Of a stretch of DNA of 23,492 bases, positions 1-23,492 are shown one piece after another. A program made the position numbers and the translations under genes. This stretch comes from Escherichia coli (GTDB lineage Bacteria; Pseudomonadota; Gammaproteobacteria; Enterobacterales; Enterobacteriaceae). The stretch lies in the NCBI RefSeq assembly GCF_003334765.1, contig NZ_QOWT01000046.1; one strand, given 5' to 3'. The notes beneath the pieces were generated by a model that worked only from the letters and a program-made list of their open reading frames with translations, did no database searches and was not told the origin of the DNA. The first letter of the stretch is position 1, and the number at the start of each line of letters is the position of its first letter.

Positions 1-775
1 AGAGAGCGTAGGCCAGTTCGTCATCCAGTGTTTTCCATGTCTGCTTGTATTCGCGATGAATGGCAGCAATGACCGGGTTGATTTTTCCTGTTGAATTTTC
101 AGTGTGCTGTTGATTGGCTCTGGCGCGGGCGAGATCAACAACAGACGTGTATTTTCCGGCTTCCTTGCGTTCACCTTCGCGACGTTTTTTCCAGATGCGC
201 ATCTCTGCCTGAATTTCGGGCCATTTGGCACCAGGCTTACATTTATGCTTAACCCACCCGATGGCATGCAGCTTAAGCTCCGGATACATGGCGTTAACTT
301 CTGGCATTTTCATCAACGCTTCAACGATATGTCCGTCGAATGTTGCCATGTCTTCCTGCAACAGTTCCTGCGCGCTAATAACCATATCAACGGTGATGTT
401 TTCACATGTGTCGAACTTAACCATGACAGCGTTCTGTACTTCAGGGGCCAGCTTGTCAAAAGTGACGTTCATCGGATCGGATTCAGTCTCAACCGGGACA
501 AAGGAAGCAGACGCCTCATCCCAGCGGTTTTCCTGCATATATTCAGCATCCCAGGAATCTAGGGCAGGGCGGGGTATACCGGGTTTATCCTCGCAGACAA
601 GAAATTTATAAGCGCAGTCCTGAGCAGCCGGATAATGTTCCAGGAATTGCCAGTGAAATTTTGCGCGGGCGCGACGTTCATCACCGGCTTCAATGGCAGT
701 GGCTACAGCGACTGCACCTTCTTCCTTTATTGCCTGTTCGTCCGGAATGGCGGCGCAAATAAAGACTTTACTCAT
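1..775 (-). CDS. Prophage early-left-operon protein, 3' end beyond window start (YdfE-like by synteny); function unknown
   Basis: Minus-strand ATG at 773-775 with GAGG Shine-Dalgarno (SD) upstream; N-terminus MSKVFICAAIPDEQAIKEEG translated by hand; frame checked open only over bases 1-61 and 722-775, the interior inferred from absence of any closed minus ORF in the track. Absent from the ORF track because it is incomplete. Lies downstream of dicB and the small YdfD-like gene, as in Qin. Confidence 0.55.
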   Translation of the reverse strand, partial: MSKVFICAAIPDEQAIKEEGAVAVATAIEAGDERRARAKFHWQFLEHYPAAQDCAYKFLVCEDKPGIPRPALDSWDAEYMQENRWDEASASFVPVETESDPMNVTFDKLAPEVQNAVMVKFDTCENITVDMVISAQELLQEDMATFDGHIVEALMKMPEVNAMYPELKLHAIGWVKHKCKPGAKWPEIQAEMRIWKKRREGERKEAGKYTSVVDLARARANQQHTENSTGKINPVIAAIHREYKQTWKTLDDELAYAL

Positions 776-867
776 TTTGTTTTACCTCATTACAGATTTA
801 AGGGTGAACAAATCCCTGCCATTGCTGGCATATAAGAATGAAACCGGATATTTATTACGGAACTGTT

Positions 868-1059
868 TTAAAGACCTGCCGGGATTTCGTTATTATCCTG
901 GTGAATAACTTTATCGACCGGGTAACAGTTACCGGGAATTTTCTGTTCGGTTGCTGCAGTCACACACTCCTGCATTGTCCTGTGAACACTGACTGCAATA
1001 TCAACTGGCTCTCCGGAAACAAGAAAAACTGTCAGAACAAGTGCAAATGCTGTATTCAT
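868..1059 (-). CDS. Small protein with hydrophobic N-terminus (63 aa), YdfD-like by size and position
   Basis: ATG at 1057-1059 overlaps the TGA stop of dicB (ATGA coupling); AGGA SD 8 nt upstream; product MNTAFALVLTVFLVSGEPVD... has a signal/TM-like N-terminus. The longer track ORF (868..1113) is trimmed to the SD-supported start. Confidence 0.55.
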   Translation of the reverse strand: MNTAFALVLTVFLVSGEPVDIAVSVHRTMQECVTAATEQKIPGNCYPVDKVIHQDNNEIPAGL

Positions 1060-1244
1060 TGTGCACATCCTTTTTGTATCGGACGTAAACGGGCCAGCAT
1101 TGAAAGAATGCATATTTTATTTAATAACTCCCGTTCGTGTTTTCTCTTGTTAATGGCATCTTCAGTAAATACAGGGTTACTGATAGTGACACCAATTTCA
1201 AAACAACCTTCAGACGTATTAACGTTTGGTAATAACGTTTCCAT
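1056..1244 (-). CDS. dicB: Cell-division inhibitor DicB (62 aa)
   Basis: Internal Met of track ORF 1056..1349 with GAGGA SD 7 nt upstream; product METLLPNVNTSEGCFEIGVTISNPVFTEDAINKRKHERELLNKICILSMLARLRPIQKGCAQ matches my recollection of DicB in sequence and length; sits immediately downstream of DicF as in the Qin dicB operon. Confidence 0.75.
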   Translation of the reverse strand: METLLPNVNTSEGCFEIGVTISNPVFTEDAINKRKHERELLNKICILSMLARLRPIQKGCAQ

Positions 1245-1413
1245 TATCGCGTCCTCAACAATGAATTTTGTGATGCGGTGCCTGGTGCCTCCAGGTGACG
1301 TTAACCAGTTAACAATTAACGCCGGATACAGAGAATCCACCCATAACACTGTTTTTGGTTTTAACTGTTCCGCGTGCGCTGAGCCGCATTCACCGCATCA
1401 CAAAATTCACTTT

Positions 1414-1471
1414 AAAAAGGGCGGCAGAGCAGTCACGGAGTAAAACTGATACCGCCAAACGTCACCAGAAA
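1414..1471 (-). ncRNA. dicF: DicF small regulatory RNA (53-nt core 1419-1471 plus U-tract)
   Basis: Reverse complement of 1419-1471 reads TTTCTGGTGACGTTTGGCGGTATCAGTTTTACTCCGTGACTGCTCTGCCGCCC, which matches DicF as I recall it, followed by TTTTT; located just upstream of dicB. Confidence 0.85.
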
Positions 1472-1802
1472 ATTGATAACAGAGGGCGTTGCAGCGGGGT
1501 TGTCGCTTAAGCGTATGGTCAACCTGACAACCCGGTGTCCTCAACGGGGAAGGAATAACCCCGCCATACTTACCGCCGCGCCATTTCGCGGAGTGCCACA
1601 ACCGGAAGCGCACGGTCGAACTAAATTTAACGACACCGTACAGAGAGACCAATTTCGCCGTGCGCTTTCGCGTTATGCCCTGACTTTTCAGGGACATATC
1701 CTTTCAGTAAACTGTCAGTGCCGGATGTTCACCCGTGTCCGGCGCACGCACTCCACCTGACCCGTGGAGAACTCCTTAATTACCAACCCTCAGGAGGGTG
1801 AA

Positions 1803-2081
1803 ATGGATAAAAAGCAAATTGAGGCCCTGCAATCTATTATTGAAAAACAAGATGAAGCTATCAGGATTCTTTCATATCGCACTGATATGATACTAAATAT
1901 GCTTTCTGCATTAACGGCTGCGCTTGGTGGTACAAAAACAAACGTATACCGCGAAGTTGTTATTCAACAGATAGATAAATTTGAAAAAACCATACCAGGT
2001 ATTAATGCTCATCTTGCAGAACAAGAGAAAGACCATGCTCTTATGGCAATTTCTTCAGTAGCTCTCCCGAAAGTTGAGTAG
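1803..2081 (+). CDS. Hypothetical small helical protein (92 aa), AT-rich, opposite in orientation to the surrounding operon
   Basis: ATG at 1803 preceded by AGGAGGG SD at about 5 nt; product MDKKQIEALQSIIEKQDEAIRILSYRTDMILNML...; visibly AT-rich; 3' end overlaps the convergent minus ORF 2041..2454 by 41 nt. Confidence 0.5.
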   Translation: MDKKQIEALQSIIEKQDEAIRILSYRTDMILNMLSALTAALGGTKTNVYREVVIQQIDKFEKTIPGINAHLAEQEKDHALMAISSVALPKVE

Positions 2082-2454
2082 TTTTAATTGTTGTTTTGAA
2101 ATAATCACTGCTTTCACATTTGAGTGATTTCATGGCAATCCAAATGCGGGCCTCTGTGCCTGCATTTGGTTCCAGTTGCTGTAGACGTTTTGCGTCTTCC
2201 AAAAGTAAGGCGATAATGTGTTTCAGCTTCTCATCATTTGCTTGATTCTTGTTTTCAGGCGAATTCTGTCCGCCGAATAGGCGCTTCTCTTCATACAGAC
2301 CTATAAAGGCACGACGCACGTTACCGGATATAGTATCGATGGTTTCTTTTTCTACGGTACTCAGGTCAAGAGTCGCCAGTTGAGAGCGAACCACATTCGA
2401 TGCCATTTCCTGGAATGGTACTGGTAAATCTTTAAATTCCATCGTCAACCTCAT
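2041..2454 (-). CDS. Hypothetical early-left-operon protein (137 aa)
   Basis: Complete minus ORF; its ATG (2452-2454) overlaps the TGA of the upstream ORF (TGATG coupling); a second in-frame ATG lies at 2440-2442. No recognisable motif. Confidence 0.5.
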   Translation of the reverse strand: MRLTMEFKDLPVPFQEMASNVVRSQLATLDLSTVEKETIDTISGNVRRAFIGLYEEKRLFGGQNSPENKNQANDEKLKHIIALLLEDAKRLQQLEPNAGTEARIWIAMKSLKCESSDYFKTTIKTTQLSGELLKKLP

Positions 2455-2687
2455 CAGTCAGTGTTTCTGGTTAACCAGCGACGCGCGCCAGCTTCAGTTT
2501 TAAACGTTTTGCTTCTGGTATACGTCATCGCGGTAAACGTGCCGTCCTGGTTGGGGAACACGCCACATACCAGAGATTCGTTGTTGCCAAGATTGAGCAT
2601 ATCCATGTTGACCTCATTTCCCCTTAACGCCGGGGTAGCGGAACAAAAACCTGCTGCATAGTTATTAAAGTTGAACCCTGCCGTCAT
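2454..2687 (-). CDS. Hypothetical small protein (77 aa, or 50 aa from the internal Met with GAGG SD); possibly YdfA/YdaF-like
   Basis: First minus ORF downstream of the repressor gene; internal start MDMLNLGNNESLVCGVFPNQDGTF... has a better SD than the first ATG. Family assignment is recollection only. Confidence 0.45.
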   Translation of the reverse strand: MTAGFNFNNYAAGFCSATPALRGNEVNMDMLNLGNNESLVCGVFPNQDGTFTAMTYTRSKTFKTEAGARRWLTRNTD

Positions 2688-2792
2688 GTTCTTACGCCTC
2701 GGGCTGGCTACTTAACCCCTGACCACTGCCTGGTAACTCGAAGTATTGCCCTGCATTCTGTGGGGCGGGGTGGGTTGGTATGAAAAGAAGGA

Positions 2793-2829
2793 TACCCATA
2801 GGTATTTAAAAAGTAAATACCTATGGGTA
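2793..2829. promoter_or_regulatory. Perfect 16-bp inverted repeat (TACCCATAGGTATTTA / TAAATACCTATGGGTA), candidate left operator and/or bidirectional terminator
   Basis: Arms at 2793-2808 and 2814-2829 are exact reverse complements; T-rich runs follow on both strands; lies about 40 bp past the repressor stop and upstream of the leftward operon. Confidence 0.5.
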
Positions 2830-2871
2830 AATTTTTGCGGTGTCTTAACTGGTGACTAGTTGTTTGGTGAG

Positions 2872-3291
2872 CTATGATGCGTTTTGTGCTTTCTTTTTAC
2901 GGATTTCTTCGTAGATCATATTGTAATACTGTTTTTTCTCTTCAAGAGTTTTTAATAATTTATCCGCTTCACTTTCTGGCAGTTCGTCTAAGAGATCTAA
3001 AAAAATACGTTGTCGTGGCGTTAGAACCCTTGTTTCATAACTGGAGGCTGTGTTCGTTGATGATGAAACGATACCATCCATCCATCCCCGGGGTAACCCA
3101 AAGGACTCTTCGATAATCTCCACCATATCATCAGCGATCCGTTTTTTTCCCTTTTTCCCCTCTGGGTACAACATTCTTGATACATAAGAAGGCTCGCGCC
3201 CGATCTTTCTGGCCACGTTAACCGCTTTACCATCGCATTTCTCATCACGAATTTTGATGAGTTGCTGTCGTCTAAATTCATATTTGTCCAT
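2872..3291 (-). CDS. Prophage repressor (cI/DicA-like HTH protein, 139 aa)
   Basis: Divergent from the Cro-like gene across an operator-bearing intergenic region; HTH-like segment KAVNVARKIGREPSYVSRML; C-terminal LPESEADKLLKTLEEKK resembles the DicA C-terminus as I recall it. Confidence 0.7.
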   Translation of the reverse strand: MDKYEFRRQQLIKIRDEKCDGKAVNVARKIGREPSYVSRMLYPEGKKGKKRIADDMVEIIEESFGLPRGWMDGIVSSSTNTASSYETRVLTPRQRIFLDLLDELPESEADKLLKTLEEKKQYYNMIYEEIRKKKAQNAS

Positions 3292-3391
3292 AGGTAAATA
3301 ATAGATGCGATTACCGCAAGGTAAACAACCTGTGGGTATTGACTTTTGTTTACCTGTGGGTATTCTTTGCTGTGTTTACTAAGGAGTAGCT
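3292..3391. promoter_or_regulatory. Divergent promoter/operator region (right-operator-like)
   Basis: Direct repeats CCTGTGGGTAT (x2); TTGACT, 16-nt spacer, TATTCT promoter-like elements facing the Cro-like gene; AAGGAG SD before the ATG at 3392. Confidence 0.55.
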
Positions 3392-3673
3392 ATGGAAGAA
3401 TTAAGAATATTTCTCAATTCTCTTTCGTCAGATGAACAGCGTATGTTTGCATGCGAGTGTGGTACCAGCATCGGTTATCTAAGAAAGGCATTGAGTAAAG
3501 GTCAAGTGTTAGGGGCATCGTTATGTGTCCTTATTGAGCGAGCCAGTAATGGTGAAGTTACACGTCAGCAACTAAGGCCTTTTGATTGGATGAATATTTG
3601 GCCCGAGCTGGAAGATACCAAAACGTTAACACAACCACTTTCTAGGAGCTTGATTCATGAAAATCAAGCATGA
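3392..3673 (+). CDS. Cro/YdaS-like HTH regulator (93 aa)
   Basis: Strong AAGGAG SD; first gene of the rightward operon; segment GYLRKALSKGQVLGASLCVLIERASNGEVTRQQLRP resembles the YdaS family by recollection. Confidence 0.7.
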   Translation: MEELRIFLNSLSSDEQRMFACECGTSIGYLRKALSKGQVLGASLCVLIERASNGEVTRQQLRPFDWMNIWPELEDTKTLTQPLSRSLIHENQA

Positions 3674-4082
3674 ACACATCCGCATGGCGATGAATGTCTG
3701 GGCGCATCCGGACGGCGAAAAAGTGCCGGCTGCGAAAATTACCAAAGCGTATTTCGAGCTGGGAATGACGTTCCCGGAACTGTATGACGACAGCCATCCG
3801 GAAGCCCTGGCCCGTAATACCCAGAAAATTTTCCGTTGGCTGGATAAAGACACCCCTGATGCTGTTGAAAAAATGCAGGCTCTGTTACCGGCGATCGAAA
3901 AGGCGATGCCGCCTTTGCTGGTGGCCCGTATGCGCAGCCACAGTTCTGAATATTACCGTGAGATCGTCGAACGGAGGGATCGGCTGGTGAAGGATGTCGA
4001 TGATTTTGTTGCGTCAGCGGTTGTTTTGTATGACCAGATGAATCGCGGCGGCCCGGCAGGGAATGCTGTGGTGATGCACTAA
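3657..4082 (+). CDS. YdaT-like protein (141 aa; family annotated as putative toxin or cII-like regulator)
   Basis: AGGAG SD; overlaps the Cro-like gene by 17 nt; size and position match Rac YdaT downstream of YdaS. Confidence 0.65.
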   Translation: MKIKHEHIRMAMNVWAHPDGEKVPAAKITKAYFELGMTFPELYDDSHPEALARNTQKIFRWLDKDTPDAVEKMQALLPAIEKAMPPLLVARMRSHSSEYYREIVERRDRLVKDVDDFVASAVVLYDQMNRGGPAGNAVVMH

Positions 4083-4089
4083 AAGCACG

Positions 4090-5067
4090 GTGTTCGGGGG
4101 TTTTATGAGCAGCAAGCTTCATGGTCTTGTCTGGGAAGGGTGCGCCTTCACCGGCATGATCTTATCCAGGGTGGCGGTTATGGCCCGTCTTGCAGACTAC
4201 AGCAATGACGAGGGCGTGTCATGGCCTGCCATTGAAACTATCCGGCGTCAGATCGGTGCAAGAAGTGAATCCACAGTGAAATCGGCTATTGCAGAACTGG
4301 CGAAAGAGGGCTGGCTGACGAAGGAAGAGCGTAAGGTCGGTGGGCGTAATGTAAGCAATATCTATCGGCTTAATGTGGAAAAACTCGAAGCAGCTGCGGC
4401 GGCGGCGCGTGAGTCATATAAACCGAAAAGAAAAATTAGCCCGGCAAAAAATGACCCGTTAACAGTTGACCCGTCAAATATTGCCCCCTCAACGGTTGAC
4501 CCGTCAAATTTTGATGGATCAACTGTTGATAAAAAACTGCCGATTAGGGGGCCGATGATTGACCCCGATCCGTCAGTATTAAAACCTGATCCGTCAGATA
4601 AAAGATCTTCTTGTCCGGACGCTTCGCAACCGGACCCGCAGACGGCTGAACAGGATTTTTTAACCCGACACCCTGACGCGGTTGTGTTCAGTGCGAAAAA
4701 ACGCCAGTGGGGAAGTCAGGAAGATTTGGTGTGCGCACAGTGGATCTGGGGACGAATCGTGAGTCTTTACGAGCAGGCGGCCAGCTATGATGGCGAGATC
4801 ACTAGACCGAAAGAACCCAACTGGACAGCATGGGCCAATGACGTTCGCACAATGCGGATGCTGGATGGCAGAACTCACAGACAAATTTGTGAAATGTTTG
4901 GGCGTCTCCAGCGGGATTCGTTCTGGGTAAAAAACATCATGAGTCCGGCAAAACTCCGGGAAAAATGGGATGAACTGGTTATCCGCCTGGGGCGTTCGCC
5001 TGCGCAGCGTTGCGTGAATCACATTTCTGAACCGGACACTGAAATTCCGCCGGGCTTCAGGGGGTAA
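4090..5067 (+). CDS. Replication initiator (O-like, N-terminal winged-helix; start GTG 4090 or ATG 4105)
   Basis: N-terminal LSRVAVMARLADYSNDEGVSWPAIETIRRQIGARSESTVKSAIAELAKEGWL is typical of phage replication initiators; a Pro/Asp-rich repetitive linker is encoded by iteron-like DNA repeats. Confidence 0.7.
   Translation: MFGGFMSSKLHGLVWEGCAFTGMILSRVAVMARLADYSNDEGVSWPAIETIRRQIGARSESTVKSAIAELAKEGWLTKEERKVGGRNVSNIYRLNVEKLEAAAAAARESYKPKRKISPAKNDPLTVDPSNIAPSTVDPSNFDGSTVDKKLPIRGPMIDPDPSVLKPDPSDKRSSCPDASQPDPQTAEQDFLTRHPDAVVFSAKKRQWGSQEDLVCAQWIWGRIVSLYEQAASYDGEITRPKEPNWTAWANDVRTMRMLDGRTHRQICEMFGRLQRDSFWVKNIMSPAKLREKWDELVIRLGRSPAQRCVNHISEPDTEIPPGFRG
4450..4600. repeat. Iteron-like repeats inside the replication gene (candidate ori)
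   Basis: GTTGACCCGTCAAAT at 4465-4479 and 4495-4509 (30-bp spacing); related TGACCCGTTAAC at about 4452; palindromic TCAACTGTTGA at about 4520; TGATCCGTCAG x2 at about 4566 and 4586. Confidence 0.55.
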
Positions 5068-5211
5068 GTGTTAATTTCTGGTCATGAGGTAATTTTCAGG
5101 AGGGCTTGTGGCAAAAGTTTTTACACAAGAAGAGCGGGAAAAAATTAAAGGGCAGGTTGTTGAACTCGTACGCCAGAGTGGGCGCGAGACGTTACGACAA
5201 CTGGAAACTAA

Positions 5212-6407
<1,196 letters not shown>

Positions 6408-6861
6408 CTAATACTGGGGCAACAAGATATCTGATGAGCGTTCTGGCCAGAGAGCTGGTTGCCAGTGGCGATGTATACAACTCTGGTTACGGGTTATTCC
6501 CGTCTGAACAGGCGCGTAAGGACTGGCAAAATGCCCGTAAAAAGCTCTCAAGGGCAAAGCTGAAGAAACCATCTGCGGTTGATCCGGACCTTATCTGGTC
6601 ATTACCTGACGGAGAAATACGTCGCTACGACAGGCGTCAGAACATAATCTGTCGCGAGTGCCGGAAGAGTGAAGTTATGCAGCGCATATTGTCGTTTTAT
6701 CAGGGTGATGTTCGGTATTTATTGAAGTGACGAGATTAAAGTGCATTAGTTCAGATGCAAATTGACATTTTGTGGCACAGGGTAGAGCTAGCGTGGTTGT
6801 CCGCTTTGTGCCAATAGCGGACATTGCTGGCTCATGGTATGTTAGTTTAAGGAGGCAGGTT

Positions 6862-7884
6862 ATGCCCTGTATTTCGCTGTGGTATAATAGTTGCGCAATT
6901 GATACAAGGGAGCGTTACATCGTGAAAATTGTTTTCGAGGTTAATGGAAAGAAAGTTCCACTAAAATCTTTAAAATACATAAGCAAAAAAGATCAACTCG
7001 AAGTAATGAAAAACTGGTTCTTTGAAAACTTTGAAGATCCGGCAAATGCTTGTCCGTATGAAAGTAGAGAAGGTGGCTATGCTTACATATATGGCGGGCC
7101 GTATGATGCGAGCGAAGAACTACAATCCATCTTCGGTCAATATGTTAAATCTGAGTATATTGAGGAATTAGTAGATGAATTACAAACACAATGTTTTGAC
7201 TGGTCTGGAAACTCAAATAATATAGATGATTGGTACGATGATGATATCTACGACGCTGTAACGTCTTCCGGTAATCCGTATTTAAAATTCATTGATAATA
7301 TCGATAAAATAAAAAAACTTGCAAAAGATAAAACTGAACAACAGCAAAAAAACCACTTGCTTAGTTTGCTCTACACGAATGTTATTACAGCTTTGGAAAC
7401 GCTTTATGTTGAGCTATTCATTAATTCTATAGAGAAAGATGATGTCTACATAGCCAATTGTATAGAAAAAGGTAAGACTGAATTTAAAGTAAGCAAAGAT
7501 ATTGCTGCGTTGCCTTTCAAGGGTGAACCCATCGAGAAAATTAGGGGAGAGCTAATCAGGTCAATCAAGGAACACTTGATCAGTGCAAGCTGGCATAGCA
7601 CTAAAAAGGTAATCGACCGCTATGAAGCTACATTCGATATAAAAGTACAAAAAGACTGTCCGATAGAAGCTATTGAATTGGCAACCCTCAATCGAAATCA
7701 CTTAGTGCATCGTGGTGGAAAGGATAAAGAAGGGAACCTCGTAGTGATTACAGACCAGGATCTTGAAACGCTGATTGAAAATGCATCGAACCTGGCAATT
7801 ATGCTCTACAACAGTTTAAATGTAGCAACGAATAAAACCACCATTTTGCAACCAGATGACAAACCGTTCATTCATGAATTTTAA
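6862..7884 (+). CDS. Hypothetical cargo protein with a C-terminal HEPN-like R-x4-H motif (start ATG 6862, or GTG 6922)
   Basis: Visibly AT-rich; GGAGG SD 6 nt before ATG 6862; an extended -10 TGGTATAAT at 6879-6887 suggests the GTG 6922 start instead; RNHLVH at nt 7693-7710 within a helical C-terminal region. Confidence 0.6.
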   Translation: MPCISLWYNSCAIDTRERYIVKIVFEVNGKKVPLKSLKYISKKDQLEVMKNWFFENFEDPANACPYESREGGYAYIYGGPYDASEELQSIFGQYVKSEYIEELVDELQTQCFDWSGNSNNIDDWYDDDIYDAVTSSGNPYLKFIDNIDKIKKLAKDKTEQQQKNHLLSLLYTNVITALETLYVELFINSIEKDDVYIANCIEKGKTEFKVSKDIAALPFKGEPIEKIRGELIRSIKEHLISASWHSTKKVIDRYEATFDIKVQKDCPIEAIELATLNRNHLVHRGGKDKEGNLVVITDQDLETLIENASNLAIMLYNSLNVATNKTTILQPDDKPFIHEF

Positions 7885-7899
7885 TAGCGCAGGTCATAC

Positions 7900-8901
7900 A
7901 TGGATATTCGCACACGAAAGACAAAATTTTTAGAGTCGTTAGATTCAACTGAAGTGATACGCAAAGCAGTAAGTCTCGCTATAGATTGCATTATTGATAA
8001 TCATAATAGTAATGAAGATACCCCCTTAGTTATTACCAGCTATGATGATCTCTGTAGAATCCAGGTGCTAAATTATGTACAGGAGTTTTGCGAAGCTGCA
8101 TTCCCTGATATGGATGAATATTACTTTAGTCCTAACATACTTCGCATCAACGGCAAGACTAGTGAAGAAGCTTGTATTAACTTAATTAAACTCTTAAGAA
8201 GTACAAAAGGCATGCTATTCTGGTCCGATGCCCCATCGTGGTTCGCTAGCCTCCCCGACGGATTATTCCATGTTGTTAACATTGATCAAAAAATCGTTAC
8301 TCGCGGCCTTAATAAGAAAAACTCTAAGCCGACAATAATCAATAAAGATTACAGTGTAGATACACTACTATCAGAGCTATTTTTGAATGGCGCACACATG
8401 GAGCAACCCAACGTACACAACGTTTCTGAGGGAAACATGAAGTTCTATGATGAATGCCATGCTGGATTAATCAGACCAATACCCGCTCCAATAGGCGCGT
8501 CATACGATGAAGAGATCACAATTAATTCTCCAGATTGGCAAAAGCTCGCGTGTGTAGCTTTACGCCGCTATCAGTCGAAGGAATGTCATGACGGAATGCA
8601 ATGGGATACAACCGATCATGGTTGGACTGATGTAATCGCGTATCCATTCGTCGAAGAAATACAATCAATGGATAATAGTGGTTATCGACAATGTTTAGTT
8701 GGGCTGGTCACAATAAACAATTCAAATGCAAATTCTCCGTACCTATCTACCGTTTGGATACATCTATTTTATCGCAGGAGAGGGTTATTAAGTAAGTTAT
8801 GGCCAAAATTACAAGAGTTATATGGAAGTAACTTCGAAATTGAGCGACCTAATGAAAATATGAAAGCATTTCTGAAAAGTGCGAAACACGCAGATTACTA
8901 A
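7900..8901 (+). CDS. Hypothetical cargo protein (333 aa), partner of the preceding gene
   Basis: Same strand, 15-bp gap, same AT-rich composition; C-terminal LSTVWIHLFYRRRGLLSKLWPKL loosely resembles a GNAT-type beta-strand/R-x-x-G motif (weak). Confidence 0.6.
   Translation: MDIRTRKTKFLESLDSTEVIRKAVSLAIDCIIDNHNSNEDTPLVITSYDDLCRIQVLNYVQEFCEAAFPDMDEYYFSPNILRINGKTSEEACINLIKLLRSTKGMLFWSDAPSWFASLPDGLFHVVNIDQKIVTRGLNKKNSKPTIINKDYSVDTLLSELFLNGAHMEQPNVHNVSEGNMKFYDECHAGLIRPIPAPIGASYDEEITINSPDWQKLACVALRRYQSKECHDGMQWDTTDHGWTDVIAYPFVEEIQSMDNSGYRQCLVGLVTINNSNANSPYLSTVWIHLFYRRRGLLSKLWPKLQELYGSNFEIERPNENMKAFLKSAKHADY

Positions 8902-23492: not shown

Follow-up and report, generated by a model that had tools for sequence, protein, structure and literature searches.

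A DicF-dicB-ydfD cassette in the early-left operon of an Escherichia coli lambdoid prophage

We analysed a stretch of 23,492 nucleotides from an Escherichia coli contig (NZ_QOWT01000046.1, assembly GCF_003334765.1), referred to here as the window. Near its left end the minus strand carries a ydfA-like gene, a 137-aa gene, a non-coding leader, the small RNA DicF, a structured spacer, dicB and ydfD, with a repressor gene and a Cro/YdaS-like gene located beyond ydfA (Table 1). A first-pass annotation had placed a complete DicF and dicB cassette at 1056-1471. That interval delimits DicF through dicB exactly, but ydfD lies just outside it. The cassette is complete in the sense that DicF, dicB and ydfD are all intact, whereas the putative promoter, approximately 1.35 kb upstream, and the leader of approximately 330 nt had been left out of the description.

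Table 1. Features of the operon and of the adjoining immunity region, with their positions in the window and the evidence by which each was assigned.
Feature	Position	Strand	Basis
ydfD, 63-aa DUF1482 / lysis-protein homologue	868-1059	-	K-12 identity, Pfam, RefSeq annotation of matches
dicB, 62-aa cell-division inhibitor	1056-1244	-	NF049927, K-12 identity, phrog_1251
dicB Shine-Dalgarno, GAGGA	1252-1256	-	7 nt upstream of dicB ATG, read from sequence
Structured DicF-dicB spacer, 144 nt	1262-1405	-	Predicted four-way junction fold, STnc100 homology
DicF sRNA, 53 nt	1419-1471	-	Rfam RF00039, K-12 identity, fold
GC-rich non-coding leader, DicF precursor region	1472-1790	-	Conservation, hairpin, expected K-12 sites
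92-aa opposite-strand gene within the operon	1803-2081	+	phrog_18692, 210 bits, full length
137-aa early-left operon gene, in place of K-12 ydfB/ydfC	2041-2454	-	phrog_1363, 153 bits
ydfA-like gene, 50 aa, DUF1391, first in operon	2454-2606	-	tblastn, phrog_751
Putative operator pair at the PL position	2793-2829		Two TACC-N4-GGTA palindromes, 16-bp inverted repeat
Prophage repressor, 139 aa	2872-3291	-	phrog_5736 ('transcriptional regulator'), 234 bits
Divergent promoter / putative operator region	3312-3362		Exact TACC-N4-GGTA at 3312-3323 and 3351-3362
Cro/YdaS-like regulator	3392-3673	+	phrog_35, 83 bits; divergent from repressor gene

DicF was identified by an Rfam scan of the whole window. 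The family model (RF00039) covers 1470-1419 on the minus strand over its full length (positions 1-52 of 52), scoring 76.7 bits (gathering score 48; E 1.3e-15), and the segment 1471-1419 is identical to DicF of E. coli K-12 at 53 of 53 positions. The match to the 53-nt RNA reported on first reading is thereby confirmed. Because the RNA is base-for-base that of K-12, it shows neither a mismatch to the curated model nor any point difference that would abolish pairing with ftsZ, the two discrepancies that the first-pass annotation had named as counting against it. The exact 53 nucleotides recur in strain SCU-125 and in a chromosome of the K-12 type (L002, 2510-2562), and among viral contigs carrying the DicF core this allele is the commonest (75 of 120). 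RefSeq feature tables at dicBF loci list dicB and ydfD without a DicF feature, so that a scan with an RNA model is needed to see the sRNA.

The minimum free energy fold of DicF leaves nucleotides 1-15 (1471-1457) unpaired and places nucleotides 16-52 (1456-1420) in a stem-loop, which is followed by a tract of five U residues (1418-1414). This predicted fold is as expected for a terminator-ended, Hfq-type sRNA. By itself the hairpin is not unusually stable (z -1.82, matched by 10 of 200 shuffles). The 5' end lies within an AU-rich unpaired stretch (UCAAU/UUUCUGG) that suits RNase E. In K-12, pairing between DicF and ftsZ was demonstrated by compensatory mutations (PMC5069750); the 3' part of the RNA pairs with the ftsZ ribosome-binding site, and xylR, pykA and manX are also repressed (PMC5069750, PMC9438474). 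Pairing was predicted here with the K-12 ftsZ leader, the ftsZ, minC and manYZ genes of the host being located outside the window. In the predicted duplex, the DicF loop UUUUACUCCG pairs with the CGGAGAGAAA Shine-Dalgarno region of ftsZ. The energy of the whole-RNA duplex, -38.5 kcal/mol, is reached by 133 of 1000 shuffles and is not discriminating; the argument for ftsZ pairing therefore rests on identity to the K-12 RNA.

The dicB reading frame extends from an ATG at 1244 to a TGA at 1056. Its product matches NCBIfam NF049927 across residues 1-62 of 62 (130.6 bits, cut-off 100, E 1e-38) and phrog_1251 (137.9 bits), and it is identical to K-12 DicB at 56 of 62 positions (90%). The substitutions relative to K-12 are K2E, Q36H, V47L, L55P, M56I and P57Q, three of them clustered at positions 55-57. 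The start codon of ydfD overlaps the dicB stop codon (ATGA). YdfD differs from its K-12 counterpart at 4 of 63 residues (59/63 identical, 94%) and matches Pfam PF07358 (DUF1482) across model positions 1-57 of 57 with an E value of 4.1e-25; no NCBIfam model matched it. The hydrophobic N-terminus typical of a family of proteins of approximately 63 aa is present (MNTAFALVLTVFLVSG). These matches support both names given on first reading, where the two ORFs had been called DicB-like and YdfD-like. On the opposite strand, a 201-aa Cys-rich ORF (838-1443, plus strand) runs antisense to ydfD, dicB and the spacer; its plausibility is low, and it is most likely a mechanical ORF.

The activities of these products are known from K-12, where DicB directs MinC to the septum and prevents the entry of phages that depend on ManYZ (PMC10448788, PMC6832061), this exclusion working at low expression (PMC6832061), and where YdfD inhibits IspG and causes lysis (PMC8835842). 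The functions first ascribed to the locus, namely action of DicF on ftsZ mRNA, action of DicB through MinC and expression upon loss of the repressor, agree with this literature (PMC10448788, PMC6832061). The exclusion potential suggested for it would likewise correspond to the ManYZ-dependent exclusion of phages by K-12 DicB (PMC6832061).

Upstream of the cassette, the product of the ydfA-like gene is 84% identical to K-12 YdfA by tblastn and matches phrog_751 at 118 bits, and the 5' UTR of this gene is common to K-12 from approximately 35 nt upstream of the ATG. The 137-aa gene that follows gave no match to YdfB or YdfC and none in PADLOC. Its 3' end is overlapped by 41 nt by the 92-aa gene on the opposite strand, at a place where related prophages have an annotated hypothetical protein. 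This opposite-strand gene could interfere with read-through of the operon. Strain SCU-125 carries a different opposite-strand gene at this spot and K-12 carries none, and the spot therefore looks like a variable insertion point.

The leader of approximately 330 nt and the 175-nt interval between DicF and dicB are collinear with, and nearly identical to, the ydfC-dicF-dicB region of K-12. Conservation of the leader amounts to 88-100% identity in about 100 distinct prophage and viral sequences, and in many phages the block of homology stops at 1788-1802, the edge of the leader. A long predicted hairpin occupies 1675-1599 (z -2.94), and leader variants swap whole hairpins for other hairpins. In an alignment of 98 sequences (88-100% identical), very few pairs show changes in both partners, and the consensus fold drawn from this low-diversity alignment competes with the DicF hairpin. 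As a known RNA family the leader was rejected, with no Rfam match at E<=1; across positions 800-3500, the matches at this threshold are DicF and STnc100 only, to which a narrower scan adds a weak chance match to tsr32. A 96-aa basic ORF (1407-1697, minus strand) was considered as an N-like protein and rejected, since 1-nt indels among its homologues break the frame.

In K-12, RNase III yields a 190-nt species and RNase E creates the 5' end of the 53-nt DicF, whereas the 3' end is formed either by the intrinsic terminator or by RNase III acting on read-through transcripts, which gives a 72-nt form (PMC10448788, PMC5069750, PMC9438474). By analogy, the 190-nt species, if it ends at 1419, would have its start at approximately 1608, which is the base of the predicted hairpin at 1675-1599, and position 1400 would be the 3' end of the 72-nt DicF. 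In this manner, about half of the K-12 processing scheme could be mapped onto the window sequence.

The spacer between DicF and dicB is predicted to fold very stably, with an energy of -56.6 kcal/mol (positions 1262-1405; z -4.70) that none of 200 shuffles equalled. The predicted four-way junction is closed by a 15-bp helix pairing 1405-1391 with 1266-1280, and position 1400, the 3' end expected for the 72-nt DicF when the K-12 data are mapped here (PMC5069750, PMC9438474), falls in the 5' strand of this closing helix. Against the Rfam STnc100 family (RF02076) the spacer scores 37.7 bits (E 5e-6), below the gathering score of 47. A covariance model built from 37 distinct DicF-dicB spacers only (model R1) matches both STnc100 copies of the window, at 45.4 and 43.3 bits, whereas the next unrelated match reaches 11 bits. 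These comparisons point to the spacer as a relative of the STnc100 family, and not as a member of the family as curated.

Paired changes between the spacer and STnc100 are found in two shared helices, one reading GCAUGGUG/CACCAUG[C/U] versus AUGCGGUG/CACCGCAU, and the second CCGGG/CCCGG versus CCUGG/CCAGG. Of the cells in 49 distinct spacer rows, 97% stay paired, a count that is favoured by having derived the structure from the window sequence. In the same rows, most changes within the closing helix create G-U pairs, and both the length and the sequence of the central arm are variable. The spacer has in common with STnc100 (RF02076) and PasD the closing helix, a GGUGAAU motif, hairpin 1 and the UCACCNGGAGGCACCNGGCACC hairpin, but the 3' terminator hairpin found in STnc100 is missing from it. 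The spacer is also embedded in an operon as the 5' UTR of dicB, whereas STnc100 forms an sRNA gene of its own, located downstream of the stx site (PMC12370729). The shared motif was also considered as a put (putL/putR) antiterminator RNA of the HK022 type and rejected, model R1 giving a top score of 10.4 bits (E 0.8) across the complete HK022 genome. No link between STnc100 and dicBF was found in the searchable literature, the preprint on Pas sRNAs being silent on DicF and dicB and the OMV paper naming DicF once, in passing.

Together, these observations make the spacer a plausible RNase III platform that divides DicF from the dicB-ydfD mRNA. More tentatively, and with a confidence that stops a little short of even, we propose that it is a conserved STnc100/PasD-related RNA whose closing helix would serve as the RNase III site that makes the 72-nt DicF and releases a dicB-ydfD mRNA with a short leader, such that leader, DicF and spacer would act as one processing scaffold setting the ratio of sRNA to toxic protein. 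If correct, this reading would be relevant to the way in which a single transcript gives rise to both an sRNA and a toxic-protein mRNA. The STnc100-like structured spacer is the only element of the locus with some novelty; it may be undescribed, and it applies equally to K-12.

The immunity region of this prophage differs from that of the Qin prophage of K-12. The 139-aa repressor scores 24.5 bits against the DicA model, for which the cut-off is 101, and the tblastn match of DicA to it spans 46 C-terminal residues at 33% identity; no Pfam match was obtained for it. This protein is thus, as judged from its sequence, not DicA, with a resemblance limited to approximately the last 50 residues. Rem, DicC, YdfB and YdfC are absent from the window by tblastn, and the dicBF-type module, which would operate as that of Qin does, is placed under an immunity different from the Qin type (DicA/DicC/Rem). 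Since the repressor is not of the DicA family and a Rem-type antirepressor is lacking, the inducing signal may differ from that of K-12. The Cro/YdaS-like gene is annotated at related loci as a transcriptional regulator or as a member of the YdaS family.

A 12-nt palindrome, TACC-N4-GGTA, occurs in four exact copies in the window, where 0.14 would be expected, and all four flank the repressor gene. One pair is located between the repressor gene and ydfA, where the putative promoter of the operon lies. The other two copies are on the far side of the repressor gene, in a region that contains promoter-like hexamers on both strands and an additional copy with one mismatch (3327-3338). This layout around the repressor gene is that of the lambda OL/OR arrangement, and we infer that the operon carrying DicF, dicB and ydfD is silenced by the 139-aa repressor and expressed on its loss.

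The wider genomic context is that of a lambdoid prophage, with exo, xis and int on one side of the locus and the repressor, cro-like and CII/YdaT-like genes on the other. The window as a whole is a mosaic, of which complete genomes cover at most 78%. In its best annotated relative, the gene order is exonuclease, ydfD, dicB, [DicF], hypothetical genes, DUF1391 (ydfA), repressor, cro-like and YdaT/CII-like; it continues with replication genes, hokD, DUF968, RusA, the Q antiterminator and a DNA methyltransferase, and ends with tRNAs Ile-Arg-Arg, a SASA esterase, lysis genes, a two-gene insert and terminase. We conclude that the cassette sits in the PL-type early-left operon of a lambdoid prophage that resembles an Stx phage but is without stx. 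An IS5-family transposase gene (5280-6260, plus strand; NF033581, 367 bits) is located inside the replication region, and the prophage is therefore probably defective.

Comparison with the dicBF operon of Qin (ydfABC-dicF-dicB-ydfDE) shows the same gene order, the same ATGA coupling of dicB to ydfD and an exonuclease gene following, in addition to the identities of DicF (53/53), DicB (90%), YdfD (94%) and YdfA (84%). The window differs from Qin in that its immunity module is replaced, without DicC or Rem and with a repressor that is DicA-like only at the C-terminus, homology to K-12 starting only about 35 nt upstream of ydfA. It further differs in having the 137-aa gene and the opposite-strand 92-aa gene instead of ydfB and ydfC, and in that the downstream exonuclease gene, within the part seen, lacks the IS2 interruption. 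The same early-left position and the same trigger, loss of the repressor, characterize lambda Kil and other division inhibitors of PL operons, and the outcome is also the same, with FtsZ-ring function blocked and cells filamenting. Kil is nevertheless unrelated in sequence to the dicBF products, DicB acting via MinC and DicF being an antisense RNA rather than a protein. The same DicF family is found in the lambdoid, Stx-like prophages of EHEC O157:H7, whose chromosomes carry the cassette at 99% identity, in six places in one strain. DicF of EHEC is described as also activating pchA translation at low oxygen (Melson and Kendall 2019, as cited in PMC9438474).

The 621-nt cassette was matched in 4649 of 5426 complete E. 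coli genomes (~86%), the number of places per genome having a median of two and a maximum of nine. Isolated lambdoid phages, among them mEp460, Tritos, Evi and HannyBb, also carry it. A single genome, that of strain SCU-125, matches the cassette at 100% identity, and the coding sequences are annotated there as dicB and ydfD. The DicF-dicB-ydfD cassette is thus already known, very common and ordinary; finding it here changes nothing already known, and its value is one of annotation.

On this evidence, the locus is very probably a dicBF-type module, intact and situated in the early-left (PL-like) operon of an E. coli lambdoid prophage, and no sequence feature contradicts the dicBF identification. 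For this copy, identity, integrity and the arrangement of parts are established; molecular activities, processing sites and repressor control derive from experiments in K-12, from which we infer them here. In the lysogen, the 139-aa repressor would occupy the TACC-N4-GGTA sites at 2793-2829 and keep the operon silent. Upon loss of repression, a transcript would extend through the ydfA-like gene, the 137-aa gene, leader, DicF, spacer, dicB and ydfD and into exo. [quoted passage not shown] Hfq-bound DicF would then pair with the ftsZ ribosome-binding site and block FtsZ synthesis, in addition to repressing xylR, pykA and manX; DicB would bring MinC to the septum, depolymerising FtsZ rings, and would inhibit ManYZ-dependent entry of phage DNA; and YdfD would inhibit IspG, leading to cell lysis.

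The module may mainly serve the phage, as an early function comparable to kil that would stop host division and redirect sugar metabolism in lytic growth, with exclusion and any host benefit as side effects. To this possibility we assign an appreciable weight, though well under even. It would account for the occurrence of the same module in plaque-forming lambdoid isolates, where it sits in the early-left operon at the position of lambda kil, and for its expression only on derepression; it fits less easily with the ~86% of E. coli genomes that retain the module, often in decayed prophages such as Qin, a retention that suggests selection in the lysogen, or with an exclusion activity of DicB that works at low expression (PMC6832061). 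Phage-serving and lysogen-serving roles are not mutually exclusive.

We regard as improbable that the cassette is a silent relic, never meaningfully expressed in a defective prophage and without host phenotype. Although the IS5 transposase gene in the replication region and the antisense gene inside the operon could be signs of such decay, the three products are all intact, DicF does not differ from the RNA that is active in K-12, and the repressor, the putative operators and the ydfA 5' UTR are also intact. The K-12 operon is itself tightly repressed, with low DicF in exponential growth (PMC10448788), which would be in keeping with a relic; yet the equally defective Qin yields DicF in stationary phase and undergoes spontaneous derepression in a subpopulation (PMC10448788). 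That an ordinary intrinsic terminator resembles DicF by chance, and that the small ORFs are spurious, as the small size of the features and the modest hairpin (z -1.82, 10/200 shuffles) might suggest, is scarcely credible given the full-length Rfam match (E 1.3e-15), the 53/53 identity to K-12, the HMM E values of 1e-38 (DicB) and 4e-25 (YdfD) and an order conserved across thousands of genomes.

Read as an intact dicBF-type module, the cassette marks the early-left operon of a lambdoid prophage, and it predicts filamentation, and possibly lysis, upon inactivation of the prophage repressor, as well as DicB-type exclusion of ManYZ-dependent phages.

Several other features of the window were observed. 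The segment 14049-15051 (plus strand) contains three tRNAs (Ile-Arg-Arg in a related record) and two tandem STnc100 copies, followed by a gene for a SASA/NanS-type esterase. The STnc100 copies were located by Rfam, across the whole window, at 14374-14564 and 14842-15051 (136 and 165 bits). In Stx2 phages, STnc100 is found 75 nt downstream of stx2 (PMC12370729). The layout of tRNAs, STnc100 and esterase is that of Stx phages, but the window has no stx genes between them, leaving an 'empty' toxin site. A hok/sok type I toxin-antitoxin locus is present at 9350-9674 (plus strand), with a sok RNA scoring 112.6 bits and hokD annotated in a related record. The interval 19597-21226, between the lysis genes and terminase, is occupied by two convergent genes that form a candidate anti-phage defence insert; one product belongs to the sce7726 family (184 bits; PADLOC 'cll'), and the other is 'beta'/PD-Lambda-2_C-like (110 bits). 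Rfam IS009 is matched over its full length at 23273-23471 (plus strand, 225 bits), within the terminase region at the right-hand end of the window.

Follow-up and report, generated by a model that had tools for sequence, protein, structure and literature searches.

ORF92, a 92-residue reading frame in a lambdoid prophage of Escherichia coli, is a real protein-coding gene under purifying selection. As judged from sequence comparison, it also belongs to a set of 15 or more unrelated small genes that interchange precisely at their start codons behind a common −10-like element and leader. Hypothetical small genes are commonplace in prophages; ORF92 stands out because its cassette is exchanged precisely at the start codon, because its structured leader is common to other cargo genes, and because the slot is so widespread. 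Our preferred reading, in which belief and doubt are about evenly balanced, is that ORF92 is a moron, an accessory gene with transcription of its own, in a hypervariable antisense slot of the early-left (dicB/kil-type) operon of Rac/Qin/PPompW-type lambdoid prophages; nested in what is termed a noncontiguous operon, it would be expressed in the lysogen, silenced on induction and probably involved in phage–phage conflict. The literature that could be searched gave no description of ORF92, its leader or the slot, and nothing on the protein accession, the leader sequence, KilS or ydfC antisense transcripts.

A small coding sequence opposed to the early-left operon

The window (the whole stretch analysed, 23,492 nucleotides of contig NZ_QOWT01000046.1) represents an E. 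coli lambdoid prophage inserted at ompW; its first 3.5 kb show 98.6% identity to E2348/69, rising to 100% over 1700–2500. Its left end has a DicA/Qin-type immunity and early-left layout, wholly on the minus strand. The leftward flanking genes are a DicA-like repressor gene (2872–3291), a DUF1391 gene (2454–2606) and a DUF1482 gene (868–1059), and the downstream part of the leftward operon holds the DicF sRNA (1419..1470; Rfam RF00039, 76.7 bits) and dicB (1056–1244, from the E2348/69 annotation). ORF92 lies on the plus strand, from the ATG at 1803 to the TAG at 2081 (1803..2081; WP_000358771.1, phrog_18692). It is thus antisense, with operon genes on either side: the DUF1391 gene and a 133-aa gene upstream, and DicF, dicB and the DUF1482 gene downstream. 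An earlier reading, made from the sequence alone, had placed the gene opposite to the early-left operon, and both the ORF listing and the E2348/69 annotation bear this out. In the ORF listing ORF92 sits within a longer ORF that starts with GTG at 1764; the PGAP/RefSeq annotation of the E2348/69 region calls the identical 92-aa CDS under the same accession. The strong Shine–Dalgarno (SD) sequence claimed for the gene is indeed present, as AGGAGG at 1792–1797, 5 nt before the ATG.

Could ORF92 be a chance ORF, annotated but without a product? Its family is indeed small (33 clusters among 5.8 billion proteins). However, dN/dS was far below 1 in all three pairwise codon comparisons between the window and two Salmonella-type loci (0.25, 0.18 and 0.08). 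Across the core codons 25–57 (YRTDMILNMLSALTAALGGTK.NVYREVV.QQI), omega was 0.04, 0.04 and 0.00, with about 12 synonymous changes against two replacements in the 33 residues. The SD is conserved, homologues at only 24–33% identity (including a 91-aa protein from the same slot) retain nine invariant residues, and the structural model described below is confident. Low dN/dS and the existence of Salmonella orthologues mark ORF92 as more than a chance ORF; the selection analysis effectively refutes that explanation, to which we attach a negligible probability.

The homology search proposed in the earlier reading found ORF92 conserved in related prophages, with orthologues in Salmonella prophages at 72–74% amino-acid identity. 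A first search of the 5.8 billion proteins returned only 22 clusters, nearly all from E. coli together with Salmonella orthologues at 71–82% identity. Two profile searches, one of them of 1.84 billion cluster representatives, added members at 33–47% identity from Salmonella, Klebsiella oxytoca and metagenomes. Among complete E. coli genomes, 124 of 5,426 carry a complete ORF92. No homologue was found by tblastn in 50,697 sequenced phage isolates, which suggests that the carriers of ORF92 may be mostly defective prophages.

ORF92 is predicted to encode a soluble three-helix protein. An AlphaFold2 model built from a 14-sequence alignment has helices at residues 3–40, 46–58 and 69–85 (pLDDT 80.7, pTM 0.63), and the protein lacks a transmembrane segment (maximum 19-residue Kyte–Doolittle mean 0.93). 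ORF92 had no match in Pfam, NCBIfam or PADLOC 2.0 (5,027 defence models), a sequence search of the PDB gave no relative, and Foldseek of the model against the PDB and AFDB50 returned only self matches or generic helical bundles. The description of the product as helical with no recognisable motif therefore holds.

A candidate type II toxin–antitoxin pair was rejected. The sole match, to a RelB-like model, scored 15.9 bits where the cut-off is 50, and ORF92 and its neighbour are convergent, not co-directional.

Cassette exchange behind a structured leader

The window and the prophage PPompW_132418 are homologous from position 1 to 1802, one base before the ATG of ORF92, and homology resumes at 2292, inside the convergent partner gene (blastn breakpoints 1802 and 2292). 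The cassette between these points (1803..2291) has no homology to the equivalent region of PPompW_132418, which holds an unrelated 77-aa plus-strand ORF at the position of ORF92. The exchanged unit therefore consists of ORF92 and the 3′ half of the convergent gene. Homology to the Qin-like phages Tritos, 606R7 and PhiR42_1, and to Qin of K-12, ends at 1788 and is followed by the ydfC stop codon; these are empty sites.

The composition of the region changes with the cassette. GC content is 0.353 in 1801–2100, compared with 0.553 in 1501–1800 and 0.45–0.48 rightward, so the AT-rich character noted earlier (35% GC against 45–55% in the flanks) is confirmed. The sequence-only reading had taken this as a sign of later insertion. 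That view stands for ORF92 and the 3′ half of its partner, which have been exchanged, but not for the promoter, leader and SD, which lie outside the insertion and form a resident platform. Presence in some related phages and absence from others, together with deviant GC content (0.35 against 0.45–0.55 in the flanks), agree with the Hendrix definition of a moron. The same definition includes a terminator of the gene's own, and no intrinsic terminator follows the ORF92 stop codon.

The resident platform begins with a putative sigma-70 promoter at 1685..1713 on the plus strand (TTTTCA, 17-nt spacer, TAAACT), for which the predicted transcription start is at about 1719–1721. It matches the consensus at 8 of 12 positions, which is under the threshold of the promoter scan, so it does not appear in the scan output. 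A −10-like hexamer nevertheless recurs 4–7 nt upstream of the TGCCGG that starts the first leader hairpin in every unrelated upstream context. The clearest example is TTGAGA-N17-GATAAT in locus L029; others are TAAAAT (L010), TGtTATTAT (L016) and TGcTATACA (L017).

Downstream of this element lies a conserved, structured leader (5′ UTR) of about 85 nt (1716..1802, plus strand), made up of two hairpins and a helix between the SD and an anti-SD. The 85 nt before the ATG are much better conserved than the ORF92 coding sequence, and the 16-mer CCGTGTCCGGCGCACG within the leader is invariant in 14 of 15 loci. Hairpin 1 (1719–1744) has the form GCCGGA-N12-TCCGGC, with GCCGGG/CCCGGC in L019, and hairpin 2 (1751–1769) occurs with at least six different stem sequences. 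The anti-SD CUCCU (1772–1776) pairs with AGGAG of the SD (1792–1796); other loci have CUCCAU(U):(A)AUGGAG instead. This helix is 92% paired and two of its pairs are changed on both sides (AU 20/UA 12 and UA 16/AU 12). Its covariation score was 0.140, compared with 0.047 for shuffled alignments, a signal largely due to a few clades.

A covariance model of the leader (R1) scored 96.9 bits in the window. Ahead of a 44%-identical ORF92 homologue carried by a P2-like prophage it reached 88.6 bits, and the empty Qin site of K-12, at about 1,649,025–1,649,134 on the minus strand of NC_000913.3, scored 51.6 bits. Weak but correctly placed matches were found upstream of two 40%-identical homologues. 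No Rfam family matched the leader, even at permissive thresholds.

We considered whether the leader could instead serve the leftward DicF precursor, and set this aside, since the leader follows the plus-strand gene into surroundings without dicF. It accompanies ORF92 homologues of 40–47% identity in the P2-like prophage, in an integrase-adjacent island with restriction-modification, TacA and AAA_15 genes, and immediately left of an S24-type cI repressor gene. Two further observations assign the leader to the plus-strand transcript: pairing with the SD makes sense only there, and in 34 of 43 variants the complete leader gives its better fold on the plus strand. Taken by itself, hairpin 2 shows no such preference, the minus strand being the more stable in 25 of 39 variants.

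How widely is this platform used? A sample of viral contigs from IMG/VR was scanned with the 16-mer, which gave 121 sites, 115 of them with the full leader element. Cargo was present at 60 of these 115, in 15 unrelated families of small ORFs, and 52 had no ORF. The cargo ORFs are 59–105 aa long and stand at a fixed distance behind the leader, and in four to five families the leader is identical right up to the start codon. Two families are YmfI-like and one is ECs1072-like. ORF92, its partner protein and 20 others, alternative cargoes or partners, matched only PHROGs of unknown function or fell below threshold in searches of Pfam, NCBIfam, PADLOC and PHROGs, and PADLOC gave no match for ten alternative cargoes. 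A corresponding 16-mer scan of genome contigs gave, among the matches listed, only chance matches in high-GC genomes. Part of an 801-nt query covering the leader and the N-terminal module of the partner (window 1700–2500) was matched in 3,494 of 5,426 complete E. coli genomes, at up to six places per genome.

More speculatively, the leader might represent a new class of cis-regulatory RNA that gates translation of any cargo, for example as a thermosensor or infection sensor. The slot would then be a widespread Enterobacteriaceae reservoir of very small anti-phage or exclusion proteins, each switched off by early-left transcription when its own prophage is induced, with ORF92 as one such effector having a new three-helix fold. 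We hold this broader picture with low confidence. If the cargoes do prove to be lysogeny-specific exclusion or defence factors, the locus would be a compact and easily mined catalogue of minimal (60–100 aa) anti-phage proteins, with a built-in and experimentally tractable self-silencing layout. The shared leader would then also be a convenient handle for finding more cargo and a candidate new regulatory RNA; the practical value of ORF92 itself is modest until a phenotype is found.

Proposed expression and role of ORF92

The early-left operon around ORF92 is repressed in a lysogen, which is therefore when a gene nested in it should be active. With the early-left promoter repressed, ORF92 would be transcribed from its own modest, putative promoter, starting near 1720. 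The 5′-terminal hairpin may stabilise the mRNA, and the anti-SD helix may throttle or condition its translation.

A scan of the plus strand from 2081 to 2793 found no intrinsic terminator, so the transcript would run on antisense through the first two early genes. Folding of 2070–2200 did reveal a strong structure (−41.8 kcal/mol, z = −4.27), with a hairpin at 2132..2182 inside the YmfJ-like coding module of the partner gene, but it has no U-tract and is not a canonical terminator. The first structure that the transcript would meet, after crossing the 133-aa and DUF1391 genes toward the left operator, is an inverted repeat at 2793..2829 (TACCCATAGGTA...TACCTATGGGTA) with a 16-bp stem and T-runs on both strands. 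Its arms resemble the ACCTGTGGGTAT repeats between the repressor and cro genes (3329–3372). This element is probably the left operator/promoter region combined with a bidirectional terminator.

Read-through from ORF92 could also damp leaky early-left expression. Strong leftward transcription on induction would have to pass through ORF92 before it arrives at dicF and dicB, and this would shut ORF92 off by polymerase collision, by cleavage of double-stranded RNA, or by both. The net result would be an ORF92 product that is present in lysogeny and absent in lytic growth.

The antisense transcription could itself be the selected function, with the plus-strand promoter damping leaky expression of the toxic dicF, dicB or kil genes in the lysogen and the cargo ORFs carried as passengers. 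The lack of a terminator between the ORF92 stop and the left operator region fits such a role, as do the "empty" sites, K-12 Qin among them, which keep the promoter and leader without an ORF, and, by analogy, the excludon behaviour reported for comparable K-12 gene pairs (below). However, the protein is under strong purifying selection (core omega 0.04), the SD and anti-SD elements are conserved, and the family also occurs in contexts without a dicF/dicB operon. These three observations show that the protein itself matters, and we consider it unlikely that the transcript alone is what is selected. The two roles are not mutually exclusive.

Where, then, would a lysogeny-specific protein from this position point? 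One comparison is sieB, which is found in Rac and also in lambda and P22. It encodes superinfection exclusion protein B and is expressed from the prophage, and P22 regulates sieB with an antisense RNA (review, PMC12197685). In Rac of K-12, sieB occupies the same slot in the same orientation as ORF92, between kilS/kilR and the DUF1391 gene ydaF, and overlaps ydaF convergently. The two proteins have no sequence similarity, BLASTP finding no alignment with E ≤ 100. SieB, at 162 aa, is a membrane protein whose Kyte–Doolittle maximum is 2.19, compared with 0.93 for ORF92, and the region upstream of Rac sieB has no conserved leader, R1 finding nothing there. A paper on the Rac transcription factor makes no mention of sieB or ydaF.

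A second comparison is the e14 pair ymfI–ymfJ, which is convergent, overlapping and immediately left of a CI-type repressor. R1 did not detect the leader upstream of e14 ymfI. Two of the alternative cargoes behind the ORF92 leader are of the YmfI family, matching NF051477 below its cut-off; ORF92 is not a YmfI homologue, having no match to this NCBIfam model. Both sieB–ydaF and ymfI–ymfJ are listed as convergent excludons, gene pairs whose overlapping transcription is mutually exclusive, in at least 50% of 58 MG1655 transcriptomes (PMC12288877), and late in the SOS response ymfJ was up by about 4.8 log2, with little change in ymfI (PMC11002266). By analogy, the excludon pairs and the late SOS induction of ymfJ, but not ymfI, would fit the nested-gene model proposed here.

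Noncontiguous operons offer a third parallel. In Tha/Ith of the Staphylococcus aureus phage 80alpha and in Tai, lysogenic and lytic expression are mutually exclusive (PMC11087260, PMC11364771). As proposed for ORF92, whose own promoter is putative, these systems place inside a phage operon an antisense gene driven by a promoter of its own. ORF92 has no homology to Tha, Ith or Tai. The gene nested in Tha/Ith encodes the inhibitor and lies within the cI operon of lysogeny, whereas ORF92 is surrounded by the lytic early-left operon. Because of this difference the nested gene should here be lysogeny-specific.

A fixed position, conserved flanks and rapidly exchanged cargo of deviant composition next to the immunity region are shared with the P2/P4 hotspots and with BstA beside the repressor gene (PMC9122126, PMC8585504). 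Unlike in those hotspots, the cargo here consists of single 59–105-aa proteins without a match to known defence models. One promoter and one translational leader are also common to all cargoes here, an arrangement undescribed for other hotspots.

ORF92 has its position in common with sieB, cargo turns over rapidly in the slot, and expression is predicted to be lysogeny-specific; together these points suggest a role in phage–phage conflict, which by analogy we consider probable. Its most likely mode of action would be to bind a protein target and thereby exclude superinfecting phage or abort the infection. Size counts against this view: most known defence proteins are larger than 59–105 aa, a length no less typical of anti-defence or host-modulating proteins.

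ORF92 might be an Acr-like anti-defence or host-takeover protein whose promoter does not depend on the repressor, so that it would be made at once on infection and also in the lysogen. Like the products of anti-CRISPR and anti-defence loci, the cargoes are small, highly diverse and free of detectable domains, and they occupy a fixed locus with conserved flanks. Antisense nesting, however, predicts shut-off once early-left transcription begins, the opposite of what early anti-defence needs. The absence of homologues from the sequenced phage isolates and of similarity to known anti-defence folds also speaks against an anti-defence protein, which we regard as distinctly unlikely.

The convergent partner gene

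The gene that converges on ORF92 is a member of the early operon on the minus strand (2041..2442), with 133 aa by PGAP and 137 aa if read from an upstream ATG at 2454. The longer version was that of the sequence-only reading. An ORF of this length does exist (2041..2454), but PGAP and the relatives of the gene both favour 133 aa, the second-Met start (MEFKDLP...) being the conserved one. The protein is modular, and its PHROG matches are split accordingly (aa 5–66 and aa 73–118). A constant N-terminal module beginning MEFKDLP (2257–2442) is shared with the partners of nine other cargo families. It is followed by a YmfJ-like module (2101–2238), in which residues 73–112 are 75% identical to residues 2–41, the N-terminus, of e14 YmfJ (E = 3e-20), and by a 19-aa tail (2044–2100) that reads into the ORF92 cassette.

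The coding sequences of the two genes overlap by 41 nt (2041..2081), exactly as claimed from the sequence, and this overlap is kept elsewhere. In Salmonella Rac-like prophages the convergent partner of the ORF92 orthologue is 71 aa long and the 41-nt overlap is unchanged; this overlap is present in Salmonella loci L002–L005 and L010. In the P2-like prophage (L016), the 44%-identical homologue runs against the early (cox) operon, and 41 nt of it overlap a 214-aa gene.

Do the two genes form a cognate two-protein module, either of defence and counter-defence or of toxin and antidote? One protein would be made in lysogeny, and the other, made from the early-left operon on induction, would neutralise it. 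Such pairing would account for an exchanged cassette that takes in both ORF92 and the 3′ part of the partner, and for an overlap kept down to 44% identity. It is also in line with most cargo families, where the constant N-terminal module of the partner is followed by as many as about 160 C-terminal residues specific to the cassette, and, by analogy, with the known noncontiguous-operon defence systems, which pair a defence gene with an inhibitor.

For ORF92, however, the partner-specific part is only the 19-aa tail, which lacks conservation from E. coli to Salmonella and changes rapidly: in two Salmonella-type loci its dN outside the overlap is 0.47, compared with an omega of 0.06 for the YmfJ-like module. 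Within the overlap, selection follows the ORF92 frame (dN 0, dS 0.44), while omega in the partner frame is 1.0. Homologues of ORF92 occur without such a partner in L008, L017, L019 and L020, and the YmfJ-like module pairs with several unrelated cargoes. The selection in the partner frame and the homologues that lack the partner argue against a specific protein–protein pairing, and we consider a cognate module improbable. An obligate protein partner was rejected for this cargo on the evidence of selection and co-occurrence.

As a separate observation, other cargoes travel with much longer partner-specific C-termini than that found at ORF92.

Relatives of ORF92 and other genes behind the leader

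At two of the comparison loci (L023 and L040), the leader that precedes ORF92, the 92-aa plus-strand ORF, is followed by a 91-aa ORF (MSTENDEIINSLIRQ...) that shares 24–26% identity and nine invariant residues with ORF92. On sequence comparison this ORF is a remote homologue of ORF92, and the two are thus deeply diverged alleles of one family, occupying the same slot. An orthologue of ORF92 is present in one Salmonella prophage (L008, 6001–6318), where its last ~18 residues are replaced by an unrelated C-terminus. There, the repressor gene directly adjoins the orthologue, the locus lacks the convergent partner gene, and a ParE/Phd toxin–antitoxin pair lies nearby.

Unrelated small ORFs can also take this slot. 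One alternative, of 80–84 aa (L083 and L132), contains a CPxC...CPKH pattern, which suggests a zinc ribbon. Another, of 99 aa (L105), weakly matched the ECs1072 phage-associated family. The minus-strand partners at L051, L083 and L105 combine the constant MEFKDLP module with cassette-specific C-terminal regions (80–160 aa), for which no known domain was matched. Their layout, in which the head is constant and the tail varies, resembles that of a polymorphic protein.

The leader element in K-12 Qin

The structured leader is also found in the Qin region of K-12 (L141 2526–2635, corresponding to about 1,649,025–1,649,134 of NC_000913.3, minus strand). The promoter-like hexamer and both hairpins are present there, and both the SD site and an ORF behind them are absent. 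The 3′ end of ydfC directly abuts the element, which enters ydfC antisense. The Qin element may be vestigial or, alternatively, may promote transcription of an antisense RNA.

Repeats in the partner gene and near the repressor gene

A strong inverted repeat (CCAAATGCGGGC...GCCTGCATTTGG; window 2132–2182, region z = −4.27) falls within the codons for the EPNAGTEARI motif of the partner's YmfJ-like module. The same repeat occurs in e14 ymfJ (L142, about 2470–2520); it may act on both strands as a site of processing or pausing.

Near the repressor gene, a 16-bp inverted repeat (window 2793–2829) separates it from the DUF1391 gene, and two direct repeats (ACCTGTGGGTAT; window 3329–3372) lie between the repressor and cro-like genes. 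The arms of the former (TACCTATGGGTA) are similar to the latter; the inverted repeat is probably the left operator, and the direct repeats the right one. The left candidate operator also looks like a bidirectional terminator.

Other elements of the window

Directly 3′ of the replication gene is an IS5 transposase ORF (326 aa, window 5280–6260). As E2348/69 has a DUF977 gene directly at the corresponding position, IS5 appears to have inserted into the early-right region in this strain. The Rfam/ARAGORN scan identified a sok antitoxin RNA of a hok/sok-type locus (9350–9524), three tRNA genes (Met-CAT, Arg-TCG and Arg-TCT; 14049–14298), two copies of the STnc100 sRNA (14374–14564 and 14842–15051) and an IS009 element (23273–23471), which are typical late-region contents of lambdoid prophages.

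Follow-up and report, generated by a model that had tools for sequence, protein, structure and literature searches.

In phage lambda, the repressor and cro genes are divergent, and three dyad operators of 17 bp lie over PR and PRM. OR1 and OR2 are spaced by 24 bp and OR2 and OR3 by 23 bp, OR2 is located at about -42 of PRM, and the repressor mRNA is leaderless. A second set of three operators covers a leftward promoter resembling PR (in part PMC8630535). CP-933P of E. coli O157:H7 (PaaR2/YdaS/YdaT) is a cryptic lambdoid prophage in which the repressor has no cleavage role, is encoded by a leaderless gene and faces a Cro of YdaS type and a CII analogue of YdaT type (PMC8630535, PMC9986795). Its operators are 18-bp palindromes of a GTTTAGTAA-type consensus, four in OR and three in OL (PMC8630535), and its PL resembles PR. 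The CP-933P repressor is co-transcribed with the paaA2-parE2 toxin-antitoxin genes, and YdaT binds a footprinted site, OM, of the form TTGATT-N6-AATCAA at the end of ydaS (PMC9986795). In Qin, a defective prophage of E. coli K-12 (dicA/dicC/dicB-dicF), a short repressor without a cleavage domain is combined with leftward cargo consisting of a DUF1391 ydfA-like gene, DicF, dicB and ydfD. Phage mEp043 (PV340537, NC_019706) has lambda-type CII and N and a cI of 228 aa, whose C-terminal domain of ~140 residues is taken as LexA/S24 type because of a GDSM motif. Rep of Salmonella phage SPC32H (PDB 5d50, 5d4z; 198-199 aa) belongs to a type controlled by an antirepressor, which is usually itself LexA-controlled.

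We analysed a stretch of E. coli DNA of 23,492 bases, referred to as the window. The sequence indicates that positions 2776-3649 are very probably the immunity cassette of a defective Qin-like lambdoid prophage, built as a lambda-type switch. Divergent repressor and cro-like genes are separated by a 100-bp gap. Three predicted dyad operators (3312, 3327 and 3351) overlap the hexamers of both predicted divergent promoters, with OR1-OR2 spacing and OR2 placement as in lambda, and a second operator set covers a PL-like leftward early promoter, whose hexamers are read by analogy (Table 1). As in CP-933P, a repressor without a cleavage domain is paired with YdaS-type and YdaT-type proteins; as in Qin, the leftward operon carries a DUF1391 ydfA-like gene, the DicF sRNA, dicB and ydfD. 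An IS5 element has inserted into the prophage, and a terminase fragment is joined to part of a tail fibre. A PADLOC search of the cargo ORFs beside IS5 gave nothing convincing.

Differences to lambda can also be observed. The operator core is 12 bp (TACC-N4-GGTA), OL contains two sites instead of three, and OR2 and OR3 are 15 bp apart instead of 23 bp. OL is separated from the repressor gene by 43 bp and not by rex genes, the repressor has only 139 aa and no S24 autocleavage domain, and a YdaT-type protein takes the place of CII. The design of three right and two left operators is nevertheless ordinary and lambda-like. It belongs, however, to a repressor family for which we found no operator description: among the papers searched, none contains the operator sequences or describes the operators of mEp043.

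Table 1 Features of the predicted immunity region, in window coordinates.
Feature	Position	Strand	Sequence or product	Context
OL1	2793..2804		TACCCATAGGTA, exact motif	Nearest PL; overlaps predicted PL -10
OL2	2818..2829		TACCTATGGGTA, exact motif	Distal; 25 bp from OL1; directly upstream of PL -35
Predicted PL	2789..2817	-	-35 TTTACT (2817..2812), 17-bp spacer, -10 TATCCT (2794..2789)	Predicted start ~2782
OL2-OL1 hairpin in repressor-sense RNA	2793..2829	-	UCCUUCUUUUC (2792..2782) comes next	Possible intrinsic terminator for the PRM/repressor transcript
Repressor gene	2872..3291	-	139 aa	Helix-turn-helix domain at the N-terminus (~residues 1-72), then a disordered linker and a helical, DicA-like C-terminal domain
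Predicted PRM	3298..3325	-	-35 TTTACC (3325..3320), 16-bp spacer, -10 TATTAT (3303..3298)	Promoter scan 9/12
OR3	3312..3323		TACCGCAAGGTA, exact motif	Overlaps PRM -35 and spacer
OR2	3327..3338		AACCTGTGGGTA, one mismatch	Abuts PR -35; centre 41.5 bp upstream of predicted PRM start
Predicted PR	3339..3366	+	-35 TTGACT (3339-3344), 16-bp spacer, -10 TATTCT (3361-3366)	Promoter scan 9/12
OR1	3351..3362		TACCTGTGGGTA, exact motif	Overlaps PR spacer and -10
cro-like gene	3392..3673	+	93 aa, YdaS-type helix-turn-helix	phrog_35; 73% identical to mEp043 Cro
YdaT-type operator	3650..3667		TTGATTCATGAAAATCAA (TTGATT-N6-AATCAA)	End of cro-like gene, overlapping the ydaT-like start codon (3657)
YdaT-like gene	3657..4082	+	141 aa, functionally analogous to lambda CII	phrog_163 "CII-like transcriptional activator", E 3e-47

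The first-pass annotation had described a perfect 16-bp palindrome downstream of the repressor gene and direct repeats in the divergent promoter region. Perfect 16-bp arms are present (2793-2808, TACCCATAGGTATTTA; 2814-2829, TAAATACCTATGGGTA; 100% complementary), beginning 43 bp beyond the stop codon of the 139-aa ORF. However, they are separated by a 5-nt gap, so the feature is an interrupted inverted repeat of 37 bp in total and not a contiguous palindrome, and it corresponds to two sites arranged head to head instead of one operator. The direct repeat ACCTGTGGGTATT (3328-3340 and 3352-3364; two identical copies spaced by 24 bp) is situated, as described, between the starts of the repressor (3291) and cro-like (3392) genes and, at 13 bp, is slightly longer than had been noted. 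Both repeats share the GGTA-type motif that had been pointed out, but the actual common unit is the 12-bp dyad TACC-N4-GGTA. We found four exact matches to this dyad in the window (2793, 2818, 3312 and 3351), all within 2793-3391, where 0.14 are expected; none of 100 shuffles reached four. A fifth site at 3327, AACCTGTGGGTA, carries one mismatch. The layout is OR1/OR2/OR3 (3351, 3327, 3312) over PR and PRM, and OL1/OL2 (2793, 2818) over the PL-like promoter; the third right-hand site at 3312-3323 had been overlooked. In a repeat search, PL/OL emerges as an inverted near-copy of PR/OR1-OR2.

Further one-mismatch matches at 1220, 3740, 15131, 17280 and 18382 were discarded as being at chance level (10 in total, 5.3 expected). 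A candidate fourth site, TGTCCATAGGTA (3288-3299), overlaps the start codon of the repressor gene at a distance of 24 bp from OR3. One of its half-sites carries two mismatches, and neither mEp043 nor any of the other loci has an equivalent; it was therefore not counted as an operator.

The repressor would bind the 12-bp dyads as a dimer through its N-terminal helix-turn-helix, with strong sites expected to combine a YRYR centre and T/A-rich flanks. Since OR1 covers the predicted PR -10 and OR2 abuts the -35, occupancy of both would switch off cro, ydaT and the replication genes. The cro-like gene has a Shine-Dalgarno sequence (AAGGAG, 3381-3386) ahead of its ATG at 3392. A repressor on OR2 would be positioned as lambda CI is when it activates PRM. 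On its OR3 side, OR2 has a degenerate half-site in all loci (GGTT, GGTC, GGTG, GGGC or GGGA in the repressor-sense orientation), and this conserved weakness, together with the 24-bp distance to OR1, suggests that OR2 is probably occupied with the help of cooperative binding to OR1. OR3, which overlaps the predicted PRM -35, is likely the autorepression site; the PRM -35 consists of the OR3 half-site nearest OR2 and two flanking bases. The OR3 centre is not of the YRYR type and its TACC is changed to TACT in 10 of 47 variants, indicating that OR3 is probably the weakest site. As the 15-bp spacing between OR2 and OR3 is unlike that of lambda, the lambda scheme of cooperativity and autoregulation may not apply. 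The predicted PRM start coincides with the A of the repressor ATG (3291), and a -10-like hexamer exactly 6 nt ahead of the ATG, without a Shine-Dalgarno sequence, is found in six loci. Thus, the repressor mRNA from PRM appears to be leaderless, like those of lambda and CP-933P. The cro-like protein presumably uses the same operators in the opposite order of preference.

On the left, OL1 and OL2 bracket the -35 and cover the -10 of the predicted PL, which heads the leftward operon of the ydfA-like gene, DicF, dicB and exo, and the repressor would keep this operon silent. PL was read from the sequence: it scores 8/12 to consensus, which is under the promoter-scan threshold, and hence was not called by the scan. 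It parallels PR in sequence and operator register, and the other loci contain TTGAC/TTTAC and TATATT/TATAAT at positions matching its hexamers. In the lineage of the window, OL directly follows the repressor gene with nothing in between. In CP-933P, by contrast, the toxin-antitoxin genes are co-transcribed with the repressor, and in mEp043 OL lies ~400 bp downstream of cI, past one gene and a separate terminator-like hairpin (identified by eye). At the other end of the cassette, TTGATT-N6-AATCAA has a single exact match in the window (0.09 expected). It equals the footprinted OM site of CP-933P YdaT in sequence and position (PMC9986795) and, next to a YdaT homologue, has the features of a YdaT-controlled PRE-like element.

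The repressor is mostly annotated as "hypothetical protein", and Pfam recognises no domain in it, a DNA-binding domain included. Its N-terminal domain is predicted to adopt the XRE/cI helix-turn-helix fold (434, P22 c2 and lambda cI type), with SPC32H Rep as the closest solved relative. Rep has a different C-terminal domain and lacks a 5-residue insertion in the YPEGKKGKK loop of the window repressor. The N-terminal domain is also homologous to the cI proteins of mEp043, Mannheimia 587AP2 and Xanthomonas Rb1 (annotated as such by the depositors; 225-228 aa), where the C-terminal region that follows is much longer; ~100 residues of the mEp043 cI C-terminal domain have no counterpart in the alignment. 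The C-terminal part of the window repressor comprises two helices (92-103 and 106-138), and its last 50 residues resemble DicA (NF007257, E 1.9e-5). With 24.5 bits against a curated cut-off of 101, and a match limited to these 50 residues, the protein is not DicA, whose N-terminal DNA-binding domain belongs to another family. No S24 peptidase domain of the SOS-cleavable LexA/CI type is present, so derepression, if any, would need an antirepressor or loss of the repressor. We found no antirepressor gene in the window and no match to the LexA box CTGT-N8-ACAG. In RefSeq, the cro-like protein is named "transcriptional regulator" or "YdaS family helix-turn-helix protein", and the YdaT-like protein "toxin YdaT family protein".

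We compared 11 loci: the window, mEp043, Serratia, Yersinia, Chromobacterium, Mannheimia 587AP2 and five metagenomic or MAG loci. The divergent ones were fetched individually. A scan of viral contigs with an alignment of the N-terminal domain returned 80 loci, all with an N-terminal domain 100% identical to that of the window, which makes them useless for distant footprinting but useful for variation within the type. The layout of three right and two left sites recurs in mEp043 and the nine other loci with a homologous N-terminal domain, except that OL is missing in one. Relative to the repressor ATG, all loci examined have sites 72 and 47 bp upstream apart from 587AP2, which keeps the three-site pattern at a different offset. 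The third site is found 32 bp upstream in most loci; in some it is degenerate or falls short of the scan threshold. An OL pair spaced by 25-26 bp precedes leftward genes in 10 of the 11 loci, window counted, and a site in the OL1 register is present in 10 other loci. Across 35 sites, the T-A-C-C positions are matched in 35, 35, 35 and 34 cases and the G-G-T-A positions in 34, 35, 33 and 28; G+C content is 51-59% in the four loci for which it was computed.

Within one immunity type (76 near-identical IMG/VR loci, 46 variants), most substitutions affect the central N4, and TACC and GGTA are largely unchanged, with exceptions at 3312, 3315 and 3362; these variants are related by descent, and their counts do not represent independent events. 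In OL1, the outer TACC and GGTA are invariant and variation is confined to the centre in all 46 variants, and in OR1 only the change at 3362 falls outside the N4.

The motif follows the DNA-binding domain of the repressor. In mEp043, the N-terminal domain is 65% identical (tblastn), residues 32-56 are identical save one, and the motif, site number, spacing and promoter register are the same in both OR and OL. Tritos shares the flanks and a repressor C-terminal domain that is ~75% identical (counted from the alignment), but its N-terminal domain is unrelated. TACC-N4-GGTA is absent from Tritos, which has different repeats at the equivalent place; its promoter and operators at the place of PL/OL lie just inside the mosaic breakpoint. 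A megablast of the region against phages matched only the flanks, revealing the mosaic boundaries. Relative to Tritos, the breakpoints are located at ~2775, just outside OL, and at ~3650, inside the 3' end of the cro-like gene and before the ydaT start (3657). The repressor gene thus travels as one block with OL, OR and the cro-like gene minus its last 24 bp.

These comparisons favour the proposal that the two repeats are left and right operator sets of one recognition unit. The distinct immunity specificity that had been suggested on this basis needs to be narrowed. As judged from operator sequences, it differs from those of Tritos and CP-933P and is probably shared with mEp043, where the common half-sites and predicted recognition helix make cross-immunity plausible. 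It is presumably also distinct from the lambda, 434 and P22 operators.

The inverted repeat at 2793-2829 raises the question of whether it is an operator at all. In repressor-sense RNA, it folds into a 16-bp stem with a 5-nt loop, followed by UCCUUCUUUU, as a Rho-independent terminator would. The hairpin has an energy of -22.5 kcal/mol (z = -8.1), is terminator-like on both strands and is separated from the stop codon by 43 bp that contain no other terminator, and its stem is retained in 18 of 18 distinct variants (-18.2 to -26.0 kcal/mol on the sense strand), partly through changes that preserve G.U pairs existing on the repressor-sense strand only. It is thus conceivable that the region is solely a bidirectional intrinsic terminator and that operators are confined to the divergent region, but we regard this as unlikely. 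Each arm holds an exact TACC-N4-GGTA unit as found in OR, and the region is a near-copy of PR/OR1-OR2. In nine other loci, site pairs 25-26 bp apart with -35 and -10 elements in equal register precede leftward genes; these pairs are 0.7-2.3 kb away from the repressor gene and, in the seven loci compared, have non-complementary flanks. With 5 G-C pairs, the stem is rich in A-T, and other bases break up the U tract. A minority of related loci (8 of 76) carry the perfect palindrome, and hairpin potential is in part an automatic consequence of two near-palindromic sites. Moreover, operator and terminator roles do not exclude each other. The two OL sites, mutually inverted and extended by complementary flanks, would give an RNA hairpin with a U-rich tail that probably ends the PRM transcript ahead of the dicB operon, and the pair may double as the terminator of the repressor transcript.

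It is more difficult to assign the sites to one protein, since the repressor and the cro-like protein both travel with the motif and the comparative data fit either as the binder. The sites might be recognised mainly by the YdaS-type protein or another factor, with the 139-aa protein binding elsewhere or not serving as maintenance repressor. Most loci with the motif also have the cro-like gene (in L093 no such gene was called), its product is 73% identical between the window and mEp043, and Pfam detects no DNA-binding domain in the 139-aa protein. We nevertheless consider this quite improbable: the latter protein is predicted to have an XRE/cI helix-turn-helix, its closest solved relative is a phage repressor, and its N-terminal domain is homologous to the cI proteins of mEp043, 587AP2 and Rb1. 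In addition, lambda-type switches, including the footprinted CP-933P, have operators common to repressor and Cro (PMC8630535). That the repeats are mere chance matches, or functionless relics of a local duplication, is hardly credible, even though PL/OL looks like an inverted duplicate of PR/OR and the prophage is defective. The shuffled sequences argue against chance, the architecture is conserved across several genera and metagenomes, and the half-sites are almost invariant where the centres vary. Of 5,426 complete E. coli genomes, moreover, 822 carry the cassette intact, 676 of them at >=99% identity. Operator sets of the repressor over PR/PRM and PL thus remain the preferred reading.

Two further ideas are advanced tentatively as a pair. 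The OL pair may have a dual use, binding the repressor and holding PL as DNA and terminating the PRM transcript as a 37-nt RNA element. The TACC-YRYR-GGTA operators and their cognate domain may in turn form a set that circulates among gamma- and beta-proteobacterial phages with interchangeable C-terminal domains, either long and taken as S24-type or short and DicA-like. If so, the repressor's own operator would insulate its gene from the DicF/dicB operon, and phages would share immunity but differ in induction.

The nearly unchanged cassettes in complete genomes include those of ST131 EC958, avian pathogenic strains and some O157:H7. Because the predicted left operator controls an operon with the cell-division inhibitors DicF and DicB, the repressor-operator pair probably plays the role that DicA has in K-12 and, by this analogy, probably keeps a toxic cryptic-prophage operon silent in carrier strains. 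As the design is a textbook one, the gain lies in annotation and a usable model, not in a new principle. The natural domain swaps provide material for studying one operator set coupled to different induction routes, and the consensus and site map allow the prediction of phages, such as mEp043, that would be excluded by the resident prophage or cross-talk with it.

The immunity region contains two repeat structures, both reported in the first-pass annotation. The perfect palindrome downstream of the repressor gene is present as two 16-nt arms (2793-2808 and 2814-2829) that are 100% complementary but lie 5 nt apart, and the direct repeats of the divergent promoter region are copies of ACCTGTGGGTATT at 3328-3340 and 3352-3364. 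The GGTA-type motif noted in both is indeed shared, and is more accurately a 12-bp dyad, TACC-N4-GGTA, which underlies palindrome and direct repeats alike. The 23,492-base window holds four exact copies (2793, 2818, 3312 and 3351), all within the immunity region, where 0.14 are expected; none of 100 shuffles gave four. Between the two right-hand exact copies, at 3327, is AACCTGTGGGTA, which departs from the pattern at one base; the remaining one-mismatch matches in the window are at the frequency expected by chance. Because its arms are built of the dyad, the inverted repeat represents two head-to-head sites spaced by 25 bp (putative left operators OL1 and OL2). Each direct-repeat copy covers the cro-proximal two-thirds of a site; these two sites (OR1 and OR2) have a spacing of 24 bp, and a third right-hand site, OR3, follows 15 bp beyond OR2. 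The half-conserved copy TGTCCATAGGTA (3288-3299), located 24 bp from OR3 and overlapping the repressor start codon, is probably not a site, being unconserved in phage mEp043 and other loci.

Features of the immunity region and its prophage surroundings
Feature	Position	Strand	Basis or remark
Repressor ORF, 139 aa	2872..3291	-	ORF calling
cro-like ORF, 93 aa	3392..3673	+	divergent from the 139-aa ORF
ydaT-like ORF, 141 aa	3657..4082	+	overlapped by the cro-like ORF
OR1 (putative)	3351-3362		covers PR -10
OR2 (putative)	3327-3338		adjoins PR -35
OR3 (putative)	3312-3323		provides PRM -35
PR (predicted)	TTGACT(3339)-16-TATTCT(3366)	+	consensus scan
PRM (predicted)	TTTACC(3325..3320)-16-TATTAT(3303..3298)	-	consensus scan
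PL (predicted)	-35 TTTACT 2817..2812, 17-bp spacer, -10 TATCCT 2794..2789	-	read from sequence
DicF antisense sRNA	1419-1470	-	Rfam 76.7 bits; operon predicted under PL/OL
dicB/ydfD homologues	about 860-1350	-	in leftward operon predicted under PL/OL
IS5 transposase gene and two following ORFs	5280-6260, 6772-7884, 7900-8901		IS5 just after replication O-like gene
Terminase/tail-fibre fusion ORF	22115-22930	+	terminase large-subunit N-terminal fragment (residues about 9-87) and tail-fibre C-terminus (87-271)

PR and PRM were the two promoters called by a consensus scan with a threshold. Six nucleotides separate the end of the PRM -10 from the repressor ATG and there is no Shine-Dalgarno sequence, so the predicted start is the A of the ATG and the mRNA would be leaderless; the centre of OR2 lies 41.5 bp upstream of this start. 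The minus strand of the left region reads TACCCATAGGTA-TTTACT-TTTTAAA-TACCTATGGGTA-TCCT, and the PL/OL region is a near-copy of PR/OR2-OR1 in identical register. PL is put forward as a candidate, since at 8 of 12 matches to consensus it falls under the scan threshold.

PHROGs assigns the three ORFs to phrog_5736 'transcriptional regulator' (E 6e-70), phrog_35 'transcriptional repressor' and phrog_163 'CII-like transcriptional activator', respectively. RefSeq labels the first hypothetical protein or phage repressor, the second transcriptional regulator or YdaS family, and the third YdaT family. A Pfam search of the repressor returned no domains. Its AlphaFold2 model (mean pLDDT 83) has N-terminal helices at 3-18, 23-30, 34-40 and 54-63; residues 77-86 form a disordered linker, beyond which lie two paired helices (92-103 and 106-138). 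The family profile matches 5d50_A, the Rep protein of Salmonella phage SPC32H (E 2.8e-6). The last 50 residues are DicA-like (E 1.9e-5), far under the cut-off of the DicA family, to which the protein is not assigned. The S24 domain of cleavable CI/LexA-type repressors is absent and RecA-mediated cleavage is therefore not expected; no LexA box was found across the window. The gene contains homopolymers (plus-strand T7 at 3142-3148 and T5 at 3153-3157), which are A-runs encoding KKGKK. Several database proteins (P0054, P0055, P0050 and P0068), part of them encoded in complete E. coli genomes, start in an alternative frame, that of the window ORF 3021..3281 on the minus strand, enter the repressor frame at KKRIADD and resemble natural frameshift alleles with a broken DNA-binding domain.

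For comparison, homologues of the repressor N-terminal domain were gathered and their loci retrieved. In mEp043, the cI N-terminal domain is 65% identical (tblastn), residues 32-56 (REPSYVSRMLYPEGKxGKKRIADDM) match with one exception, and Cro is 73% identical to the cro-like protein. Its cI-cro gap contains three TACC-N4-GGTA sites with spacings of 25 and 15, and two more lie 25 bp apart upstream of N. Sites about 72, 47 and 32 bp upstream of the repressor ATG recur in Serratia, Yersinia, Chromobacterium and five metagenomic/MAG contigs (51-59% G+C), and Mannheimia phage 587AP2 has the identical three-site pattern at a different offset from the ATG. An OL pair 25-26 bp apart is found at variable distance downstream in every related locus except one short contig. 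Over 35 sites from seven related loci, T-A-C-C is occupied in 35, 35, 35 and 34, and G-G-T-A in 34, 35, 33 and 28. Most strong sites (OR1, OL1, OL2) have a YRYR centre; in the seven-locus consensus the OR2 half-site toward OR3 is always degenerate and OR3 centres are irregular. The distal OL site is followed by a -35-like TTGAC/TTTAC, a -10-like TATATT/TATAAT starts at the TA of the proximal site's GGTA, and six loci have a -10-like hexamer 6 nt ahead of the repressor ATG. TACC-N4-GGTA-like sites also occur in Xanthomonas phage Rb1 (L004, about 1990-2060), whose annotated CI start is apparently downstream of the true MDRYEVRR start.

These loci largely bear out the proposal of left and right operator sets, although the arrangement is three plus two sites, the third right-hand one having been missed. 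From sequence we infer that the repressor would bind them; the activity of the promoters, the order in which the sites fill and transcript termination are likewise predictions. Phage Tritos has flanks about 95% identical to those of the window, with the intervening cassette (2776-3649) replaced: homology ends at about 2775, just past the PL -10, and restarts at 3650, at the ydaT start. The C-terminal domain of its CI is about 75% identical to that of the repressor (counted from the alignment) and the N-terminal domain is unrelated. Tritos has no TACC-N4-GGTA sites; at the OL/PL position it has different repeats, with promoter hexamers of its own. N-terminal domain, operators and cro are all exchanged. 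The mEp043 cI combines the N-terminal domain and operator type of the window with a long C-terminal domain absent from the window repressor. Together, these swaps argue that the motif tracks the N-terminal domain and not the C-terminal domain or flanks. By this comparison, the segment from OL through the repressor gene and OR, with almost the whole cro-like gene, travels as a single module. The suggested distinct immunity specificity is probably not unique, but common to mEp043-type phages.

The cassette is present in 822 of the 5,426 complete E. coli genomes, with ≥99% identity in 676. The 76 IMG/VR loci whose N-terminal domain is identical comprise 46 distinct sequences; their operator substitutions lie for the most part in the four central bases of each site (3355-3358, 3331-3334, 3317, 2799-2800 and 2822-2823). 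TACC and GGTA are nearly unchanged; the exceptions are OR3 position 3315, altered in 10 of 47 variants, and 3312 and 3362 (one variant each).

On the repressor-sense strand, RNA of the OL pair is predicted to fold (-22.5 kcal/mol, z = -8.1) into a 16-bp stem closed by a 5-nt loop, directly followed by UCCUUCUUUUC. No other terminator-like element was found between the repressor stop codon (2872) and PL, and PL transcripts would begin downstream of the hairpin. The stem is extended by ATTTA/TAAAT only in the window's lineage, where OL adjoins the repressor gene; none of the seven loci whose OL sequences were compared has complementary flanks. Only 8 of 76 loci carry the perfect palindrome. In the common allele CATG faces TATG, giving a G.U pair in the sense RNA, and several A-to-G changes in the flanks also preserve pairing solely on that strand. 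In 11 of 18 distinct variants (62 of 76 loci) the sense hairpin is more stable than its antisense counterpart. The pattern suggests a possible second role for the OL pair as terminator of the repressor transcript, although the variants share ancestry and any two near-palindromic sites will be complementary in part.

The system would operate like the lambda switch, whose cI mRNA is leaderless, as predicted for the repressor here. Its closest counterpart is the experimentally dissected PaaR2/YdaS/YdaT switch of E. coli O157:H7 prophage CP-933P, in which paaR2 is also leaderless, repressor and Cro operators overlap and PL copies PR (PMC8630535). The system described here differs in operator sequence, the two sites in OL, the 15-bp OR2-OR3 spacing and the location of OL directly after the repressor gene. 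An exact YdaT-type site (TTGATT-N6-AATCAA, TTGATTCATGAAAATCAA, 3650-3667), located at the 3' end of the cro-like gene and including the ydaT-like start codon, matches the footprinted CP-933P OM site in position and sequence class (PMC9986795). It coincides with the right mosaic breakpoint relative to Tritos. No description of these operators or those of mEp043 was found in the literature, the coverage of which was incomplete.

The leftward operon carries Qin-type cargo: a DUF1391 ydfA-like gene, DicF, dicB, ydfD and an exonuclease. The prophage is defective, given the IS5 insertion and the fusion of a terminase N-terminus to a tail-fibre C-terminus; the entire morphogenesis region is apparently deleted. 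The two ORFs beyond IS5 are AT-rich (370 and 333 aa), have no PADLOC matches and may be unknown cargo. A short ORF (6242-6730) has a weak SIR2-like match (E 1.5e-4). Rfam matches at 9350-9524, 14049-14295, 14374-15051 and 23273-23471 comprise a sok antitoxin RNA (hok/sok-type locus), three tRNA genes, two STnc100 sRNA copies and one IS009 RNA. The general interest of these sites is modest; their map helps to annotate a very common E. coli prophage repressor.

Follow-up and report, generated by a model that had tools for sequence, protein, structure and literature searches.

The closest described relatives of the locus analysed here are the immunity regions of two Escherichia coli prophages, CP-933P (Sp12) and Rac, and, by analogy, that of phage lambda. 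In CP-933P, overexpression of YdaT had no toxic effect; the protein did not act on PR, PRM, or PL, but turned on an otherwise silent leftward promoter, PRE933P (Jurenas 2021, PMC8630535). Prolonged overexpression of YdaS or of the repressor PaaR2 slowed growth in the same study, and its authors concluded that YdaS and YdaT are analogues of Cro and CII, not a toxin–antitoxin pair. The crystal structure revealed a YdaT tetramer with a POU-like HTH domain and a four-helix tetramerisation bundle, which holds two duplexes of the operator OM with sub-micromolar affinity (Prolic-Kalinsek 2023, PMC9986795). The high-affinity operator was published as TTGATT-N6-AATCAA, and the toxin–antitoxin label was traced to a bioinformatic prediction that found no experimental confirmation (PMC9986795).

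The Rac prophage of E. coli K-12 has the gene order RacR, YdaS, YdaT, and its YdaT is a tetramer that acts via a YdaT box to activate a reverse promoter inside ydaS, which increases racR expression (Wons 2025, PMC11879457; the mutated box used in that work was CCCGGGTTCATGGCGCGC). Rac YdaT also binds the racR–ydaS intergenic region and the promoter of the host gene rcsA; the latter is the route of its toxicity, with filamentation and death upon overexpression (PMC11879457). The YdaT proteins of CP-933P and Rac cross-activate each other's box, and the Rac YdaT-box promoter responded to CP-933P YdaT to the same extent; the rcsA promoter, however, was not activated by CP-933P YdaT (PMC11879457). 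In lambda, cro, cII, and O follow each other in a comparable order, the activator is likewise a tetrameric HTH protein with a site at the cro/cII border, and the leftward promoter PRE feeds repressor synthesis and at the same time antisense transcription of cro. The POU-like fold of YdaT, with 222 symmetry, recognizes an inverted repeat, whereas lambda CII recognizes a direct repeat.

We analyzed a stretch of 23,492 nucleotides from E. coli (contig NZ_QOWT01000046.1; hereafter the window), which is a lambdoid prophage. A first-pass annotation had proposed a Cro-like HTH protein followed by an overlapping YdaT-like gene at the head of a rightward early operon, and had left open whether this pair serves regulation or toxicity. 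Both reading frames were recovered at exactly the proposed positions, with an overlap of 17 nt (3657-3673) and with homologues in PDB, Pfam, and PHROG. Their position at the head of the operon was confirmed as well, by a PR-like promoter in front of ydaS, a divergent repressor promoter, and an O-like gene on the 3' side. The features of the region are as follows.

2789-2832, minus strand: putative PL with the operators OL1 TACCCATAGGTA (2793-2804) and OL2 TACCTATGGGTA (2818-2829), both TACC-N4-GGTA cores, 3' of the repressor gene
2872-3291, minus strand: repressor gene, 139 aa, divergent; phrog_5736 'transcriptional regulator', E = 6e-70
3298-3325, minus strand: PRM-like promoter, TTTACC-16-TATTAT, 9/12 in the promoter scan, spacing read from the sequence
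3312-3323: OR-type operator TACCGCAAGGTA
3327-3338: OR-type operator AACCTGTGGGTA, 15 bp centre-to-centre from the 3312 copy
3339-3366, plus strand: PR-like promoter, TTGACT-16-TATTCT, 9/12 in the promoter scan, 26 nt upstream of the ydaS ATG
3351-3362: OR-type operator TACCTGTGGGTA, 24 bp centre-to-centre from the 3327 copy
3392-3673, plus strand: ydaS-like gene, 93 aa, ATG start, AAGGAG Shine-Dalgarno sequence 6 nt upstream
3645-3649: mosaic junction, at which the CP-933P-type module begins on its left side, within the Shine-Dalgarno region of ydaT and 5 nt before the YdaT box (blastn against the CP-933P-type locus L002)
3650-3667: YdaT box (OM), TTGATTCATGAAAATCAA, the sole exact TTGATT-N6-AATCAA match in the window, with the ydaT ATG in its spacer
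3657-4082, plus strand: ydaT, 141 aa, ATG start, AGGAG Shine-Dalgarno sequence 9 nt upstream
3686-3711: counterpart of the weak CP-933P site OL, in the ydaT coding sequence; equals the published oligonucleotide CCGGATGCGCCCAGACATTCATCGCC in reverse complement (PMC9986795 Table S5)
4090-5067, plus strand: O-like replication initiator, next gene of the PR operon; phrog_391, E = 4.5e-115, RefSeq start at 4106

The identity of YdaT is decisive for its role. Residues 2-141 showed 100% identity to PDB entry 8bt1 (PDB sequence search, E = 7e-93), which is the YdaT crystallised from prophage CP-933P of E. coli O157:H7; a second PDB match was 3c4r (E = 7e-80). The RefSeq accession WP_000693943.1 is common to the window protein and to the ydaT product encoded beside paaR2-paaA2-parE2 in the CP-933P-type region of an O157:H7 genome. 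Profile searches, which could have assigned the proteins to unrelated families, instead placed YdaT in Pfam PF06254 (E = 3.9e-10) and in phrog_163, 'CII-like transcriptional activator' (E = 3e-47); the Phage_CII family was not among its Pfam matches. As the sequence is that of the crystallised protein, the window YdaT has the same domain layout, i.e., a POU-like HTH domain and, C-terminal to it, a tetramerisation helix, and retains the DNA-contact residues Arg53, Arg60-Trp61, and Glu21 (recognition helix residues according to PMC9986795) together with the hydrophobic core of the C-terminal helix. The gene also has the position typical of the family, between a cro-like gene and the replication genes and opposite the repressor gene. 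We therefore consider YdaT a member of the YdaT family PF06254 and the predicted functional analogue of CII. Since the window protein is the one published as a non-toxic activator without effect on rcsA (PMC8630535, PMC11879457), the question that had been left open, regulation or toxicity, is essentially closed in favor of regulation.

The upstream partner is more divergent. Over 78 aa, the YdaS-like protein was 36% identical to YdaS of CP-933P (E = 5e-17), and it matched PDB entries 8c7k and 8co2, 'antirepressor protein Cro' (E = 1e-10), the former of which is CP-933P YdaS by direct sequence comparison. It was further assigned to phrog_35, 'transcriptional repressor' (E = 5e-23), and gave a partial match to Pfam PF15943 (model positions 30-62 of 65, E = 1.1e-5); the Pfam Cro family was absent from its Pfam matches. 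Resemblance to Rac YdaS was weak and confined to 28 residues. Given these two comparisons, the window YdaS represents a different allele of the same Cro-like family. Its gene occupies the place known for YdaS/Cro-like proteins (PF15943, COG4197), as the first gene of the PR operon and divergent from the repressor gene, with repeated operators in between, and we consider its product a putative Cro analogue. Among 5426 complete E. coli genomes, 824 (about 15%) carry this ydaS allele. The pair is thus predicted to work like Cro and CII while standing outside the lambda Cro and Phage_CII families, and sequence homology to lambda Cro and CII was indeed lacking. Within 3392-4122, four antisense or alternative-frame ORFs of 51-127 aa gave no PHROG match, and an Rfam search of 2600-4300 (E ≤ 1) returned nothing.

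The divergently encoded 139-aa protein is named 'hypothetical protein' in RefSeq. It showed 23% identity to PaaR2 (E = 8e-9), and its C-terminus resembled DicA (E = 1.9e-5); an S24/LexA-like peptidase domain was absent, neither Pfam nor PDB returned a match, and direct comparison with RacR revealed no similarity. By homology, it is a distant relative of PaaR2 and the presumed functional analogue of CI. A sigma-70 promoter scan over 2600-4200, with a threshold of 9/12 consensus positions, returned the PR- and PRM-like promoters only, both of which are located in the 100-bp intergenic region. The former is predicted to drive ydaS-ydaT and the O-like gene. Transcription from PRM is predicted to begin right at the A of the repressor ATG (3291), which would make the repressor mRNA leaderless; PaaR2 and lambda cI provide precedents (PMC8630535). 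The three OR operators cover the PRM -35 element, the upstream edge of the PR -35 element, and the PR spacer plus -10 element. Their 12-bp palindromic core, TACC-N4-GGTA, was found in four exact copies in the window (0.14 expected by chance) and in one further copy with one mismatch, all five of them inside the immunity region. Together, OL1 and OL2 make up an inverted repeat (16 bp, perfect, 5-nt loop), which scored as a terminator-like hairpin on both strands. On the minus strand, the sequence TTTACT-17-TATCCT parallels PR, with a 24-nt arm matching the PR spacer and -10 element by 79%. Read by eye and with 8/12 consensus positions, 2789-2832 is a candidate PL/OL, and the repeat at 2793-2829 may act as OL/PL and as terminator of the repressor transcript together.

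Comparison with CP-933P by blastn revealed a mosaic. The window matched the CP-933P-type locus L002 at 1-1788, 2617-2781, and 3645-5065; the last segment is 99% identical and includes the O-like gene. The unmatched segment 2782-3644 carries PL/OL, the repressor gene, OR, and nearly all of ydaS, and has a lower GC content (42-44% vs. 50-52%). Both loci thus share YdaT, the OM operator, the weak OL site, the gene order (repressor, cro-like gene, ydaT, O), and a leaderless repressor mRNA, which is predicted for the window. However, they differ in the immunity cassette: the operators of CP-933P are GTTTAGTAA-type repeats instead of TACC-N4-GGTA, the paaA2-parE2 pair behind its repressor gene is missing from the window, and its ydaS and ydaT overlap by ATGA, whereas the 17-nt overlap in the window is read in another frame. 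The sequence left of the box, which in CP-933P holds the OR site of YdaT and PRE933P, is replaced in the window, and the OR site is not conserved. Because the junction lies at 3645, the last eight codons of ydaS (…LIHENQA) and its stop codon (3645-3673) are encoded by the ydaT module; the rest of the gene belongs to the immunity cassette. Rac has the gene order of the window and a YdaT box across the ydaT ATG that is 1 nt off (ATGATT vs. TTGATT), but its YdaT is only 31% identical and its repressor RacR is unrelated.

The box marks the joint between these parts. TTGATTCATGAAAATCAA is the same sequence as the footprinted OM of CP-933P (PMC9986795). In an alignment of 14 junctions, comprising the window and 13 fetched loci (L001-L013), GATTCATGAAAATCAA was unchanged in all 14, variation being confined to the outer 2-3 nt of the left half-site (TT, AT, or GG). 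Another candidate YdaT site at 2091-2108 had two mismatches to the box pattern, which is chance level, and was rejected. The N-terminus of YdaT, MKIKHEHI, is kept even in the Rac protein, probably because the DNA that encodes it is the operator. In loci L001-L013, the C-terminal tails of several unrelated Cro-like proteins are read from the same DNA as the YdaT N-terminus (3645-3680). The same DNA hence specifies a Cro-like tail, MKIKHEHI, and the binding site, so that the YdaT box constrains two overlapping frames in addition to a protein–DNA contact.

The 14 loci comprised seven repressor/Cro cassettes joined to ydaT: the PaaR2 type, that of the window, two LexA types, a 139-aa HTH type, a type with RacR and a 107-aa HTH protein, and Rac itself. 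Alleles were also exchanged between partners, with the window YdaS protein paired with three other YdaT alleles and the window YdaT paired with other cassettes, LexA-type and RacR-type among them. These combinations suggest that ydaT and its box form a conserved module that recombination has joined to at least seven cassettes, with the joint at the left edge of the box. DNA similar to ydaT was present in 3054 of the 5426 complete E. coli genomes, with up to seven copies per genome, and the YdaT box in more than half of them, with up to six per genome. Only 19 of 50,697 phage records encode a YdaT homologue, mostly annotated as 'activator protein cII', and the window cassette occurred in none of these 19.

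Taken together, we consider it very likely that the locus represents the right half of an immunity switch in a lambdoid prophage and not a toxin–antitoxin pair. In the silent prophage, the 139-aa repressor would be made from the leaderless PRM transcript and would occupy the TACC-N4-GGTA sites at OR and OL, which keeps PR and PL off. Once PR fires, a single transcript would provide YdaS, YdaT, and the O-like replication protein. As its homology to the CP-933P protein suggests, the Cro-like YdaS would bind the same OR and OL operators and lower PRM first and PR next. The CII-like YdaT would bind as a tetramer to TTGATTCATGAAAATCAA across its own start codon and activate a weak leftward promoter, whose transcript would run antisense to ydaS and into the repressor gene and switch the prophage back to repression. 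Binding and activation by YdaT were demonstrated for the identical protein in CP-933P (PMC8630535, PMC9986795).

The CII-like arm is well supported as far as YdaT and its box are concerned, its target in the window cassette being putative. The 9/12 scan of 2600-4200 gave no leftward candidate for the YdaT-dependent promoter. A relaxed scan (8/12) gave two candidates on the minus strand of ydaS, with predicted starts near 3586 and 3397. When the scan was applied to seven loci including the window, five had scattered candidates at distances of 72-97 bp from the box, which are indistinguishable from chance, and among the six other cassettes it did not recover the published Rac promoter PracR4. 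The PRE933P fragment, as defined by the published primers, corresponds to L002 3949-4068 and lies mostly left of the box; being mostly in the sequence that is replaced in the window, the CP-933P promoter is not simply transferable.

The genomic context is that of a prophage found elsewhere in the species. Positions 2000-5200 aligned at 99.8% identity with a prophage of E. coli O127:H6 E2348/69; RefSeq has both CDS there, under the names 'transcriptional regulator' and 'toxin YdaT family protein'. To the left of the switch are an exonuclease gene, DUF1482, dicB, and DicF, and to the right the O-like replication gene, a RusA-like resolvase, a Q antiterminator, a DNA methyltransferase, and three tRNAs. 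As in the Qin prophage, the dicB-like gene of the leftward operon is preceded by the DicF antisense sRNA (1419-1470, minus strand; Rfam RF00039, 76.7 bits). An IS5 copy (5212-6407, transposase ORF 5280-6260) interrupts the DUF977 gene, splitting it into an N-terminal fragment (5108-5239) and a remainder starting at 6408; overlapping alignment ends point to a target duplication of 4 bp. IS5 was absent from this site in E2348/69 and in all complete E. coli genomes of the collection (best cover 73%). Comparison of 5067-5108 with L002 5457-6993 further showed that the window lacks a ydaV-like ATP-binding (DnaC-like) gene and a DUF1627 gene between the O-like gene and DUF977; both are present in many other E. 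coli and missing in E2348/69, too. With IS5 in the DUF977 gene and no ydaV-like helicase loader, hence a seemingly incomplete replication module, the prophage is probably defective, in which case the circuit may matter only for keeping the element silent.

Farther to the right, an AT-rich insert (6772-8901, 34-40% GC) in the early-right region carries two genes. The 370-aa product belongs to phrog_17908 and gave a weak match to Pfam HEPN/RES N-terminal domain 1 (E = 2.6e-4), the 333-aa product belongs to phrog_16994 with an insignificant GNAT match (E = 0.16), and PADLOC matched neither; the two could be cargo with a so far uncharacterised role in conflict or defence. Also in the early-right region, a match to the sok antitoxin RNA at 9350-9524 (RF01794, 112.6 bits) suggests a hok/sok type I toxin–antitoxin locus, which would be a genuine system, unlike ydaS/ydaT. 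Between Q and the gene of a 617-aa phrog_143 protein, a cluster at 14049-15051 comprises tRNA genes Met(CAT), Arg(TCG), and Arg(TCT), followed by two sRNA STnc100 copies (14374-14564 and 14842-15051), and there are no ORFs of ≥ 90 aa between the tRNAs and 15274. Stx phages have a similar arrangement, with tRNA genes placed after Q. The right end of the window (23273-23471) matches the full length of Rfam IS009 (RF02111, 225 bits).

Three other explanations were weighed against the switch. That YdaS and YdaT form a type II toxin–antitoxin pair, or a set of two toxins restrained by the repressor, with growth arrest or addiction as their role, is suggested by their names in Pfam and RefSeq ('YdaT_toxin', 'YdaS_toxin', 'toxin YdaT family protein'), by their small, overlapping genes, and by the reported toxicity of Rac ydaS/ydaT upon derepression or overexpression (PMC5700377, PMC5700373, PMC11879457). 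However, the Pfam names are historical labels for HTH regulators, and neither NCBIfam nor PADLOC, as curated sources of toxin and antitoxin families, holds a model that matches either protein. Published tests of the identical YdaT were negative for toxicity (PMC8630535) and for activation of rcsA (PMC11879457), its structure is that of an HTH transcription factor with a defined operator, the toxin–antitoxin prediction had failed earlier tests (PMC9986795), and the genes stand in cro-cII-O synteny. We rejected this reading as highly improbable. Slightly less probable still is that YdaT acts mainly on host genes, so that derepression would remodel host physiology instead of operating a switch. 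Rac YdaT does bind the rcsA promoter and drive filamentation and death (PMC11879457), and YdaT tetramers have a second, free DNA-binding face (PMC9986795); the identical CP-933P protein, however, neither activates rcsA (PMC11879457) nor is toxic (PMC8630535), and the window lacks a second exact box.

The most serious objection concerns the mosaic itself and was judged unlikely, although clearly less so than the two preceding ones. It holds that the genes are intact and the CII-like arm is non-functional: with the CP-933P sequence to the left of the box lost in the immunity swap, YdaT would have no promoter to activate and would bind the box idly or auto-repress its own translation or transcription, which would make the pair a relic of a defective prophage. 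Homology to CP-933P indeed starts only at 3645, with the OR site and everything left of the box replaced, no leftward promoter in ydaS exceeds 8/12, the box covers the ydaT ATG, and the prophage carries IS5 and lacks the helicase loader. On the other hand, the invariant box is joined to seven cassettes, and the arrangement of cassette and ydaT was intact in all five loci inspected (window included), which, together with an allele present in 824 genomes, argues for a maintained function. In Rac, the activated promoter sits about 190 bp away, within the Rac allele of ydaS; each cassette can thus bring a promoter of its own, and a weak appearance is expected of CII-dependent promoters. We therefore retain the complete immunity switch as the preferred reading.

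The locus is hence a regulator pair of a kind already known. Structure and function of YdaT are published, and only the immunity cassette fused to it, with its Pfam-less repressor, TACC-N4-GGTA operators, and ydaS allele, is uncharacterised in the YdaS/YdaT literature. Beyond correcting the annotation the significance is small: as the window protein is a characterised CII-like activator, the label 'toxin YdaT family protein' is misleading. Of modest comparative value is the YdaT box as the sharp boundary at which recombination joins a conserved ydaT module to many interchangeable repressor/Cro cassettes, and the window cassette would offer an easy system for studying the wiring of a common activator to differing immunity regions. 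More tentatively, ydaT and its box may be a portable, cross-reactive module for the return to repression, through which YdaT from a single derepressed prophage could induce repressor production in heteroimmune prophages of the same cell, that of the window included. If this were true, otherwise independent prophage switches would be coupled, and each cassette would need its own evolved, box-responsive leftward promoter.

Follow-up and report, generated by a model that had tools for sequence, protein, structure and literature searches.

Introduction

An origin of replication hidden within the initiator gene is a textbook principle for lambdoid phages. In lambda, gene O contains the iterons and an AT-rich region in the stretch that separates its DNA-binding domain from its P-binding domain (PMC6022878; PMC8022706). 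In-gene origins have been established experimentally for lambda, the Stx phages and P22, where initiators that are only distantly related recognise different iterons, each its own set within its gene (PMC8022706). Silent mutations in the iterons abolish plasmid replication (PMC7466680).

Here, we describe a comparable locus in a window of 23,492 nucleotides of Escherichia coli DNA (the whole stretch that was analysed; assembly GCF_003334765.1, contig NZ_QOWT01000046.1), which is part of a lambdoid prophage. As with ori-lambda in gene O and the six-iteron origins of the Stx phages 933W and P27, the candidate origin lies inside the initiator gene, and its repeats occupy the segment encoding a flexible linker between the N-terminal DNA-binding and C-terminal domains. 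The likeness extends to several dyad-symmetric repeats with a candidate for an easily melted segment on their right, to a gene placed after cro and cII in the early right operon, and to the tolerance of in-frame gain or loss of units (PMC6022878, PMC7466680). In contrast, the lambda iterons are 18-19 bp long and of the ATCCCTCAAAACGAGGGA type, whereas those of the window have a 12-bp TTGAC-N3-TCAA core, follow a strict 15-bp period and are unrelated in sequence. The window further differs from lambda in its much weaker AT-rich element, the lack of a Phage_rep_O match and of a P gene next door, and the DnaT-like C-terminal tail of its initiator.

Gene 18 of P22 and gene 18 of phage L encode distantly related ori-binding initiators, each with its own in-gene repeat family (PMC8022706), the same specificity-cassette principle that we observe when SI8 or Min27 is compared with S107. 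Their repeats differ from those of the window in sequence and length (phage L carries an 11-bp TGTCCAACGGA six times), and both phages encode a DnaB-type helicase next door, which the window does not. The plasmid iteron origins (P1 oriR, F, R6K and pSC101) likewise combine tandem direct repeats with a winged-helix initiator. However, plasmid iterons lie between genes, measure about 19-22 bp and usually come with DnaA boxes, whereas the window repeats are coding, have a 15-bp period and come with no conserved DnaA box. A literature search of incomplete coverage returned no paper on this iteron or initiator family, nor on its origin; the 'P27' of PMC7466680 has lambda-type iterons and was discarded as an uninformative guide to this family.

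We propose, with a probability of about 0.75, that positions 4450-4612 of the window are the origin of replication of the prophage, embedded in its own initiator gene. We infer this identity from the repeats, their position, their conservation at the DNA level and their co-inheritance with a DNA-binding domain. A preliminary description of the region had suggested a candidate ori mirroring ori-lambda within gene O, and this suggestion is supported by the O-like initiator, the lambda position, the location in the linker and the DNA-level constraint reported below.

Results

The initiator gene occupies the lambda position in a lambdoid prophage

Positions 3300-5211 of the window are 99.9% identical to a prophage of the ST131 strain EC958, and the segment is also found in many other genomes. 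The EC958 gene order is a repressor-like gene, a 'transcriptional regulator', a 'toxin YdaT family protein', a 'helix-turn-helix domain-containing protein' and a DUF977 protein, with the YdaT-like protein being a CII-like activator by PHROGs. The window has a promoter-like site at 3339-3366, a regulator gene at 3392-3673 with a match in PHROGs to a 'transcriptional repressor' family, and a CII-like gene at 3657-4082. The initiator gene follows the Cro-like and CII-like genes, which is the position of O in lambda, and the order in EC958 is identical. This placement in the early rightward operon, behind genes of the cro and cII kinds, is that of lambdoid in-gene origins.

Just downstream of the initiator gene, the next gene is interrupted by an IS5 element (5212-6407). 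BR1220 has this initiator too, and there the genes that come after it encode a DnaC-like ATP-binding protein and a DUF1627 protein, both of which are missing from the window and from EC958. The 251-bp repeat region is covered to at least 80% in 1,525 of 5,426 complete E. coli genomes, with no exact match to the region among the complete genomes.

The initiator is predicted to combine a winged-helix domain, a disordered linker and a DnaD-like C-terminal domain

The initiator gene spans 4105-5067 and encodes an O-like protein of 320 amino acids, an assignment based on the open reading frame, PHROG 391, Pfam HTH_36 and the AlphaFold domain map; the gene, its domains, the arrays, the A6 tract and the candidate unwinding element are all given on the plus strand. 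PHROG 391, 'replication initiation O-like', is matched over the full length (residues 1-320 against profile positions 1-298, E = 4.3e-115). The Pfam scan returned HTH_36 at residues 25-71 (3.8e-6) and weak DnaD_N, PaaX and Sigma70_r4_2 matches, with no match to PF04492 Phage_rep_O, the lambda O family; by sequence, the protein stands outside that Pfam family. A single base separates the gene from its EC958 counterpart, which is annotated 'helix-turn-helix domain-containing protein'.

The AlphaFold model, built on a 13-sequence alignment, divides the protein into three parts. Residues 1-104 (4105-4416) form a winged-helix DNA-binding domain with helices and a beta-hairpin wing (pLDDT 75-90), which is the presumed iteron reader. 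A Foldseek search for a specific initiator relative returned only generic dimeric winged-helix DNA-binding proteins of the MarR, PadR and ArsR types, none at E <= 1e-3. Codons 112-177 (4438-4635) encode a Pro/Asp/Ser-rich linker that is predicted to be disordered (pLDDT < 50, no secondary structure) and encloses both repeat arrays (4450-4597). The repeats lie, as had been stated, in the initiator frame (4105-5067), and the stretch that they encode is rich in Pro, Asp and Ser.

The remainder of the gene (4636-5064) encodes a helical C-terminal domain that appears DnaD-like or replisome-organiser-like: the model places it at residues 178-295, and residues 196-302 match the PHROGs 'DnaD-like helicase loader' and 'replisome organizer'. 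A 21-residue tail (residues 300-320, 5002-5064), which ends in SEPDTEIPPGFRG, aligns with residues 159-179 of E. coli DnaT (E = 0.01-0.03) and also matches positions 159-179 of the NCBIfam DnaT model. The C-terminal domain and tail are the presumed link to the host helicase machinery. Depending on the phage, the C-terminal domain attached to the module of N-terminal domain plus repeats differs, and at least three unrelated kinds occur. Because the breakpoint falls after array 2, both arrays go with the N-terminal specificity module. A modular layout of this sort has long been known for lambda O (PMC6022878).

The linker segment contains a 15-bp-period array and a second repeat group

An exact 15-mer, GTTGACCCGTCAAAT, had been reported to occur twice at 30-bp spacing. 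We find both copies, at 4465-4479 and 4495-4509, and they are the best two units of a six-unit array with a 15-bp period at 4450-4539 (array 1), defined by repeat finder, motif scan and reading, whose tandem units are candidate iterons with the core TTGAC-CCG-TCAA. The earlier account was right that the repeats are real and under-described their structure, which is periodic at 15 bp with five to six units rather than two copies. Tandem Repeats Finder reports a period-15 array of 5 copies (4440-4514) and a period-30 array of 3 copies (4440-4529).

Unit 1 (4450-4464) is weak, with the sequence TGACCCGTTA, while units 2 (4465-4479) and 4 (4495-4509) are perfect. Unit 3 (4480-4494) is degenerate in the window, with TTGCC where EC958, BR1220 and A31 have TTGAC. 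Unit 5 (4510-4524) is inverted, and unit 6 (4525-4539) is a half-unit that runs into an A6 tract, located by direct reading at 4531-4536. Read in frame, the six units encode NDPLT/VDPSN/IAPST/VDPSN/FDGST/VDKKL. An A-run (KK codons) at the place of the A6 tract is common to most relatives, and columns A127-A132 of our alignment A1 are invariant. The palindromic units noted earlier are present, TCAACTGTTGA at 4519-4529 and its sister TCAACGGTTGA at 4489-4499, and are merely the joins between adjacent 15-bp units. The A-to-C change at 4484 was considered as a private mutation inactivating iteron 3 and rejected: the TTGCC allele recurs in PEC422 and several viral contigs and, judged from these occurrences, is a common variant of unit 3.

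Array 2 (4559-4597) consists of TTGACCCC fused to GATCCGTCAG (4567-4576), then a second GATCCGTCAG (4588-4597), 21 bp from the first; the gap between array 1 and the two GATCCGTCAG copies is approximately 27 bp. A second repeat family with two copies had been described, and two copies do exist; the exact common core is the 10-mer GATCCGTCAG, with a preceding T in the second copy only, the first copy in context being CGATCCGTCAG. Each copy in array 2 holds a GATC. Enrichment of GATC (Dam) sites as a separate origin signal was rejected, with 4 observed against 4.55 expected from the Asp-Pro peptide. The GATCC core of array 2 is nonetheless kept in most relatives.

The motif is concentrated at this locus. 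Allowing at most one mismatch, TGAYCCGTCA has 7 matches in the 23.5-kb window, of which 6 fall in 4452-4596, one on the minus strand, and no further repeat cluster matching it occurs elsewhere in the window. The pattern TGA-N4-TCA has 16 matches in the window, 4 of them within 151 bp at the repeats (Poisson P = 1.4e-6), against a background of 0.51 per kb in the remainder.

The repeats are conserved as DNA while the encoded peptide changes

We redrew the codons of residues 112-170 from the codon usage of the window 5000 times, holding the amino acids constant. Motif matches averaged 0.9 against 6 observed, and TGA-N4-TCA averaged 0.29 against 4; none of the 5000 redraws reached either observed value. 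Recent slippage can inflate identity within an array and could still account for the identity seen in a single one; therefore, the decisive evidence must be comparative.

By tblastn, the closer relatives (N-domain 49-67% identical) are found in Klebsiella phage Kp4866-6, Shigella phages SfIV and SfII, Escherichia phages Flotzy and 733R5, Yersinia phage YeP2, phiP27 and Stx2_KH16-043, and distant ones (36-42%) in a Vibrio phage, Salmonella phages SI8 and S107, and Min27. All closer relatives carry a 15-nt-period array directly after the winged-helix domain, followed by two to three copies of GATCC(G/A)(T/C)CA, irrespective of the type of C-terminal domain. The unit consensus across the family is TCTGACsCGTCAAAA, and the TGA and TCA columns are invariant in alignment A1. 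Arrays vary by whole 15-bp units, from 4 to 6 in the window type (proteins of 310, 315 and 320 amino acids) and from 4 to 7 in the 733R5 type, such that linker length changes among relatives in 5-codon steps. A scan of viral contigs contributed 80 more loci.

Over 71 distinct complete related genes, the density of TGA-N4-TCA is 21.4 per kb within nt 301-520, where each gene has 2-8 copies, and 0.35 per kb elsewhere, a 61-fold difference. Where a unit encodes Ser at the relevant place, the codon is TCA in 29 of 33 units, a count that predates the fixing of a one-codon register error in locus L002 that brings four further TCA, compared with 14% of Ser codons elsewhere in the same genes. T precedes GA in 35 of 42 units, though the codon concerned encodes at least 8 different amino acids, and P, A, G, T, C and E are all found at the central codon of the units. 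In the N-domain, synonymous sites have come close to saturation, with the same codon in approximately 30-45% of amino-acid-identical columns for most pairs.

Units are found in both orientations, TTGACCCCTCAA encoding V-D-P-S and its reverse complement TTGAGGGGTCAA encoding V-E-G-S. In phiP27 and Stx2_KH16-043, a 19-nt TTTGACCCTTCAGAWTCTG occurs twice, 32 nt apart and in different reading frames, and in the Vibrio phage GGTCAAAWTMCG is read in frames 1, 0 and 1. At the same position, the distant homologues have repeats that again show dyad symmetry but are unrelated in sequence, with three copies of GGGGCAGGAGCTGCCC in Min27 and one in SI8, AGCACCCCTGTGCCGCC and GCACACCCCCTGTGC in S107, and GGTCAAATTCCGACC in the Vibrio phage. 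The peptides that such repeats encode (GGAGAA, STPPVPPE) are likewise unrelated. These comparisons argue that the repeats are constrained as DNA and not as peptide.

Repeats and DNA-binding determinants are exchanged together

S107 and SI8 are 81% identical before and 87% after the specificity region, within which identity falls to 51-59%; the region coincides precisely with the recognition helix, the wing and the repeats. Because the divergence is confined to these elements, the binding determinants and their presumed sites appear to travel as one cassette. Judged from the sequences compared, the data on orientation, reading frame, distant homologues and cassette exchange are beyond the reach of a peptide-level explanation. 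An origin to which its own initiator binds would be expected to show both DNA-level constraint and joint inheritance with the DNA-binding domain, and this supports the reading of 4450-4612 as an origin.

A possible case of covariation is seen in contigs L070, L071 and L073, where the nearly invariant wing residue Asn82 is replaced by Asp (GGRD for GGRN) and where, uniquely, several units have CCA for TCA. These three are close relatives, so the pairing is probably one event and serves as a lead; the covariation evidence depends on few independent events.

Among further occurrences of the family, the K-12 prophage CPS-53 has a truncated gene remnant with a repeat array, and an e14-like circular record has a shortened related gene.

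A low-stability segment overlaps array 2

By nearest-neighbour calculation, no 40-mer in the gene or its flanks is less stable than 4573-4612 (dG -46.9 against a mean of -56.1 kcal/mol), a segment that overlaps array 2 and is a candidate DNA-unwinding element. GATC-containing repeats are also present in the melting regions of P1 and oriC, a likeness to array 2. In SfIV, Flotzy and 733R5, as in the window, the corresponding segment takes first place when 40-mers are ranked by instability; in YeP2 and phiP27 it comes second, and in Kp4866-6 fourth. At only about 65% A+T over 40 bp, the element is far weaker than the 39-bp High-AT region of lambda. DnaA boxes were set aside as an origin signal: two weak near-matches flank array 1, at 4374(-) (TTTTCCACA) and 4524(-) (TTATCAACA), and neither is conserved, as direct reading of SfIV shows for the 4524 site.

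Discussion

Proposed mechanism

In the mechanism that we propose from these sequence features, the initiator would be translated from the early rightward operon, and its N-terminal winged-helix domain, probably as a dimer, would bind the dyad-symmetric TTGAC-N3-TCAA cores of the five to six contiguous 15-bp units. The resulting multi-protein complex may strain the DNA and open the adjacent low-stability segment with its two GATC-containing repeats (4567-4612). The C-terminal DnaD/DnaT-like domain and tail would then recruit host DnaB, either directly with host DnaC or via a phage DnaC-like loader where one is encoded, as in BR1220; the window has no such gene. Binding, melting, helicase recruitment and origin activity are all predicted steps. 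The DNA could serve two purposes because the disordered linker that it encodes is almost free in amino-acid sequence. It counts against the proposal that half-sites separated by only about 8 bp are atypical of a winged-helix dimer, as is the 15-bp spacing of the units.

Alternative explanations

The repeats could be real binding sites, for the initiator or another protein, that serve autoregulation, a transcription roadblock or partition-like handcuffing, while replication starts elsewhere in the prophage. All that constraint and joint inheritance with the winged-helix domain establish is that the DNA has a function tied to this domain, not that an origin fires, and the weakness of the unwinding element is compatible with such a role. 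Yet in every lambdoid system studied, the in-gene iterons of an O-type initiator are the origin (PMC8022706, PMC7466680, PMC6022878), the window has no other repeat cluster matching the motif, and a conserved low-stability segment adjoins the array. We therefore regard a non-origin role as improbable. Less credible still, and in our view very improbable, is that the array is a by-product of a low-complexity linker, in which slippage expands and contracts a Ser/Asp/Pro-rich spacer, codon identity stems from recent duplication and the DNA has no function. The 5-codon steps in array length and the predicted disorder fit this explanation, and slippage would itself yield identity within an array. 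It does not account for TGA and TCA being kept at synonymous and non-synonymous positions across near-saturated lineages while amino acids change, for the flips in unit orientation, for single motifs read in different frames in phiP27 and the Vibrio phage, or for distant homologues in which unrelated peptides always come from dyad-symmetric DNA repeats.

A separate question is whether an origin of this type is dead here, the prophage being a decaying element in which neither origin nor initiator still fires. The copy in the window could be inactive, given its degenerate unit 3 (TTGCC, not TTGAC), the missing DnaC-like gene and the IS5 that splits the next gene, and the DUF1627 gene that accompanies the initiator in BR1220 is absent as well. 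Against this, the initiator frame is intact and one base off that of EC958, the TTGCC allele is seen again in other genomes and viral contigs, as is the arrangement without a loader, and several complete phages with the tail motif also have no loader gene beside the initiator. We consider loss of function in this copy a distinct possibility, though the less probable outcome. Two circular records were evaluated as proof of autonomous replication of the module and rejected. The plasmid record pZ1322PEC0161-2 (16 kb, circular) carries the module with an initiator gene altered by compensating homopolymer frameshifts, and its assembly is doubtful; OR902858 resembles an excised e14-like circle. Both are too weak as evidence.

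A DnaT-like tail on a phage initiator

The combination of origin recognition and a DnaT-like tail in one phage protein raises the idea that the tail plugs the origin into the host primosome or DnaB-DnaC loading, with no need for a phage helicase loader. We put this forward tentatively and think it rather unlikely to hold as it stands. The IPxGFRG tail is found on two different types of C-terminal domain. Among the complete phages read, those that lack a neighbouring helicase or loader gene, SfIV and Flotzy, have the tail (in 733R5 as the variant SGFRT), whereas phiP27, SI8 and S107, each with a helicase or loader of its own, do not. The tail is also missing from YeP2, in which no helicase or loader could be recognised among the neighbouring genes, and BR1220 is an exception in having the tail and a DnaC-like gene together. 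If this idea holds, the strict 15-bp (about 1.4-turn) spacing of iterons that can be flipped would imply a nucleoprotein geometry unlike that of the lambda O-some. The role of the DnaT C-terminal tail is not addressed in the preprimosome paper PMC13377028.

Scope of the proposed origin module

The proposed origin adds no new kind of system. It would provide a sequence-level definition of an origin module for a family without a description in the literature searched, covering the core motif, the unit length, the orientation rule, the second repeat group and the boundaries of the cassette. The initiator family is widespread and includes the Shigella serotype-converting phages SfII and SfIV and the Shiga-toxin phages phiP27 and Stx2_KH16-043. 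Such a definition opens the way to replication-specificity typing of prophages, mini-replicons, synonymous recoding and the study of host-helicase recruitment.

Sites near 14360 and 14828

The preliminary description also pointed to a similar TTGACnGTTG core near 14360 and 14828 and suspected coincidence, correctly. A search of the window for TTGACNGTTG finds these two sites, TTGACTGTTG (14360) and TTGACAGTTG (14828), and no others; the exact pattern is absent from the repeat region and the sites lack the TCA half-site, and a tie between them and the repeats was rejected. The promoter scan called no sigma-70 promoter at either site. Each lies 14 nt upstream of a copy of the Rfam family STnc100 (14374-14564 and 14842-15051), and these copies belong to a duplicated late-region module downstream of an antiterminator gene, a DNA-methyltransferase gene and three tRNA genes.

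Candidate origin repeats and specificity in related initiator genes

The initiator genes related to the one in the window also carry internal repeats. Phage phiP27 has two copies of the 19-nt motif TTTGACCCTTCAGAWTCTG spaced 32 nt apart (L006 1912-1930 and 1944-1962), and phage Stx2_KH16-043 has two at the same spacing (L007 1927-1945 and 1959-1977). In both phages the two copies are read in different frames of the initiator gene, one encoding FDPSDS and the other LTLQNL.

The initiators of the Salmonella phages SI8 and S107 show 81-87% identity on either side of gene nt about 141-385, and they diverge across this segment, which corresponds exactly to the recognition helix, the wing and the in-gene repeats. 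The divergent segment looks like a natural exchange of an origin-specificity cassette. Additionally, three IMG/VR viral contigs (L070, L071 and L073) have the wing motif GGRD in place of the usual GGRN (wing codon about 82), and several of their units are TTGACCCCCCAA, with CCA replacing TCA (gene nt about 355-420). This pairing is a possible protein-DNA covariation, but these contigs are closely related to one another and probably stand for a single evolutionary event.

A DnaT-like tail and its relation to helicase and loader genes

The C-terminal tail of the initiator (residues 300-320, window 5002-5064), ending in AQRCVNHISEPDTEIPPGFRG, aligns with the final 21 residues of E. coli DnaT, and 15 of the 21 are identical (E = 0.01). 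A role for the C-terminal tail within DnaT itself was not found in the preprimosome paper PMC13377028. The IPxGFRG ending is seen on two types of C-terminal domain. Of the complete phages that were read, SfIV and Flotzy have this ending, and neither has an adjoining helicase or loader gene; 733R5, which carries the tail variant SGFRT, also has no adjoining helicase or loader gene. Phages phiP27, SI8 and S107 are without the IPxGFRG tail and encode their own helicase or loader. YeP2 is likewise without the tail, and its adjoining genes include no recognisable helicase or loader. BR1220 has the tail and a DnaC-like gene together.

The BR1220 initiator differs from that of the window by 5 nt, and is followed (L009 5587-7125) by a gene for a DnaC-like 'ATP-binding protein', then by one for a DUF1627 protein, and only then by DUF977. 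The DnaC-like and DUF1627 genes are missing both from the window, where 5068-5108 was compared with this BR1220 segment, and from the prophage of the ST131 strain EC958. In the window, the DUF977/Ren-like gene just 3' of the initiator is interrupted by an IS5 copy (5212-6407; transposase ORF 5280-6260) flanked by CTAA at 5208-5211 and 6408-6411, which leaves pieces at 5109-5211 and 6408-6730. The same gene is uninterrupted in EC958.

Related initiator genes in K-12 and in circular records

In the CPS-53 prophage of E. coli K-12 BW25113 (L016 1424-2131), a truncated initiator gene lies beside yfdN and has kept an SfIV-type repeat array. A shortened related gene is also found at 3701-4252 of OR902858, a 15-kb e14-like circular record. 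The circular 'plasmid' record pZ1322PEC0161-2 (15,977 bp) consists solely of prophage early-right and lysis genes and could be a lambda-dv-like circle. Among these genes are a DnaC-like one and the initiator described here, whose N-domain is 100% identical. The assembly is doubtful because the initiator contains compensating homopolymer frameshifts.

Candidate moron and defence genes, and RNA elements

Two adjoining ORFs of 370 and 333 aa (window 6772-7884 and 7900-8901) lie between the Ren-like gene and hok/sok. Neither has a match in PADLOC or NCBIfam, and the only Pfam match for the pair is a weak one of the first ORF to HEPN_RES_NTD1 (3e-4). As a pair, they may be an unknown moron or a defence candidate made up of two genes. 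Beside the terminase genes, a gene for an sce7726 family protein (19597-20217, + strand; NCBIfam 2e-54, PADLOC 'cll') converges, with a small overlap, on one for a 'beta'/PD-Lambda-2_C-like protein (20159-21226, - strand; PADLOC 4e-32). The two form a candidate anti-phage defence pair.

Rfam places DicF RNA at 1419-1470 (- strand), the sok antitoxin RNA beside hokD at 9350-9524 (+ strand) and IS009 RNA at 23273-23471 (+ strand), all ordinary parts of Qin/Rac-like prophages. It also identifies two tandem copies of the STnc100 element (14374-14564 and 14842-15051), each closed by a terminator-like hairpin. They come after three tRNA genes (14049-14295), and the stretch 14049-15051 is a duplicated late-region module.

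Follow-up and report, generated by a model that had tools for sequence, protein, structure and literature searches.

Does the AT-rich pair of genes carried by this Escherichia coli prophage form a phage-defence module, and if so, which gene protects the cell and what does its neighbour contribute? The pair lies in the window analysed here, a stretch of 23,492 nt from contig NZ_QOWT01000046.1, and a sequence-only reading of this DNA had proposed it as an undescribed defence candidate.

A cargo slot between the replication genes and hok/sok

The locus and its boundaries comprise the following features.

6786..6831, no strand assigned: left boundary hairpin element, the left arm of a 46-nt imperfect inverted repeat bracketing the cargo slot
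6880..6888, plus strand: extended −10 promoter-like element TGGTATAAT upstream of gene A, read by eye, with a poor −35
6922..7884, plus strand: gene A (DS-33A, WP_014639476.1), 320 aa, with a HEPN/RES-NTD1 module and a RiboL-PSP-type HEPN domain
7900..8901, plus strand: gene B (DS-33B, WP_000354965.1), 333 aa, with an alpha/beta N-terminal domain and a C-terminal GNAT domain
9006..9051, no strand assigned: right boundary hairpin element, the right arm of the inverted repeat

The two genes are co-directional, and B begins 15 nt downstream of A. Gene A starts with GTG at 6922, with an AAGGGAG ribosome-binding site approximately 10 nt upstream. Judging from the sequence, an earlier start at 6862 is unlikely, because 63 homologues align from MKIVF and the TGGTATAAT element falls inside that extension. 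Since a published clone with a ‘predicted native promoter region’ was active (PMC13092281), we infer a promoter upstream of gene A. The TGGTATAAT element is kept in derivatives that have lost A, where it lies directly upstream of B; a scan for consensus promoters and terminators gave nothing above chance and did not pick up this element.

The AT-richness noticed by eye was borne out by calculation. Both genes (GC 0.361 for A and 0.390 for B) lie inside the 2.2 kb where GC is lowest in the window, the 2178-nt stretch at 6798–8975, with a GC content of 0.385 against 0.491 elsewhere, approximately 2.3 standard deviations under the mean. GC3 was 0.35 for the insert, compared with 0.52–0.55 for backbone genes. 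The window also has further, shorter AT-rich stretches, for example at approximately 20.5–21.5 kb.

The flanks also agree with the initial description of an island between an IS5-disrupted gene and hok. On the left, IS5 (5212–6407, with a CTAA target duplication) is inserted within a DUF977 gene; on the right, sok/hok lies at 9350–9674, on the far side of gene B. Homology to prophage backbones with other cargo stops at approximately 6825–6860 and restarts at 9016–9024. The corresponding slot is filled by SMODS+SLATT in strain LR-24 and by QueH with a Dcm/NgoMIV restriction-modification system in an O157:H7 strain, and measures only approximately 220 nt in strain A20. Both boundary elements contain GTCCGC-N12-GCGGAC (6799–6822 and 9015–9038), a motif that occurs three times in the window, where 0.03 matches would be expected. 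The locus is carried in a variable cargo slot that a Rac/Qin-like lambdoid prophage has between its replication genes and hok/sok. In E. coli lambdoid prophages, this position following the DUF977 gene is a hotspot for defence cargo, bounded by two related hairpins. This hotspot with its paired hairpins is new here.

DS-33 and its HEPN protein

The two-gene insert is the published anti-phage system DS-33, without any difference. Its defence was validated in E. coli MG1655 by the DefensePredictor study (Science 2026, doi 10.1126/science.adv7924, PMC13092281), of which Table S6 lists NZ_QOWT01000046.1, plus strand, 6922–8901, WP_014639476.1 and WP_000354965.1, defensive = TRUE. Both protein sequences in Table S8 are identical to the window translations of A and B. 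With contig, coordinates and proteins all the same, the locus was not undescribed, as had been supposed. The main text of that paper neither discusses DS-33 nor gives it a mechanism, and the locus was identified from the supplementary tables; a literature search for the accession numbers, HEPN+GNAT defence and ‘DS-33’ found no paper text.

The supplementary plaque counts, given in Table S7 as the log10 reduction in plating for two replicates, show that DS-33 lowers the plating of T7, T3, Bas67 and Bas26 by approximately 2–6 logs (PMC13092281). The mutant follow-up covered these four phages and T5. The wild-type system gave 3.8/2.6 for T7, 3.3/2.4 for T3, 4.0/2.0 for Bas67, 5.0/5.9 for Bas26 and 0.8/0.1 for T5. 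Defence was lost in the ΔHEPN construct (−0.5 to 0.5) and in the R258A construct (−0.3 to 0.8), and was kept in ΔGNAT (T7 4.8/4.3, T3 3.3/3.3, Bas67 4.0/3.3, Bas26 5.0/4.9). These results show that defence needs A and its residue R258, and that B is dispensable for the published phenotype. The suspicion that this is a defence locus was therefore correct.

Protein A is composed of two modules.

6922..7266, plus strand: A residues 1–115, HEPN/RES N-terminal domain 1 (PF18870), the best-conserved part of the protein
7276..7845, plus strand: A residues approximately 119–308, helical HEPN domain
7693..7713, plus strand: RNHLVHR, the Rx4H catalytic motif (R258, H263) and R264

The N-terminal module matched PF18870 over residues 26–92 (Pfam, E 2.2e-4), as did 38 of the 63 homologues at E≤0.001 and 60 at E≤0.1. 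Its conserved pattern is WF..NFEDP..PYES.EGGY.YI.GGPY, in which P45, G58, G59 and P60 are invariant in the 63-homologue alignment. One protein (P0117) combines this module with a PIN_8 domain, and others combine it with RES domains (PMC3710099); the module is presumably sensory or regulatory. As the sequence-only reading had proposed from its R-x4-H motif, A has the helical HEPN fold, and the placement of the two domains relative to each other is uncertain in the model (pTM 0.65). Because R258, H263 and R264 are invariant across the 63 homologues, with identity down to 26%, RNHLVHR is not a chance match. The window protein itself falls under the threshold of the Pfam HEPN family PF18735 (RiboL-PSP-HEPN), with no match at E≤10, and it is the homologues that reach it (29/63 at E≤0.001, best 1.1e-10); the UniRef name for the exact sequence is RiboL-PSP-HEPN domain protein. 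For A and B, PADLOC and NCBIfam gave no meaningful match, and PHROGs matched only the unknown-function families 17908 and 16994. PADLOC likewise found nothing on ten distant A homologues, and profile searches of PDB sequences gave no significant solved chain with the A alignment (the set may not include HepS) and nothing significant with the B alignment.

The domain architecture of A is the same as that of the HEPN/RES-NTD1 + HEPN and RiboL-PSP-HEPN family (PF18870, PF18735), although the window protein matches PF18870 and not PF18735 above threshold. Klebsiella KPK_1764 is an example of HEPN/RES-NTD1 in the survey of Anantharaman et al. 2013 (Biol Direct 8:15, PMC3710099), a purely computational work that predicted RNase-based conflict functions. 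HepS of the Salmonella prophage Gifsy-1 is an anticodon nuclease that a phage protein activates (Nature 2026, PMC13043305). It resembles A as a stand-alone HEPN protein, with an Rx4-6H motif and no partner gene, whose gene follows the replication genes in a lambdoid prophage. The two differ in the position of the motif (R100–H105 versus R258–H263 in DS-33A) and in phage range (siphoviruses versus T7-like and some T5-like phages for DS-33). HepS is the best-characterised example of how DS-33A might work.

According to a published table, HHblits remotely matches A to PD-T4-2_B, which is named a RiboL-PSP-HEPN protein, at a probability of 96.1 and a coverage of 0.55 (PMC13092281). The PADLOC models of PD-T4-2 matched neither A, B nor the ten distant A homologues (E≤0.1–1). 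The PD-T4-2 system of Vassallo et al. 2022 was reportedly selected on T4, whereas the DS-33 mutants were retested on T7, T3, T5, Bas67 and Bas26.

We assign a probability of approximately 0.85 to the reading in which the locus as a whole is DS-33 cargo, with A as the probable infection-activated HEPN RNase effector and B as a non-required accessory. The C-terminal HEPN domain of A would most probably be a metal-independent RNase, inactive in uninfected cells and switched on by infection with T7-like and some T5-like phages, and the HEPN/RES-NTD1 module would be the likely sensing or auto-inhibitory part. Activated A would cut host and/or phage RNA (tRNA, mRNA or rRNA), translation would stop and no progeny would be formed. 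B would be a GNAT-type acetyltransferase-like accessory, co-transcribed with A and not required for protection. Among these steps, we infer the RNase activity, the RNA target, the trigger, the sensor role of NTD1 and a possible abortive-infection outcome.

Protein B and its association with A

The C-terminal features of B are as follows.

8410..8898, plus strand: B residues approximately 171–333, GNAT fold
8764..8766, plus strand: codon CTA for L289 of B, which is Pro in 43/43 aligned homologues and in the common E. coli allele

The GNAT-like segment first noted in B proved to be a C-terminal domain with the GNAT fold, structurally nearest to protein-lysine acetyltransferases (alpha-tubulin acetyltransferase, ESCO1) and polyamine acetyltransferases; the Pfam match of the window protein to PF00583 has an E of 0.16. 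The N-terminal domain is alpha/beta and family-specific, and PADLOC on this half and on seven B homologues found nothing. A tblastn search of 50,697 deposited phage genomes with B gave no match. In the region of the acetyl-CoA-binding motif A (R/Q-x-x-G-x-G/A after strand beta4 in an intact GNAT), the family has the consensus WIHPFYRRxGxL with a variable Gly position, and P289 sits in WIHPFYRR at the start of this region, where the window allele has L. This allele was found on 31 contigs, and the P allele on at least 1000. The tested B thus bears P289L at an otherwise invariant GNAT residue, which is also new here. Because the ΔGNAT test used this minority allele, the dispensability of B may not extend to the common P289 allele (WP_000354966.1).

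The view of A and B as an obligate two-gene module did not stand. The pair recurs outside E. coli, restricted to close relatives: Erwinia (93/89% identity for A/B) and Aeromonas caviae (86/79%), in the latter within a mobilisable element. It is not an obligate operon, since the partners do not co-occur across the family (among the 58 full-length A loci, B is present at only 2) and ΔGNAT keeps full defence. An all-against-all comparison of two genes on each side of the 58 A loci (ORFs ≥70 aa) detected no recurring partner family, no neighbour recurring beyond copies of one locus. Dickeya homologues of A, at 74% identity, also stand alone. These data show that A is normally a solo gene.

What, then, does B do beside A? 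It may be an independent cargo gene (a separate defence, counter-defence or phage-serving acetyltransferase) joined to A in one lineage and merely co-transcribed, a reading that we hold as a real possibility at somewhat under even odds. B or a close relative occurs without A in a Serratia conjugative element, in Shewanella, in Marinomonas adjoining an Abi_2 gene, and within a TerB/BrxC/ResIII ... Mrr_cat/HEPN_Toprim_N defence island; at 86% identity there are loci in which A was deleted from the pair and B retained; and the GNAT domain is also found as a stand-alone protein of approximately 160 aa, one of which directly follows a phage replication gene. The undiminished defence of ΔGNAT points the same way. 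However, the ΔHEPN and R258A constructs still carry B yet protect against none of the five retested phages, the DefensePredictor log-odds for B are just 1.08 (PMC13092281), and three distinct mobile elements, from E. coli, Erwinia and Aeromonas, share the gene order and 15-nt spacing, which hints at linkage.

That conserved tight operon is also compatible with B tuning A down by acetylating A, its activator or its target, which would limit self-damage, for example by sparing lytic growth of the prophage. We regard this as unlikely. The structural proximity of B to protein-lysine acetyltransferases would suit such a role, as would the protection by ΔGNAT, which equalled or exceeded that by the wild type (T7 +1.0/+1.7, T3 0/+0.9, Bas67 0/+1.3 and T5 +1.0/+0.5 log) except against Bas26 (0/−1.0 log). 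These differences are modest, were measured in two replicates and may stem from changes in construct expression. Moreover, most A homologues have no B, B persists without A, and cells tolerate A alone, since a strain bearing the ΔGNAT plasmid appears among the listed strains (PMC13092281). The narrower proposal, that B damps the nuclease through acetylation of DS-33A itself or of its trigger or target, for example so that the resident prophage can finish its lytic cycle, is slightly less probable again; the ΔGNAT result would understate such a role because the cloned allele has P289L at an invariant residue. MNT antitoxins, which AMPylate HEPN toxins, would offer a loose analogy to B tuning A down.

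The HEPN-MNT systems (e.g. SO_3166/SO_3165, PDB 5yep, 7ae2, 8xdj) differ from this locus in that the partner of A is a GNAT protein and not a nucleotidyltransferase, that B is not needed to keep A harmless, and that A has 320 aa with an extra N-terminal module. Membership was rejected on the GNAT neighbour, the solo occurrence of A in 56 of 58 loci and the viability of the ΔGNAT strain. B shares with TacAT/AtaRT/KacAT-type toxins a GNAT fold and a mobile element, but it has no RHH/DUF1778 antitoxin and an extra N-terminal domain of approximately 170 aa, no NCBIfam model matches it, and its nearest structures are protein-lysine/polyamine acetyltransferases; the gene upstream is a HEPN protein, and this membership was also rejected. 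HEPN and GNAT domains both serve as toxins in known toxin-antitoxin systems, and A and B adjoin on a mobile element, but a classical pair, with a HEPN toxin neutralised by B or a GNAT toxin by A, is highly improbable and was rejected because each gene occurs on its own and cells with either deletion construct are viable (each was plated), and also given the lack of an MNT or RHH/DUF1778 partner and of any NCBIfam/PADLOC toxin-antitoxin model matching A or B.

Significance for prophage HEPN defence

The reading of DS-33 as a HEPN effector with a non-required accessory adds little as a discovery, as the locus had already been found, cloned and shown to be defensive in a 2026 paper. Reading the raw sequence alone nevertheless singled out a real defence system and R258, the residue whose mutation abolishes the published defence. 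As for the GNAT partner, the sole test of its role was made with an allele that departs from the family at an invariant residue. If B does damp A, the locus would be an acetylation-controlled HEPN defence, a mode of control that we did not find described for HEPN systems. The DS-33A family (HEPN/RES-NTD1 + HEPN) is widespread in many bacterial phyla and usually solo, and HepS indicates that solo prophage HEPN proteins can be anticodon nucleases activated by a phage protein (PMC13043305).

Identity and prophage setting of the cassette

The sequence-only reading had proposed this two-gene island as an undescribed defence candidate, but the locus is already known: it is the validated defence system DS-33. 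Table S6 of the DefensePredictor study (Science 2026) lists, under the working id GNAT, NZ_QOWT01000046.1 (GCF_003334765.1), + strand, cds 6922-8901, with WP_014639476.1 and WP_000354965.1 marked as defensive TRUE, system DS-33 (PMC13092281). The cassette coordinates in the window coincide exactly with this entry, which presumably makes the window this very contig, and the window translations of genes A and B equal both protein sequences in Table S8 (PMC13092281). Table S8 further assigns A a DefensePredictor log-odds of 9.45, against 1.08 for B, and reports that HHblits matched A remotely to PD-T4-2_B (PMC13092281). DS-33 is not discussed in the main text of that study, and our literature search found no later paper on it.

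Features of the window
5212-6407: IS5 copy, splitting the DUF977 gene; CTAA target-site duplication at 5208-5211 and 6408-6411
6786-6831 and 9006-9051: paired, related hairpin elements in inverted orientation, each GTCCGC-N12-GCGGAC
6922-7884, +: gene A (DS-33A), GTG start, ribosome-binding site AAGGGAG
7900-8901, +: gene B (DS-33B), 15 nt downstream of A, same strand
9350-9674: sok/hok, downstream of the A-B cassette
1419-1470 (-), 14049-14295, 14374-15051 and 23273-23471: Rfam matches elsewhere in the prophage

The window belongs to a Rac/Qin-like lambdoid prophage of E. coli. Strain S88 carries the same DNA adjoining ompW, with the gene order integrase, exonuclease, dicB, repressor/cro, ydaT, replication gene, DUF977 gene, two hypothetical genes, hokD, DUF968, rusA and antiterminator; the DUF977 gene split by IS5 in the window is intact in S88. 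The Rfam elements found elsewhere in the prophage (DicF, three tRNA genes, two STnc100 copies and IS009) are usual components of a lambdoid prophage of this kind.

A had a GC content of 0.36 and B of 0.39, compared with 0.49 for the remaining window, and the A-B region is the lowest-GC stretch of the window at the 2.2-kb scale; third-position GC was 0.35 in the cassette and 0.52-0.55 in the backbone genes. The gene calls, the composition and the IS5 and sok/hok flanks therefore confirmed in every particular the observation of an AT-rich, co-directional cargo pair located between an IS5-disrupted gene and hok. Of the two starts offered for A, 6922 stood, with its GTG codon, ribosome-binding site and homologue alignment. 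The longer frame from 6862 was rejected, because the alignment of 63 homologues begins at MKIVF and the TGGTATAAT element lies within the extension.

The whole cassette was detected in 205 of 5426 complete E. coli genomes. Both flanks were present in 3788, and in only one of these did they lie within ~0.8 kb of each other. In LR-24 the slot is occupied by SMODS+SLATT, in an O157:H7 strain by QueH and a Dcm/NgoMIV restriction-modification system, and in A20 by no more than ~220 nt. Backbone homology to prophages with other cargo stops at about 6825-6860 and restarts at 9016-9024, that is, at the two hairpin elements. These elements may be terminators, or conserved sequences favouring cargo exchange by recombination at a defence hotspot.

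Published phenotype and the two proteins

The proposal of a defence module was upheld by the published listing and by the reduced plating of T7, T3, Bas67 (Berlinvirus, Autographiviridae) and Bas26 (Epseptimavirus, Demerecviridae).

Log10 drops in plating, two replicates (Table S7, PMC13092281)
Wild type DS-33: T7 3.8/2.6, T3 3.3/2.4, Bas67 4.0/2.0, Bas26 5.0/5.9, T5 0.8 (small plaques)/0.1
ΔGNAT: T7 4.8/4.3, T3 3.3/3.3, Bas67 4.0/3.3, Bas26 5.0/4.9, T5 1.7/0.5
ΔHEPN: -0.5 to 0.5
R258A: -0.3 to 0.8

By these values, defence depends on A and on the arginine of its motif, but not on B. ΔGNAT defended slightly more strongly, a small effect in two replicates that would fit B acting as a damper.

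Residues 26-92 of A match HEPN/RES N-terminal domain 1 (NTD1; Pfam, E 2.2e-4), as do 38 of the 63 homologues, while 29 of the 63 match RiboL-PSP-HEPN. The predicted HEPN R-x4-H motif was borne out by the alignment: R258, H263 and R264 of RNHLVHR are invariant down to 26% identity, as are E159 and W224-H225, and the N-terminal motif (P45, G58, G59, P60) is more conserved still.

A complete search of 1.84 billion representative proteins recovered only ~10 clusters of full-length B. Positions 177-330 of B were matched by many stand-alone GNATs of ~160 aa, one of which lies directly after a phage replication gene; no match was found for the N-terminal 170 residues, which are specific to the small B family. 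Residue 289 (codon 8764-8766), where the acetyl-CoA-binding region (GNAT motif A) begins, is Leu in the window, and also in the published DS-33B clone, since the printed protein sequence equals the window translation. Pro is found at this position (WIHPFYRR) in 43 of 43 aligned homologues, in the common E. coli allele and in every other copy translated; in the protein collection, Leu289 is a minority allele, on 31 contigs as against at least 1000 for Pro289. It follows that B has so far been judged dispensable only on a possibly weakened allele.

Distribution of A and B

With each species represented by a single genome, the scan for A-family loci yielded 80, spread over Proteobacteria, Planctomycetota, Cyanobacteria, Acidobacteriota and other phyla. 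B was present at 2 of the 58 loci with full-length A (E. coli S88 and Erwinia sp. ErVv1), and no other neighbour recurred at these 58; in Dickeya, A (74% identity) is solo, next to a ParE/HTH pair. In Aeromonas caviae (L099-L102), the pair, at 86% identity for A and 79% for B, is carried by a relaxase-bearing element and retains its 15-nt spacer, indicating that A and B have travelled together between distinct mobile elements. At about 7200-8300 in these loci, the pair immediately adjoins a SIR2 gene and a cREC_REC gene on the opposite strand, a grouping that looks like a small defence cluster. Beyond E. coli, co-occurrence of the pair extends to Erwinia and Aeromonas caviae, and is not a general rule.

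Two independent deletion derivatives have lost A and retained B. In loci L096 and L097, the equivalent of window positions 6895-7822 is missing, the region upstream of A being joined to its last 60 nt (5913-5924 in L096), with B retained; L106 and L108, from Citrobacter/Enterobacter, have nothing of A but its final 195 nt (3790-4000 in L106). In an E. coli prophage variant (L098, about 5600-6603), a deletion removed A, the beginning of B and the remainder of the replication module, leaving a 320-aa chimera (P0148) of a DnaC-like helicase-loader N-terminus (residues 1-126) and B residues 133-333. Distant B homologues occur on a Serratia conjugative element, beside an Abi_2 gene, and within a TerB/BrxC/helicase ... 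Mrr/HEPN_Toprim_N island. A is normally solo, B can be separated from it, and the two are joined only within a narrow clade, a distribution that matches the published DS-33 genetics.

Proposed action of DS-33A

NTD1 is a portable module. In the 2013 HEPN survey (PMC3710099) it is fused to HEPN, RES and other domains, with a Klebsiella protein as the example; the survey passages on this domain do not include the architecture of the metagenomic protein P0117 (407 aa), a PIN_8 nuclease domain followed by a C-terminal HEPN/RES-NTD1. The closest working model is HepS, a solo HEPN anticodon nuclease located after the replication genes of the Salmonella prophage Gifsy-1; homology between DS-33A and HepS was not supported by any test run. 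The data establish the identity with DS-33, the HEPN and GNAT folds, the conservation of the motif, the genetics and the mainly solo occurrence of A; for DS-33A, we infer RNase activity, and likewise an RNA target, a trigger and an infection outcome. In the best-supported reading, DS-33A would be a HEPN RNase activated by infection, with R258 and H263 as the putative catalytic residues and NTD1 probably acting as sensor or auto-inhibitor.
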